Positions 1-64,000 of a stretch of 64,000 nucleotides of DNA are shown one piece after another; the stretch's first letter is position 1, and each line of letters begins with the position of its first letter. The translations under genes and the position numbers were made by a program. Below the pieces are notes generated by a model. That model saw only the letters and a list, made by a program, of their open reading frames with translations. It ran no database searches and was not told where the DNA came from. Source of the stretch: Pseudomonadota bacterium (lineage in GTDB: Bacteria > Bdellovibrionota > Bdellovibrionia > Bdellovibrionales > Bdellovibrionaceae); assembly GCA_041178425.1 (NCBI GenBank), contig JBEGVH010000031.1:1-64000 (forward strand), in the 5' to 3' direction.

Positions 1-2
1 TG

Positions 3-1082
3 GTCGGTGGATGTGTCCGTGATTTATTGGCCGGCATCCACCCGAAGGACTACGATATTGCCACCTCTGCTCACCCTGAACAAGTGAGAAAAATAATCCG
101 TGGGTCTTATATCATCGGTAAACGGTTTCAGCTGGTTTTGGTTAAAAGGGGTCTCCATCAATTCGAAGTGGCCACATTCAGAAGAAACGCGTTGCCCGAA
201 GAAATTGAAGCGAGCGAGCGATCTTTCGCTGATAATTTTTTCGGTACCCCTGAAGAGGACGCCCAAAGACGAGACTTTACGATCAACGGTCTTTTTTATG
301 ATCCCATTCGTGACGAATTGATTGATTACGTCGGCGGCCGCCAAGACATTGAAGCTGGTCTCATTCGAATGATCGGCGATCCGGATTACCGCCTAAAAGA
401 AGACCCCATTCGAATTCTTCGAGCTATTCGACTATCACATAAACTACGCTTTAGTATCGAAGAAACTCTACGTTCTGCCATAGAGAAAAACTCCCAAGAG
501 CTAGTCCGATCCATCTTACCACGAAAAAGAGAAGAATACTTCAAGCTTCTGCGCCTATCAGATCCAAGCTTAGTTTTTCAAGAGCTTTATGACTTGAAGA
601 TACTCCCTCATATTTTACCAACCTTGGCTAATCTTTGGGAAAAATCTGATAACGCTAATATTTTTAATCATTTTCTGGCTCGCACGAATGAGATCTCGAG
701 AGACCCCTCTAGCACAACACAATTGATGATTCCGATGATGTTGGCGTTTATAGAGGTGCTGAATCTCAATAAAGAGACCCAAGACAATCAGTGGGACCTC
801 GTTGATGAGCTCCTTAAAAATGAATGGGGAGTTTTCAAAACGGAGCAACAAACTCTTTATGATGCTGTCTCCTTGTTGGAACAAATGCAGCACATCGAAA
901 GTCTTCTTAGAAAAGGTCATCGACGCCAAAGAAACTTTTTTGGCCGGGAAAATGTACACCTGGCTCTGATGATGGCTAAGGCCAATTATCTTTTTTCTGG
1001 AGATCAGTGGCTGAAAATTACGGCGCTACTCAAACAATTTCATTCAGCTAATCGCGAAACTGAATCAAAAATCAAAGATTAG
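3..1082 (+). CDS. pcnB: Poly(A) polymerase I (5'-truncated by window edge)
   Basis: The frame is open from base 3 (VGGCVRDLL..PKDYDIAT). It has RRDFTING and EDPIRILRA motifs, and the PAP-type signature IIGKRFQLVLV that separates PAP from CCA-adding enzymes. Confidence 0.8.
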   Translation, partial: VGGCVRDLLAGIHPKDYDIATSAHPEQVRKIIRGSYIIGKRFQLVLVKRGLHQFEVATFRRNALPEEIEASERSFADNFFGTPEEDAQRRDFTINGLFYDPIRDELIDYVGGRQDIEAGLIRMIGDPDYRLKEDPIRILRAIRLSHKLRFSIEETLRSAIEKNSQELVRSILPRKREEYFKLLRLSDPSLVFQELYDLKILPHILPTLANLWEKSDNANIFNHFLARTNEISRDPSSTTQLMIPMMLAFIEVLNLNKETQDNQWDLVDELLKNEWGVFKTEQQTLYDAVSLLEQMQHIESLLRKGHRRQRNFFGRENVHLALMMAKANYLFSGDQWLKITALLKQFHSANRETESKIKD

Positions 1083-1096
1083 AACTCTGGTCAGCA

Positions 1097-1294
1097 TCAA
1101 GAGTCCTTAGAATGATCTCTTTTTAGCTGAGCTCGCTGGGAAGATTCAGTCACATCAATCTCATCGTCTTTCATTCCCTTTTTAAACTCTTTGGCGGACA
1201 AGCCCATGGCTCTACCTAGCTCCGGAAGTTTTTTCGCTCCGAAAAATAGCAAGATCACTAACACTATAACTATCAACTCCATGGTTCCAAACAT
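1097..1294 (-). CDS. tatA: Twin-arginine translocase TatA/TatE
   Basis: N-terminal TM, FGAKKLPELGRAMG..KEFKKG motif, GAGGAG Shine-Dalgarno. Confidence 0.93.
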   Translation of the reverse strand: MFGTMELIVIVLVILLFFGAKKLPELGRAMGLSAKEFKKGMKDDEIDVTESSQRAQLKRDHSKDS

Positions 1295-1430
1295 TTGATC
1301 TCCTCATTAGCAATGAAAACGCCAACTTTTTTGGATTTGAAAATCTCAATTTGATACAAATTTGGTGCGTTGCCAAGTGCTTGATCGATTGTTATCGCAA
1401 CTAAATTCAATTTGAGTGAAAATTAAAATA

Positions 1431-1844
1431 ATGACTAAAACCATTACCGTTTTTTCAGGGCGATATCTAGCAGGGCTCTTTGCATGGCTTTTACTAGTTG
1501 GTTGCCAAACAGCTCCAATCGAAGATTTCAACAAGGTCTCCCTTGGCTACGACAAATCGGACGTTCTTGAAATAGTTGGTGGTCCATCTTGGAAAGACCG
1601 ACGTAACGGCATGGATCGCTGGACTTACATCATCTATCAAGATGGTGTGCGACTTGAGAGACAAATACAGTTTTTAGATGGAATAGTGAACTACACCGGT
1701 GAACCCATTAGGCCCTTTATTTCGGCCGAAGAACAAGACGCCCTCAATGCCCAAAAGAACCTAGTGCTCGATCGAATGGAGGCAGCCGCCAGCCCTCCTA
1801 ATAGACCAAAACCGCCAAAACGAGACTCAAGCGGAACTCGGTAG
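1431..1844 (+). CDS. bamE: BamE/SmpA-OmlA family outer-membrane lipoprotein
   Basis: Lipobox LVGC and the G.DKSDVLEIVGGP...RWTY pattern of the SmpA domain. Start is ATG 1431 or GTG 1416. Confidence 0.65.
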   Translation: MTKTITVFSGRYLAGLFAWLLLVGCQTAPIEDFNKVSLGYDKSDVLEIVGGPSWKDRRNGMDRWTYIIYQDGVRLERQIQFLDGIVNYTGEPIRPFISAEEQDALNAQKNLVLDRMEAAASPPNRPKPPKRDSSGTR

Positions 1845-1847
1845 AGA

Positions 1848-2528
1848 CTATTTTTTTAGAATTAATGATCGCGAAAAATCTTCTGGATTTTGAAGAATTT
1901 CTCCGTCTTTCTGGTGATCTTTTTCAGAGGCCGGCCCCCTCTCCATTTTCACTCGCTCAGATTCGGGCCTAATATTTTTTTTGTATTGAGATTCCACTAA
2001 AATCAATAGATTGTCGACTTCGCGTTCAATGAGAGCTTCTGCACCTATTTCTTCAATCTTTTGAACTTTTTCTTTTTCAGAAGTTTTAACGAAGGTTCGC
2101 TCAGGAAATCGATAGCGAAGGATAGTTTGTTTTTTATCAATGTTTTCGTATAACTCAGAAATTTCTTTATAAACTTTTTCTATTTTCTTTTCTGTCTCTT
2201 GAAAAACAACAGGATTTTTGGTCACTTCTTTTTCAAGAATTAGTTTTTTTAGTTCATCTTTTTTGATTTTGATCTTTGCATTGAACTGCTCAATGGCTGA
2301 TTTCACCTCGAGGTACTCATCTTTTTTAATGAACCCCCCACCGCCACCATGATCTCCGCCCTCTTTTTCTGAGCCTCCACCGTGATCTCCGCCGCCACCG
2401 CCGTGATCCTCGGCTATGGAGCTCAATGGAAAAGACACAATGGCCACGAAGATTGCTATGATGATCTCCAAAAAAAGAAGCGAAGGATTTGGTCGTCTAG
2501 ATTTTAGATTCGGAATCACTCTCAACAT
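1848..2528 (-). CDS. Hypothetical exported coiled-coil protein with DH-G repeats
   Basis: Hydrophobic N-terminal segment, DHGGGGGDHGGG..DHGGGGG, Lys/Glu-rich helical body; overlaps the upstream gene. Confidence 0.7.
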   Translation of the reverse strand: MLRVIPNLKSRRPNPSLLFLEIIIAIFVAIVSFPLSSIAEDHGGGGGDHGGGSEKEGGDHGGGGGFIKKDEYLEVKSAIEQFNAKIKIKKDELKKLILEKEVTKNPVVFQETEKKIEKVYKEISELYENIDKKQTILRYRFPERTFVKTSEKEKVQKIEEIGAEALIEREVDNLLILVESQYKKNIRPESERVKMERGPASEKDHQKDGEILQNPEDFSRSLILKK

Positions 2529-3219
2529 ACACTTCCCATTTTAACTCAATAGGCTGTGCTTTCAAAGAGTTGATTATATAACTAGCTTTTATTGCATTTA
2601 GTCCGCTGATAGTAACCTGGCCATCCGATATCGAATCTGATACTTCGTCATTAACTAGGCCTAGTCTATGATCTAGTAGGGCCGCAAGAATACTCTTGCG
2701 GAGGTCAGAAGAGTCTATGCCAGCTATATTAATTCGATACATTGTCGTACCTAGATCTCCCATTTTGGGGGGAGACCCTGCGGAGAATTGTGTATCTGGG
2801 TTGGCTTGAGAAAAATCTTGTTCCCAAGGGGCCGGCGTTTCGAGCTCCTGCGATTGAGAATCAAAAGAATAACTCTGTTGTTTGGCCAATTCTTCTGAAT
2901 CGGAACTAAAAGGACGATCTCCACTGGAACCATCGTTATCTGAATTGGTCGCACCCTCAGTAAACGCTGACTCCGGTTCAGAAGGTTCTCCCGCGGAGAA
3001 ACCCTGCTCCCCCTCCGGTACCTGAATTTGCGAGTAGGAGTCTTGGGGTAACTCAATGTCTACCAAAGACTCTTCACGAGATTCTTCTTCGCTTCCGCCC
3101 ACAATGATATTTCCAGAAAAATCAACAAAGAGGACTGTTTGGCAATGAAGACATTGAATCATTCCAAAGGTGGCATCAATCCGGTTACTACAAACGGGAC
3201 AATGCCACTGTTGACTCAT
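2497..3219 (-). CDS. Hypothetical protein: N-terminal Zn-ribbon, acidic linker, small C-terminal domain
   Basis: CPVC-x14-CLHC at the N-terminus; ATGA overlap with the secA stop. Confidence 0.75.
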
Positions 3220-5885
3220 TTCTTTTTATCCTGACGGCGCCGCTCTGCCCTGTTCATCCTTTGGTCGTCTTGCGAAGATGTAGGCTGCCAGGTCATCTTC
3301 TTTTTTTCTGGCTTTGAAGTCTGACTCTCCGGCGCCACGCTCATAGTTGCACCGATGGATTGCTCAGAGGGGGCTTCATAAACAAGGTCTGATTGATCCT
3401 GTTCTCCCAACATTAAATCCTGAAACTCACCTTCTGATGGTTGCTCCATCACCATTTGAATCTTCATCAGTTTCTCAATGGTCTCAGATTGAATAACGGA
3501 ATTAAGGTTTTCAAAAGCTGCAAAAGCTTCCTTTTTGTACTCAATGAGAGGGTCCTTTTGTGCATAACCACGGAGCCCGATGCCCTCTTTGAGGTGATCA
3601 ATTAAAGCAAGATGTTCTTTCCATCTCTGATCAATAGTCTGCAATAATACCATTTTTTGAACTTCAACAAAGAAAGGTCCCATCGTTTCTTTTTGTTTTT
3701 CAAAAACTTGCTTTACCCTTTGTCCCACTTGTTCGTTGACCTTCGCTACGGTTAGGTCACTACCCAGATCAAGAGTAAATCCAAATTGGTGTTGGAGAGC
3801 AACGTTGAGGCCCTTGATATCCCAATGCTCTGCACGTGCTGACTCAGGCACATGCGCATCTAATATCACTGAGGTTACATCTCCGAGCATATCGAGAACC
3901 GTTCGCTCGAGATCTACTCCCTCTAAGATATTTTTGCGAAGAGCATAAATAGCCTGCCGCTGCTGATTCATAACGTTATCATAATCAAGAAGATGCTTAC
4001 GAATATCGAAGTTGTGCGCCTCGACTTTTCTCTGTGCCCCCTCAATGGCTCTCGTTACCATTCCCGCGGTAATTGGCTCATCTTCGGGAACATTTAAGGT
4101 ATCCATAATTTTTTGAATACGCTCACCATTGAAAATGCGCATGAGGTTGTCTTCAAGAGAAAGATAAAAACGAGATTCTCCTGGATCACCCTGGCGACCG
4201 GCACGTCCACGTAATTGATTATCAATACGTCGAGATTCGTGCCTTTCAGTTCCGATAATATAAAGTCCGCCGGCCTCAAGAACTTCTTTTTTCTCAGCCT
4301 CACAAACATCCTTAAATTTTACTAACGCTTTTTGAAACTCTTCGCTGACGTCATCGGAAATAATTTGTCGAGTCATTACCTCTGCATTACCCCCCAGAAG
4401 AATATCCGTCCCTCGACCCGCCATATTGGTGGCAATAGTAACCGCCCCTTTGCGTCCGGCCTGTGCAATAATATCTGCCTCTCTTGAGTGGTGCTTGGCA
4501 TTGAGGACTTCGTGAGGAACTCCCTCTTTACGTAGAGCCTGACTCAAAGCTTCTGAACGTTCGATGCTGACAGTACCAACGAGAACAGGTTGACCCTTCT
4601 TCCGTCGTTCCTTGATGTCTTCTGTTATCGCTTTAAATTTTGCTTTTTGAGTTTTGTAAACAACATCATCAAGATCTTGCCGGTGAATACCCTTATTCGT
4701 TGGAATGACCGAAACTTCAAGATTATAGATTTTATGAAACTCAACCGCCTCGGTATCTGCTGTTCCCGTCATGCCTGCGATTTTTTTATAAATCTTAAAG
4801 AAGTTCTGAAATGTAATTGTCGCCAAAGTTTGGTTTTCATTTTTAACTTTAACGCCCTCTTTAGCTTCAATGGCCTGATGGAGACCATCGCTCCACCGAC
4901 GACCTGGCATCAATCGTCCAGTGAATTCGTCAACGATGACCACCTCTCCATCTTTTATCATGTATTCAACATCGAGGCGATACAGGTAATGGGCTTTTAA
5001 TCCTTGATAAATATGATGAAGAAGTTCTATGTGCCTTGGATCAAAGAGGTTTTCAATTCCCAGCAACTGCTCCACTTTAGAGTTACCTTCTTCAGTTAAA
5101 GAGGCAGTCTTGGTTTTCTCTTCCATCGTAAAATGCTTATCTTTGACCAACTGAGGAATGATCTCATTGACCACATAGTATTTTTCAGTCGACGTTTCCG
5201 CAGGGCCAGAAATAATCAGAGGAGTTCGTGCTTCATCAATGAGAATTGAATCGCACTCATCAATTATCGCAAAGTTGAGTTCACGCTGAACAAAGTCTTT
5301 TAGATCAAACTTCATGTTGTCACGAAGGTAATCAAATCCTAATTCATTGTTAGTCGCATAAGTTATGTCGCAAAGGTAGCTTTGGCGCCGCTGACGATCG
5401 CTAAGATCATGAACAATGATTCCAGTGGTCAGACCTAAAAATCCATAGAGCCTACCCATCCATTCGGCGTCACGACGAGCGAGATAGTCATTCACTGTGA
5501 CAACATGCACACCCTTGCCTGATAGCGCATTGAGGTACACCGGCAAGGTTGCCACGAGGGTCTTACCTTCACCGGTTCGCATTTCAGAAATGCGACCGCG
5601 GTGGAGCATGATCCCTCCAATAAGCTGTACGTCGTAGTGACGCATTCCTAAAACTCGCTTACCAGCCTCTCGACAGACCGCAAAGGCTTCAGGGAGAAGA
5701 TCATCAAGAGTTTCACCCTTTGCTAAACGCTCTCGGAACTCAAGGGTTTTACCCTTTAACTGTTCATCATTAAGAGTCTGCATAGAAGATTCAAAGCCAT
5801 TAATTTTTTCCACCAGGGGAAATAGCGCCTGAATTTCTCGATCATTTTTTGTGCCAAAAATTTTTGCTAATATTCGATTCAACAT
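3216..5885 (-). CDS. secA: Preprotein translocase ATPase SecA
   Basis: [61 protein letters not shown]. Confidence 0.99.
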
Positions 5886-6000
5886 GCCAATACTCTACTA
5901 CCCGTCTTGTGGAGCGGACAAACTAATTTTAAATAAATATCGGATCGAGAATGGTGCATGAGGCTGATAAAGTTTATCAATAAAAGTAATTTTAGAGAAG

Positions 6001-6480
6001 TTACGCCGGGCCCGTTTGCCGCAACCCTTCATAAAGAGCAATCGCCGCTGCTGTAGCCACATTGAGTGAGCGAACGGGACCATATTGTGGAATCTTCACC
6101 AGCTGTGAAGAAAAGCGTTCGAGAATTTCAGGAGACAAGCCTCTCGTCTCTCGGCCAAAAACTAAATAGTCTCCATGCTGGTATTCAATTTCAAAGTAAG
6201 TTTTAGAGGCTTTTGTGCTAAAAAAGAAAACTCTCGTAGGATCCGGAACCGTAGCCAACCAAGACTCAAAGCTGGGATACGTAAACCAACTCAAATGTTG
6301 CCAGTAATCTAAACCTGCTCGCTTTAGGTTCTTATCGGTAATTTCAAAGCCAAATGGCTCAATCAAATGCAACTCTGATCCAGTACCAACACATGTTCGA
6401 CCGATATTACCGGTGTTCTGAGGAATTTCAGGCTCAACAAGAACAATCTTAAAATTTGGACGACTTACTACGGCCGAAAT
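6001..6480 (-). CDS. trmL: tRNA (cytidine/uridine-2'-O)-methyltransferase TrmL (start non-canonical, see findings)
   Basis: The frame extends upstream of the ORF-track start to FKIVLVEPEIPQNTGNIGRTC. Also KRAGLDYW, FGRETRGL, RSLNVA (SPOUT). Confidence 0.9.
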   Translation of the reverse strand: MSAVVSRPNFKIVLVEPEIPQNTGNIGRTCVGTGSELHLIEPFGFEITDKNLKRAGLDYWQHLSWFTYPSFESWLATVPDPTRVFFFSTKASKTYFEIEYQHGDYLVFGRETRGLSPEILERFSSQLVKIPQYGPVRSLNVATAAAIALYEGLRQTGPA

Positions 6481-6492
6481 ACAAGCTCCGAT

Positions 6493-7095
6493 CTACTTGA
6501 GCGCGCGATAAAGCTCTTGACCCAAACGAGACAAAGCCAGTCGACGACCTTTATCAACGATAAGCTCCAAACCCATCAATTCTCGATATAGCACCATGTC
6601 AATGGGTATTATTTCACGCCCGGAGGATGCACCAAGTTTTAGAATATAATTTTTCTGCTTTTCGTTAAGCTTTTCAAACATTGGTGGCTGATCTTTTAAA
6701 GACGACTGCCAATCTCCACCGGGAATCAGCTGGGCGTTGGCTGGAATTTTATCTTTAGGCAAAACATAAACCCACGCGGTCATCAGTTTATCATTCGCAA
6801 GAACATTGGTGGCCTCTCTTAAGTAGAGGCTTTTTTCGTGATCTTGTTGATTAAAGCCAAAAAAAGAATCGAGAAGATGCCAAAGCACTTCGCTAGTCTT
6901 TAATTCAACGAGGTGACCACGAATGAGATCGGAGCCACTCAAAGCCATCGCTGGAATACCAATTTTCAGGCGAAAAATAGAACCATTTGCGACGGCTGGA
7001 GTTGACGAAACGATAAAATCTTTAATTTTATCAAAGTGAACCATGCCCTCAGTCATAGATCCATAAACGAAAAGCAACTGACTGTTCATCCCCAT
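6493..7095 (-). CDS. Gamma-glutamylcyclotransferase (AIG2-like) fold protein with C-terminal HTH-like extension
   Basis: LFVYGSM, I.G.LVE, Y.R...V...AWVY. Start ATG 7095 or 7089. Confidence 0.7.
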   Translation of the reverse strand: MGMNSQLLFVYGSMTEGMVHFDKIKDFIVSSTPAVANGSIFRLKIGIPAMALSGSDLIRGHLVELKTSEVLWHLLDSFFGFNQQDHEKSLYLREATNVLANDKLMTAWVYVLPKDKIPANAQLIPGGDWQSSLKDQPPMFEKLNEKQKNYILKLGASSGREIIPIDMVLYRELMGLELIVDKGRRLALSRLGQELYRALK

Positions 7096-7295
7096 TCCCC
7101 CTAGGTTTCGAACTACCAAAAATGAGGCAAAACTTACTGCGGCCACTTCCCTCAAAGCACCACTTGTTTTGCCTTAGCTTTGCTTTTTAGACGCACTCCT
7201 AATATCAGAGCCTGCCGCCAGGCGCAAGCGTTGGACGCAACCATGACGCCAAACCAAAACTTTTCCAAAAATAAGGTTCAAAAAATTTGGGATGA

Positions 7296-8501
7296 TTACT
7301 GTACAAGAAAATGATTCGTATAAATCCAAGGAATCCAATGGGTTTTTTCCGGGATTGGCAATTCAACCTTTAATCTAACAACAAATCGATAACTTCCCGT
7401 CTGCTCAAGACTGATATCAACATCACGTCCAGGCAAGGTCTGCACAATCTCCCCATCCCTATAAACTATTATCTCTGCTGGACTAGTCACTGGAGGAACT
7501 TCAATATGAAATTTCATTTTGTTTTTTAACCGAACAGTGCTTCCCATGAGGTAAAGCTGGTCATCATCTTGAATCACTACGTTGAATCCTTTTGGATTTC
7601 CCAGAACATCTAGCGAAAAATAAAACTCTCCCTTTCTAAGGGCTTTAAGAATTTTAATTTTATCACTCGTCACGTTTCCGGTCAGTTCTGAGCGCAAGAG
7701 CACGTGCTCTGATCCTAACCTAAATAGAGTTTCATAATTCGGAAATTTTATGACGGAGCCCGTGATTGGAATAGCCTTTGCCGTAGCCTCTAAACCTAAA
7801 TGTCCGGTGACTACCCTCGTTCGATTAAGTGAGCTCCAGAGTTGTATTTCCTCATTCGGCTCCGCGAAAAGACGAATAAAAGCTAGCTGAGGGTTAAAAG
7901 GATAAATGAGAAGACTCCAAAACGATGACAACTGTGAGGTTAAAAAATGTTGCTGCTGTACACGCTTGAAATTAATGACCTCGAGCCCGTCGAGACCTAT
8001 GGGCCACTCTCCCGACCAGCCATACCCCTTCAAATAAGGATGCGCCAAAACAAGCTGCGAATCTCCTCTTGATTCCAAAGGCTGAGAAAGTAAATCTGTC
8101 AGATGCACTTGGATTTCACCGAGTGAGGCGGCCTCTGGAAAGGCATCACTTCGATAATATAAAAGACGCGAGTCAAGATAGCTAAACTTTTTTCCCCTCA
8201 GAACCAATAGATCACCGTGATAGCCTTCCGACTCTTGATGACCATCGATGACATTGTAGTCAGTTATAAAAAGATAATCGAGTTCGGCTTGCTTGGCCTC
8301 TTCAATGACTTCGCGATCAGATCCGCTTCCGAGACTTCGATTGGTAGAGACATTAGTAACTCCTCGATAGTCGAAAAAGGGGTAAGGGTGAGAATGATGT
8401 ATTGCTGAGTGCCCACGATCAACGGCATAGGTAGACACCATAAACCCGTAAATCAGATAAACTATGGCGAGGGAAAGTGTCCCCATATAAATCTTTATCA
8501 T
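7296..8501 (-). CDS. Membrane-anchored PHP-like (phosphoesterase fold) protein, degenerate
   Basis: YRG..,AELDYLFITDYN, VLAHP, DGLEVIN, ILKALRKG..Y and a terminal YTNHF, resembling CehA/McbA-type PHP proteins. Confidence 0.6.
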   Translation of the reverse strand: MIKIYMGTLSLAIVYLIYGFMVSTYAVDRGHSAIHHSHPYPFFDYRGVTNVSTNRSLGSGSDREVIEEAKQAELDYLFITDYNVIDGHQESEGYHGDLLVLRGKKFSYLDSRLLYYRSDAFPEAASLGEIQVHLTDLLSQPLESRGDSQLVLAHPYLKGYGWSGEWPIGLDGLEVINFKRVQQQHFLTSQLSSFWSLLIYPFNPQLAFIRLFAEPNEEIQLWSSLNRTRVVTGHLGLEATAKAIPITGSVIKFPNYETLFRLGSEHVLLRSELTGNVTSDKIKILKALRKGEFYFSLDVLGNPKGFNVVIQDDDQLYLMGSTVRLKNKMKFHIEVPPVTSPAEIIVYRDGEIVQTLPGRDVDISLEQTGSYRFVVRLKVELPIPEKTHWIPWIYTNHFLVQ

Positions 8502-9799
8502 TTATACACCCTCAACAATACCAGATCTTGATCAATATCTTTAATTTTTTCAACTTTGAAGTGGCTGTCTAAAATCCAAGACGGCAGATCAGTTTCTATA
8601 TGTTTCGCCAAATAAAACGAGTTTTCATTGGGTTTAGCCATTGAAAATGAATCAAAAAAATCTCTGCGACTCATACCCCACAACTTATAGGTTGGTTCCT
8701 TCAGTTGAAACCATAAATACGATGCCATTTGATAACTGGAGGCCCTAAACGGCTTATATGTCTTTGCGACTTCTTCAAGAGCCCGATAGCGAAGTGGCTC
8801 GCAAAGCTTCTCTGGACACCCTGGGTACCAGGGCTTGGCCCAATAGATTAGTATTAATCCCAAACTTGCTATCCATACCAATAAAGATGCCCGAGCCTTC
8901 CAACGGCTGTGATCGTAATAAGCGATGAGTGACAAAAGTGGAAGAAACGCAACCTGACTCCAATTAGCCTCCACCTTCGAACGAAAGGAAGTTGCCAAAA
9001 AAAACAATAAAATCGGGGCAGAAAGGAAAATAAGTAATTTCTGTTTGTACTCGAAAATCGATCGCCAAACCGTTTTCCAATAATACGGCAAAATCAGAAG
9101 GAGCACTGAGGCGGCATACTCAAGGGGCCAAATTGGCTTCCAGGCTTTTTTTCCCATTCCGTGATGAAGTTGAAATCGGAAAGAGGCCCATTCGTTCTGG
9201 TAGTTCCAAATGAGCACAGGGCTTGCGCCAACTATTGCAAACGCTATGGCCATGGGAACAATACTCCAACGAACTCTTCTCCATTCTCCCGAGAAAATCA
9301 AATAGAGCACAAGTCCCGGAAGAATTAAAACAATGTGATACTTTGAGGTAAATCCAAGTCCAAGGCTCACTCCAAAGGCAGAATAATAAATCGCCTTTCC
9401 AGTTCTGAGGGCTCGTTCAAAAAAATATAGACTGAACGCTAAAAAGAAAAGTAGCGGCAAATCAGGAGTTAGAACCATCCCAGCAAGACCAACCAGGGGA
9501 GCCATCACCGCCAGCAAAAACCACACTTTCACTTGGTCTCGATTAAATCCGATGTTGCTTAGGAATAAACACCAGACAAGTAGAGCCGAATGACCCATTA
9601 AGACCGCCGGCCATTTAATCAGCGGTGCTGGCAAAAAAGTTCCTAGCTTAAAGAGCCAAGCAGCAAAAGCCGGGTGGTCGTAATAAGACAACTGAAGATT
9701 TTGTGACCAGACCCAATAGTAATTTTCATCGGCCGTTAGTGGGACCCATGAAGCAAGTCCCAACTTAAGAAATAAAAAATAAAACCACCAGCGAATCAT
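8498..9799 (-). CDS. GT-C membrane glycosyltransferase (GT39/ArnT, PMT_2-like)
   Basis: DENYYWVWSQNLQLSYYDHP, TPDLPL, GFTSKY, P.LIWN..N.W.SF.FQ, many TM segments. Confidence 0.85.
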   Translation of the reverse strand: MIRWWFYFLFLKLGLASWVPLTADENYYWVWSQNLQLSYYDHPAFAAWLFKLGTFLPAPLIKWPAVLMGHSALLVWCLFLSNIGFNRDQVKVWFLLAVMAPLVGLAGMVLTPDLPLLFFLAFSLYFFERALRTGKAIYYSAFGVSLGLGFTSKYHIVLILPGLVLYLIFSGEWRRVRWSIVPMAIAFAIVGASPVLIWNYQNEWASFRFQLHHGMGKKAWKPIWPLEYAASVLLLILPYYWKTVWRSIFEYKQKLLIFLSAPILLFFLATSFRSKVEANWSQVAFLPLLSLIAYYDHSRWKARASLLVWIASLGLILIYWAKPWYPGCPEKLCEPLRYRALEEVAKTYKPFRASSYQMASYLWFQLKEPTYKLWGMSRRDFFDSFSMAKPNENSFYLAKHIETDLPSWILDSHFKVEKIKDIDQDLVLLRVYK

Positions 9800-10941
9800 C
9801 TTTGATCAGGAAAAGACAACTTGAGCGGCTTACCCAAGTTTCCAGGAACACCTTTGTCTTTACCATTGTAAATGATATTGACCGATCCACCGTCACTAAA
9901 ACCAATCGTTAACTTTTTATCGCCACGGAAGGTATGAACCTTTTCCGGATTCAGTGTCATGGTGGCCACTGGCTTACCGTCGATACTATAATCAATCACA
10001 ACCTTATCAAGTGCCTCTACGATAACTTCATGTGAACGCTTTGAAGCACCAGGCGTTGCCGTGGGCGTGGGAGTGGGCGTAGGAGAAGGCGCTTGCGTTG
10101 GAATCAAAACGACTGCCGCTGGAGTTGCCGTGGGTTTAGGTGTTTGGGTCGGAGTTGCACTGACCACCGGTGTGGGAGTTGGAGTCGATGGCGCAATACT
10201 CATTACTGGAGTTGGCGACGGTGGAGGCACTATGGGCGGAGGAACTGTTCCGTCTGGGTTAGGAATGGGTTGATTGGCCTCGGTACCGTATGTGGTTGGT
10301 GTTTCCGAACGAGGAACGGCTTGAAGCTCCCCAGGAAGGGGCTGCACCAACTGAGCTTCTCGCTCATACTTCTCAATTGTTTTCAAAACTCCAAAAATAA
10401 TTGCGGCAATCACAAGAACGGCACCAACCGTCATAATTTTCAATGAGTGAGACCATGTTTTTTGGTCGACAGATAAGGTTGGAGGTATCGGAGCTGCGAG
10501 ATAGTCGTCGGTTTTGCTATTCGACTCTAATTTAGATGATATCTCGGGCACAGGTGTCGCGACGTAATTCGCTGGGCTAGGAGGAGAAAAACCACGCTTT
10601 TCTTCTTCAGGAACCACTGGGACATCTTCTTCATTGTTGACCACAAAAGTGGGTTTTGAGGGCTCGGCGGCCATTTCCACCTGTTTAGTGATCATCTTCG
10701 GATGAGTGGTTCCCATTTCTTGCTGAAAGACATCAAGAATATAGTTCTGATCGATTTTCAAAAACTGAGCGTAGCTTTTTACAAACCCTCGGAGAAAAGT
10801 TTTCGCTGGTAAATGAGCCTCGTCACCCTCTTCGAGGGCTTTTAGGATGCGAATACTAATTTTCAAATGAACAGAAACTTCCTGTAATGAAACTCCGGTA
10901 GCTTCTCTGGCTTCTCGTAATAACTGACCCGTTCTCTTCAT
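9796..10941 (-). CDS. rodZ: RodZ-like protein (HTH, TM, Pro/Thr linker, DUF4115)
   Basis: GQLLREARE..G.S..EVS..LKI...L.ALEEG...LP...F.RGFVKSYA.FL, one TM, C-terminal G..G.V.I..NG. Confidence 0.8.
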   Translation of the reverse strand: MKRTGQLLREAREATGVSLQEVSVHLKISIRILKALEEGDEAHLPAKTFLRGFVKSYAQFLKIDQNYILDVFQQEMGTTHPKMITKQVEMAAEPSKPTFVVNNEEDVPVVPEEEKRGFSPPSPANYVATPVPEISSKLESNSKTDDYLAAPIPPTLSVDQKTWSHSLKIMTVGAVLVIAAIIFGVLKTIEKYEREAQLVQPLPGELQAVPRSETPTTYGTEANQPIPNPDGTVPPPIVPPPSPTPVMSIAPSTPTPTPVVSATPTQTPKPTATPAAVVLIPTQAPSPTPTPTPTATPGASKRSHEVIVEALDKVVIDYSIDGKPVATMTLNPEKVHTFRGDKKLTIGFSDGGSVNIIYNGKDKGVPGNLGKPLKLSFPDQR

Positions 10942-10943
10942 CG

Positions 10944-11681
10944 TTACTTCCTCAAAAGTTCAAGCATTGCTTCAGCCTTATCCTTGTAGGGGCTGTTTTT
11001 TTGTACGAGCGTCTCTAATCGAGATTCTGCCTTTAGTTTATCGCCCATTCGGTAAAAAGCAATTGCACTAAAGTAAATTGGTTCATCAAAATTAACTTTT
11101 AAACAAACTCCAGCGGCCTTATCTAAGGCCTGCACGGCTTTAGCATTTTCTTTGAGCTCCAATAAGCTTCTACCATAGTAGTTTTGGGCGAGACAATTTT
11201 CTCGGTCAAATCCGAGTGCCTTTAAAAAAGACTCTCGTGCTTCGGGATATTTTTCTTCTCGAAAAAAAGCGAGACCGTGGTTAATGTGAGCCTTGCCTGG
11301 TTGAGGATAGGTCAAATCGCTCAACACCTCCTCGAGATATTGACGCGCCTCTTTATAATTACCTCGCTCGATTAATACCCGAGCCAGATTGTTCTTAGCA
11401 TCTGTAAACTGGTTATCTAAAGCGATCGCCTTACGAAGTTCCATTTCTGAAAGCTCGTAGCGCTCTCTTAAGAAATAGGCCAAGCCTAAGTTGTTATGAG
11501 TAAGCGGATCTTTAGGATTAAGTGACTCCGCCTGTAAGAGGTCCTTCAAGGCATCGGGTATCATGCCCTTTTCTAAGTGCGCCGTCCCGACCCGAAAATG
11601 CACTTTCGCCAAATCCTCTTTTGAGGGTCCTGAACTTGCACACCCCAGAGCAAAAACAAGGGCAAGAAAAAGTAATCTCAT
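10944..11681 (-). CDS. TPR lipoprotein, PilF/PilW/Tgl pilotin-like
   Basis: Lipobox LGC, repeated HNNLG/KNNLA TPR motifs, DLTYPQP; position just upstream of rodZ. Confidence 0.75.
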   Translation of the reverse strand: MRLLFLALVFALGCASSGPSKEDLAKVHFRVGTAHLEKGMIPDALKDLLQAESLNPKDPLTHNNLGLAYFLRERYELSEMELRKAIALDNQFTDAKNNLARVLIERGNYKEARQYLEEVLSDLTYPQPGKAHINHGLAFFREEKYPEARESFLKALGFDRENCLAQNYYGRSLLELKENAKAVQALDKAAGVCLKVNFDEPIYFSAIAFYRMGDKLKAESRLETLVQKNSPYKDKAEAMLELLRK

Positions 11682-11707
11682 TCAATTCCTCCCTGAAGTT
11701 TTTTGAA

Positions 11708-12853
11708 CTAATCCATTCGTTCAAAAACACTGAAGACTTCAATATGATCCGTCTGAGGAAACATGTCGAGCCCCTGAATAGTCGCTATGCGATAATTAAA
11801 ACCACTTTGCCGAGCCAACTTCAAGAAAAGTTGGGCATCACGCCCCCAAGTCATTGGATCACAACTCACATAAACCAAGGTATTTATTCCAACAGAAGCC
11901 AACTCACCAATAACTTTAGATTCGCAACCAATTCTTGGAGGGTCAAGGACGACTAGAGACTGTTTTGATAGCCTGACTCTCTGTAAATAATCAGCAACGT
12001 CACCCTGAATGAATTTGACCTCTCTGAGATTGTTTTTCTGGGCAATACGGTGACCTTCTTGAATGGCTACTTTATTCCACTCCACACATTCGATACGAAG
12101 AGCAGGGTTTTGAATAGCTACTGGGATAGATAGGTTTCCATAACCACCGTAGAGATCAACGAGGATTTCACCGCCATATTTTTTGTAAACGGATTTTATT
12201 TTTTCCTGTAATGCTATGTTTTGCTGGCCATTAACCTGCGCAAAACCCAAAGGCTCCTCGGCCTCTTCAAGAAAAGTCGTAGTAACCTCACCCGTCAGCC
12301 CAATTTGAAGGCGGTACTTGCCCTCTTCCTGAGGTTTTTGATTAAGCTTTGCAAGGACCTCATTTAATGGAGCCTCGGCAATGGGGCAGGCCTCAATCGG
12401 AACCAATTCATGCGAACCCATCGCGTAGTAGCCAATTTTAGCTCCCTGACTCCTCACTTGAATGCGATTTCGATATTCAAAGAGCTGGGGACTCTCTAAA
12501 AAACCAAGAAGTTCGACGTCTTCTTTGGGTAAAAAGCGCGTTACTACCTCTTGTAGTACATTTTGTTTAGCCTGAATTTGAGCAGGATAGCCAACATGCT
12601 GCCACTGACAGCCACCACAGCGACCAAAAACTTTACATCGCGGCTCTACCCTATGAGGAGAGGCTTGCAAAATTTGAACAATTCGACCACGGGCAAAGTT
12701 CTTTTTTACCTCGACAAGCTCAACTTCTAAAAAATCACCCGGTGCGGAGTAATCAACAAAAATGACTCGGCCATCGAGTCGGGCCAGCCCTGCTCCACCG
12801 TAAATTAGCTTCTCAATCTCTACTTTGACCAAATCACCTTTTTTTAAATCCAT
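11708..12853 (-). CDS. rlmD: RNA m5U methyltransferase, RlmD/TrmA family with TRAM domain
   Basis: TRAM N-terminus, C..FGRCGGCQWQH, YRNR, LDPPR.G, YVSCDP, DMFPQT.H.E. Confidence 0.85.
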   Translation of the reverse strand: MDLKKGDLVKVEIEKLIYGGAGLARLDGRVIFVDYSAPGDFLEVELVEVKKNFARGRIVQILQASPHRVEPRCKVFGRCGGCQWQHVGYPAQIQAKQNVLQEVVTRFLPKEDVELLGFLESPQLFEYRNRIQVRSQGAKIGYYAMGSHELVPIEACPIAEAPLNEVLAKLNQKPQEEGKYRLQIGLTGEVTTTFLEEAEEPLGFAQVNGQQNIALQEKIKSVYKKYGGEILVDLYGGYGNLSIPVAIQNPALRIECVEWNKVAIQEGHRIAQKNNLREVKFIQGDVADYLQRVRLSKQSLVVLDPPRIGCESKVIGELASVGINTLVYVSCDPMTWGRDAQLFLKLARQSGFNYRIATIQGLDMFPQTDHIEVFSVFERMD

Positions 12854-12870
12854 AAACTTTTTTAAGCCCT

Positions 12871-12903
12871 AAAAAAGAAAAGGCCGGGGATCCCCAGCCT
12901 TTC
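12871..12903 (-). terminator. Intrinsic terminator downstream of ndk
   Basis: On the minus strand, AAAAGGCTGGGGATCCCCGGCCTTTTCTTTTTT: GC stem followed by a U tract. Confidence 0.8.
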
Positions 12904-12929
12904 CCTTGATTAAATTTTTGCACTTACAA

Positions 12930-13355
12930 CTAGGCGTTGCAGATTTCGTGCTTTTCAAAGAACAACGCGATTTCACGCTCCGCTGAAGCTGCGCTATCGC
13001 TTCCGTGAACAGCGTTTTCGCCAACGTTATCACCATAGATCGCGCGGATTGTTCCAGGAGCTGCTTTCTTAGGATCAGTAGCGCCCATAATTTCACGATT
13101 TTTAGCAACAGCGTTTTCACCGGCTAGAACCATCAACATTACAGGGCCAGAAGTCATAAAGCTAACAAGCTCACCAAAAAATGGACGCTCTTTGTGTTCA
13201 GCGTAAAACTCTTGGCATTTTTCTTTAGAAATAACCGACAATTTAGCCGCAGCAATTTTAAGTCCGTTTTTTTCGAAAGTTTCAATGACATCACCGATAA
13301 CGCCTTTTTTAATAGCGTTGGGCTTAATAATGCTGAAAGTAAGTTCTTTAGACAT
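12930..13355 (-). CDS. ndk: Nucleoside diphosphate kinase
   Basis: [32 protein letters not shown]. Confidence 0.99.
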
Positions 13356-13456
13356 AGGATCTCCTCTATTGTTTTCTCATTTTCCAATGGGCCAGTCGCA
13401 ATTAACTGATTTCTTATGCAAAGTCACCTTTAATATCGGCGACTGACCCCAGAGAT

Positions 13457-14326
13457 TTACTTCAATGAATTTTTTAGAGTGATGCCTAAGTCTGCAGGAC
13501 TACGAGCAATTTTACAACCGGCAGCCTCAAGAGCCTGAAACTTGGCTTCCGCCGTTCCTTTTCCGCCGCTGATAATCGCACCGGCGTGGCCCATGCGCTT
13601 GCCCTTTGGAGCTGTTGCCCCGGCGATAAAGCAGGTTACTGGCTTTTTGAATTCGCGCTTAATGTATTCAGCCGCTTCTTCTTCGGCCGTACCACCGATT
13701 TCACCAATCATGATCACAGCATCTGTATCGGCGTCCTTTTGAAACATCTCGAGCACGTCGATAAAGTTGGTCCCATTCACTGGATCTCCGCCGATTCCAA
13801 CACACGTTGATTGGCCCAAGCCAAGGCTTGTTAATTGATGAACAGCTTCATAAGTCAGTGTGCCTGATCGCGACAACACACCAATGCGACCGGGTTTGTG
13901 AATGTGGCCAGGCATGATTCCAATTTTACATTGACCCGGAGTAATGACGCCGGGGCAGTTTGGACCAACAAGGCGAGTTTTCTTTCCTTGCATGAAGCGC
14001 TTTACTTTTACCATATCAAGAACAGGAATGCCCTCGGTAATACAAATAACCAACTCAATACCAGCATCAACAGCTTCCATAATAGAATCGGCTGCAAATG
14101 GAGGTGGAACAAAGATCACTGAAGCATTAGCTCCAGATTTTGCCTTAGCCTCATAAACTGTATTGTATACTGGAAGGTTCAAATGAGAGGTTCCACCTTT
14201 ACCTGGAGTCACCCCACCAACCACCTTTGTACCATAAGCCAAACATTGCTCGGCGTGGAAAGTTCCTTGAGAACCAGTAAAACCTTGAACGATCAATTTT
14301 GTTTCTGAATTAATTAAAATAGACAC
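13457..14326 (-). CDS. sucD: Succinyl-CoA ligase alpha subunit
   Basis: [26 protein letters not shown]. Confidence 0.99.
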
Positions 14327-14337
14327 GGTGTCTCCCC

Positions 14338-15504
14338 TTACATCTTTTTGATGGCGCCCACAATTTTTTGAGCCGCATCCGTCAGAGTGTCTGCTGGAAT
14401 AATGTTGAGGCCACTTTCAGCCAAAATCTTTTTACCAAGCTCTACGTTTGTTCCCTGAAGACGAACTACCAAAGGAACTTTCAAGCCCACTTCTTTGGAT
14501 GCCGCAATAACCCCTTCGGCAATAATATCGCACTTCATGATGCCACCAAAGATGTTTACAAGAATTCCTTTTACGTTCGGATCTTTAAGGATGATCTTAA
14601 AAGCCGCCGTCACTTTCTCTTTGTTTGCTCCACCGCCCACATCGAGAAAGTTCGCTGGCGAACCACCATGAATTTTAATAATATCCATCGTGCTCATCGC
14701 CAAGCCTGCGCCGTTCACAAGACAACCGATATTGCCATCGAGCTTGATGAAGGCGAGATCAAATTTGCTCGCTTCAATTTCTGTTGGATCTTCTTCCGTC
14801 AGGTCGCGCATTTCAACGATATCCGCATGACGATAAAGAGCATTAGAATCGAAGTTCATTTTAGCATCGAGCGCAAATACTTCACCCTCTTTGGTCAAAA
14901 CCAGGGGATTGATTTCGGCGATCGAACAATCCGTTTCAACAAAGGCCTTATATAGCGCCATAAGAAACTGAGCGGCTTTGTTAATATTTGCTGCTGGAAT
15001 TCCAATTTCGTAAGCCAACTGACGAGCCTGAAAGGAACCGAGCCCAATCACAGGATCAACATCGATTTTTTTAATGGCATCTGGGTTATGAGCGGCCACT
15101 TCTTCGATGTCCATTCCACCTTCGCTCGAGCCCATCATTGCAACATGACCAGTAGCTCGATCAACGAGCGCCGCCACATAATATTCTTTTTGAATATTAC
15201 ATCCTTGCTCGATGAAAACCTTATTAACTTTTTTCCCCTCAGGACCCGTTTGGTGAGTCACAAGGTTCATGCCGATAATTTGGCTAGCTAATGTTTTTAC
15301 TTCGTCCAAAGATTTTGCAAGCTTTACGCCGCCACCTTTTCCGCGTCCACCAGCATGAATTTGAGCTTTAACAACCCAAACCGAGCCACCAATTTCCTGA
15401 GCTGCTTTTACGGCTTCCTCAGGGGTATTGGCGACTTTACCCTTTAAAGTCGCCACTCCATATTTTCTTAAAACTTCTTTTGCCTGATACTCATGAATAT
15501 TCAT
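14338..15504 (-). CDS. sucC: Succinyl-CoA ligase beta subunit
   Basis: [40 protein letters not shown]. Confidence 0.99.
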
Positions 15505-15531
15505 GATTCTTCACCTTTTTATTAAATAAAA

Positions 15532-16476
15532 TTAGTACTGGAGGTTTTTAAGTGCGCTTACTAGACCTTCAACAGACTTAATTGAATTTTGTAGACCAGC
15601 CTTTTCAGTTTCGTTCAACTGAAGCTCGAATACCTGCTCCATTCCCTTGCCGGTCAACTTACAAAGAACACCAACAAAGAGGCCTTTTACGCCATATTCA
15701 CCATTGAGTTCAACGGCGCAAGGAAGGATTCTTCTTTGATCCTTAATAATCGCCTCGGCCATTTGAACGGCACTTGCTGATGGCGCATAAAACGCCGAAC
15801 CAGTTTGCAGAAGACCAACAATCTCAGCTCCACCCTTACGAGTACGCTCAACAATCGCATTGATTTTTTCTGCAGGAAGAATTTCAGTTAAAGGAACTCC
15901 ACCAACGGAACAATGGCGAGGCATTGGAACCATGTCGTCACCGTGTCCGCCAAGAACGATCGCGTGAATGTCTTTAACAGAAACTTGAAGTTCTTCAGAA
16001 ATAAACGTTTTCATACGAGCGGTATCAAGAACTCCCGCCATTCCAAGGACTCGCTCACGAGGGAACCCTGTCACCTGTTTTGCAACGTATGCCATAGCAT
16101 CGAGTGGGTTAGAAACGACGATCAATACACAATTCGGAGCGTATTCGCGAATGCCTTCACAGCAAGCCTTTACGATCTTTGCATTCGTTGCTAAAAGATC
16201 ATCTCGGCTCATGCCGGGCTTACGAGGAAGACCCGCCGTAAGAATAACAACATCGGCCCCGGCGATATCTTTATAGTCTTTAGTTCCTACGATACGAGAG
16301 TCGTAGAGCTCCACAGGAGCGGCTTCATAAAGGTCAAGGGCCTTTCCTTTTGCTGCGCCCTCGTTAATGTCGAGCAAAACGACATCGCCAAGTTCTTTTG
16401 CCGCTGCCCAGTGTGCGCAAGTAGAGCCAACAAAGCCCGCACCAATAACCGCGATCTTTTTTCTTGTATGAGCCAT
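15532..16476 (-). CDS. mdh: Malate dehydrogenase (LDH-like)
   Basis: [27 protein letters not shown]. Confidence 0.98.
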
Positions 16477-16581
16477 AAAATCTCCTCATCATAATTAGAG
16501 TAGTTTAGTGTTTAATACGTTGGTTCGAGTATTAACGAAACGATCATTCGGAGTCATGAACTTCACTCGCGGAGGGCTTTT

Positions 16582-17349
16582 TTGGACGCAGCGTCACCAG
16601 TCTTAGAGCTTGAAAATGTCGAGGTCAGCTTCGGAGCAGAGCTCGTTCTATCGAAGGTAAACTTAAAAATCTTCGCTGGTGAACGGGTGGCTGTCATCGG
16701 ACCCAGCGGACAGGGTAAATCGGTTTTGTTGAAAACTCTAGGTGGTCTCGTTCCTCCGACTCAAGGCAAAGTGTTCATTGAGGGATGCGACTGGCACCAG
16801 GCTAGCCGACGCCAGCAGGGCGAAATTCTCAAGGATCTTGGAATGCTGTTTCAAAAAAACGCCCTTTTCGATTCACTGACCTGCGGTGAAAACATCGCCT
16901 TTCCCCTAAGGGAGACTTCGAGCTACACGGAAGACGAAATTCAAAGCCGTGTAAAAGAATTTCTCGAGGCGGTCGCCATTCCTCACTCCTTTGCTCTCTA
17001 CCCTGACGAAATTAGTGGTGGAATGCAAAAACGCCTGGGAATCGCGCGCGCTTTATCCCTCGAGCCAAAAATCGTGTTTTATGACGATCCCACCGCGGGG
17101 CTAGATCCAATCACCAGCAGAAAAATTGTCGATCTCATCTGTTTCTTGCAGCAAAAGCACCAGTCAACGTTTGTCGCCATCACTAACGACATGAACCGAG
17201 CCTACCAAATGGCCGACCGAATCCTTATGGTGGTCGATCACGAAGTCCTCGATGCCGGAACTCCTAAATCAATAAAGCAAAACCCTGATCCCAGAATTCA
17301 TCAATTTATTCGCGGTGACCTCTCTGGCCCCCTGATGGTGATGGCATGA
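16582..17349 (+). CDS. MlaF/Mkl-like ABC ATPase, copy 1 (degenerate Walker B and H-loop)
   Basis: GPSGQGKS, FQKNALFDS, ISGGMQKR, YDDPTAGLDP, TNDM. Confidence 0.9.
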   Translation: MDAASPVLELENVEVSFGAELVLSKVNLKIFAGERVAVIGPSGQGKSVLLKTLGGLVPPTQGKVFIEGCDWHQASRRQQGEILKDLGMLFQKNALFDSLTCGENIAFPLRETSSYTEDEIQSRVKEFLEAVAIPHSFALYPDEISGGMQKRLGIARALSLEPKIVFYDDPTAGLDPITSRKIVDLICFLQQKHQSTFVAITNDMNRAYQMADRILMVVDHEVLDAGTPKSIKQNPDPRIHQFIRGDLSGPLMVMA

Positions 17350-18089
17350 TTGTTTTTAAGAATGTAGTTAAAAAGTTCGGTGATCGAACGATCCTAAAAG
17401 GCATTAGCTTTTCTCTTAATCCTGGGGAAATTCTTTTTATTCTTGGCACTTCAGGAACCGGAAAGTCCGTTCTATTAAAGAACATCGTGGGCTTGCTAAG
17501 TCCTGACGAGGGCGAAATCTTCGTCGACGACCAGGAGGTCTCGATGTTAAGTGAATCTGCCTTTTCAAGCGTAAGAAAAAAGTGTGGGATGGTCTTTCAA
17601 CATCCAGCACTCTTTGATTCTCTCACCATTTTTGAAAACGTAGCCTTTGGTCTTCGCAAACACTATCGGTTGCCAGAGGATGAAATTCGCGCGAAGGTCT
17701 TGCGGGCACTCTCAATGGTCAATTTGTCAGGAATCGAAGATAAACTTCCTGCGCAAATTTCCTATGGGATGCAAAAACGTGTGAGCCTTGCAAGAACCAT
17801 TGCTATCGAACCAAAAATACTTTTATTTGATGAACCAACAACAGGTCTCGATCCAGTCACCACCAATGCCGTAAATACACTAATTAAAGATCTCTCCCGT
17901 AAGCTCGGCGCCACCTCCATCGTCGTAAGTCACGATATGGCCTGCGCGCTGGCAATCGCTCATCGAATTATTGTTCTTGATAAGGGTCAAATCATCGCTC
18001 AGGGAACCCCAAGTGAAATGCTAAATTCTACGGTGCCTCTTGTTGAGGATTTTCTCACGGAGGTGAAAAATGCTAATCTCGTCGTTTAA
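17346..18089 (+). CDS. MlaF/Mkl-like ABC ATPase, copy 2 (degenerate signature)
   Basis: GTSGTGKS, FQHPALFDS, ISYGMQKR, FDEPTTGLDP, SHDM. Confidence 0.9.
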   Translation: MIVFKNVVKKFGDRTILKGISFSLNPGEILFILGTSGTGKSVLLKNIVGLLSPDEGEIFVDDQEVSMLSESAFSSVRKKCGMVFQHPALFDSLTIFENVAFGLRKHYRLPEDEIRAKVLRALSMVNLSGIEDKLPAQISYGMQKRVSLARTIAIEPKILLFDEPTTGLDPVTTNAVNTLIKDLSRKLGATSIVVSHDMACALAIAHRIIVLDKGQIIAQGTPSEMLNSTVPLVEDFLTEVKNANLVV

Positions 18090-18876
18090 TCGAATTCTGG
18101 TGGAAATACTAACAGAGATTGGGTCGATGATTTTATTTGTGAAGGAGGTCGGCCTTACTGCCCTACGATTTCCCTCCTCGCGCAGGCTTATTCTCGAACA
18201 AATCTGGAAAGTAACAACCCAGAGTGTTTCTACCACAGCCCTTGCTGGCTTTTTCGTTGGTGCTATCATGAGTGTTCAATTCGCCATGCAAATGAATGAG
18301 TTTGGGGCCATTGGATTTCTCGGAGGACTCGCTACCAGCGGCACCGTCAGAGAGATTGGACCACTCCTCATTGCCTTTCTCCTCAGCGGTAAAATTGGTG
18401 CATTCACATCGGCAGAATTGGGAACCATGAGAGTTACCGAACAGATTGATGCCATCCGATGCCTTGGCGCCAATCCAATCCAAGAAATCATTGTTCCACG
18501 TTTTATCGCGATCGTTGTGGCAAGCTTTTTTCTCCTTGGAGCAGGCCTCATCATGTCAATTTTTGGTGGAGCGCTGTTGGGGTATTTATTTGCTGGCGTG
18601 AATTACGAACAATATACTCGCCATATACCTACGATTGTTACACTTCCTTCAATCTTGAGTGGTACCTTTAAGAGTTTTATCTTTGCACTTCTTCTTGGAA
18701 CAATATGCACCTACAAAGGCTATACCGCCACGGGAGGAGCCAAAGGGGTGGGCCGCGCTGTCGTCAGCACGGCTGTAATGACGATGATCGGTATTGTCAT
18801 CGCCGACTGGCTGACTTCAACTCTGAGCGATTTAGTCCTCAAGTTCTTTGTTGAAGCTTATGGACACGGCCTCTAA
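18070..18876 (+). CDS. mlaE: MlaE-family ABC permease
   Basis: REIGPLL, AELGTMRVTEQIDA, VPRF, GGAKGVGRA. Confidence 0.92.
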   Translation: MLISSFNRILVEILTEIGSMILFVKEVGLTALRFPSSRRLILEQIWKVTTQSVSTTALAGFFVGAIMSVQFAMQMNEFGAIGFLGGLATSGTVREIGPLLIAFLLSGKIGAFTSAELGTMRVTEQIDAIRCLGANPIQEIIVPRFIAIVVASFFLLGAGLIMSIFGGALLGYLFAGVNYEQYTRHIPTIVTLPSILSGTFKSFIFALLLGTICTYKGYTATGGAKGVGRAVVSTAVMTMIGIVIADWLTSTLSDLVLKFFVEAYGHGL

Positions 18877-18894
18877 TAATACCACAATCCAGCT

Positions 18895-21405
18895 TTACTT
18901 TACCTTGAACTTCACCTGAGAGCTTGTCATCACTAGGTTGCCTTGTTCGTCCAAGGCAGCCACTCTGATATAATAGGTTTTTCGACCCTCCAGTTTTTGA
19001 GGCGCTTGATTGGCTGTATTAACCGGATTCCAACCGCCATCGCCGTAGGGAAGATCTCGAGCGCCCGACTCCACCCGCCGATTCCAAAACCATGAAAAGT
19101 TAGCATCCTCTGAAATATCAACTATAAATCCACCCACCGAACCAGAGGCTTTCCATCCGAATTTTGGAAGGTATTTTACACGAACTGCATTATTGCCAGG
19201 TTTAGTAATTTCCACTTTCACAGCCAACTTTTCAGGTGACGATTGAACATCGAAGGAAACTGGTGCACTTTCATTGAGAGGCGTCCATTTGCCATCAAAG
19301 GTTCGAATCCGCACAAAGTAGGTTTTTCCACTCGCGAGCTTTTCAGGGGCATCGGTTTTTGTGTTTTTCTTTTCCCAACCGTCGTTTGAATAATCGAGTG
19401 ATCGGGCAAGGCCAATAACATTCTGACTCCACGACCATGAAAACTGTGGGTCTTCCGACAGGTCGACGATGAAGTATGATACTTCATCCCCTGCTGACCA
19501 ACTAAATGTGGGCTGACGGTCAGTAGGTTCCCCGGCGATGGGATAAGTAATTTTAGGAGCGCTGCCAGAAATGTTGATGATGGCAGAGGATTTTGTTGTT
19601 AGTGGCTGGTAAAGCCACGCCTTCGCTGACTTGCCTGAACGCAGCGATTGCCATTCCTCTGGCTTCAATGGAATCCGAAGGCAAAACAAAGGGTGATCGG
19701 TGGCGGCATCACGCTCATTCGAAACGTAGTGGACTGCTTTTAACGTAGCATCTGGTACTTCTGGATAGTAAGTAGTAGCTCCATTGGCCTCGCTCCACTG
19801 TACCTTTGCTTGAGTCTTTCGAGCAAAGGATGTTCCACAAAAGTGGACTCCTTGCTTTTCGGCAGGTCCTGAATCAACCAAATGGTACTTCAATAAATTC
19901 GGTACGACCAAGGGATCTTCCCCCTGCATCGAATCGGCAATAACGAGGGGACTAGAGTCCTCCTTTAGATGACGAAAGCGAAAGCTCCACGCATGAATAT
20001 CAATATTTTCGTTGGGGCTTGAGCTATTGCTCTGAGCCACAGTTCTGGGTAATGAAACCTGAAGTAACGTCTGATCAGAGAAGGGTGAAATTTCTCCTTT
20101 TTCATTTCCTACAATCCTGAAAGAAACCACTCCCGACAATAACGAATAGTTATTGGGCTCAACTCGCGCCGGAAAATCTGCAAGATAGAACTTATTGGTC
20201 CATTTTTGTAAATCCGATGAGCCAAAACTAACTACCCAACGAACTTGTTTTTTTAACTTCAATCCTTCATCAAGCTCGCGACTGAAAACGGCAAAGTATC
20301 CATCGTAGGGCGATCCTTTGTCTTTAACGATCTTTAAATCACCCGCAGGAACTTCAGCGGGAACCGACAGTCGCGAAAAGCCCACAGCATCTTGAGAGCT
20401 AAAATAAACCGCCCGTGAACATCGTGAGGATGCCGATGGGGACCACTTTCCCTCTTTTGTTTTTTCGTAAAGACAATTTTCTGGATTAGCAAAACCATCT
20501 ACGGCAGTCAGATAAATTTTGTCATTTTTAACCACGGCCGAAGGGGCCCCCACACCCCAAAAAATATTACCCATCGTCTCAGGCCCCCAATTATCCCGGG
20601 CCATCTTCTGTCCATCACGAATTCTCTCCGCATAGAGACTCGTATTATCAACCGACAGCGACTGAATCACTGGTTTCCAGGGTGATCGAATATTTCTGCT
20701 GGATTGCCACCCTTCCGTCGTCAGAATCTCAGCGGGACCGCCTAGTTTTGAACTTCGAGCCACATGTATAGCAACAAGATGGCCCCCAGCTTCCGATTCG
20801 GAAAATGATTCAAAGAAAGTATAGTAGGTGCCCTTAAATAAAACTGTCGAGCTAGCACAAGGCGCCTGAATAGCTTTCACTGTTTCGAAGTTTTGATTTG
20901 GTTTTGTTTCAAGTGCTGGGCTAATGAAAGTTCTAGAGATTCCCAGAGTCGCCAACGTCTTTGGGTCGAAACTTTCATAGCGAATCACGTCAGAACCATA
21001 AAAGGAATTTTTCTCAGCAATTCCAATTTCTAAACCTTCTCCGGGACTAAAGGGCTTCATAGAGCTACAATAAAATGTATGAAGCTGACGCCCTTCCACA
21101 AATGAAGATGGCCAACTAGCATAGTAGGAACCGCGCCGGTGAGCTTCAACGAATGGCCCCCTCGCTGTGATTTCAATTCCCTGATCCACTGGCCCAAATT
21201 TTTTTGCCGCAGCAACTTGAGTCTCCATCGGAAAACCAATTTTACTCAGGAGTGTCGATGGCGAGCTTGGCGAATTGGGATTTGAATAACTCCCTCCCAA
21301 ATCAGCTCCTGACTGCTGACAATTTTGAAATAAAACAATATTGACCAACGATACCAAGGAAAAAAAGAAAAGCATTTTCGCTCTTCGAGAAATTTGCAAT
21401 CGCAC
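18895..21405 (-). CDS. Large lipoprotein (FQNC lipobox): possible beta-propeller N-terminal region and two C-terminal Ig/Fn3-like repeats
   Basis: Signal peptide ending VLFQNC, SD AGGAAGGAG before GTG, two similar ~105-aa C-terminal repeats. Confidence 0.75.
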   Translation of the reverse strand: MRLQISRRAKMLFFFSLVSLVNIVLFQNCQQSGADLGGSYSNPNSPSSPSTLLSKIGFPMETQVAAAKKFGPVDQGIEITARGPFVEAHRRGSYYASWPSSFVEGRQLHTFYCSSMKPFSPGEGLEIGIAEKNSFYGSDVIRYESFDPKTLATLGISRTFISPALETKPNQNFETVKAIQAPCASSTVLFKGTYYTFFESFSESEAGGHLVAIHVARSSKLGGPAEILTTEGWQSSRNIRSPWKPVIQSLSVDNTSLYAERIRDGQKMARDNWGPETMGNIFWGVGAPSAVVKNDKIYLTAVDGFANPENCLYEKTKEGKWSPSASSRCSRAVYFSSQDAVGFSRLSVPAEVPAGDLKIVKDKGSPYDGYFAVFSRELDEGLKLKKQVRWVVSFGSSDLQKWTNKFYLADFPARVEPNNYSLLSGVVSFRIVGNEKGEISPFSDQTLLQVSLPRTVAQSNSSSPNENIDIHAWSFRFRHLKEDSSPLVIADSMQGEDPLVVPNLLKYHLVDSGPAEKQGVHFCGTSFARKTQAKVQWSEANGATTYYPEVPDATLKAVHYVSNERDAATDHPLFCLRIPLKPEEWQSLRSGKSAKAWLYQPLTTKSSAIINISGSAPKITYPIAGEPTDRQPTFSWSAGDEVSYFIVDLSEDPQFSWSWSQNVIGLARSLDYSNDGWEKKNTKTDAPEKLASGKTYFVRIRTFDGKWTPLNESAPVSFDVQSSPEKLAVKVEITKPGNNAVRVKYLPKFGWKASGSVGGFIVDISEDANFSWFWNRRVESGARDLPYGDGGWNPVNTANQAPQKLEGRKTYYIRVAALDEQGNLVMTSSQVKFKVK
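18898..19560 (-). repeat. Two tandem ~105-aa protein-domain repeats in the 836-aa lipoprotein
   Basis: FSWS..YFIVDLSEDPQFSWSW..APEKLASGKTYFVRI versus FGWK..FIVDISEDANFSWFW..APQKLEGRKTYYIRV. Confidence 0.85.
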
Positions 21406-21686
21406 TGAGGACTCCTTCCTAGTGTTCGGGTCGTTCTGACCCCCAGCAAAAGCTCAGATCCAAAATAGATCTCATCTCTTTTAGACTATTCTGTTGTGAT
21501 ACTCCCAGACAACAGTTCTTCACCTTAGACTCTACTTCTGAACGGGTAGAGCTAGGCCGCAAATGACACTCACTATATCATTCGTCGGGCAGGATAAATC
21601 TTTGGACTGGCCGAGCCTCTCGGCCTCAAGACATTTGTCTCAAGGCTTTTGTCACAAGCACGTCTCGACGACTAATGCCCCCATTT

Positions 21687-22433
21687 TTAGATAAAACATA
21701 ATGGAAGCTCTTTCTTAAGCGAGAATCCATTTTTATCTATCGCAAAGCTAAGGACCGTTATTTTTAATCCTCTCTCTGAGGCTTGCTTGAGTAGTCGAGA
21801 ATATTCAGGATCAATAGTCTTAGCGGGTTCAAAAATCTCCACATCCGTTCGCTGAACAATAAACAACATTTCCGCAGTGAACCCCATCTCTATGAGCTCA
21901 CATAGTTCTTGTATATGTTTTTGACCGCGCTCGGTCACTGCATCTGGAAACTGAGCGGCAGATCCCGCTTTAAGGGTTACATTTTTGATCTCAACAAGAT
22001 GAGCCAGCTGCCCTTTAGAAAAGTCAGCAGCCTTCCATTTTTTTATGGCTATTTTGCTAGAATCCCACAAAAGAAGATCTATACGACTATGTTCGTTGAT
22101 TTTAACCTCAGCTTTGTAGGAATCATAGGCAAACCAATGGGAGACTCGTCGCTGTTTGAAAACTTCTACAGCTAATTTATTCGGCCAGCCCGTATTAACC
22201 CCAACCCAAGCGCCCTCAGACTTCACCGCCTCAAGGGTGAATTTTAAAGTCCTTTTGGGATCGTTCGAACGCGAAAGAAGACAGGGGCTGCCGGGTTCGT
22301 TACAACTTTTCATACTCCCTGTATTAGGTACATGGGCAACGACCACTTCACCGTTGAGTTCCACATCGGCAAAAAAGCGCTTATAGCGTTTTAAAAGCTT
22401 TCCCTCTACCAGAGGGCTGGCAAAATCCAACAC
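21687..22433 (-). CDS. sfsA: SfsA DNA/RNA nuclease family protein
   Basis: KRYKRFFAD, HVPNTGSM, SRID, VEIKNVT, FPDAVTERGQKH. Confidence 0.96.
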   Translation of the reverse strand: MLDFASPLVEGKLLKRYKRFFADVELNGEVVVAHVPNTGSMKSCNEPGSPCLLSRSNDPKRTLKFTLEAVKSEGAWVGVNTGWPNKLAVEVFKQRRVSHWFAYDSYKAEVKINEHSRIDLLLWDSSKIAIKKWKAADFSKGQLAHLVEIKNVTLKAGSAAQFPDAVTERGQKHIQELCELIEMGFTAEMLFIVQRTDVEIFEPAKTIDPEYSRLLKQASERGLKITVLSFAIDKNGFSLKKELPLCFI

Positions 22434-22604
22434 AAATTCTCCTTGGTGCTCAAAAGTCCACTGTGTAATGCAAATTCTCGAAAAAGGCTTGCTGATTCAT
22501 TGTAAAACCCCACTAACGCAGATCGCAATTTTTTCAATTCCCTTCAAAATCCAAAGGGTCACAAGTAAGGTAACTCGATTTCAAGACTTCGAGGAGAATT
22601 GATC

Positions 22605-23531
22605 GTGGAAGAAAGTGTAAAACCGCGAATAGCAAAGCCAAATTGGCTAAAAGTTCGGGCGCCTTCCGGAGGCGATTATCATAAAATTAAAGACATGCTT
22701 TCAGCCTTGGGCTTAGCGACGGTTTGCCAAGAAGCGCGTTGTCCAAACATTGGCGAATGCTGGGGTGGCGGAACAGCCACTTTCATGCTGATGGGTGAAG
22801 TCTGTACTCGTGGCTGTAAGTTCTGTGCCGTTAAAACGGGAAACCCCCGCGGCAAGATTGATGAACTCGAGCCAGAAAAAGTGGGCTACTCTATTTCTCA
22901 AATGGATCTAGAATATGTTGTGCTAACCAGTGTTGATCGCGACGATCTTCCTGACCAAGGGGCAAGCCACTTTGCCAGAACTATTCAAACCATTAAAAAG
23001 TTTTCGCCTCGGCTCATCGTAGAGGTTTTAACTCCCGATTTTCGTGGTGAACAGCAACTTGTCGACGTGATCACGAATGCTAAACCAGATGTATTTGCTC
23101 ATAATGTCGAAACTGTTGAGCGCCTTCAAAAAAAGGTGCGCGACCCACGAGCAGGGTATGCACAATCAATGAATGTATTAAAGTTCGTCAAAGAGCTTGA
23201 TCCGACTCGGTACACAAAAACGTCTTTAATGCTAGGACTAGGCGAGACCGAAGAGGAAGTGCTTCAAACACTGAAAGATTTAAGAAGTATTGACTGTGAT
23301 GTCGTTACTTTTGGACAATATCTTCAGCCAACAGAACGCCACTTAAAAGTGGAAAAATATATTACCCCCGAGGAATTCCAAAAGTGGCAAAAAGTAGCCG
23401 AGGCAATGGGATTTCTCTATGTGGCGTCGGGCCCTCTTGTACGCAGTTCTTATCGTGCAGGGGAGTTTTTCATGAAGGGTGTTATTGAAAAAAATCGTTT
23501 AAAAGAACAGGAGCAAGAAAATGGCAATTGA
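22605..23531 (+). CDS. lipA: Lipoyl synthase
   Basis: CQEARCPNIGEC, CTRGCKFC, VRSSY; GAGGAG SD favours GTG 22605. Confidence 0.98.
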   Translation: MEESVKPRIAKPNWLKVRAPSGGDYHKIKDMLSALGLATVCQEARCPNIGECWGGGTATFMLMGEVCTRGCKFCAVKTGNPRGKIDELEPEKVGYSISQMDLEYVVLTSVDRDDLPDQGASHFARTIQTIKKFSPRLIVEVLTPDFRGEQQLVDVITNAKPDVFAHNVETVERLQKKVRDPRAGYAQSMNVLKFVKELDPTRYTKTSLMLGLGETEEEVLQTLKDLRSIDCDVVTFGQYLQPTERHLKVEKYITPEEFQKWQKVAEAMGFLYVASGPLVRSSYRAGEFFMKGVIEKNRLKEQEQENGN

Positions 23532-24807
23532 AATTAAACTTCCAGAACTTGGCGAAGGCGTTACCGAAGGCGAATTAGTAAAGTGGCTCGTAAAAGTAGG
23601 TGATACAGTTAAGGTCGATCAGCCAATTGCTGAGTTTATGACCGATAAGGCAACGGTCGAAGTCCCCACCCCAACGGCAGGCGTTGTAAAAGCTCTTAAG
23701 GCCAAAGAGGGTGATGTAATTAAAGTTGAACAAACTCTCATTGAACTCGAGGCCGGTGCCGGCGCGACTGCCGCAGCCCCTGCTCCTGCGAAAACCCACG
23801 AAGCAAAACCCTCGCCAGCACCAGTTGCTGCGCCCGTGACCGCAGCGGCTGCAGCGCCTGCGATGGCAAGTGCCGAAGCTTACTTTCCGCCTGTGGCTGA
23901 CTCAAAAGTATTGGCAACTCCAGCCACGCGCCGCCTCGCTCGCGAAATGAACGTTGATATTAATGCTCTCAAAGGAACAGGCCTCGCAGGACGTGTCACT
24001 CGCGAAGATGTTGTTCAACAACAGGGTGGCATGACTGTGGTTGCCCCAAGTAAGGCCCCTGGAATGTCAATTCCTCGCCCTTCTTACCAAGGCCCTGCTG
24101 GCGCCCTCGAAGAGCGCGTTGCACTTCGTGGAATCCGTAAGAAAATTGCTGAGAACATGCAGATGGCCAAAGCAATCATTCCTCACTTCACTCTCATGGA
24201 TGAAGCCAATGTTTCTGGATTAGTACAACTCCGTGATAGCCTTAAATCTTTGGCAGAAAAAGAAGGAACAAAAATCACTTATCTTCCATTCGTGATGAAG
24301 GCCCTTATTGCAACCATTCGTCAATTCCCACAGTTTAACTCTTCTATTGACGATGCTGCCCAAGAAATCGTTTACAAAAAATATTTCAATATTGGATTTG
24401 CTGCCGACACTCCAAATGGCCTCGTGGTTCCTGTGATTAAAAATGCTGATCAGAAAACAATTCTTGAGCTCAGCAAAGAAATTCTTGATCTTTCAAAGCG
24501 TGCTCGTGATGGAAAATTGAAGCCCGAAGAAATGAAAGGCGCAACAATAACTGTCACAAACATTGGATCCGTTGGCGGCACTTATGCAACTCCGATTATC
24601 AATCACCCCGAAGTTGCCATTCTTGGCATGTACAAAATCCAAGACAAGGTCATCGTTGAAAATGGCGAGTTCAAAGTTGTAAAAGCGATGAACTACACAA
24701 TCACCGCTGATCACCGACTCATTGATGGAGCTGTTGCTGCAAACTTCCTCAAGGCTTTCTTTCACAGAATTGAACAACCCGGCGTACTCATGGCCGATAT
24801 GATGTAA
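23521..24807 (+). CDS. 2-oxoacid dehydrogenase E2 (dihydrolipoamide acyltransferase, PdhC/BkdB type)
   Basis: Lipoyl domain TDKA, E3-binding ATPATRRLARE, catalytic DHRLIDG. Confidence 0.95.
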   Translation: MAIEIKLPELGEGVTEGELVKWLVKVGDTVKVDQPIAEFMTDKATVEVPTPTAGVVKALKAKEGDVIKVEQTLIELEAGAGATAAAPAPAKTHEAKPSPAPVAAPVTAAAAAPAMASAEAYFPPVADSKVLATPATRRLAREMNVDINALKGTGLAGRVTREDVVQQQGGMTVVAPSKAPGMSIPRPSYQGPAGALEERVALRGIRKKIAENMQMAKAIIPHFTLMDEANVSGLVQLRDSLKSLAEKEGTKITYLPFVMKALIATIRQFPQFNSSIDDAAQEIVYKKYFNIGFAADTPNGLVVPVIKNADQKTILELSKEILDLSKRARDGKLKPEEMKGATITVTNIGSVGGTYATPIINHPEVAILGMYKIQDKVIVENGEFKVVKAMNYTITADHRLIDGAVAANFLKAFFHRIEQPGVLMADMM

Positions 24808-24835
24808 GAAATCGGCGAAGGAAAGGATTTTATTT

Positions 24836-26287
24836 ATGTCTACAAATAATTTTGATGTTGTTGTTATTGGTTCGGGACCTGGCGGATATGTGGCTGCGAT
24901 TCGAGCCGGTCAACTTGGCTTTAAGACAGCCATCATTGAAAAAGAATCACTCGGTGGTGTGTGCCTTAACGTCGGATGCATTCCTTCCAAGGCAATGATC
25001 TCAGCTAGCCACTTTCTGCACAGAGCCCAGCATGATGCCCCAGAAATGGGTTTTGAAATCCCAGGACCGATTAAAGTTAACATGAAGAAACTGTTGGCTT
25101 GGAAAGAGTCCGTTGTGACCAAAATGTCTGGTGGCGTAGGCCAACTTTTAAAGGGCAATGGCGTCACCATCATCAAGGGTGAAGCTACATTTAAGACGGC
25201 AAAGGAATTGACCGTTAAGTCCTCAGAAGGAACTCAAACGGTAACGGCACAAAAATTTATTTTGGCTACCGGATCGCGTCCTATTGAGATCCCCGGATTT
25301 CCGTTCGACGAGAAAACCATCATGTCATCAACTGGAGCCCTTGCCCTCGATGCCATCCCTAAAAAACTCGTTGTTATTGGTGGTGGATACATTGGCCTCG
25401 AAATTAGTAGCTACCTTGCCAAACTTGGAACTGAGGTTACTGTTGTTGAAGCTCAATCTTCTCTGTTGGCCGGTGTTGTCGATGCAGAATGTGCACAAGT
25501 TGTGGCTCGACGATTGAAGAAAAATGGCATCAATGTGCTATTAAATGCAAAAGCCAAGGGTCAAAAGAAAACAAACTCTGGATTCGACGTTACCATTGAA
25601 GTTCAAGGAAAAGAACAAGTTATCGCTTGTGAAAAAATACTTGTAACCGTTGGTCGTCGTCCTAATTCCGACCAAGCTAATCTCAAGGGAATCGGGTTGG
25701 CTATTGATGAGCGCGGCTTCGTAAAAACGAATCCTCAGAGACAAACCAACCTTCCGCATATTTACGCGATCGGTGATATTGTTGGTCAACCTATGTTGGC
25801 CCATAAAGCGTCACATGAAGGCGTGATGGTTGCAGAAATCTTAAAAGGTGCCAACCGGGTCTTTGATGTAAAAGTAATCCCTGCGGTTGTCTTTACTGAT
25901 CCTGAAATTGCTTCAGCGGGCATGACCGAAGAAGAAGCAAAGGCAAAAGGTCACAAAAACCTTCTTGTTTCAAAGTTTCCATTTGGAGCGAACGGTCGCG
26001 CAGTCTCAATGATGGAAACCGATGGCTTCGTAAAAATGATTGCCGATGCCGATACACACATAGTTTTGGGCGTTCATATTGTTGGACCAGAAGCTAGCAA
26101 CCTTATTTCTGAAGCTGCGCTGGCTATTGAGATGGCCGCTCGCTTAGAAGATATTGCATTAACAATCCATCCTCATCCAACTCTTGGTGAAACAATGATG
26201 GAAGCAGCAGAGGCAACTCTTGGACATGCGATTCACATAATTCAAAAACCTCTTTCTAAAGATAAATCGAACGGAGCTCATCCCTAA
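24836..26287 (+). CDS. lpdA: Dihydrolipoyl dehydrogenase E3
   Basis: GSGPGGY, GGVCLNVGCIPSK, HPHPTLGE. Confidence 0.98.
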   Translation: MSTNNFDVVVIGSGPGGYVAAIRAGQLGFKTAIIEKESLGGVCLNVGCIPSKAMISASHFLHRAQHDAPEMGFEIPGPIKVNMKKLLAWKESVVTKMSGGVGQLLKGNGVTIIKGEATFKTAKELTVKSSEGTQTVTAQKFILATGSRPIEIPGFPFDEKTIMSSTGALALDAIPKKLVVIGGGYIGLEISSYLAKLGTEVTVVEAQSSLLAGVVDAECAQVVARRLKKNGINVLLNAKAKGQKKTNSGFDVTIEVQGKEQVIACEKILVTVGRRPNSDQANLKGIGLAIDERGFVKTNPQRQTNLPHIYAIGDIVGQPMLAHKASHEGVMVAEILKGANRVFDVKVIPAVVFTDPEIASAGMTEEEAKAKGHKNLLVSKFPFGANGRAVSMMETDGFVKMIADADTHIVLGVHIVGPEASNLISEAALAIEMAARLEDIALTIHPHPTLGETMMEAAEATLGHAIHIIQKPLSKDKSNGAHP

Positions 26288-26941
26288 ATGAATCTATGCT
26301 TCGAAAATTGGGGTCTCATTGATTACAATGAGGCCCTTATCAAGCAAGAGCAATACGTAGAGGACATCCACGCTGGGCATCGACCATCAACGGTTTGCCT
26401 CTGCTCGCACCCACCCACCGTCACCAAAGGACGAGCCACCCAGAGTGGTGATATAACGACATGGTCCGGTCCTGTCGTCGAAATTAATCGTGGCGGTCGG
26501 GCAACCTATCATGGCCCCAGTCAGATTGTAATATACCCCATTATCGATCTTAAATCTGAATCACTCCAACGACGCTCGCAGGATGTTGGATCTCTGTTGA
26601 GGCAATTTGAACTGGCTTTGGTGGATACTTTGAATGATTTGGGCATTAAGGCTCAAGGGAAGACCTATCAACCAAAACATTCAAATGAGCCGGCAAAGGA
26701 AGAGACTGGTGTCTGGGTTGGCGATAAAAAAGTAGCATCGTTGGGTCTATCTATTCGGCATTGGATTAGCTTTCATGGAGCTGCCCTTAATGTTGAATTT
26801 GATTCTGAGGCCTTTCGAGGACTATTTCCCTGTGGCTTTGAATCTTCGGTAATGATTTCAGTTGAGGAACTTTTGGGGGCTCGCCCAGATCGCACTTTTA
26901 TTATTGATCGTTTAAAGATCAGGCTGCAAGAGCGACTTTAG
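26288..26941 (+). CDS. lipB: Octanoyltransferase LipB
   Basis: H.P..T.G, RGGRATYHGP.Q, KVASLG, HG.ALN, PCG. Confidence 0.95.
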   Translation: MNLCFENWGLIDYNEALIKQEQYVEDIHAGHRPSTVCLCSHPPTVTKGRATQSGDITTWSGPVVEINRGGRATYHGPSQIVIYPIIDLKSESLQRRSQDVGSLLRQFELALVDTLNDLGIKAQGKTYQPKHSNEPAKEETGVWVGDKKVASLGLSIRHWISFHGAALNVEFDSEAFRGLFPCGFESSVMISVEELLGARPDRTFIIDRLKIRLQERL

Positions 26942-26942
26942 G

Positions 26943-27350
26943 CTACTCTTTTTTCTCAATGGAGATCGCAAATTTCTTTACCCCGCCTTGCTTGATGGTA
27001 TCCATCACAGTAACAACCTTGCCGTGTGGAACATCCTTATCCGCAGAAATAATAGCCTGAACATCAGGATTCTTAATCACTTCGGCTTGGGCTGCCGCCA
27101 AAAGAGCCGGAATTTCTACTGGCTGTCGATTAAGATAGATGAGTCCATCCCCCGAAAGGGTGACGGTAAGTTGCGTTGTCTGACTCGCTTCACCACTTGA
27201 TGCCTTTGGTAAATTCACCGTGATACTTGGCTTCATAATCATCGGTGCGGTCACCATAAAAATAATGAGCACAACCAAAATGATGTCGACTAATGGAACA
27301 ACATTAATATCCGAAATGGCCTCTTGTTCACTCGTGTATTTAGAAGGCAC
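26943..27350 (-). CDS. ExbD/TolR family protein
   Basis: INVVPLVDIILVVLIIFMVTAP, ADKDV..G.VV.VMD. Confidence 0.93.
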   Translation of the reverse strand: MPSKYTSEQEAISDINVVPLVDIILVVLIIFMVTAPMIMKPSITVNLPKASSGEASQTTQLTVTLSGDGLIYLNRQPVEIPALLAAAQAEVIKNPDVQAIISADKDVPHGKVVTVMDTIKQGGVKKFAISIEKKE

Positions 27351-27379
27351 ACAAAACTCCTTTTACCCAGTTTAACAAA

Positions 27380-28009
27380 TCAAAGACCTTTTTTCTTGGC
27401 CATTGAGAGGCAGAGTTCTTTAATAAGATCCAGGTTAAGCAGTATCCCCTTAGTTTGTTTTGAAAAATAATTGTAGGCAAGCACGGCAGGAATGGCCACA
27501 AAGAGGCCAGCCGCCGTCGCCACCAGAGCGGACGATATTCCCGCCATCACTGTTTGTTGTCCGGCATCGGAGCTCATGGATAAATCATGAAAGGCTTTCA
27601 TAATTCCCATAACAGTTCCCAAAAGACCAATATAGGGGGCATTTGAGCCGAGAGTCGCCATGAAATTGAGAGATCGCTCAAGTTCTGGTTTCTCAATAAT
27701 GACTAAAGAATTAAACAATTCTTCTAATCCCTTTGTTCCCGATTCTTTAACGTGCTTCATTCCATAGCTCATCGCACGCCCTTCTATGCTGCTGAGATCC
27801 TTCGCTAATTCCTCAACAACTTCGTAATTTTGACTCGCGAGTGCCACTTTAACTTTTTCGCGAATTTGTCGGCTGGTTCTAGCGTGTGATTGAAGAGCAA
27901 AAAATCTTTCAAGAATGAGTCCGAGGCTCACGATGCTTAGAAAAACCAATAACCAAAGAATAAACTGATCTCCCGCTTGGGCAATTCCAAGAAATCTTTC
28001 CGTTAGCAT
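27380..28009 (-). CDS. MotA/TolQ/ExbB proton-channel protein
   Basis: APYIGLLGTVMGI, GISSALVATAAGLFVAIPA; AAGGAGG SD favours ATG 28009. Confidence 0.93.
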   Translation of the reverse strand: MLTERFLGIAQAGDQFILWLLVFLSIVSLGLILERFFALQSHARTSRQIREKVKVALASQNYEVVEELAKDLSSIEGRAMSYGMKHVKESGTKGLEELFNSLVIIEKPELERSLNFMATLGSNAPYIGLLGTVMGIMKAFHDLSMSSDAGQQTVMAGISSALVATAAGLFVAIPAVLAYNYFSKQTKGILLNLDLIKELCLSMAKKKGL

Positions 28010-28106
28010 ATCGCCTCCTTTATCTTGAAACATAAAGCAAATCATCAACAGTCATTAATAGAATTATTTCTGGCCCTCTCCACCAGGTCAAGATATCATC
28101 CTGGTC

Positions 28107-29915
28107 ATGCGCCTCAGTATTTTTGGTCTTACATTTATTTTATTTACACTTTTTCAGCTTGGTTGCCAGAAGCCTAAATCGACTGGACCCTCAGTTCTTT
28201 TGGTTGCCATCGAGGGCCTTTCAGGGGCTAACTTTTCTTGTAATTCATTTGAGGAGACAGAGCGCTCAGGTCTTCAGATACTCTGTAATGAGGCCGTTCG
28301 CTTCACTCATGCGTTTACGTCCTCTCCCATGGCCCAACCAGCCTTAGGCTCAATCCTCACAGGTGAACTCCCCTCCGAAAATGGTCTTCGAGACAATGGT
28401 CGCACCTTTTTAACGGCTAAACAGTTAACATTGGCAGAAAAACTAATTCCAAAACACAAACGAACTCTCTTTGTTGCCTCAGCTCCCACGGTTAAAAGGT
28501 ATTCTCGACTTCATCAAGGCTTTGAAAATTTTAACGATGATTATGAGTTAACCGCGAATTCAATCTATAGACCCATCGCCGATTCTATCAGGATCTTCAA
28601 AAACTGGCTGCAAAATGAAGTTATCGGATCTTCGTTTTTTGCCGTTATCCACGCCTCAGACCTTTTATTTCCTCAGGTCATCACTCAAACCGAACTCCTT
28701 GAATCGAGAGCACGAGGGCCTGAGGGACAATTTGAAGAAGTGGATGAGAATCTCTACCTTCTATTCAACCATCTCAAACAAAACAACCTCTGGAACAATA
28801 CTTATATTATTCTGACCGGCCTGAATGGGACGACCGACTCAGCAAGAAACAATGAGATACCCGGAGCTAATCTTTTTGCAGAAAATGTCTCTGTGCCACT
28901 TTTTATTAAAGCTCTGAAAGGCAGAGAAGAGATTCCACACCAATGGAAGGTAGACGCCCATGTTACACTTCAAGACGTCGGCATGACGCTCGAAGAAATT
29001 TTTAATGTTTCAAATGAAGAGCCTCGATCAAATAATTTTAGAGGCGCAAGTCTTATGTCACTCATTAATGGCAAGAGTGATACTCGCTTCAGTAACCGTC
29101 CGATCATGATCGAGTCAGCCTGGAGTACTTGGGCGCTCCAAACATTACCCCGAATTTCAGTTCGCGATAGTCAATGGCTGGTTATTTTCGACAAATACCC
29201 TCTCCTCTACAATACACTGACTGACAGAGCTGAAGTGAATCGAGTTTCACTGAAGGATAGTGAATATCAGCTCACTGTCGAACAGTTGGCAGGCCTTTTT
29301 GTAAACCCCTTGCCACAAGGTTATGAAAAGCCCGATGCCCTTTTAAATCAGGAGTTCTTGTTTGCTCGACTCTTGCATGAAAATGAAGGTCGATTCATCG
29401 AAACAATGCTTCCGCAAATCCGCACTTTTGTTCAGAACAATTTGCAATCGGAGACAATAAGATGGCTTTTGGTCGAACAGTTAATTCGCAGAAAAAAGTG
29501 GGATTTAATTGAGGAATTCAATCGAGAATGGCAGGATACTTTAATCCAAAAAGTCCTCGAATTAAAGAGCGGGAACCCATCGCAAATTACCGATTACGGT
29601 TGCCTTGACCTACTTGTAAAGGCGCGAGGAGAAAATGCGCTAACGCCTAAAAATACTTGTGAAAATAAAGAGTTTTTATTGATGGTGGATTGGCTATTTG
29701 CACCAAGCTCCAAAAAAGACCTATTGCTCGAACGGTTTGCAGTCATTGCTAAATATCACGCCCTGAATCTTAAACTAATCTCATTTGATTTATCGCGAGG
29801 TGGAGTCGTTATCGGAGCTAATACTAAGAAGTTAAAAAATATTCTTATGTTTAAATTAGCCCTCGGCTTGCCTGCTTTTCACAAAGACGCCAGTCTTCTC
29901 GAGAAACACCTTTAA
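28107..29915 (+). CDS. Sulfatase/alkaline-phosphatase superfamily lipoprotein, degenerate active site
   Basis: Lipobox LGC, P.VLL, F..AF...P...P...SILTG..P..NG, L.QGF..F.D, VPLFIK, LYN...D..E. Confidence 0.75.
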   Translation: MRLSIFGLTFILFTLFQLGCQKPKSTGPSVLLVAIEGLSGANFSCNSFEETERSGLQILCNEAVRFTHAFTSSPMAQPALGSILTGELPSENGLRDNGRTFLTAKQLTLAEKLIPKHKRTLFVASAPTVKRYSRLHQGFENFNDDYELTANSIYRPIADSIRIFKNWLQNEVIGSSFFAVIHASDLLFPQVITQTELLESRARGPEGQFEEVDENLYLLFNHLKQNNLWNNTYIILTGLNGTTDSARNNEIPGANLFAENVSVPLFIKALKGREEIPHQWKVDAHVTLQDVGMTLEEIFNVSNEEPRSNNFRGASLMSLINGKSDTRFSNRPIMIESAWSTWALQTLPRISVRDSQWLVIFDKYPLLYNTLTDRAEVNRVSLKDSEYQLTVEQLAGLFVNPLPQGYEKPDALLNQEFLFARLLHENEGRFIETMLPQIRTFVQNNLQSETIRWLLVEQLIRRKKWDLIEEFNREWQDTLIQKVLELKSGNPSQITDYGCLDLLVKARGENALTPKNTCENKEFLLMVDWLFAPSSKKDLLLERFAVIAKYHALNLKLISFDLSRGGVVIGANTKKLKNILMFKLALGLPAFHKDASLLEKHL

Positions 29916-29918
29916 TAC

Positions 29919-29937
29919 TGGGGACCCCGAGTCCCCA
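29919..29937. terminator. Hairpin between convergent sulfatase-like gene and murA
   Basis: TGGGGAC-N5-GTCCCCA; U tracts are weak. Confidence 0.4.
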
Positions 29938-29960
29938 ACATTAAAACTTAAGTTCATGTC

Positions 29961-31214
29961 TCATGGCTTTCTGGAAATTCGGGCACCTAGAGAACTAAGT
30001 TTTTCTTCGAGCTTTTCATAACCACGATCTAAATGGTAAATACGACTTACAGTTGTCTCACCTTTCGCCGCCAAGCCCGCTAAAACCAAGCTAGCGCTAG
30101 CACGCAGATCAGTCGCCATAACAGGAGCCCCTTTCAACAGGCCCGGTTTACCGCGAACTACGGCCACTCTTGATTTTGGAGTGATATCAGCCCCCAGGCG
30201 TACTAATTCTTGAACGTGCATAAATCTGTTCTCAAAAACTGTCTCGGTGATCACACTTGTTCCCTCAGCGACTGCCATCAAAGACATATACTGAGCTTGC
30301 AAGTCAGTAGGGAATAAAGGAAACGGCGCCGTCGTCACATCAACGGCCTTCCACGTTTTACAAGGATGAATCGTCGCTGAATCACTGGTTGTTGATATGC
30401 TAAATCCAGCCTCTTGCATCTTGAAAATCAAAGATTCGTAGAGCAATGGCGAACAAGATTTGACCGTCACCTCGCCGCCTGTAATCGCTCCAGCAATTAG
30501 CAGCGTACCCGCTTCAATACGATCAGGCATAATGGTATGTTCCGCTGGATGTAGTTTTTCAACACCTTCAATACGAATAATACTAGTGCCTTGCCCTGTA
30601 ATGCGAGCACCCATAGCATTGAGATAATTTGCCAGATCTACTACTTCTGGCTCTTTTGCTGCATTTTCAATGAGAGTTTCACCTTCAGCAAGCACGGCGG
30701 CCATCAAAAGGTTTTCGGTTCCACCAACCGTAGATGTTTCAAATAAAACCGTTCCACCTTTAAGTTTCTTTGCTCTAGCCCTGGCGTATCCCTCTTCAAG
30801 AATGATCTCTGCTCCCAAAGCTTTCATGGCATCTAAGTGTAAGTTAATTGGTCGAGCTCCAATCGCACATCCACCAGGAAGAGAAACAACAGCCTCTCCG
30901 TATTTGGCTAAGAGCGGACCCAGACACAAAAAACTAGCTCTCATTTTTCGAACTAACTCATAGTGGGCCTCAAGTGACTTTGGTTTCTGTACATTAACGT
31001 AAAAAACATCGTTGTCCCAGCCCGTTTGGCATCCTAAAGATTCCAAAAGTCCCGCCGTCGACTCGATATCTTTTAATCGGGGAACATTTCGAAAAATATG
31101 CTTTCCTTCAGCTAATAAGGTGGCAAACAAAATTGGTAGAGCGGCATTCTTAGCGCCACTAGTTTTAACTTCTCCATTAAGAATAACTCCACCTTCTACT
31201 ACCATTTTATCCAT
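29961..31214 (-). CDS. murA: UDP-N-acetylglucosamine enolpyruvyl transferase
   Basis: GAKNAALP, LPGGCAIGARP, PDRIEAGT, DLRASA, HLDRGYE. Confidence 0.99.
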   Translation of the reverse strand: MDKMVVEGGVILNGEVKTSGAKNAALPILFATLLAEGKHIFRNVPRLKDIESTAGLLESLGCQTGWDNDVFYVNVQKPKSLEAHYELVRKMRASFLCLGPLLAKYGEAVVSLPGGCAIGARPINLHLDAMKALGAEIILEEGYARARAKKLKGGTVLFETSTVGGTENLLMAAVLAEGETLIENAAKEPEVVDLANYLNAMGARITGQGTSIIRIEGVEKLHPAEHTIMPDRIEAGTLLIAGAITGGEVTVKSCSPLLYESLIFKMQEAGFSISTTSDSATIHPCKTWKAVDVTTAPFPLFPTDLQAQYMSLMAVAEGTSVITETVFENRFMHVQELVRLGADITPKSRVAVVRGKPGLLKGAPVMATDLRASASLVLAGLAAKGETTVSRIYHLDRGYEKLEEKLSSLGARISRKP

Positions 31215-32073
31215 TTTTTACCGCCTTTACGATGCGATCCAGTTTGTTGAAATCTTTCAATATTTCAACTTTGCAAAAAGCATTCCCCGCTTCAAAAAAC
31301 TCTTTTACAGTAGGCCCTTGCTGATATCCTATTTCAAAGTAACAGCGCCCCCCAGGCGCCAAAACCAAAGCCGCCTTCGCAATCCACGATTTTAGCGCTG
31401 CTAAACCTTTTTCTTCGGCAAAAAGGGCTTCGTGGGGTTCAAACTGTCGAACTGCGGGTAAAACCTCAGTGTCTTGAAAATCAATATAAGGGGGATTAGC
31501 CACGACAAGGCTCATCAATTCGCCTGAATTCCAATCCTCAACAGAGCCATTAACTAATTGAAACCTCTGACGATCCTCAAGCGTGACCAAGCTCTCCAAG
31601 TTTTTTGAGCAATATCCAAACGCCGCAGGGGATCGCTCAACAAGAGTAATTTGGGCTTTAGGAAATTCAAGGCCTATGCTGAGTCCCAGACATCCAGAAC
31701 CGGCTCCCCAGTCGGCAACAAGGAATTTATCCTGGAGGTCGCCGTTTTGGCGCTCTCTGACTAGATCTTCAACAATCATCTCTGTTTCGGGACGCGGAAT
31801 TAAAACCCCTGGTCCAACCGCAAAACGACGTCCAAAAAAGTACTTCTCCCCCAAAAGATACGCCGTCGGTTCGCCTTTTGACTTACGAACAACTAATTCT
31901 CTCATGCGACCAACTTCTGTGTCAGTCAGTGGGGCTTCGTATTTGAGGTAAATTCCGATTCGATCCGTCTGTAGGACCGATGCAAGCAACAACTCAGTTT
32001 CTAATCTAGGACTTTCAATTTTCTTATCTCTCAAAAACTGAACTGATTTTTCAAAAACTTCTTTTACCTTCAT
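31207..32073 (-). CDS. prmC: Release factor glutamine methyltransferase
   Basis: VLIPRPETE, D.GAGSG, NPPY; downstream of prfA. Confidence 0.96.
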   Translation of the reverse strand: MKVKEVFEKSVQFLRDKKIESPRLETELLLASVLQTDRIGIYLKYEAPLTDTEVGRMRELVVRKSKGEPTAYLLGEKYFFGRRFAVGPGVLIPRPETEMIVEDLVRERQNGDLQDKFLVADWGAGSGCLGLSIGLEFPKAQITLVERSPAAFGYCSKNLESLVTLEDRQRFQLVNGSVEDWNSGELMSLVVANPPYIDFQDTEVLPAVRQFEPHEALFAEEKGLAALKSWIAKAALVLAPGGRCYFEIGYQQGPTVKEFFEAGNAFCKVEILKDFNKLDRIVKAVKNG

Positions 32074-32074
32074 C

Positions 32075-33145
32075 TTATTGTGACTGATTTTTTAAGGCTT
32101 CCGCCTGAAAATACGCCAAGATAGGATCGATCAAAAGCTCTAGTTCCCCACTCATAACTGCATCAATCTGGTGAATTGTAAGACCAATTCGGTGGTCAGT
32201 GATACGAGATTGAGGAAAATTATAGGTTCTTATCCGCTCAGAGCGATCACCCGATCCAATTTGAGCAAGACGAGTTTCAGAGGCCTCTTTTCGTTTCTTT
32301 TCTTCTTCGAGCGCAGCTAGTTTTGAGTAGAGAATCTTCATCGCCTGTTCGCGGTTACCTAATTGAGATTTACCCTCTTGGCAAAAAACAATAATGCCCG
32401 TGGGCAAGTGAGTCACCCGAACTGCGGAATCCGTCGTATTAACAGATTGACCTCCTGCTCCTTGAGAGCGAGTCACGTCAATTCGAAGATCTTTTGGATC
32501 AATTTTCAATTCTGTTTCTTCTTGCTCAGGAATGATGGCAACCGTCACTGTAGAAGTGTGGATTCGGCCTTGAGTTTCCGTCTTTGGTACTCTCTGAACA
32601 CGATGAACTCCACTCTCCACTTTCAATCGGCCATAGACACCATCACCACTAACACTCGCAATGACTTCCTTCACTCCACCAACGTTTCCTTCAGACATCG
32701 AAAGAAGTTTTACTGACCATCCTTGTTTCTGGGAGTATTGAGTGTAGGCCCTGAATAATTCATCAGCAAAAAGGCTCGCCTCATCGCCACCGGTTCCAGC
32801 TCGAATCTCAACAAGAACATTTTTATCGTTGTTAGGATCTTTGGGTAGCAACAAGATTTTCAACTCATCTTCCATTGCAGGAATTTCAAGTTCAAGTTGC
32901 TTAATTTCTTCCTTTAGAAGCTCACGCATTTCAGGGTCTTTTTCCCCTTGGAGCAAGTCGATATTGGACTCGTGATCTTGTTTCTTTTTTTTGTATCCAC
33001 GATAAAAACTAACCACTTTTTCTAAGTTGGACAGCTCCTTCATAAGACTTCTATACTGAGTTTGATTTGAAGCAACATCAGGCCGCTGCAGCTGGAGATT
33101 AACCTCTTCGTAACGAGATTCAACTTCACTTAACTTAGAAAACAT
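32075..33145 (-). CDS. prfA: Peptide chain release factor 1
   Basis: [14 protein letters not shown] (PxT anticodon motif), [12 protein letters not shown]. Confidence 0.99.
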
Positions 33146-33231
33146 TTGAGACCCTCAAAAGGGAGAAACATTATTGATAATTGTGTATCAAAAATAAAGG
33201 AACGATTCTAGTAAGAATCTCTAGAATCTCT

Positions 33232-33266
33232 AAAAATAAAAATGCGGCCCCTGTATAGGACCGCAT
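33232..33266 (-). terminator. Intrinsic terminator after rpmE
   Basis: Minus strand ATGCGGTCCTATACAGGGGCCGCAT followed by TTTTATTTTT. Confidence 0.75.
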
Positions 33267-33292
33267 CCGCTCTAACTCTAAAACGTAGATCT

Positions 33293-33541
33293 TTACTTCT
33301 TAGATCCGTATTTCTTACGGAAACGGTCAATACGACCTTCAGTATCGATTACACGCTGTTTACCAGTGAAAAATGGGTGTGATGCAGAAGAAATTTCCAC
33401 CTTGATCACAGGATACTCTTTGCCATCTTCCCACTTAACAGTCTCTTTTGAGTTCAATGTTGATTTACCCAAAAAGGCATAATCACATGATACATCTTTA
33501 AATACGACATCTCTTAATTCGGGATGAATACTTTTTTTCAT
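33293..33541 (-). CDS. rpmE2: 50S ribosomal protein L31 type B (zinc-independent)
   Basis: [27 protein letters not shown]; no CxxC zinc ligands. Confidence 0.96.
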
Positions 33542-33667
33542 CTTTTCGTCCCCTTCTTATTCCAGAAGCCATAGCCTATACTACACTATGGCACCGCTTG
33601 TCGAGCCCATTCTCTCGAACTTTCAACAAGTTTTTAAGGTTGTAATAAATTCAATGGTTTCAGCGGC

Positions 33668-35503
33668 TTAGTTGCCACTCATACCATTGAGGAATTCCTT
33701 GTTAGTTTTAGTAGACCCTAATTTATCCAACAAAAACTCCATGCTATCAATAACATTCATTGGCGCAAGGACCTTACGAAGGATCCATAAACGGTTTAAA
33801 TCTACCTTTTCGATCAATAAGTCTTCCTTACGAGTTCCAGATTTATTGATGTCCATACATGGGAAAATACGCTTTTCCATGAGTTTACGATCTAGGTGGA
33901 TTTCGGCATTACCCGTACCCTTAAATTCTTCAAAAATAACCTCATCCATACGAGAGCCCGTATCGATAAGCGCGGTAGCAATGATCGTCAAGCTGCCGCC
34001 CTCTTCGATATTTCTCGCCGCACCGAAAAAGCGCTTGGGTTTGTGAAGAGCGTTTGAATCCACACCGCCCGATAAAATTTTACCTGAAGGTGGAACAACA
34101 GTGTTGTACGCTCGTGCCAATCGCGTAATCGAGTCGAGCAAAATAACAACATCATGCTTGTGCTCTACTAAGCGTTTTGCTTTCTCAAGAACCATTTCTG
34201 CAACTTGAACGTGACGAGTCGGAGGCTCATCAAAAGTGGAGCTGACGACCTCCCCTTTTACGTTTCTCGACATGTCTGTCACTTCCTCAGGACGCTCATC
34301 GATGAGCAAAACGATGAGTTTAACATCGGGCTGATTGGCCGATATAGCATTGGCAATATTCTGCATCAAAACGGTTTTACCAGTACGCGGAGGAGCAACA
34401 ATCAACGCTCTTTGGCCCTTACCGAGCGGGGCCATCAAATCTACAACACGAGTGGTGTATTCGCCCGGATTATACTCTAAACGAAGCCTTTGGTTCGGAT
34501 AAAGAGGGGTGAGGTTATCAAAAAGAATCTTATCTTTGCTCTTCTCTGGTGTCTCAAAATTTAATGAGTCGACTTTTAAAAGTGCAAAATATCTCTCACC
34601 ATCTTTTGGCGGTCGCACAGTACCTGTAATTGTGTCACCGGTTCTCAAACCAAATCGGCGAATCTGGGAGGGGCTAACATAAATATCGTCTGGCCCCGGA
34701 AGATAGTTATAATCTGGTGAACGTAAAAACCCGTACCCATCAGGGAGAATTTCTAAAACACCACTACCATAAATGTCTTCCCCTAGGCGAGCCGCTCTCT
34801 TTAGGACTTCAAACACCATGTCCTGACGACGCATACCCGCAGCATTTTCAATTTTAAGCTTGAGGGCAAGATTTGTTAGATCCGCTATGTTTTTTGATTT
34901 TAAATCTTTAGAGTTGAGCTCGCTCTTTTCAGCGTCAGTCAAATTGATATCAGCTAAATCAACTTCGGAGTTCGCCTGAGGCTGAGATCCTCCGTCATTG
35001 CCTCCACCCGCAAAATCCTCTTGGCCATAACTAGAATGGCGGCCCGATTGCTGTCTATCTTGTCGGTGGTCTTGGCGATGATCCTGACGACCATCTTGGC
35101 CTCTGAAATCTTTGCGATAACCATCTTTACGATAACCACCATTATTGTTGTTATAGCGATTCTTATCAAATTTCTTCTGAAATCCCCCGCGATCCCGAGC
35201 TGGCTCAGAGGTTTCGGTATTTGGAGTGTTAGAGCCCGGAGTGGGCTGCTGAGAGGGCGTTGACTCCGCCGATTTCTCTATGCCTGGAGCAGCAGCTTGA
35301 TTAACGGAAGCCTTTTCTGTTGATTCGGAATGAGATGCCGCAGCGGCAGCCTCTAACGGTGGGGGCGCGGAAACAAGTGCTTCATTTGATTGTGAAATTT
35401 GTTCGGCGCTGCTCTCTGAGCTTGAAGCTTCTTTTTTGGCATCGATAGCCTTTGTTCTTCGAGGCTTCTTAACCTCTGCGCTTGCATCTTTAGTTTCAGA
35501 CAA
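33668..35503 (-). CDS. rho: Transcription termination factor Rho with long N-terminal low-complexity extension
   Basis: [49 protein letters not shown] 6 nt before TTG 35503. Confidence 0.98.
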
Positions 35504-35742
35504 AGGGAACTCCTTGATAATCGGTATTGAATAAGTAAGATTGCAAATAAAGATTTGTACTAATGACGTCTTTGACCATTTTAGGTTGGCCTCAAACAAG
35601 ACCTTTGTCAACTTGAAACTTTTTGAGCCGGGGAGGGGTAGCCTAAAGGGCCTGCAAAATCTTAAAATAACTCGCTTTATTGTACCAAATCGATAAGCCC
35701 ACTGATTTTTTAAAATAATTCCAGTATCTGGTTCATACTAAT

Positions 35743-35770
35743 TAAAGCTCCTGCACGTAACTGCCGAAAA
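35743..35770 (+). promoter_or_regulatory. Putative sigma-28 (FliA) promoter of the PilZ gene
   Basis: TAAA-N16-GCCGAAAA versus consensus TAAA-N15/16-GCCGATAA, 28 nt upstream of the ATG. Confidence 0.6.
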
Positions 35771-35798
35771 GGATTTTATTGAGAGACAAGGAGTTTTT

Positions 35799-36164
35799 AT
35801 GTCTTTAGAAAAGTCGGCTGCCCCCCGCTTGTCCTTGGCGATGAGCGTAGAGTTTCGGAAGAGTTATTCTCGTCAAATGAGTTCTGGCACCTTGAGAAAT
35901 ATAAGCCTTTCTGGCGCCTTTCTTGATACATCAACTGAATCATTAATGAGTGGAGACAAGTTGCAGATTGTTCTCAATGTAGGCGCAAGAGTAAGAAAAG
36001 TCTCCGCAGAAATAGTATGGAAAAACCAAAAAGGTGTGGGTTTGAAATTCAATCATTCAAACAATCGCGATTTACAGATTGTCGACGACCTCATGTATTT
36101 TGCAGAGAACAAGCGCGAAACCCAGAAAGACTTACTTGGAGACATCTTTGATAAAGTCAGCTAA
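35799..36164 (+). CDS. Single-domain PilZ protein
   Basis: APR...V, NISLSGAF (D/NxSxxG), A.IVW....G.G.KF. Confidence 0.85.
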   Translation: MSLEKSAAPRLSLAMSVEFRKSYSRQMSSGTLRNISLSGAFLDTSTESLMSGDKLQIVLNVGARVRKVSAEIVWKNQKGVGLKFNHSNNRDLQIVDDLMYFAENKRETQKDLLGDIFDKVS

Positions 36165-36263
36165 ACCAATGCTCTCTCTTCAATCTTGAAAGATGCAACC
36201 CCGTTAAACGAATCTATTATCGGGGCAACTAAATAAACACGAAATTCAGATCGTCGAAGAAAT

Positions 36264-36297
36264 AAAAAAAGCGCCTCATATGAGGCGCTCCTTTTTT
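36264..36297. terminator. Bidirectional intrinsic terminator
   Basis: A tract, perfect palindrome AGCGCCTCATATGAGGCGCT, then T tract, between convergent genes. Confidence 0.85.
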
Positions 36298-36312
36298 GTA
36301 GTGTAATCAATT

Positions 36313-37605
36313 TTACCCTACGTGAGTTTTTTCGTCGAAGGCTTGCTGTTCGGCTGCAGCCTGAGCGGCCTTTCGTCTTCTGATCACAATAATCAAGGCC
36401 ATCAATGCGACAAGACCTGCGCCACCGAAAATTATCGGTGTCATATCTTCTCCGGCTTCGGCACCTTCTCCCTCTTCAGCGGGAACCTCTTCGCCATCAG
36501 CTGATGCCATCGCTTCAGAGGGTGGTGGAGGTGGAGGCGGCGGCGGTGGTGGCGGTGGGGGCGGTGGTGGAGGCGGCGGCGGTTCATTCATCGCCACTTG
36601 GCCCTGCGCTGGCTCCATTGGGGGTGGTGGAACATCATTGGTTGGCGGCGGTGGTGGTGGTGGTGGCTCATTCATTGCTACGGGCGGCGCAGGAGGGGGC
36701 ACAATATTATTTTGATTCTGAGCCAATGTTGGCGCAGGCGCGGACGCCTCTGTACCCTTCCAATATCTAAGAACCAACCCAGCACTCAGGGCTCCTTTAG
36801 ATTCAATTGAATTTGTAGCCCACAGCTCCTTCCAGTTATTTTCATTTCCCAAAAGCTGTTTAGCGACGCTTTTAAGATTATCGCCTTCATTAGTTACATA
36901 AGTGAGCGGTATATCGCCGCGATCTTCGAAGTAGTTTAAAAGTTTAACTGAATCTTCTGATCGAGCCACTGAATTATAATAAACTTTGTCTCCAACTTTT
37001 AACTCGCGATGAGAAAGTGAATTGTTCCATTTTTTCAGTTCTTTGGCAGCAGCCTGCGAGCTCAACGTTTTCTCTGCCACCGACTTCCAGGTATCACCCT
37101 TTCTTGCTAGATAAACGGTATTCATCCATTTTCCGTTTTTCTCAAAAGGAGCAGCAACAACTTTTAAATAAGGTGCCGATGGCTTTGGTGCTGGTTTTTC
37201 CTCAGGGAGCGGTTCGTTAGCCATAGGGAGACTAGCAAAGTCGTTTTGAGCAACTGAAGTGGAGTTGTCCGATGGAAGCTCTGGGGGAGGTGCTTCATTG
37301 GCCATTGATGGCGGCGGAGCAATTGGAACCTCTGGTGGCGCTTCAGAGGCAGGAGCCGTTTCCGGTGCTGCCGCGAACTCAGAAGTTGGCGCCTCAGTTG
37401 GTGCTTCACTTGGAGCCTCAGCTTCAGCTACTGCCTCGCTACTCTCTTCGCTGCCCTCTTCTGATGCCTCGGCGGTTTCTTCGCCTTCTGATGAAGATTC
37501 TTCAACTGCTGATTCTTCTTCCTCTTCGGCGCCGCCTGACGAACAATTCGTCAAGTAGATGGCGCTCGTGAGGCACAAGAGCATCAATAGCAATTTCTTT
37601 CCCAT
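36313..37605 (-). CDS. Lipoprotein with two LysM-like domains, poly-Pro runs and C-terminal TM anchor
   Basis: Lipobox LTNC; YLARKGDTWKSVA and YVTNEGDNLKSVA..WKELWATN; P21 run; IIFGGAGLVALMALIIVI-RRRK. ATG 37605 has an AGGGGA SD. Confidence 0.8.
   Translation of the reverse strand: MGKKLLLMLLCLTSAIYLTNCSSGGAEEEEESAVEESSSEGEETAEASEEGSEESSEAVAEAEAPSEAPTEAPTSEFAAAPETAPASEAPPEVPIAPPPSMANEAPPPELPSDNSTSVAQNDFASLPMANEPLPEEKPAPKPSAPYLKVVAAPFEKNGKWMNTVYLARKGDTWKSVAEKTLSSQAAAKELKKWNNSLSHRELKVGDKVYYNSVARSEDSVKLLNYFEDRGDIPLTYVTNEGDNLKSVAKQLLGNENNWKELWATNSIESKGALSAGLVLRYWKGTEASAPAPTLAQNQNNIVPPPAPPVAMNEPPPPPPPPTNDVPPPPMEPAQGQVAMNEPPPPPPPPPPPPPPPPPPPPPSEAMASADGEEVPAEEGEGAEAGEDMTPIIFGGAGLVALMALIIVIRRRKAAQAAAEQQAFDEKTHVG
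36520..36582 (-). repeat. 21 consecutive proline codons
   Basis: Counted directly; all four CCN codons are used. Confidence 0.95.
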
Positions 37606-37698
37606 AAATTCGTCCCCTGAATTGGATTTCAAAAACGATCTTCGTCTCATACTTTAAAAGTAATTGATCTTTAATGAATTCTGCAACTAGGCTTCGCT

Positions 37699-37729
37699 AA
37701 AAGAAAAGAAAGCCAGACTTTGACTGGCC
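37699..37729 (-). terminator. Putative terminator after the gatCAB-ppx-DUF192 run
   Basis: Minus strand GGCCAG-TCAAAGT-CTGGCT followed by TTCTTTTCTTTT. Confidence 0.5.
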
Positions 37730-37737
37730 CAAAGAAC

Positions 37738-38196
37738 TTATTTTTTTATAAATAATTCTAGTTTGTCACCGACTTTAATGTGGTTTTCTTTAAACCAGCC
37801 TCGCCTCATTTCTAGGGCATATTGGGCTGGGTTTGAGCTTTCATAAACGGGCAGATTGGTTTGCATTTCAGAAGAAACCGCCACCATTTCGAGAGTCTGC
37901 AATAGCACTCTATCGCGAGAAAAAAAACCAATCGATAAATTAACAAAGGTATTCTTCATCCAAAAAGAAAGCTTTTGCTCTCTTGGAAAAATAAAGAGCA
38001 TGCCTTCGTTAATGCCAATTTTTTTTCGAAACATCATTCCATGCTGTAGTTTTTCATGATTATCTGCGAGCTCCACTTGCAAAATCTTACTTCCTACTTT
38101 GATTTTTATTTTTTGAAAATCGGGATTTGCCTGCGCAAGAGAAGTCTCCAAAAATAAGAATGCCATAATCGATGATATCAAGAAGAGCCTAATCAT
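37738..38196 (-). CDS. DUF192 family exported protein
   Basis: VELA.....GMMFR, GMLFIF, FWMKNT...L.I.F, YALEM..GWF; ATG 38196 overlaps the end of ppx. Confidence 0.9.
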   Translation of the reverse strand: MIRLFLISSIMAFLFLETSLAQANPDFQKIKIKVGSKILQVELADNHEKLQHGMMFRKKIGINEGMLFIFPREQKLSFWMKNTFVNLSIGFFSRDRVLLQTLEMVAVSSEMQTNLPVYESSNPAQYALEMRRGWFKENHIKVGDKLELFIKK

Positions 38197-39109
38197 TGAT
38201 CTCCTCTTCCGCTGCCAGCAAACGGGCCAAACCAAAACGAAGCCCTCGAGTAGAAACAGTGATTTGGTTTTTACCAATCACTCCAAGAACTCCAATAAGA
38301 ATCATCACTCCCACGCCTATTACATCGGAGCGCCCCTTAGGAATAGTATAGTTTGCTTCAATCTGTTCAGGTGTCATTGCTAATAGGCGCGAACGCCAAT
38401 TTTCTAGTTCCTCTAGATTAAATGTGTAGCCCTGGATTTTTTCTGGATCGAAGCCACCCAACGCAGCGGCGGCAAGTGTCGTTGGGGTGCCAGCAACGGC
38501 AACCACTGAGCTCAAATCTTGTGTTGTATTTTGTTGGAACCCTGAAAAACTGTTTAAGATTTCGTGTTCAATTTCTTTTTGAACCGACGCCGAAATTGGA
38601 AAATCGGTCACAAATTTCTCTTTTAGCTTAACGACACCGATTTCAAAGCTTTTTTTATAAGTTATATTACCAGCCGCTCCAACAATAAGCTCTGTTGAAC
38701 CGCCTCCAATATCGATCACCAAGGTTTTTTGCAGGAGGTTCGCTCCCGTGAGGGCGCCCCGATAAGTAATTTTACCTTCAAGATCTCCAGAAATTACTTT
38801 TATTGGAATCCCCAGAGATTCACCTATCATGATTAATTGGTCACCGTTAGAGGCTTTCCTTGCTGCAGCCGTCGCGACGGCCAAAATTCTATCTGGAGAG
38901 TATTTTTTAATTTCCTGGCTGAAGCGCTCCAGACAAAGTCGCGCTCTTTCAAGTGCCTCTTCACAAAGCCTGTTAGACTCAGCCAAACCTTGGCCGAGTC
39001 TAACAACTTCAACTATATCTTTTTGAATGCTGATTTTACCCTCGTCATCGACATCTGCAATTAGACAAAGAAAGGTATTTGACCCGAGGTCGAGGGAGGC
39101 GACTCTCAT
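38189..39109 (-). CDS. ppx: Ppx/GppA phosphatase (short form)
   Basis: DLGSNT, VATAAAR.A.N, IDIGGGSTE, GLR.G. Confidence 0.92.
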   Translation of the reverse strand: MRVASLDLGSNTFLCLIADVDDEGKISIQKDIVEVVRLGQGLAESNRLCEEALERARLCLERFSQEIKKYSPDRILAVATAAARKASNGDQLIMIGESLGIPIKVISGDLEGKITYRGALTGANLLQKTLVIDIGGGSTELIVGAAGNITYKKSFEIGVVKLKEKFVTDFPISASVQKEIEHEILNSFSGFQQNTTQDLSSVVAVAGTPTTLAAAALGGFDPEKIQGYTFNLEELENWRSRLLAMTPEQIEANYTIPKGRSDVIGVGVMILIGVLGVIGKNQITVSTRGLRFGLARLLAAEEEIND

Positions 39110-39113
39110 CGAT

Positions 39114-40547
39114 CTAGCCTTTGAGCTTATCGGTTAAAATCTGATTCAATAGTTCCGGATTAGCCTGACCCTGTGTTGCTTTCATCGCTTGGCCAACAAA
39201 AAAGCCAAACAATTTGGTTTTACCCGAACGGTATTCAGCTACCGGACCTGGATTCTTTGCAATAAGGTCATCGATCACGGCCCCAATTGCTCCGGGATCG
39301 GTGATCTGCACTAAACCTTTTTCTTTCACGACTACAGCTGGATCTTTGCTGGTCTTCCACATTTCGGCAAAAACCGTTTTGGCAATCTTTCCAGAAATTG
39401 TTCCTTTATCAATCAATGCAACGAGCTGTCCTAGTTGTGTTGCAGCAATAGGCGATTGCTGAATGGAAAGTTTAGCTTCATTCAATTCTCGCAACAACTC
39501 GGTCATAACCCAGTTAGACGCGCTCTTAGCATTCTGACAAATTTTGACGGCTGCCTCAAAATACTCAGCTAAATCTCTTTCGGTAGTCAAGACTTCAGAA
39601 TCATAGAGAGGAAGACCATACTCCGACTGAAAGCGCTCTAGCTTTTGGCGAGGTAATTCGGGGAGCTCTTCCTTTGCCTTTTTTAAATGGGCGTCCGTCA
39701 GAATCACAGGGAGCAAATCGGGCTCAGGGAAGTAGCGATAGTCTTGCGCGTCTTCTTTTGTGCGCATCGTGAATGTTCGATTTTTGTCTGGATCATAGAG
39801 TCGCGTCTCTTGAACAATTTTTTCTCCTCGTTCAACAGCTTCAATTTGTCTCTCAATTTCGAAATCAATCGCCTTCTCAACAAACCTAAATGAATTGATA
39901 TTTTTAATTTCTACTCGAGTTCCAAACTTGGTGTCGCCCATTTTGCGGACACTCACATTGCAGTCACAACGCATGGATCCTTCTTCAAGATTCCCGTCGC
40001 AAACATTAAGGTATCGAAGTATTTGACGAACCGTCCGCGCATATTCCCCAGCTTCTTTGCCCGTGCGCAAATCTGGCCCCGACACGATTTCCAAGAGCGG
40101 TATGCCGCTGCGATTGAGATTGATAAGAGTGTAGTCTCCTTGGTGCGTCGACTTTCCCGCATCTTCCTCAAGGTGAGCGCGAGTGATCGAGATTCTCTTG
40201 GTCGCACCATCTAACTGAAGGTCGACAAAACCATGCTCGCAGATTGGCAGATCATACTGAGAAATTTGGTAGCCCTTTGGCAAATCGGGATAAAAATAGT
40301 TTTTCCGAGAGAAAACTGATTTGCGTCGAATCTCACAGTTTAGTGCCAATCCAGTACGGATCGCATAATCGATTGCTTTTTTGTTTATAACCGGGAGAGC
40401 CCCGGGCATTCCAACGCTCACTGTTGAGGTGTTCTCGTTGTCGCCGGCCTCAAACTCAGTCGAGTCCATGCTAAACATTTTCGTTCTAGTTTTTAATTGC
40501 GCGTGAATTTCTAGGCCAATAACAGCCTCATATCCGTTAGATGACAT
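39114..40547 (-). CDS. gatB: Asp/Glu-tRNA amidotransferase subunit B
   Basis: IGLEIHAQL, RKNYFYPDLPKGYQISQ, LEEDAGK, DYRYFPEPDL; start ATG 40547 with AGGAG SD. Confidence 0.99.
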   Translation of the reverse strand: MSSNGYEAVIGLEIHAQLKTRTKMFSMDSTEFEAGDNENTSTVSVGMPGALPVINKKAIDYAIRTGLALNCEIRRKSVFSRKNYFYPDLPKGYQISQYDLPICEHGFVDLQLDGATKRISITRAHLEEDAGKSTHQGDYTLINLNRSGIPLLEIVSGPDLRTGKEAGEYARTVRQILRYLNVCDGNLEEGSMRCDCNVSVRKMGDTKFGTRVEIKNINSFRFVEKAIDFEIERQIEAVERGEKIVQETRLYDPDKNRTFTMRTKEDAQDYRYFPEPDLLPVILTDAHLKKAKEELPELPRQKLERFQSEYGLPLYDSEVLTTERDLAEYFEAAVKICQNAKSASNWVMTELLRELNEAKLSIQQSPIAATQLGQLVALIDKGTISGKIAKTVFAEMWKTSKDPAVVVKEKGLVQITDPGAIGAVIDDLIAKNPGPVAEYRSGKTKLFGFFVGQAMKATQGQANPELLNQILTDKLKG

Positions 40548-42009
40548 TTGGTCTCCTATCAGAAATATTCGCAGCGGCCTCGAGTGCTGAAGCAACGGCA
40601 AAAAGTTTCTCTTCTTGAAAGTGGGTCGCAGTGAGCTGGATTCCGATTGGCATTCCCTGGGCTGAGAATCCAAACGGCACGCTCATTCCGGGGAGTCCGG
40701 CAAGGTTGGTCGACGTTGTGAATATATCGTTAAGGTACATTGCGAGCGGATCAGAAATTCGCTCACCAATCTTAAATGCCGCTGTCGTCGATACCGGGCT
40801 CAAGATGACATCACATTTTTCGAAAGCAGACTGAAACTCTTGAGTTAATAACCTTCGAACCTGACCAGCTTTATTGTAGTAAGCATCGTAATACCCAGAA
40901 GAAAGGGCATAGGTCCCAAGCATAATACGACGTTGAACCTCTTCACCAAAACCTTGCCCTCTATTCTTGCAATAGAATTTTTCAAGCTCAACCGCAGATA
41001 GATTTTGATAATCAGCTCTGTAACCATATCGTACCCCATCGTAACGAGCGAGATTACTCGAGGCTTCACTGGCAGCAACGAGATAGTAAATAGGGACCGC
41101 ATACTGGGTTAACGGAACTTGCACTTCAACAACCTCAGCGCCGAGAGACTTAGCTGTAGCAATTGCATTTTCGACGGTCTTTCGAACATCCGCACTGATC
41201 GCATCGGTTTCATATTCACGAATCAATCCTATTTTCATTCCCTTGAGGTCTTTGCGAAGACTCTGTGTGAACGTGGGAACTGATTTCTGGCTTGACGTGG
41301 AATCGTGTATGTCGTGACCAGAAATAACCTCCAACATTTCCGCAGCATCTGCGACCGTTGACGTCATTGGGCCTGCCTGATCCAAACTAGAGGCATAGGC
41401 AACTATGCCGTAGCGACTGACTCTCCCATAGGTTGGCTTAATGCCAACTATTCCGCAGAAGCTCGCTGGCTGACGAATTGAACCACCCGTGTCTGTTCCA
41501 ATACTTGCCACGGCTAATCGAGCCGCCTGGGCCGCCGCTGACCCACCACTTGATCCTCCCGGAACACAATCTAGGTTCCATGGATTTTTAACAGAACCGT
41601 AAAATGACGTTTCATTGCTGGAGCCCATGGCAAACTCATCAAGATTTGTTTTGCCAATGACTAGTGCTCCTGCTTTTTTTAACTTCGCCACAACTGTGGA
41701 GTCATAGGGCGGAACAAAATTGTTCAACATTTTTGATGCAGCCGTAGTTTTGATGCCCTTGGTACAAAGCATGTCTTTGATGGCCAAAGGGAGTCCCGCA
41801 AGTGGTCCTACATTTTCGCCAGCAGCGATTCGCTTATCCAATTCACGCGCATCATCCATCACCCTCTCATTGACGGTGATAAAAGAGTTTAATTTGGGAT
41901 CGAGTTCCTTGATTCGATTTAAAAAGGCCTCAGATAATTGAGTTGCCGACAACTCTCTTTGTTGAATCTTTTTTCGCAGTTCTGCGATACTTAAATCAAT
42001 AATTGCCAT
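40537..42009 (-). CDS. gatA: Asp/Glu-tRNA amidotransferase subunit A
   Basis: GKTNLDEFAMGSS, PGGSSGGS, DTGGSIRQPA, RRIMLGTYALS. Confidence 0.99.
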   Translation of the reverse strand: MAIIDLSIAELRKKIQQRELSATQLSEAFLNRIKELDPKLNSFITVNERVMDDARELDKRIAAGENVGPLAGLPLAIKDMLCTKGIKTTAASKMLNNFVPPYDSTVVAKLKKAGALVIGKTNLDEFAMGSSNETSFYGSVKNPWNLDCVPGGSSGGSAAAQAARLAVASIGTDTGGSIRQPASFCGIVGIKPTYGRVSRYGIVAYASSLDQAGPMTSTVADAAEMLEVISGHDIHDSTSSQKSVPTFTQSLRKDLKGMKIGLIREYETDAISADVRKTVENAIATAKSLGAEVVEVQVPLTQYAVPIYYLVAASEASSNLARYDGVRYGYRADYQNLSAVELEKFYCKNRGQGFGEEVQRRIMLGTYALSSGYYDAYYNKAGQVRRLLTQEFQSAFEKCDVILSPVSTTAAFKIGERISDPLAMYLNDIFTTSTNLAGLPGMSVPFGFSAQGMPIGIQLTATHFQEEKLFAVASALEAAANISDRRPNVI

Positions 42010-42036
42010 GTTCGATTCCTCTCCAGAAGCTAGTTG

Positions 42037-42318
42037 CTATATAACGGGTGGCACTCGAAATAAGTGACCGATTTTGTCTGGTGCATTTGCCAATATTTCA
42101 TCAGGAGTTAACTCCTGTACGACGTCATCTTCTCGCCAATAAGCTTCGATCTCTGTTGGCGTTACAAGAGGCTCAACTCCCACTGTAGAAACCTGAGCGA
42201 TCTGCTCAAAATGCTTTAGTACTCGAGGAAGTTGTTCGGCATGCTCACGAGCCTTCTCTGGACTCAGTTCCAAGCGCGCCAACAATGCAATTTTCTCAAT
42301 ATCCGCCAAATCAATCAT
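42037..42318 (-). CDS. gatC: Asp/Glu-tRNA amidotransferase subunit C
   Basis: IALLARLE, GVEP, REDD, LANAP, FRVP. Confidence 0.95.
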   Translation of the reverse strand: MIDLADIEKIALLARLELSPEKAREHAEQLPRVLKHFEQIAQVSTVGVEPLVTPTEIEAYWREDDVVQELTPDEILANAPDKIGHLFRVPPVI

Positions 42319-42438
42319 TCGGCCTCCTTCACTTGTTATTCAGGTATTTTGTAACAAAAAAAATACCCGTTTTCATTCTATTGTAGTAGAGCCCCAAAGA
42401 TCTAATGCCTTGCATCTCAAACCTATAAAAAGTATTAA

Positions 42439-44469
<2,031 letters not shown>

Positions 44470-44519
44470 AGACAAGCCCTCTTGCCCTCTCCCCCTCGAC
44501 TTTTTGAGCCTAAAACAAC

Positions 44520-44714
44520 TTAGATGTGGTCAATAATAATATCGCGAGCCATTACGGTCTTGCGACCATCAGCCTTAGCTGATTCAATGCCACGAATGCA
44601 AAGCTGCTCAATCGCTTTACTGAGTACATCTATCGTTTCAGCAGATGTATTCATTTCGCCTTTTTCCTTAATAAACTTTTTTACCTTACTGGTTACTACC
44701 AAAACGTCTGACAT
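44520..44714 (-). CDS. Bacterial histone (Bd0055-like singlet histone-fold protein)
   Basis: 64 aa; VLVVTSKVKK.IK...MNTS...L...A...GRKTVMARD with the histone-fold RKTV..D (R-D clamp) motif; GGAGG SD. Confidence 0.93.
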   Translation of the reverse strand: MSDVLVVTSKVKKFIKEKGEMNTSAETIDVLSKAIEQLCIRGIESAKADGRKTVMARDIIIDHI

Positions 44715-44801
44715 AGTTCCTCCGCCGATGGTTTCACCTATGAATTGAAATACAAAGGAAGACTATTTTCAATAGAAGTTTTGCTGGGTTGCATTTATTT
44801 T

Positions 44802-46754
44802 TTATTCAAAGCTTGCTTGAACGACCTGAACCGAATCACGCTGAGGCTTCACTATTCTACCCAAAGCCCTGCGATTCCTACGAGAATAGACAATTAGGTT
44901 GGGTGAGTCCTGCTCAAGATTGAAAATTACGAAGCCACCACCATTGACGCCCCGCTCAACAGGCTTCCCCGTTGGATCAAAGTAAACAGTTTTTGATTTA
45001 GAGTTCTTATTGGGGATTTCCACAAAGAAATCCTCTCCTTGCACAAACCCAACGATACTACCGGTATCCAACTCTTCATTTATTTTTAACGATGCTCGCA
45101 TTTCCTCGAGCCACTCCCTTGGAATCAAGGGAAGATGAAGATAATCTAAAAGGTGATGATAGCTTAAATGCATTGGCTCATAACCCGCCTCAGGCAAAAC
45201 ATTGATAAACGATATTCCTTTTGTTTTGGGAATCTCAAGCACAAGGGCGCCCGTTGGGTCTAACTCGAAGATGTCGTTTAACTGCTGAACCTCAATTTTC
45301 GCTGGACGAGACTGCCCAGAGAAAGCATCAAAACTTCTTACCGTGATGGAAGCCGCCTCCGTTGGAGTTTCTGCAATGATGTTGGTTACCTTACCCGGGA
45401 AAAGAAGCACATTTTGGTGGTAGCCCTTCCCGTTTGGTAGGCCTATATAGAGATCCTGCCAACCATGCTGGCTCCCAACAATGGTAAACATTCCGTTTTC
45501 TGAGGTTTGCTGCTGAGTGCGATCTGGCAGGTAAAATCCACCAAAATAACTTGTTGGGCCCAAGGAAGAAATCACTGTTGCTCCTTCAACAGGGCGCCCA
45601 CTGGCCTGAATCACACCATAGATAAGTGAATCTCCACGATCCAAATCAAGAGAAATATCGCTTTCATTCAATATCTCGCGAAGCCCCCAGATCATTCGCT
45701 CGGGTAGAAGCATTACATCAGACCCTGCTCCTATATCTACTAAGGCTACCGAATTACGATGATTTTGAGATTGCCCCTCAACCACTAGCTGCGATTGTGG
45801 ATCGAACTCATTCACCTCGTAGTCACTCTCCAAAGCAGAGCCAAACCCCCAGCTCGTTGCAAGACCTAGTGTTGCTTTAAGCTGTTCGGATTTTCCATAG
45901 GCTGAACTCACTCGCACAGGCAACTTTTGAGCCGTTCTTTTTAAAACTAGTTTTGCACCCTTAGCTAATAAAAGATCCGAAACCGAAATTAACCCTTCAC
46001 CTTCGACGCCACCCCTTTGATTGGTTAAACGACCAACAACGACTCCACGGGTGCTATTAACCTTCATCGAAAAGGTTCCACGATTAAGATCAATCGCAGC
46101 CACTTCTTTAGCAACACCCTCTTCAAAACGTCTCACATCAATAAAATGTTTATCCGTAAGGGCAAGACTGCCATCTCGAACAAATTCGATTTCGCCTTCA
46201 ATCGCTAGCCCTTCTTGTCGCTGTAAAGGTGCTTGCTCTGGTTGTTTGTTTTCAGCCAAAACTTCTCTAAGACGGTCACCCAGCGCTTGATTTTCGGTGG
46301 CCGGATGAATGTCCTCTATTTGTAGGCCTCGACGTTCCTTTGCTAATTTTAATCTCAGCTTTTCCTCGTCATTAAAAATATTGGGACCTTCACTGAATTC
46401 TTGGGGTCCGCTATTTGCTGTAATGATTGGTGATTGTGGCTCAACTTGCTCCAGAAAACCAAAACTTAATTCTTCTAACTGAAGCAGCTCAAGTTCAGGT
46501 GGACCAACTTTAAGCTCAATAACTGTATCAGCGTTGCTTTGCTCGATGACAACGCCTTCTTCGTCGAGGATCTCAAGGGCCATGGACGGTGGAAATTTTT
46601 GCGAAAGATTTAAATCTATTTTTTCAACTCGGAAGCCTAGGTCATCGCGACCTAAAGAGGGAGCGTGCAAACAAGTCCATGCCACCAATGCTAAAAGCAG
46701 CAGTGAATGAACTAAGTTTATTTTGCTAAAAAAGCTCCGGTGGTTCATTAACAT
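44802..46754 (-). CDS. Hypothetical membrane-anchored/exported protein with beta-sandwich (carboxypeptidase-regulatory-like) segments
   Basis: 650-aa ORF, N-terminal hydrophobic helix, G.PVEGATV...T.ENG.F motif; start ATG 46754 or 46748. Confidence 0.75.
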   Translation of the reverse strand: MLMNHRSFFSKINLVHSLLLLALVAWTCLHAPSLGRDDLGFRVEKIDLNLSQKFPPSMALEILDEEGVVIEQSNADTVIELKVGPPELELLQLEELSFGFLEQVEPQSPIITANSGPQEFSEGPNIFNDEEKLRLKLAKERRGLQIEDIHPATENQALGDRLREVLAENKQPEQAPLQRQEGLAIEGEIEFVRDGSLALTDKHFIDVRRFEEGVAKEVAAIDLNRGTFSMKVNSTRGVVVGRLTNQRGGVEGEGLISVSDLLLAKGAKLVLKRTAQKLPVRVSSAYGKSEQLKATLGLATSWGFGSALESDYEVNEFDPQSQLVVEGQSQNHRNSVALVDIGAGSDVMLLPERMIWGLREILNESDISLDLDRGDSLIYGVIQASGRPVEGATVISSLGPTSYFGGFYLPDRTQQQTSENGMFTIVGSQHGWQDLYIGLPNGKGYHQNVLLFPGKVTNIIAETPTEAASITVRSFDAFSGQSRPAKIEVQQLNDIFELDPTGALVLEIPKTKGISFINVLPEAGYEPMHLSYHHLLDYLHLPLIPREWLEEMRASLKINEELDTGSIVGFVQGEDFFVEIPNKNSKSKTVYFDPTGKPVERGVNGGGFVIFNLEQDSPNLIVYSRRNRRALGRIVKPQRDSVQVVQASFE

Positions 46755-46860
46755 CCTTGTTGGTGCTGTAGTAACTCCTTTACTACACCTCCTTTAATCC
46801 TAAGGACTCTTTGGGTCTTGGGTCAAATACACCGATCAAGCCAAGACCAACATCCCCTAG
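46751..46860 (-). promoter_or_regulatory. Structured GGA-rich leader with a candidate CsrA site over the RBS
   Basis: Five GGA motifs; ACAAGGAUGU at 46760-46751; hairpin UGUAGUAA-AGGAG-UUACUACA. Confidence 0.4.
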
Positions 46861-46862
46861 CC

Positions 46863-47363
46863 TCACAAATAGGTTTTTGAAATAATCGTTTTTCCTTGGC
46901 CATAAAACTCGACATTAGTCACATTCGTCTGATTCATTATTCTATCCAAGGTCTGGCCCATGATTGGATGATGAAAAGAGCGCCAAACCTCCCAGGCACA
47001 ATAAAGCCAGGAGGTGTCTGCAATCATGTTTGGATGGGGAAGCGTCACCGCCGGTGTTATAAAAACAGTTTGATCGTAAACCATTAAAAAACACTTCATG
47101 GGTTCGATGACTTTCATGGTTTCATCAAAACGCTGTTCAATTTTTTTTAGCTCATCAATAACTTTTTCTGCCGACCACGAGGTGGAGAGTTTTAAAACCA
47201 CCCGTAAATTAGGATGCTCACTTCCAATGCCCGACTGAACGACCGTTGAAGCTGAGAGAATCTCGGCGAAGTCGTTTAACTGATCGATAGTCCAACGGAG
47301 AATGTCCAGCCCTTTCAAAAGTCCGGCTTCAATTCCTACGAGTATTTGTGAACTCTCTTCCAT
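46863..47363 (-). CDS. HPPK (FolK)-fold protein lacking catalytic residues
   Basis: Spacing matches HPPK, with L..IE, TLPHP and E....HP....L retained; PRTLDLD is replaced by PMKCFLM. Confidence 0.6.
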   Translation of the reverse strand: MEESSQILVGIEAGLLKGLDILRWTIDQLNDFAEILSASTVVQSGIGSEHPNLRVVLKLSTSWSAEKVIDELKKIEQRFDETMKVIEPMKCFLMVYDQTVFITPAVTLPHPNMIADTSWLYCAWEVWRSFHHPIMGQTLDRIMNQTNVTNVEFYGQGKTIISKTYL

Positions 47364-47375
47364 GCTAGCCCTTAG

Positions 47376-48077
47376 TTACGAAATGACATCTTCCATTTTG
47401 TATAAACCCGATGGCTTCTGCAAAAGCCATTGAGCAGCGACCATCGCCCCTCGAGCAAATACCGTACGATTGATGGCTGTATGTTCAATTTGTAGAATTT
47501 CTTCATCTGAGACAGCGTACACTTTGTGAACACCAAAAATTCCTCCTCCCCTCATGACCATCGGAGGGGGACATGCTCTTCCGATCACGCTCTCAAGTTC
47601 CTGCTGCAGATGAATTGCTGTTCCACTCGGTCGATCTTTCTTGTGCCGATGATGCCACTCCTCAACTTGAAAATCGAAGTCCTTGGTAGCTTTAAAAACC
47701 TTAAGGGCATTCTTCATTACGGCAATTCCAAGGCTCATGTTTGGCGCCCAAAGTACTGGAATAGCAAGGGAGGCCTGCTTGAGCGCATGATGTTGATTGG
47801 AACTGAGACCAGTTGTGCCACTGACGAAAGGGATTTTATTTTCTACGCAAAACTCAAGCGCTTTATCAAAAAGTTCGGGAGAAGAAAAATCGATTATAAT
47901 ATCAACGGACCCTTTTTCCACCTGAGAAATCGAATGAACATTTTGTCTAAACCCGTCTGCTTTGTGTCCTACACCACTTGCCGCTACAAAGCTTTCAGAT
48001 TGATTAATTAAAGATAACAACTCTAATCCTACGCGCCCCCCAGCCCCGATCACACAAACTCTCGATGGCATTATCAT
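47376..48077 (-). CDS. dapB: 4-hydroxy-tetrahydrodipicolinate reductase
   Basis: GAGGRVG, IDFS, GTTG, PNMSLG, EWHHRHKKD.PSGTA, FARGA. Confidence 0.97.
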   Translation of the reverse strand: MIMPSRVCVIGAGGRVGLELLSLINQSESFVAASGVGHKADGFRQNVHSISQVEKGSVDIIIDFSSPELFDKALEFCVENKIPFVSGTTGLSSNQHHALKQASLAIPVLWAPNMSLGIAVMKNALKVFKATKDFDFQVEEWHHRHKKDRPSGTAIHLQQELESVIGRACPPPMVMRGGGIFGVHKVYAVSDEEILQIEHTAINRTVFARGAMVAAQWLLQKPSGLYKMEDVIS

Positions 48078-48937
48078 AGTAGACCAACCTTTTCGAGTTC
48101 GCCACGAAGCTTAAGGGCATTTAGTTCCTCTAATTCGCAGAGTGGCAAGCGCAATTCGGCCGATCCAATTATATTCATGAGTTGCAATGCTTTTTTTACG
48201 GGAATCGGATTGGCTTCACAAAATAGAAGATTAATCAGAGGCAAATAGCTTTTATAGCTCACGTCGAGACCCTGCGATTCGATGAGTGAAACAAAGGCTT
48301 TTGGAATAATATGGCTCGCCACGGAGATAACGCCGTGGCCTCCGGCCTGCAAAAATTCAGCATAGGTACCATCATCACCCGAAAGCATTATAAATTCTTT
48401 TCCACATGACTTAATTATTTCTTTAGCAAATTCAATGTTCCCAGAGGCCTCTTTGATTCCAATGATGTTTTTGTGTTGGGATAACTTTTGGATGCTCTCA
48501 ATCGAGAGAGATGAGATGGTCCGCGAAGGCACATTGTAGAGAAGCACTGGGACACCCACCGAACTGGCTACGGCTTCAAAGTGAGCCACCAATCCCCGCT
48601 GAGGTGGCTTATTGTAGTAAGGCACCACTACTAAAAGTGCATCCGCTCCAAGAGCCTCTGCTTTTTGACTGATTTCAATTGTCTTCTTCGTTGAATTTGA
48701 GCCCGTTCCCACAATTAGGGGGATGCTTTTGCCAACTCTTGCTTTGGTGAAATTAAAAATCTCAACCACCTCGGACCATTCAAGAGTGGGGCTCTCTGCG
48801 GTAGTTCCATTGACAACAAACCCTCCAACGCCTGCTGCGAGTTGCTGTTCAATGAGTTTGCTTAAAGATTCAAAATCAACCTTTCCATCCCGAAAGGGGG
48901 TGACCAACGCAGTGAAAGTCGTCTTCAAATTTTTCAC
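48074..48937 (-). CDS. dapA: 4-hydroxy-tetrahydrodipicolinate synthase
   Basis: ALVTPF, GTTAES, PYYNKP, YNVPSRT, GIKEASG, NPIPVK. Confidence 0.98.
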   Translation of the reverse strand: MKNLKTTFTALVTPFRDGKVDFESLSKLIEQQLAAGVGGFVVNGTTAESPTLEWSEVVEIFNFTKARVGKSIPLIVGTGSNSTKKTIEISQKAEALGADALLVVVPYYNKPPQRGLVAHFEAVASSVGVPVLLYNVPSRTISSLSIESIQKLSQHKNIIGIKEASGNIEFAKEIIKSCGKEFIMLSGDDGTYAEFLQAGGHGVISVASHIIPKAFVSLIESQGLDVSYKSYLPLINLLFCEANPIPVKKALQLMNIIGSAELRLPLCELEELNALKLRGELEKVGLL

Positions 48938-48972
48938 AGAAAAACCTTTCTTTCGATTAAAAATTATCAGTC

Positions 48973-49794
48973 CTAGTAGAGCTCAACTTCTTCGTCGAGA
49001 CCAGCTGGGCCAGTGAGCCAACAAAACTTTTTAGAGCTATCAAGATCGACTCTCAATAAGCCGCCCGGAGTTTGAACTTCAAGAGTGTTCTGATTGGCGT
49101 CGGCACCTTGGAGCTGAGAGAGTGCCATAGCAACAACCCCTGTTCCGCAAGAAGCCGTAAAATTTTCAACTCCTCGTTCAAAGGTGACTCCGGCCAAGCC
49201 CTCTGGGCTTCTTCTAAAAAAACTAACATTAGCGCCAGCACTTCCAAAGTCAGCGTGATAACGAAAGTGTTTTACCAAGGGAAGAAGTGACGACCTTTCA
49301 AGAGATTCAACCTCAATGACCGCATGAGGAACCCCGGTATTAATGTAGCTATATTTTATGTTCTTAGAATCAATTTTTTCAATGTCCCACAATTTATAAA
49401 TTTTGTGCTCAGGCATCTTCACGCTGAAGTTTCCATTTTCAAGAATCTTTACCTCAACGACACCAGCGATGGTTTTAAACGATACTTTGGGCTCCGTAAA
49501 GTTGGCATACGACCTTACGTAGAAGGCCATGCATCTAGCCGCATTGCCACACATTTCGGCGGAGGAGCCATCTTTGTTATAAAAGTCCCAAATAAAATCG
49601 ACGGGTTCGTTTGGTTCATGTTTTTTAACAATCACAAAGCCATCTGCGCCCGATCCGAATTTTTGGCACGCTAACTGAGCGAGCTCGGAGGAATTAAGCC
49701 CCCGAAGGGAAGCAGGAAGGGTATGTTCTCTAAGCTCTTTATCCGAGATGAAAAAAAACGTGTTCTGGGTGGCGCTAAGGCGACGAAAATTCAT
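48973..49794 (-). CDS. dapF: Diaminopimelate epimerase
   Basis: GADG, N.DGS.AEMCGN..RC, GVPHAV, ERGV..T.SCGTG. Confidence 0.95.
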   Translation of the reverse strand: MNFRRLSATQNTFFFISDKELREHTLPASLRGLNSSELAQLACQKFGSGADGFVIVKKHEPNEPVDFIWDFYNKDGSSAEMCGNAARCMAFYVRSYANFTEPKVSFKTIAGVVEVKILENGNFSVKMPEHKIYKLWDIEKIDSKNIKYSYINTGVPHAVIEVESLERSSLLPLVKHFRYHADFGSAGANVSFFRRSPEGLAGVTFERGVENFTASCGTGVVAMALSQLQGADANQNTLEVQTPGGLLRVDLDSSKKFCWLTGPAGLDEEVELY

Positions 49795-50051
49795 TATTTC
49801 TTCACCTTGCTGGGCTTTTTATTGTTTTCCTTGGTAGGGGTATTCGGGACTGGCTGTGGTCGCGGAGTTGGTGTTAATGTTTCTTTCGGTGATTGGCCAG
49901 ACCCAATGGCCTCGATCGACTGGCTCTCTCTTATTCCTTTGCCAATAGCGGGTGGGTATTCAGGTACGGTGGGTCGACCTTTTACTCCACATCCGGCAAT
50001 AAAAAAGGCAAGAGTCCCTACTGAAAAACCAAAATACAATAGCGATTTCAT
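49794..50051 (-). CDS. Small lipoprotein, LptM/YifL (LppL)-like
   Basis: IAGCGVKGRPTVP resembles CGxKGPLxxP; immediately upstream of dapF, as in enterobacteria. Confidence 0.7.
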   Translation of the reverse strand: MKSLLYFGFSVGTLAFFIAGCGVKGRPTVPEYPPAIGKGIRESQSIEAIGSGQSPKETLTPTPRPQPVPNTPTKENNKKPSKVKK

Positions 50052-50054
50052 CGC

Positions 50055-50903
50055 CTAGTTACTCCTTTCGCTCCTCGAGCGAAATTCATCGATTTCTTTA
50101 ACATGATCACAGACCCATGGGTCCATCCAGTGATAAGCTTTATCAAATGAGGGCAGCTTATGGCAGAGATTTTTATACTTCTCCGAGAGCAATCTCTTTT
50201 GGAGCAGATCTTTCTCCAGAGCCCAAGCAACATATAATAATTCTGGGTTCTCATCGTCGAGCTTTTGGGTATTTGAGTCTTTATTTAATTCGAAAGCTGA
50301 AACCCGAAAGCGGTTAACGATCAAAAAGCTCGGGGAGACAGATGATAGTTCAACTTTATTCAGATTTTCCAGCGATTGAGTGCGGTTATTCTGACATATA
50401 AAAATCAGTGTCTGGAGATTTTCTATGTCAGGATCAAAGGGATTAATTTTTAAAAGATCTGAAAGATACTTTTGTGACTGTTGGCACTCTTTTATGGCCA
50501 ATAGAGCAAATGAAAGACTCTTGAGAATCGAGCCGTTCATGGGCTCAATTTTTAACGCTTCTTTTAAGTTTTCGGCAGCCTGGGCTCTATTCAGGTTGTA
50601 ATCTGCGATGGCCACCTCATAGGACTGCTGGGCTTTTTCAGAAAAAAAGAGCTCAGCCGTTTTTTTTAGAGCCCTTTTTAATTCAGGAAATGCGACAGAC
50701 TTCAATCCCTCTTTGGCAATAGTACCGATGAGTATCTGTGAGGCTTGATTTCGATCGCGTTGCAAAAGCAGAACTTGAGATTTTAAAATTTGATCTTGGA
50801 AAGTTTCGAGATTTTCAGGGATTTTTTTGGTCCATCCCAACGACGAAGATAAAAAAAGAAAAAGGGCCACCAAAATGGCAGCCCTTTCGTAAAAACCGAT
50901 CAT
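50055..50903 (-). CDS. Exported TPR-like hypothetical protein
   Basis: Signal peptide; helical repeats ending ALKIEP / LLKINP. Confidence 0.7.
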   Translation of the reverse strand: MIGFYERAAILVALFLFLSSSLGWTKKIPENLETFQDQILKSQVLLLQRDRNQASQILIGTIAKEGLKSVAFPELKRALKKTAELFFSEKAQQSYEVAIADYNLNRAQAAENLKEALKIEPMNGSILKSLSFALLAIKECQQSQKYLSDLLKINPFDPDIENLQTLIFICQNNRTQSLENLNKVELSSVSPSFLIVNRFRVSAFELNKDSNTQKLDDENPELLYVAWALEKDLLQKRLLSEKYKNLCHKLPSFDKAYHWMDPWVCDHVKEIDEFRSRSERSN

Positions 50904-51481
50904 TACTTTTTCTCGAAAGAAACAAGCTCGGTAACAACTTCACCCATTTGGCTTTGACCAAGAGATTTAATCATACCTGAGATTGGGATCAACTTTGGAT
51001 TAGCCCACTGCTCAGTGTCTTTGTTCTCTTTTTTATCATGAATTTTGAAGTAAACAGCGTCAAAAGTTCCAGCAGGCACTGTTACTTTGCTTTCTTTTAC
51101 TTCAACAACTTCCATTTCGCCTTGCTCTGGTGGAGCTTGCTCTTTTCCATCAACAACTACTTTTTTGATAGCGCCAGTATTTGGATCAATCAAAACAGAC
51201 ATTTGTTGTTTTCCAAGAAAGCCAAGATCTACATTTTGATCTAACCAGTAACCTTCAGCGTTCTTTTCACGAACGATGACATCAAGTTTTCCCTTGATAA
51301 ATGAGGCCATTGACAAGTCATAGTGACAAGCATCGCCGATCGCCCAGTTGATCCCCGCTGTTTGAGCTTGGAAAACCGCTGTTTGCTCTACTGATTGAAG
51401 CAAGGCTTGGGTTGGAATTTCATTTGCAGAAGCAAAAGAAGCTGCGAACAATCCCAGCACAACAAGAATATTCTTTAACAT
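50903..51481 (-). CDS. Exported hypothetical protein
   Basis: Signal peptide ASA|, KVTVPAGTFDA motif, strong AGGAGG SD. Confidence 0.8.
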   Translation of the reverse strand: MLKNILVVLGLFAASFASANEIPTQALLQSVEQTAVFQAQTAGINWAIGDACHYDLSMASFIKGKLDVIVREKNAEGYWLDQNVDLGFLGKQQMSVLIDPNTGAIKKVVVDGKEQAPPEQGEMEVVEVKESKVTVPAGTFDAVYFKIHDKKENKDTEQWANPKLIPISGMIKSLGQSQMGEVVTELVSFEKK

Positions 51482-51629
51482 AATCCCTCCTAATGAATTT
51501 GGATCAGAGAATCTCTAACCCTCTTAAGTGGACTAAGTGAAGACAACCCTTGATGAGGAGTCAAGAGAAACTATTTATAAATTTTCTTTACGATGAAAGC
51601 GCAGGCGTCAAATTGAGCGCTTCGCGCTA

Positions 51630-53981
51630 TTACTGCGGACCGTAGCCCTTAACTAGCACTTGTCGTGGCTTACTCCCATTTGCACCGCCGATAACACCCT
51701 CTCGCTCCATGATCTCTATAAGTCGAGCCGCTCGAGGATAACCCAATCGATACTTCCTTTGAAGAAGCGAGGCACTGATCTCTTTGACGGAAGAGGCAAA
51801 AGCAACTACCTCATCATACATCTCATCGTATTCATTGTCTCCGCCAGAGGAATCGTCAGAAAATCTATTTTCTCTGTCACCATTATCTTCTAATAGGCTC
51901 ATCAGATGGGCGTCATACTGTGGCTCTGATTGTTCACTCCAGAATTGAGCCACTTTATTAATTTCAGCATCAGATAACCATGGCCCATGATGCCGGACGG
52001 GCTTATCCGTTCCAGGGGCTCGAAATAACATATCCCCCCTCGCCAACAATCTCTCAGCGCCTGATTCATCGAGAATAATTCGCGAATCCATTTTACTTGC
52101 AACCTTAAAACTAATTCGGCCAGGGATATTCGTTTTAATTAATCCAGTAACGATTTCTTTTCGCGGACTTTGCATACAAAGCGTTAGATGAATACCGCAG
52201 GCCCTTGCCAATTGGGCGAGTCGAACTACACTCTGTTCGACATTATCCGAGTCAATTTGCATTAGATCGCCAAATTCTTCGACGACAATAACTAGGTATG
52301 GAAGCTCTTCAAAATAATACTTTTGATTTTTCTTATTTTTATCCTCTAATTCATCATTTGTTTTTTTATGAGCTTCTTTGTCTTCTGAGGACAGAGCCTT
52401 CACTGTTTCATTGTAGGCCTCAAGCCCACGGGCACCAAATTTGGACATTGAGCGATAGCGCTTGTCCATTTCTTTAACGGCCCAGCGGAGAGCTGCAACT
52501 GCCTTTGGCGTTTCAACAATGGGCGGCAATAACAAGTGAGGAATTTGGCTGAAGGCTGCCAGATCCACCTGCTTTGGATCAATTAAAATCATTCGCAGTG
52601 TTTTTGGTGAATGCCTGAAGAGCAAACCCGTAATCGTAGAAACAGTGAAGACCGACTTTCCTGACCCCGTTGACCCAGCAACAAGCAAGTGAGGCATCTT
52701 TCTTAAGTCGACAATTTGCGGATCTCCATTTGTTTGTCGCCCTAGTGCGATAGGGAGCTTCATGTCGTCTTTCCAAAAATCCTCCTCTGCCAGGAGGTCT
52801 TTTAGATAAACGGTTTCTCTTGTCGTATTAGAGCTTTCAATGCCAACAACATCTCGCCCAGGGATGGGCGCGATGATTCTTAGCGATTCACTTGAGAGAG
52901 CAATCGCTAAATCGTTTTCCATACTTGTTATGTTACTGAGCTTTACTTCAGCGTTGGGCTTGAATTCAAACATCGTCACGGCGGGGCCCGACTTTACGGC
53001 CACCACGTTCCCAGTCACATTAAAGAGTTTGAGCTTCTCTGTTAATTGCTCGGCTTTTCGCTTGAGTTCCTCTTTATCCACTTTTGCACGAGTTGCAGGA
53101 GGATCTTCGAGCAAATTGAGTTTGGGCATATTCCAGTTTTCAATCCTCGCAGGTACATGGGATTTAAGAATCACTTTTCGCTTTGGCGCCGTCTTCAAAG
53201 CTGGAGCCACCTGGGTCGATGCCTCGGCGTCCTCCTCTTCGTCATTGCTCTGCACTGAAAATTCAGCAGCCACCGATTTTTCAGATTTTTTCGCAGGAAC
53301 AACCTCTTTAATCCGCTTTGTGACTACGTTTTTCAGCTTCTCTTGGAGAGTCTCAGACTCTGAGTCTTTTTCTAATTTATATTCTATGGCTTTAAAGGGA
53401 TCATCTGTATCCTTGGTCGATTTTTTATCCAAACGCGCTTCTTTTGGAAAAAAACCTAAGACGAACTCATAGAGCTCTCTGAGATTTTTTTGAGTAAGAA
53501 CGACCGCCAACACAGCGACCCCAACCCATAGAAGAATCTTTGACCCTATCGGGTTAAGGATTCTCTCGAGACCGCGCCCGATGAGATCTCCAATTAAGCC
53601 GCCTACTTGAATATTATTATTGTAGAAGAGTGCATCGCTAAAATGAAGCTGCATCAAACTGGTTGCAATCAGAACTAAGGCTAAAAACGGTAGAAACTGA
53701 ATGTGTTTTGCCGTTGGTAGGCGGCCGCGAACACCATCAACTCCATAAAAACCAAAATATGGAACCCAGAGCCAACTTCCAAGCCCAAAGAGGTGAAACA
53801 CGGAATCCGACCAAAAGCTCCCCACAAGGCCACATAAGTTTTGTGCCCTCATAAACGTCAAATGATTGAAAGAGGGATCCGTTGGGTTGTAGCTATAGAG
53901 TGACAACAGTGTCACAGTAGACATAAGTAAAAAACCGATCCCAACAAGGTCTGAGTAAAATTTTCCAATCCATTTTTTCAT
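51630..53981 (-). CDS. ftsK: DNA translocase FtsK
   Basis: N-terminal TM region, PHLLVAGSTGSGKS, IDPK, SRIILD..GAE.LL..GDML, gamma domain SASLLQR...GY.RAAR. Confidence 0.97.
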   Translation of the reverse strand: MKKWIGKFYSDLVGIGFLLMSTVTLLSLYSYNPTDPSFNHLTFMRAQNLCGLVGSFWSDSVFHLFGLGSWLWVPYFGFYGVDGVRGRLPTAKHIQFLPFLALVLIATSLMQLHFSDALFYNNNIQVGGLIGDLIGRGLERILNPIGSKILLWVGVAVLAVVLTQKNLRELYEFVLGFFPKEARLDKKSTKDTDDPFKAIEYKLEKDSESETLQEKLKNVVTKRIKEVVPAKKSEKSVAAEFSVQSNDEEEDAEASTQVAPALKTAPKRKVILKSHVPARIENWNMPKLNLLEDPPATRAKVDKEELKRKAEQLTEKLKLFNVTGNVVAVKSGPAVTMFEFKPNAEVKLSNITSMENDLAIALSSESLRIIAPIPGRDVVGIESSNTTRETVYLKDLLAEEDFWKDDMKLPIALGRQTNGDPQIVDLRKMPHLLVAGSTGSGKSVFTVSTITGLLFRHSPKTLRMILIDPKQVDLAAFSQIPHLLLPPIVETPKAVAALRWAVKEMDKRYRSMSKFGARGLEAYNETVKALSSEDKEAHKKTNDELEDKNKKNQKYYFEELPYLVIVVEEFGDLMQIDSDNVEQSVVRLAQLARACGIHLTLCMQSPRKEIVTGLIKTNIPGRISFKVASKMDSRIILDESGAERLLARGDMLFRAPGTDKPVRHHGPWLSDAEINKVAQFWSEQSEPQYDAHLMSLLEDNGDRENRFSDDSSGGDNEYDEMYDEVVAFASSVKEISASLLQRKYRLGYPRAARLIEIMEREGVIGGANGSKPRQVLVKGYGPQ

Positions 53982-54109
53982 ACCCTTAATTTCTCTTATC
54001 GGAAGCGCAAACAAAAGCAATTCTCTTACAAAAGCCTAGAAGTAAGACCTTTGACGGGGATTTTCGCTTTTCAATCTTCTAGTATTCGTAGTAAGTCTCG
54101 ACTCGACTT

Positions 54110-54748
54110 ATGATTAAGATAAACGAAATTTTTTATAGTATTCAGGGTGAGTCGAGCTATGTGGGCTACCCAACCGTTTTTGTGCGAACAACCGGTTGCA
54201 ATTTGAGGTGCACTTATTGTGATACCAAATACTCCTATCACGAAGGCGAAAATTACTCGAGAGAGACAATTCTAGAAAAGATTGCCTCCTTTGGTGCTCA
54301 ATATGTCTGTATCACTGGTGGAGAGCCCCTGCTACAACCAGATGTCTATCCGCTTTTGGAGGAGCTCTGTAATCTTGGCTATAAGGTTTCGCTCGAAACC
54401 AGTGGGTCCAAGTCCTGCTCACTGGTCGATAGAAGAGTAAAAATTATTCTTGATGTTAAGACTCCTGACAGCGGTGCTCGTGATTCGTTTTGCAGTGCTA
54501 ATCTTGAGGCTATCAGCACAACAACAGAATTAAAGTTTGTAATTTGTAGCGAAGCTGATTTTTTTTGGTCTGAAGACTTTTGTAAAAAACATTCACTTTT
54601 TGAAAAGTGCAGTGTCCTTTATAGTCCCTCCTTCCAGGAAATAGACCCAAAATGGCTGGCTGAGAAAATTTTAGCTACCCAGTCGAGGGCAAGGTTGCAA
54701 TTGCAATTACATAAGTATATTTGGACTCCCGAAACTCGTGGAGTTTAG
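54110..54748 (+). CDS. queE: 7-carboxy-7-deazaguanine synthase (radical SAM)
   Basis: EIFYSIQGE, GCNLRCTYCDT, TGGEP, QLHK. Confidence 0.88.
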   Translation: MIKINEIFYSIQGESSYVGYPTVFVRTTGCNLRCTYCDTKYSYHEGENYSRETILEKIASFGAQYVCITGGEPLLQPDVYPLLEELCNLGYKVSLETSGSKSCSLVDRRVKIILDVKTPDSGARDSFCSANLEAISTTTELKFVICSEADFFWSEDFCKKHSLFEKCSVLYSPSFQEIDPKWLAEKILATQSRARLQLQLHKYIWTPETRGV

Positions 54749-54849
54749 AATTTCATTTCTTTTACTGCCTTAAATGTTGCCAAAGGGGCATTTAGATCGT
54801 AAGAGGGATGTCCTAATTTTTAACCATATTAAACGAAAGAAGGGACGCC

Positions 54850-55218
54850 ATGTCAGTCAATTTGACGCCCAATGTGAACCCATCATCGCCAACCGTTCAG
54901 CCTGTAGTTCACACTGCTGCAACTGGGCCAGACAATCTTTTTGTTGCTAACTTGTCTTCTATCAGCCTTGAGGAGCTTGTTAAACGCCGCCTCGAAGTAC
55001 ATTTTCAACAACAATCGGCTGTCGATGTTGATGCGGGTGGCTTGAAGCTTTATGACGTGGTTCTTCAACAGGTTGAAAAGCCCTTACTTGAGCTTGCGCT
55101 CAGAGCGACAAACGGCAACCAAGTAAAAACAGCCCAAATGTTAGGTATCAACAGAAATACTCTTAAAAAGAAAATCGATTCATACAAGATTCGCGTTAAA
55201 AGACTCGGAACGATGTAA
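54850..55218 (+). CDS. fis: Fis-like DNA-binding protein
   Basis: LYDVVL.QVEKPLL..AL..TNGNQ...A..LGINRNTL.KK. Confidence 0.85.
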   Translation: MSVNLTPNVNPSSPTVQPVVHTAATGPDNLFVANLSSISLEELVKRRLEVHFQQQSAVDVDAGGLKLYDVVLQQVEKPLLELALRATNGNQVKTAQMLGINRNTLKKKIDSYKIRVKRLGTM

Positions 55219-55468
55219 TTTTTCTAAAAATTTGGGCCTTCGATTCGAAGCGAATGTATTGAATTCGAATTTTGAGGGCCTTTATTTTTCCCCGTTACTA
55301 TCCCCAATCGCTCTTCATTTTATTCAACATCAAACGTCATTAACGGGCTTCAAAGCGGCTTCCGGTGAGTCTTTTGCTTTAAAAACAAATCTATTGGATT
55401 TGAGAGCAAGGCTTTATTTTTCATTTTGTTCGATTGATGAGTGCCCCTCAATAAGGTAAAAAAGGTCT

Positions 55469-56881
55469 ATGTCATTTGATCCTAAATTGCCTCCCCAAAA
55501 TATTGAAGCTGAGCAATCTATTCTCGGAGGTCTACTTCTCGACAAAGAAGCCTGGGATCAAGTTTCTGATATAATTACAGCAGAAGATTTTTATCGACCC
55601 TCTCATCAAAAATTGTTTGAAGCTATTGCGCACTTACACCGTAGCAGTAAAGAAGTCGATATCATCACTGTTCCAGATTATTTAAAATCTAAAGGTGAAT
55701 TTGACCAAGTTGGTCCGGATTACATTATTCAACTCGTACAGAATACAATAACCACAGCCAATATTGCTACCTATGCAAACATTGTAAGAGAGCGGTCTTT
55801 ACTTAGACGATTGATACAAACTTGCACCGGCATAATTCAAAAATCCTATAGTCAGGATTTTGAAAATGTGGAAACCTTTGTGGATTCTGTTGAAAGCGAA
55901 ATTTATAAAATCAGTGAGAGCCGGGAGTCTTCGGGTCTAACTGAAGCCGCCGACATCGTTTTCAAGAGCATGGAAAAAATCGAACAGCTCTATCATCAAC
56001 AAGCCGACCTCACTGGCATATCAACGGGATTTAATCGACTCGATCAAATGACCTCGGGATTACATCCTGGGGAATTGACGATTATTGCTGCTCGTCCGTC
56101 CATGGGTAAAACGGCCTTTAGTTTGAATATTGCTCAACATGCGGCACTTCGACAAAAAAAATCTGTTGCTTACTTCTCTGTGGAAATGAGTAAAGAATCA
56201 GTCATGATGAGGGTTCTTGCCTCTGAGGCTAAAATTAACCTTGGCGACATAAGAAACGGTCGTGTGCCCGATTCCGCCTGGCCCAAATTAGTCGCTGCTG
56301 CCTCCATGATTAGTGAGGCCCCATTGTTCATTGATGATACCTCGGGCGTGAGTCCTGCCGAAATTCGAGCACGTTGCCGGAGACTAAAAAAGCAAAATGG
56401 GCTTGATCTCATCATGATCGATTATTTGCAGATTATGGATTTAAAACAAAAAGTAGAATCCAGGGAACGTGCGGTTTCTGAAATATCGCGCTCCCTAAAA
56501 GCTATCGCAAAAGAGCTACAGGTTCCCGTTATAGCGCTCGCTCAGCTCAATCGTTCAGTCGAGGGTAGGGCAGAAAAAAAGCCAATGCTGTCAGATCTGC
56601 GTGAATCTGGGTCGATTGAACAAGACGCTGACGTTATTATGATGCTTTATCGAGAAGGTTACTACGATAGGGCCGATGAAGGAAAAGCAGATCATGCTGA
56701 AATCATCATTGGCAAACAGAGAAATGGTCCAACGGGTTCAGTCGATCTCAAGTGGGAACCTAAATTCGGACGTTTTGCAGATGCTGACGAGATGCCTCAG
56801 GCGCCTCCGCCACCCCCTCCGATTCCACTTCAACCGGGTGGCCGACCCAAGAATTTTGCCCCTGGCGCAGGAGCACAATAG
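55469..56881 (+). CDS. dnaB: Replicative DNA helicase
   Basis: PPQNIEAEQ, ARPSMGKT, IDYLQ, QLNR, DLRESGSIEQDAD, KQRNGP. Confidence 0.99.
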   Translation: MSFDPKLPPQNIEAEQSILGGLLLDKEAWDQVSDIITAEDFYRPSHQKLFEAIAHLHRSSKEVDIITVPDYLKSKGEFDQVGPDYIIQLVQNTITTANIATYANIVRERSLLRRLIQTCTGIIQKSYSQDFENVETFVDSVESEIYKISESRESSGLTEAADIVFKSMEKIEQLYHQQADLTGISTGFNRLDQMTSGLHPGELTIIAARPSMGKTAFSLNIAQHAALRQKKSVAYFSVEMSKESVMMRVLASEAKINLGDIRNGRVPDSAWPKLVAAASMISEAPLFIDDTSGVSPAEIRARCRRLKKQNGLDLIMIDYLQIMDLKQKVESRERAVSEISRSLKAIAKELQVPVIALAQLNRSVEGRAEKKPMLSDLRESGSIEQDADVIMMLYREGYYDRADEGKADHAEIIIGKQRNGPTGSVDLKWEPKFGRFADADEMPQAPPPPPPIPLQPGGRPKNFAPGAGAQ

Positions 56882-56915
56882 ATTCCGCCCATCGATGCTC
56901 TTACCACCAAGACAT

Positions 56916-56945
56916 AAAAAAAGCCGAACCCTAATGAGTTCGGCT
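56916..56945 (-). terminator. Terminator after rplI (convergent with dnaB)
   Basis: Minus strand AGCCGAAC-N8-GTTCGGCT followed by TTTTTT. Confidence 0.8.
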
Positions 56946-56974
56946 CTTAATTTAAAGCTGTTTATTTAAATAGC

Positions 56975-57418
56975 TTAGGCTCTTTCAACCGTTACTTGGA
57001 TTTCTCCATGTAGACCTTCACCCAACTTGATAGTTGCTTTGTGTTGACCCAAAACTTTAATTGGCTCTTCAAGGTGAATATCGCGACGATCAACTGAGTA
57101 ACCAGCCTTATCAAGCTCACGAGAAATATCAGTCGTAGTGATCGTACCGAAAAGCTTATCAGTATCACCGGCTGCAGCCTTAAATGAAACAGACACGCCC
57201 TTCATTTTAGCTAAAAGCGCCTCGCGTTCTGCGTGTGCTTTTTTCTTATGAATTTCAGCAACTCTCTTTAAGTGTTCCCACTCGTTTACACGTTTTTCGG
57301 TCGCCTCTTGAGCTAATTTACGTGGAAACAAAAAGTTTCTAGCATATCCATCGGCAACGTTTACTAACTCTCCAACTTTGCCCAAATTTTTAACGTCTTT
57401 TTGTAAAATAACTTTCAT
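56975..57418 (-). CDS. rplI: 50S ribosomal protein L9
   Basis: [23 protein letters not shown]. Confidence 0.99.
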
Positions 57419-57435
57419 AATGTTCTCCTTAAATC

Positions 57436-58314
57436 TTAATGATTCAACCGCAAGCGGAGGAATCTTCTTCTAAATTCGACCCAAAAATCAATGACTCCAA
57501 TAGCAGCCACCAGAAAGAATAGTTGCACCAAGAATACTGCGTACGTCAAAAATCGAACAAAAAATCCGACTCTGAGGGCAGCAAAAAAGGCTTCAACTAC
57601 TGCTAGGCCCTGAAAGAAATAAAGAACAACCATGACATTTACGACGTTTGTTGCAGCCATCGATACGGATTTGTTTCCAATATCAATAAAACTAAACAAA
57701 AATGAAACCATGGCTATCCAAATATAACTATCTGGAAGTTTAAAATCTAAAAGGTGAAGCTTATCTTCGCTCTCTGTTGCAAAGCCAAAAAGTCTTGAAA
57801 TTGGTGTTTCTAAAATGAGGGCCAGAGCCAAACTCATAATTAGAAGGGCGGCAAGAACCGATGGCACCTGACCCAGAAGATATTCTGGCTCTATCTTTAC
57901 CATCGAATTGACCTGCTGTGCCTGTTTCAAAACAATTTGCACCTGCTCTTGAAGTCGCAAAGCTAAGGTTGTTCCCTTAGAAATCAACCATTGCTGTGTG
58001 GCTGACACAGTTACAGCCGCGCTTACTGCTACCGCAGGAAATCCAGCTGCAAACATGTTACGATATCTTTTATAAATTTCCGAAAAGAGACCCATAAGCA
58101 GGGTGACGCTTAAAAGGCTAATGGCTACCGGTATAAGACCAAAGCCAACCAATATAAGCACACCCAATAAGTAAGAAGTCCAAAAGGCACCGCTAGAAAA
58201 ATTCTTGTGAGCCACCCGAATAACGGGAGCCACAAGTAAAAAGGGTAGTGCTGAACCAAGTACGCTCAGAATTACCATTAAACCTAGTTTTAAATACCTC
58301 TTAGAAACTCCCAC
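57436..58314 (-). CDS. DUF2232/YybS family membrane protein
   Basis: Multi-TM, F.LP, N......[16 protein letters not shown]; usual position before rplI. Confidence 0.85.
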
Positions 58315-58318
58315 CTAA

Positions 58319-58765
58319 TTACTTCCTAGGAGCGCCTTCTGAAGCTGCAACAGCCATTGCGGCTCTCTTAGCTTGAATTTTTGCTTCTCTCTCTTTTTCT
58401 TTGTTAGCGCTCTCAACGATCGCTTTTTTGAAAGCTTCCATGTACTTAGCCAAAGAAGTTCTCTCATCTAAGCGCGTGTGCATATAGCGTAGAACTTTGT
58501 CATTGATTCGCATTGTACGCTCGAGTTCCGCAACAGCAACTGCCTTAGACTCGAAAGTAGAGTGGAAATAAACTGCTTTGCGCGTTTTTCCAATTTGGTT
58601 AGCCAATGTTCTCTTTCCCCAAGTATCTAGTGAGAAAATAGATCCACCCGCTTGTTCGATGATTCCTTTGTTCTTTCTGAAAAGCTCTTTTTGCTCTTCA
58701 AGAGTTGCATCTGGGTGCATAAGAACAATAACTTCGTAATGGCGCTTCAATTCTGTAGTGCTCAT
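58319..58765 (-). CDS. rpsF: 30S ribosomal protein S6
   Basis: YE...HPD, WGKR.LA..I.K, ELER..RIND.VLR. Confidence 0.97.
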   Translation of the reverse strand: MSTTELKRHYEVIVLMHPDATLEEQKELFRKNKGIIEQAGGSIFSLDTWGKRTLANQIGKTRKAVYFHSTFESKAVAVAELERTMRINDKVLRYMHTRLDERTSLAKYMEAFKKAIVESANKEKEREAKIQAKRAAMAVAASEGAPRK

Positions 58766-58769
58766 TTTT

Positions 58770-58815
58770 ATCCCTTCGGTTTAGCCAGCCCCCTAACCTA
58801 TTAAGGAGCAAGGAC
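58770..58815 (-). promoter_or_regulatory. S6:S18 autoregulatory mRNA leader
   Basis: UCCUU-[GCUCCUUAA UAGG UUAGGGGGC]-UGGCUAAA-CCG-AAGGGA: hairpin, unpaired CCG and a sequestered SD, as in known rpsF leaders. Confidence 0.75.
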
Positions 58816-58986
58816 GTTCTTGTTTTAAGAAGTGAAAGGTCTATCATGGCTCGCCCCTTAGAACAAGGGGGAAGATCAGGTGGGTGTTATGTACAAATAG
58901 CTAGGTTTGTCTGCTATTTACAGCCCTTTTAGCCAGATTTCTCATTGCCTTTTGAACCTAGAATAACTTGGGAATATGATGTAATT

Positions 58987-59772
58987 ATGTATACTTACCT
59001 AGAAATTACCTCAGGAACCCAGCAAGGACGAACCTATCTTCTTCGACCAAATTTGCGATTGGGCTCAGGGGAGTGTGAGCTCCAGATCGACGATCCTGAA
59101 CTGCCAGCTCATCATTCCCAGATTATGTACGACGGCAATGACCAAATGGTTCTTGTCTGTACTAATGCCGTCTATGAAATTTTTACTAATGGTCGCTCTT
59201 CAAAGAGGGTCGTTCTGGAAGACGGACAGCATTTGAGGGTGGGAGCAACTACGCTTCAGGTCATAGTCTCGAGTAAGCAACTTCTAGGCGCTCTTGATCC
59301 CCTGAAACCACAATCAGCCACAGACGTCGATCTCGAGCGAACTCTTCAACAAATAAAATCCACAAAATCAACAAGGACGGACTTAGTTGCGGAACTCAAT
59401 CAATTGGCGGCTAGAGCCCCTCGCCATACTAATGCCGCTAGTGTTCGCTTCTTTAAACATCCCGTTAGAATATCTGTCGAACAAGGCCCGCAGGCAGAAG
59501 ATGAATTTGTTTTTACTTGGGGCCCTCGTGATTTTGGGCCATTGGCCCTTGAGTTTCCAATTGAGTTTCCACCCTTTCCAGGCATCTTATTTACGATCAG
59601 TCCGAGTGAAACAGGAGAAATGGTTTTCTCAACAAAACACCCAGATTTTTCTAGAGTTAGTGGCCAGAGGGAAACAACTTGTGTTATGGCTGACGGCGAT
59701 AGAATCGAAATTGGAAATTCAGTACTTTTGATTGAGTATCTTAAGGACATCAGCAGCCATGACGAAGATTGA
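58987..59772 (+). CDS. Protein with two FHA-like domains (degenerate)
   Basis: LEITSG..QG..Y.L, I.NG......LEDG..L.VG.T and a second ISVEQGP....DGDRIEIGNS.L. Confidence 0.65.
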   Translation: MYTYLEITSGTQQGRTYLLRPNLRLGSGECELQIDDPELPAHHSQIMYDGNDQMVLVCTNAVYEIFTNGRSSKRVVLEDGQHLRVGATTLQVIVSSKQLLGALDPLKPQSATDVDLERTLQQIKSTKSTRTDLVAELNQLAARAPRHTNAASVRFFKHPVRISVEQGPQAEDEFVFTWGPRDFGPLALEFPIEFPPFPGILFTISPSETGEMVFSTKHPDFSRVSGQRETTCVMADGDRIEIGNSVLLIEYLKDISSHDED

Positions 59773-60634
59773 AAAAAAAATTGGATACTTTGAAAGCTTT
59801 GACGGACAGCAAATTTACTTTGAATCTCGTGGAAAAGGAGAGCCAATTGTTTTTGTTTATGGAATAGCCTGTTTAATAAATCACTGGCACCATCAAATCG
59901 ATTATTTTTCAAGAAGCGCGCGCACTCTGGTCATCGATTTACGCGGACACCACAAGACAGCAAAGCCTCACTCTCTCGATTCGCTCACAATAGAACACAT
60001 TGGAAAAGATTTAAAATTTTTGCTTCAGAGCCTTCGGATTAATAAGGCCCATTTTGTGGGCCATAGTTTTGGCGCACAAGTTCTTCTGAGTGCTTATCAA
60101 AGTAATCCAGAAATGTTTAAGAGTTTAACTCTCATTAACGGTTTTGCCTCAAACCCCGTGAGCGATATGTTCGGGCTAGGAGTAGTAGATAAACTCTACC
60201 ATTTCATTCGAAACAGTTATCGAGATAATCCCGTGATGTGGAAAACCTTGTGGAAATTGGGTGTGGATAGCCCACTCGCTGTTCCATTTACTTCTTTGGC
60301 TGGTGGCTTTAATTTAAAACTTACAAGCCTTAAGGATATTCAAGTCTACGCCAAGGGCGTGTCCAATATGGACCTCGATGTTTTTTTAAAGTTATTTGAA
60401 GAACTAATGAATTATGATGGATCAGCCATTCTGAAAACCATCGAATGTCCTACTCTTGTTATCAGCGGAGAGAATGACAAAGTGACACCTGTAAAGTTTC
60501 AGAAAGAAATGGCTTTCAATATACCTAATTCAGAATTTCTGGTTGTTCCCTATGGGTCTCATTGCACCCAATTAGATTTTCCTGATTATATAAATCTGAA
60601 GCTAGAAAAGTTTTTAATGCTCGAAAACACCTAA
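59759..60634 (+). CDS. Alpha/beta hydrolase
   Basis: DLRGH, GHSFG nucleophile elbow, G..D.VTP, GSH. Confidence 0.9.
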   Translation: MTKIEKKIGYFESFDGQQIYFESRGKGEPIVFVYGIACLINHWHHQIDYFSRSARTLVIDLRGHHKTAKPHSLDSLTIEHIGKDLKFLLQSLRINKAHFVGHSFGAQVLLSAYQSNPEMFKSLTLINGFASNPVSDMFGLGVVDKLYHFIRNSYRDNPVMWKTLWKLGVDSPLAVPFTSLAGGFNLKLTSLKDIQVYAKGVSNMDLDVFLKLFEELMNYDGSAILKTIECPTLVISGENDKVTPVKFQKEMAFNIPNSEFLVVPYGSHCTQLDFPDYINLKLEKFLMLENT

Positions 60635-60659
60635 AGCTCCTATAGATCGGAGCTTTAGG
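60630..60659. terminator. Hairpin between convergent hydrolase and subtilase genes
   Basis: CCTAAAGCTCC-N8-GGAGCTTTAGG, 11-bp stem. Confidence 0.6.
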
Positions 60660-60682
60660 GTTACTTTAAAACGTAAGACAAA

Positions 60683-62314
60683 TTATCGATGCGCCACTTT
60701 GGTTAGTTCAAAGCCATAATCATTGACGCTGTCATCGGCAGTAAATTTAATTTGAACAAAATCTCCAGATACAACGGGTGACCATACGGCTTCCCCTAGA
60801 TCGCCGGTCATTTCTCCAATTTTTTTACCGCTTCTATCAAACAAAACGAGTTTGTCGTAACGAGCCTCAGTATCAAACTTATCGAAGAAGAGCGCGATAT
60901 CTTTGGCTCCCGGAATCTCTACGGTCCAAGTGTCTGTGTATTTTTCAGAATAAGGATGTGGTGTCGAAATACTTAATGCCTGCGTATTTGGCCAATTTGC
61001 GGGATCATTAGGATCCGGTGGAGCCATCTGATTGGTCAATGCCATGTAGGCATCAACAATTCCATTAGAAGCTGATTTTCCTTTTAGACCAGCCAATGGT
61101 TTCGACGTTTTTATTAAACGCTCCCTAACTTTCTCTGGAGTCAGCGTTGGGTCTTGCGACAAAAGCAATGCCACAACTCCTGAAACATGCGGTGTAGCCA
61201 TTGAAGTTCCCGACCAAGAAGCATAGCCGCCAGGGAGGCTACTAAACACGTTAACTCCGGGAGCTGCTACATGAACTGTGCGGCGTCCGAAGCATGAAAA
61301 AGTCGCTAGGCGTCCTCGGTTATCAACCGCCGCTACAGAAATTACGTTTGGAACATTGTAGCTTGCTGGATAAGACGGGCTCTCATCGTTGTTGCCTGAG
61401 TGATTGCCGGCTGCCGCTGTAAAGACGATACCTTTTGCATTTGCCTCATCGATGGCTTCCTTCATTATCTCGGAATATCCACCGCCACCCCATGAGTTAC
61501 TCATGATTTTAACACCCATTTTGGTGGAGTATTTAATGGCTTCGACAGCATCATCTAGACTTCCGCTACCATCTTTACTCAGGAATTTAACTCCCATGAT
61601 TTTTGCATTCCAAGCAACCCCAACAATGCCTTGGTTATCATCGCCTTTGGCCGCAATCGTTCCAGAGCAATGACTTCCGTGGCCATGATCGTCCATTGGA
61701 TCTCCATCCTTATTAACGAAATCATAGCCGTGGATATCATCTACATATCCATTGTTATCATCATCTACTCCAGGTGTGCCGTTGGCCTCTGCCTCGTTAG
61801 TCCAAATATTTCCCTTGAGATCCTTGTGATTGTAGTCGACCCCCGTATCAATAACAGAGATGAGCAGATCTTGATTTCCGGTTTGAATATCCCAAGCCTT
61901 TTCGGCGCCAATATCCACGCCAGCTATTCCTATGCTCTTATTGGAATCGGCCTGACCACTATTAACTAACCCCCATAGCTTGCCAATTTCTGGGTCATTG
62001 GGGAGGCGAGAGGTTCGATAGATATAATTTGGCTCTGCAATCTGAACGACATCAGATTGTAGAAGACGAGAAACAGTTTGTTTTTGGTTTTTGTTATCGT
62101 TTATTTTTAAGACAACAATATCAGAGTTGGGAATCACCCTCTTAACTTTGACGCTCATCCCTTTGTTGAGGGTTAAAAGTGCCGTCTTTTTTGAAACATT
62201 CTTTTTAAGCTGAACAACGTATTCGCCAGCAATAGCCTCTGGATCTGCTCCAAACGCCTTCGACATCGAAAGCAAAATGAGCAATATTAGCTTTTCCCTC
62301 AACCCTCTAAACAT
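60683..62314 (-). CDS. Secreted S8 subtilase with propeptide and C-terminal CUB-like domain
   Basis: IDTG, HGSHCSG, AAGN, GTSMATPH; C-terminal F..FDTEA.YD.L...F.ADDSV..YGF. Confidence 0.95.
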   Translation of the reverse strand: MFRGLREKLILLILLSMSKAFGADPEAIAGEYVVQLKKNVSKKTALLTLNKGMSVKVKRVIPNSDIVVLKINDNKNQKQTVSRLLQSDVVQIAEPNYIYRTSRLPNDPEIGKLWGLVNSGQADSNKSIGIAGVDIGAEKAWDIQTGNQDLLISVIDTGVDYNHKDLKGNIWTNEAEANGTPGVDDDNNGYVDDIHGYDFVNKDGDPMDDHGHGSHCSGTIAAKGDDNQGIVGVAWNAKIMGVKFLSKDGSGSLDDAVEAIKYSTKMGVKIMSNSWGGGGYSEIMKEAIDEANAKGIVFTAAAGNHSGNNDESPSYPASYNVPNVISVAAVDNRGRLATFSCFGRRTVHVAAPGVNVFSSLPGGYASWSGTSMATPHVSGVVALLLSQDPTLTPEKVRERLIKTSKPLAGLKGKSASNGIVDAYMALTNQMAPPDPNDPANWPNTQALSISTPHPYSEKYTDTWTVEIPGAKDIALFFDKFDTEARYDKLVLFDRSGKKIGEMTGDLGEAVWSPVVSGDFVQIKFTADDSVNDYGFELTKVAHR

Positions 62315-62448
62315 GACCCCTCCTTGGAATGACCACTTCTCACTGTGGTACCCGGAAAGTTTATCAAGAATAGAGGTGAAAAGATGCGGCCGAAAGGACC
62401 ATTTTTATTTAATTAATTTTATGAGGATCAATAAATTTAGTTTATACA

Positions 62449-62475
62449 CGACCAGCCCTAGGATCAGGCTGGTCG
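62449..62475 (-). terminator. Hairpin downstream of sdhB
   Basis: CGACCAGCC-N9-GGCTGGTCG; U tract is poor. Confidence 0.4.
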
Positions 62476-62492
62476 CCATAGAAGTAACTCGA

Positions 62493-63290
62493 CTAGCCGT
62501 CTCCGAGCTTTTGACCGGCATCGTGCTTATTCATTGCGGCCGCTACATACTCGCGGTTAAGACGCGCGATTGTTGTTAGGTCAATGCCCTTCGGACACGA
62601 AACCGAACAAGCCCCTGTGTTTGAACAAGCGCCAAATCCTTCGGCATCCATCTGAGCAACCATATTAAGTACTCGTTCTTCCCTCTCAACTTGTCCCTGT
62701 GGCAACAAAGATAGATGCGAAACTTTTGCGCTTGTAAAAAGCATAGCTGATGCATTTTTGCAGCTCGCTACACATGCTCCACATCCAATACACGTTGCTG
62801 CCTCGAATGCCTCGTCGGCGTCACGCTTTCTCACTGGAAGATTATTCGCATCTTGTGCAGTGCCTGTATTTACCGAGACGTATCCACCAGCTGAAATTAT
62901 TCTGTCTAAGGCTGTACGATCTACCATTAGGTCTTTAATGATCGGAAACGCTTGAGCTCTCCAAGGTTCGAGTACAATTTTATCTCCATCTTTAAAGTGA
63001 CGCATATGCAACTGGCAGACTGTGGTTGAGCGCTCAGGACCATGCGCTTCTCCGTCGATCATAAATCCGCAACTACCACAAATTCCCTCACGACAGTCGT
63101 GATCGAATGCAATCGGGTCGCCTCCGTCAGCAATTATCTGCTCATTAACAGCGTCGAGCATTTCTAGAAAGGAGGCGTCGGTTGACACTCCCTTTGCCTG
63201 GTAATCAACAAATTGACCCTCGTTTTTGGGGCCCTTTTGTCGCCAAACTTTTAAAACTAAATCAATATTTTTTGATTGATTAGAAGCCAT
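62493..63290 (-). CDS. sdhB: Succinate dehydrogenase/fumarate reductase Fe-S subunit
   Basis: [32 protein letters not shown]. Confidence 0.95.
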
Positions 63291-63302
63291 GATTCTCTCC
63301 CA

Positions 63303-64000
63303 TTACTTATAACTTCGGGTTGCAAGCTTAACATTCTCGAAGGTCAGTGCTTCTTTATGTAAACTTTGCTTTTTGTTAGTACCTTGCCACTCCCATGCAG
63401 CAACATGACAGAAGTTCTCATCGTCACGCTGAGCTTCTCCCTCAGAGGTCTGATATTCTTCTCTAAAGTGTCCTCCACACGACTCCTTACGCTCGAGAGC
63501 GTCCAAACACATTAGTTCTCCTTGTTCTAAGAAATCTGCAACTCGGCTAGCCTTCTCAAGCTCTGGGTTAACGTAATTAAGATCGCCGGGGACTTTAACA
63601 TTATTCCAGAATTCTTCGCGAAGCTTTGGAATGGACTCAAGAGCTTTCTTCAAACCAGCCTCATTGCGTCCCATACCACAATATTCCCACATAGTGCGGC
63701 CAAGTTCTTTATGGAAGCTTTCCACTGTTCTTCCGCCCTTGATCGACAACAATTTTTGGAGTTCCTGCTGAACGCCCTGATGAGCTTCTTTGAAACCATC
63801 ATGGGCAGGTGATACTTTCTCAAGATTTGTTCCCGCTAGGTAGTTGCCAACGGTGTATGGCAAAACAAAGTATCCGTCTGCCAGACCTTGCATGAGAGCA
63901 GAGGCCCCAAGGCGGTTGGCTCCGTGATCAGAGAAGTTTGCTTCTCCGGCGACGAATAAGCCTGGAATAGTACTCATAAGGTTGTAATCAACCCAAAGGC
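63303..64000 (-). CDS. sdhA: Succinate dehydrogenase/fumarate reductase flavoprotein (5' part outside window)
   Basis: [39 protein letters not shown]. Confidence 0.95.

Follow-up and report, generated by a model that had tools for sequence, protein, structure and literature searches.

A 64-residue orthologue of the Bdellovibrio bacteriovorus histone Bd0055/HBb at a conserved position beside ligA

The 64-aa protein P0001, encoded on the minus strand of the 64,000-nucleotide stretch of DNA that was analysed as a whole (the window), is the positional orthologue of the Bdellovibrio bacteriovorus histone Bd0055/HBb. It is the counterpart of a protein that has already been crystallised, and an expected gene of its bacterial group rather than a discovery. 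The initial annotation had proposed a Bd0055-like bacterial histone at this place, and the proposal is borne out by the identity and equal length of the two proteins, by the Foldseek search, by conservation and by the dimer model. The gene translates into 64 residues followed by a stop codon and the product is a stand-alone singlet histone fold of about 64 aa, with no extra domain or tail. The coordinates of the gene and of the features discussed with it are collected in Table 1.

Table 1. Features of the histone locus and its surroundings (window positions, except the last line, which gives a position outside the window in the same genome).
Feature	Position	Strand	Basis or remark
P0001, Bd0055/HBb orthologue, alpha3-truncated 'bacterial dimer' histone, 64 aa	44520..44714	-	sequence, conservation, model
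Shine-Dalgarno GGAGG	44719-44723	-	5' of the histone ATG
Overlapping frame opposite the histone gene, 74 aa	44524-44748	+	open antisense frame
AT-rich inverted repeat, 32 bp, upstream of the histone gene; candidate operator, variant promoter or hairpin	44743..44774		genus conservation
ligA, NAD-dependent DNA ligase, convergent neighbour	42448..44469	+	Pfam; synteny
Conserved 650-aa protein, in no Pfam/NCBIfam family; immediate upstream neighbour of the histone gene in the genus	44802..46754	-	context
Divergent folK/HPPK-like gene	46863-47363	-	under both cut-offs
ftsK	51630-54020		neighbourhood annotation
Fis-like HTH gene	54850-55218		64 bits, below the NCBIfam Fis cut-off of 99
dnaB	55469-56881		neighbourhood annotation
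rho ORF	33668-35611	-	647 aa
purE / response-regulator site (L116)	G000:C6:95361-97139		no ZZ histone

Using P0001 as a phmmer query against the PDB, we obtained end-to-end, ungapped alignments to 8FVX and 8CMP with E-values of about 1e-32 (1.2e-32 for 8FVX), which is the significant alignment to Bd0055 on which the earlier assignment depended. As counted from the phmmer alignment, 55 of the 64 residues are identical to 8FVX (86%), and the two proteins are of equal length. The match to HBb reached 112 bits and the next one 32 bits. The entries 8CMP, 9EZZ and 9F0E are given as HBb structures in PMC11317129, and when the P0001 model was submitted to Foldseek the top five matches were all HBb chains; 8FVX is labelled as the B. 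bacteriovorus histone. The sequence of 8FVX is found unchanged in three loci of the collection (L044, L046 and L047), which show the same gene order as the P0001 locus. As these loci share the flanking order, P0001 is therefore the positional orthologue of Bd0055.

The assignment to a class points in the same direction. The 'bacterial dimer' histones are defined in PMC11390915 as a category by sequence similarity (clustering) to HBb, and P0001 falls within it by its similarity to HBb and by its grouping with the singlets, apart from the ZZ domains. In the histone tree, all 83 singlets are split from the 4 ZZ-type domains at 100/100, while 47 of the 84 branches are open, the bootstrap is not settled and the relationships among the singlets are unresolvable.

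The residues known to matter in HBb were then compared. The DNA contacts are given in PMC11317129 as T8, S9, K10, K12, K16, N22, T23, S24, A25, K52, T53 and R57, the clamp as D49/R51/D58 and the dimer core as V11, L31, I35, L38 and I59. P0001 carries 12 of the 12 DNA-contact residues, the clamp and the whole dimer core, and its nine differences from 8FVX all lie outside the published contact and core residues. Among the orthologues of the best 80 of 300 loci, 11 of the 12 contact residues are invariant in 80/80 and A25 is kept in 75/80; D49, R51 and D58 are likewise invariant in 80/80 of the same best 80 of 300. The RKTVMARD sequence, residues 51-58, presents the RKTxxxxD motif with the RD clamp (R51-D58), together with D49. 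Regarding the fold, the monomer was modelled with mediocre quality (pLDDT 72.9, TM 0.62-0.65 to HBb), showing two long helices, at residues 2-18 and 25-48, and a third helix of one turn at 56-58. A short alpha2 and a one-turn alpha3 are indicated by this model, by the ungapped alignment to HBb and by the aligned stretch, which is four residues shorter than in HMfB. The 64-aa ORF with a strong Shine-Dalgarno sequence, a helix pattern and RKTVMARD that had been described at first sight was thus confirmed, with GGAGG lying 4 nt before the ATG and the third helix reduced to one turn.

When two copies of P0001 were modelled together, the score was 0.78 compared to 0.00 for the best control, with a pLDDT of at least 85 and with at least 91% of the contacts shared between runs; the mark used is reached by 20 of 30 solved homodimers and by 1 of 23 monomers. 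The handshake dimer, without which the histone assignment was to be given up, is therefore predicted, with cross-chain L1-L2 contacts between residues 22/23 and 53/54. The homodimer pass may well reflect memory of, or likeness to, the solved HBb dimer.

By analogy with HBb, we consider it very probable that P0001 would be an abundant dimer that bends or coats DNA non-specifically, forms no nucleosomes and works beside HU/IHF. Two chains would assemble head-to-tail into a histone-fold homodimer, as modelled here and as solved for the 86%-identical HBb. Judging from the conserved residues, this dimer would bind the phosphate backbone of DNA, whatever the sequence, by means of its paired L1-L2 loops, with N22-A25 contributed by one chain and K52/T53/R57 by the other, and the T8-S9-K10 patch of alpha1 would also bind DNA. 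P0001 lacks the tetramer-forming residues and for this reason would not be expected to form nucleosomes or hypernucleosomes. If it behaves like HBb, it would bend DNA in the manner of HU/IHF at low occupancy, may coat DNA as a filament at high occupancy, and would be an abundant, probably essential nucleoid protein alongside HU/IHF. For HBb itself, a bend of about 84 degrees per dimer was reported by Hu et al. (PMC11317129) and an edge-on sheath at saturation by Hocher et al. for Bd0055 (PMC10627809); the bending and filament models conflict in the literature as represented by PMC11317129, PMC10627809 and PMC11390915. The triple substitution S45F/A48H/I61L makes Bd0055 wrap DNA according to Hocher et al. 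(PMC10627809), and P0001 is wild-type, not F/H/L, at S45, A48 and I61.

These readings presuppose a real gene, and the 64-codon ORF is a genuine gene and not a chance frame, because pN is far below pS and the stop is kept as codon 65 in 80/80 orthologues. Both values come from the best 80 of 300 loci confirmed in the genome collection, where the median pN is 0.098 and the median pS 0.82, uncorrected and with pS saturated. The homologue search retained 1138 proteins from 1139 candidates, the best 120 being 84-100% identical. GGAG or GAGG precedes the gene in 80/80 orthologous loci (best 80 of 300), and the pairing energy with the anti-Shine-Dalgarno sequence is equalled or exceeded in 154 of 1588 long ORFs of the genome, a rank that is flattered by the first-ATG starts used for the background. 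A spurious ORF, or a real gene lying instead in the overlapping plus-strand frame of 74 aa, could appeal to that open antisense frame and to profile scores slightly below the Pfam cut-offs, namely 20.2 against 21.4 bits for PF00808 (CBFD_NFYB_HMF) and 18.7 against 21.8 bits for PF09123 (DUF1931), and below that of the NCBIfam archaea_histone model (28.8 against 50 bits). These three models are generic or archaeal, and such scores fit the earlier remark that the family is usually annotated as hypothetical. Against this reading, besides the homologues and the conservation of the P0001 frame, stops interrupt the plus-strand frame in 51 of the 80 orthologues (best 80 of 300 loci) and its codon score is -0.20. 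It is refuted by conservation and we give it practically no probability.

It is very improbable, too, that P0001 forms tetramers, either face-to-face like HLp/HTkC or nucleosomal like HMfB, and wraps DNA. Weak similarity to such proteins exists, with E-values of 5.5e-7 for HTkC (9f2c), 2e-4 for HLp (9qt0) and 0.2-0.8 for HMfA/B, but HBb is far closer, its 112 bits standing against at most 32. Face-to-face histones form tetramers and wrap DNA according to PMC12701072, while the bacterial dimers are described in PMC11390915 without the face-to-face residues R48/N52. The corresponding residues of P0001, as inferred from the HTkC alignment, are S45 and D49, S45 occupying in the phmmer alignment the place of the HTkC arginine; at residue 48 P0001 has alanine and not histidine, and its alpha3 has only one turn. 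The HBb-like, non-wrapping dimer is thus retained as the preferred reading. The weight of this dimer in the cell is a separate question, since the initial annotation had concluded that the organism uses histone-based chromatin. A role of P0001 as principal chromatin protein, with a genome that is mainly histone-organised, is possible, although we find it doubtful. The strong Shine-Dalgarno sequence, the distance of about 40 kb from dnaA and the status of sole histone-fold gene found in the genome speak for it. On the other side, the genome holds three HU/IHF-family genes (PF00216), of which the HU-like one scores higher in codon usage, and a Fis-like gene is also present. The codon score of P0001, 0.003, exceeds 1478 of 1578 background windows and is lower than both the HU-like gene (0.082) and the 10th percentile (0.037) of 30 reference genes; these reference genes (ribosomal proteins, EF-Tu and EF-G) and the HU/IHF labels were assigned by eye. 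A 2025 preprint (10.1101/2025.09.24.678257) calls the in vivo function of Bd0055 unknown. With a codon score below nine-tenths of the reference set, with HU/IHF genes present and with the in vivo role so described, the earlier conclusion is not sustained as it was worded, and histone-based chromatin in this organism is plausible.

The gene neighbourhood is conserved. The end of ligA lies 50 nt from the stop codon of the histone gene, in convergent orientation, and among the loci of the best 80 of 300 whose downstream flank reaches 3 kb or more (13 shorter loci left out), 64 of 67 have a convergent ligA downstream, the exceptions being L037, L056 and L076. Past ligA the order continues as gatCAB-ppx-DUF192-LysM, and the dap block lies upstream of the histone gene. 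The histone-ligA gap behaves as a variable insertion site, holding 390-4115 nt of other DNA in 22/64 loci (L036, L039, L044, L080, L091 and others). A functional link between histone and ligA was rejected because the genes are convergent and 22/64 loci have 0.4-4.1 kb of other genes between them. No paper bearing by title or abstract on the ligA/gatC synteny was found; the supplements of the histone papers may show gene context.

On the other side of the gene, the conserved 650-aa protein is encoded in 66/80 histone loci (best 80 of 300), and its gene directly adjoins the histone gene in 3/59 informative loci, all three of the same genus as the present genome. Two genes that usually stand before the histone gene, one Mur-ligase-like and one for a metallophosphoesterase, are gone from the site in this genus. 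A weak lead associates the 650-aa protein with carboxypeptidase-regulatory-like domains (Atlas feature score at most 0.88, full-length TM at most 0.33). The folK/HPPK-like gene of Table 1 scores under both of its cut-offs (22.7 < 25.7 and 18.1 < 54.1) and is syntenic in 41/80 histone loci (best 80 of 300).

Fis, FtsK, DnaB and LigA had been noted to lie within about 12 kb. Their positions stand, and no functional signal attaches to them, the region being an ordinary housekeeping block near dnaA, which is found at about 84 kb of the same contig and thus 40 kb from the histone gene. A functional cluster of Fis, FtsK and DnaB with the histone was rejected because they are 7-12 kb apart from it, with unrelated housekeeping genes between; fis and dnaB lie beyond the 10-kb flanks used for synteny. 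The block also holds gatCAB, ppx, rho, the dap genes, the folK-like gene and queE. The Pfam domains of the rho ORF start at residue 236, pointing to a long N-terminal extension or to an upstream start call. Elsewhere in the window, long minus-strand ORFs at 18895-21405, 7296-8501 and 1848-3219 (836, 401, 240 and 226 aa) have no Pfam match at E 1e-5.

We also investigated the sequences flanking the histone gene. The motif TTGTCA, 12 nt, TATGnAAnnnT was found upstream with at most 2 mismatches in 59 of 110 loci, which include duplicates and kin, compared to a shuffle mean of 0.58 and a maximum of 2. L032, L036, L039, L044, L046 and others carry this motif, which is often preceded by GCGCCGC. It is probably an extended -10 promoter of the sigma-70-like kind, the putative Bd0055 promoter. 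The present genome shows no match to this family motif upstream of its histone gene. Its genus carries there the 32-bp inverted repeat, present in 5/5 genus genomes with 25 invariant columns, invariant arms and a variable spacer, at a variable distance to the histone start codon and with one perfect copy per genome. Of 116 loci, 108 lack the repeat, and the 8 matches are the five genus genomes, three of them fetched twice. A regulon of the repeat was not found, matches with at most 2 mismatches being about as numerous as with the reversed-pattern control. We offer, as a speculation that is more probably wrong than right, that in this genus the promoter-like motif may have been replaced by the inverted repeat as operator of a dedicated dimeric regulator, which would subject histone dose to a specific transcriptional control, possibly one tied to the cell cycle; in the present genome this would go along with loss of the ZZ-type histone.

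Neither promoter nor terminator sites turned up in a scan of positions 44300-45100 (shuffle means 1.6 and 0.7, respectively), and no intrinsic terminator was detected in the 50-nt ligA-histone gap, positions 44470-44519. A terminator-like hairpin lies downstream in 62/80 orthologous histone loci (best 80 of 300), for a shuffle mean of 6.1, and an identical test gives none at the P0001 locus. Neither the ligA-histone gap (z 0.49 and -1.30) nor the histone upstream region (-1.13) folded significantly, and Rfam gave 0 matches across the whole window. No paper bearing on the histone-gene promoter was found by title or abstract.

The 64-aa singlet was recovered in 38 of 40 related genomes, from genus to order, at 70-94% identity. 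PMC10627809 reports histone folds in 1.86% of bacterial genomes and Bd0055 homologues in 67% of Bdellovibrionota. The family, first presented as rare in bacteria, is thus rare overall but near-core within its clade. The two remaining genomes, G019 (72% complete) and G036, have only a longer paralogue. Being of the same order and 99% complete, G036 may represent a natural loss of a supposedly essential gene, or an assembly gap.

Longer histone paralogues, in frames of 147-209 aa, occur in 20/40 relatives, and a Cys/His-rich N-terminus like that of ZZ histones was present in both sequences viewed (four inspected). A ZZ-type gene occurs in 3 of the 4 congeners of the present genome. In the genome itself (100% complete, 43 contigs) no ZZ-type histone was found, the ZZ domain giving a best E-value of 2.0, and the P0001 gene is the only histone-fold gene found. 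The search for a second histone fold gave one match, at E 0.21 and with internal stops, and the profile search gave none; a 769-aa frame carries two weak PF00808 matches (E 0.04 and 0.57), which were rejected as noise. At the purE / response-regulator site, the congener G002 has a ZZ-type histone and the present genome a DUF455 gene together with a RelE/HigB-like plus HTH antitoxin pair.

Bacterial histones are a young and interesting field, and the way in which HBb acts on DNA in vivo, by bending or by sheathing it, is still debated. To this question P0001, 86% identical and with no functional residue changed, adds almost nothing. The comparative value is modest and lies in Bd0055 being a near-core, positionally fixed gene of the Bdellovibrionales. 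The conserved motifs upstream of the gene, of which one is family-wide and the other specific to the genus, are usable to study histone gene regulation.

Compared with known systems, P0001 has in common with HMfA/HMfB the histone fold, the L2 RKT motif and the RD clamp, at about 28% identity, whereas it lacks the tetramer histidine and the full alpha3 and its aligned stretch is four residues shorter (11-60 against 8-61). It shares with HLp (Leptospira, 9QT0) and HTkC (Thermococcus, 9F2C) the short alpha2, the truncated alpha3 and the RKT motif; these, however, are tetramers wrapping DNA, and P0001 is just 36-42% identical to them and lacks their conserved Arg (S45 position). The ZZ histones, which would be of the Bd3044 type, combine an N-terminal zinc finger with a bacterial-dimer-like fold. 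Their histone domain is about 50% identical to P0001, which is without the ZZ finger and falls on the other side of the 100/100 split.

The closest system is Bd0055/HBb (PDB 8FVX, 8FW7, 8CMP, 9EZZ, 9F0E; PMC10627809, PMC11317129, PMC11390915). In comparison with it, P0001 has nine substitutions (S2, D3, F14, E20, I40, R41, I43, I60 and I64) and a net charge of +1 instead of +2, a value within the orthologue range (17/80 in the best 80 of 300 loci). Upstream, the control region has given way to the genus-specific inverted repeat, the locus has no detected downstream terminator and has lost two upstream neighbour genes from the site, and the genome has no second (ZZ-type) histone that we could find. 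In the same way as Bd0055/HBb, P0001 has 64 residues, keeps all DNA-contact, RD-clamp and dimer-core residues without those for tetramers, and is encoded between the dap block and the convergent ligA-gatCAB.
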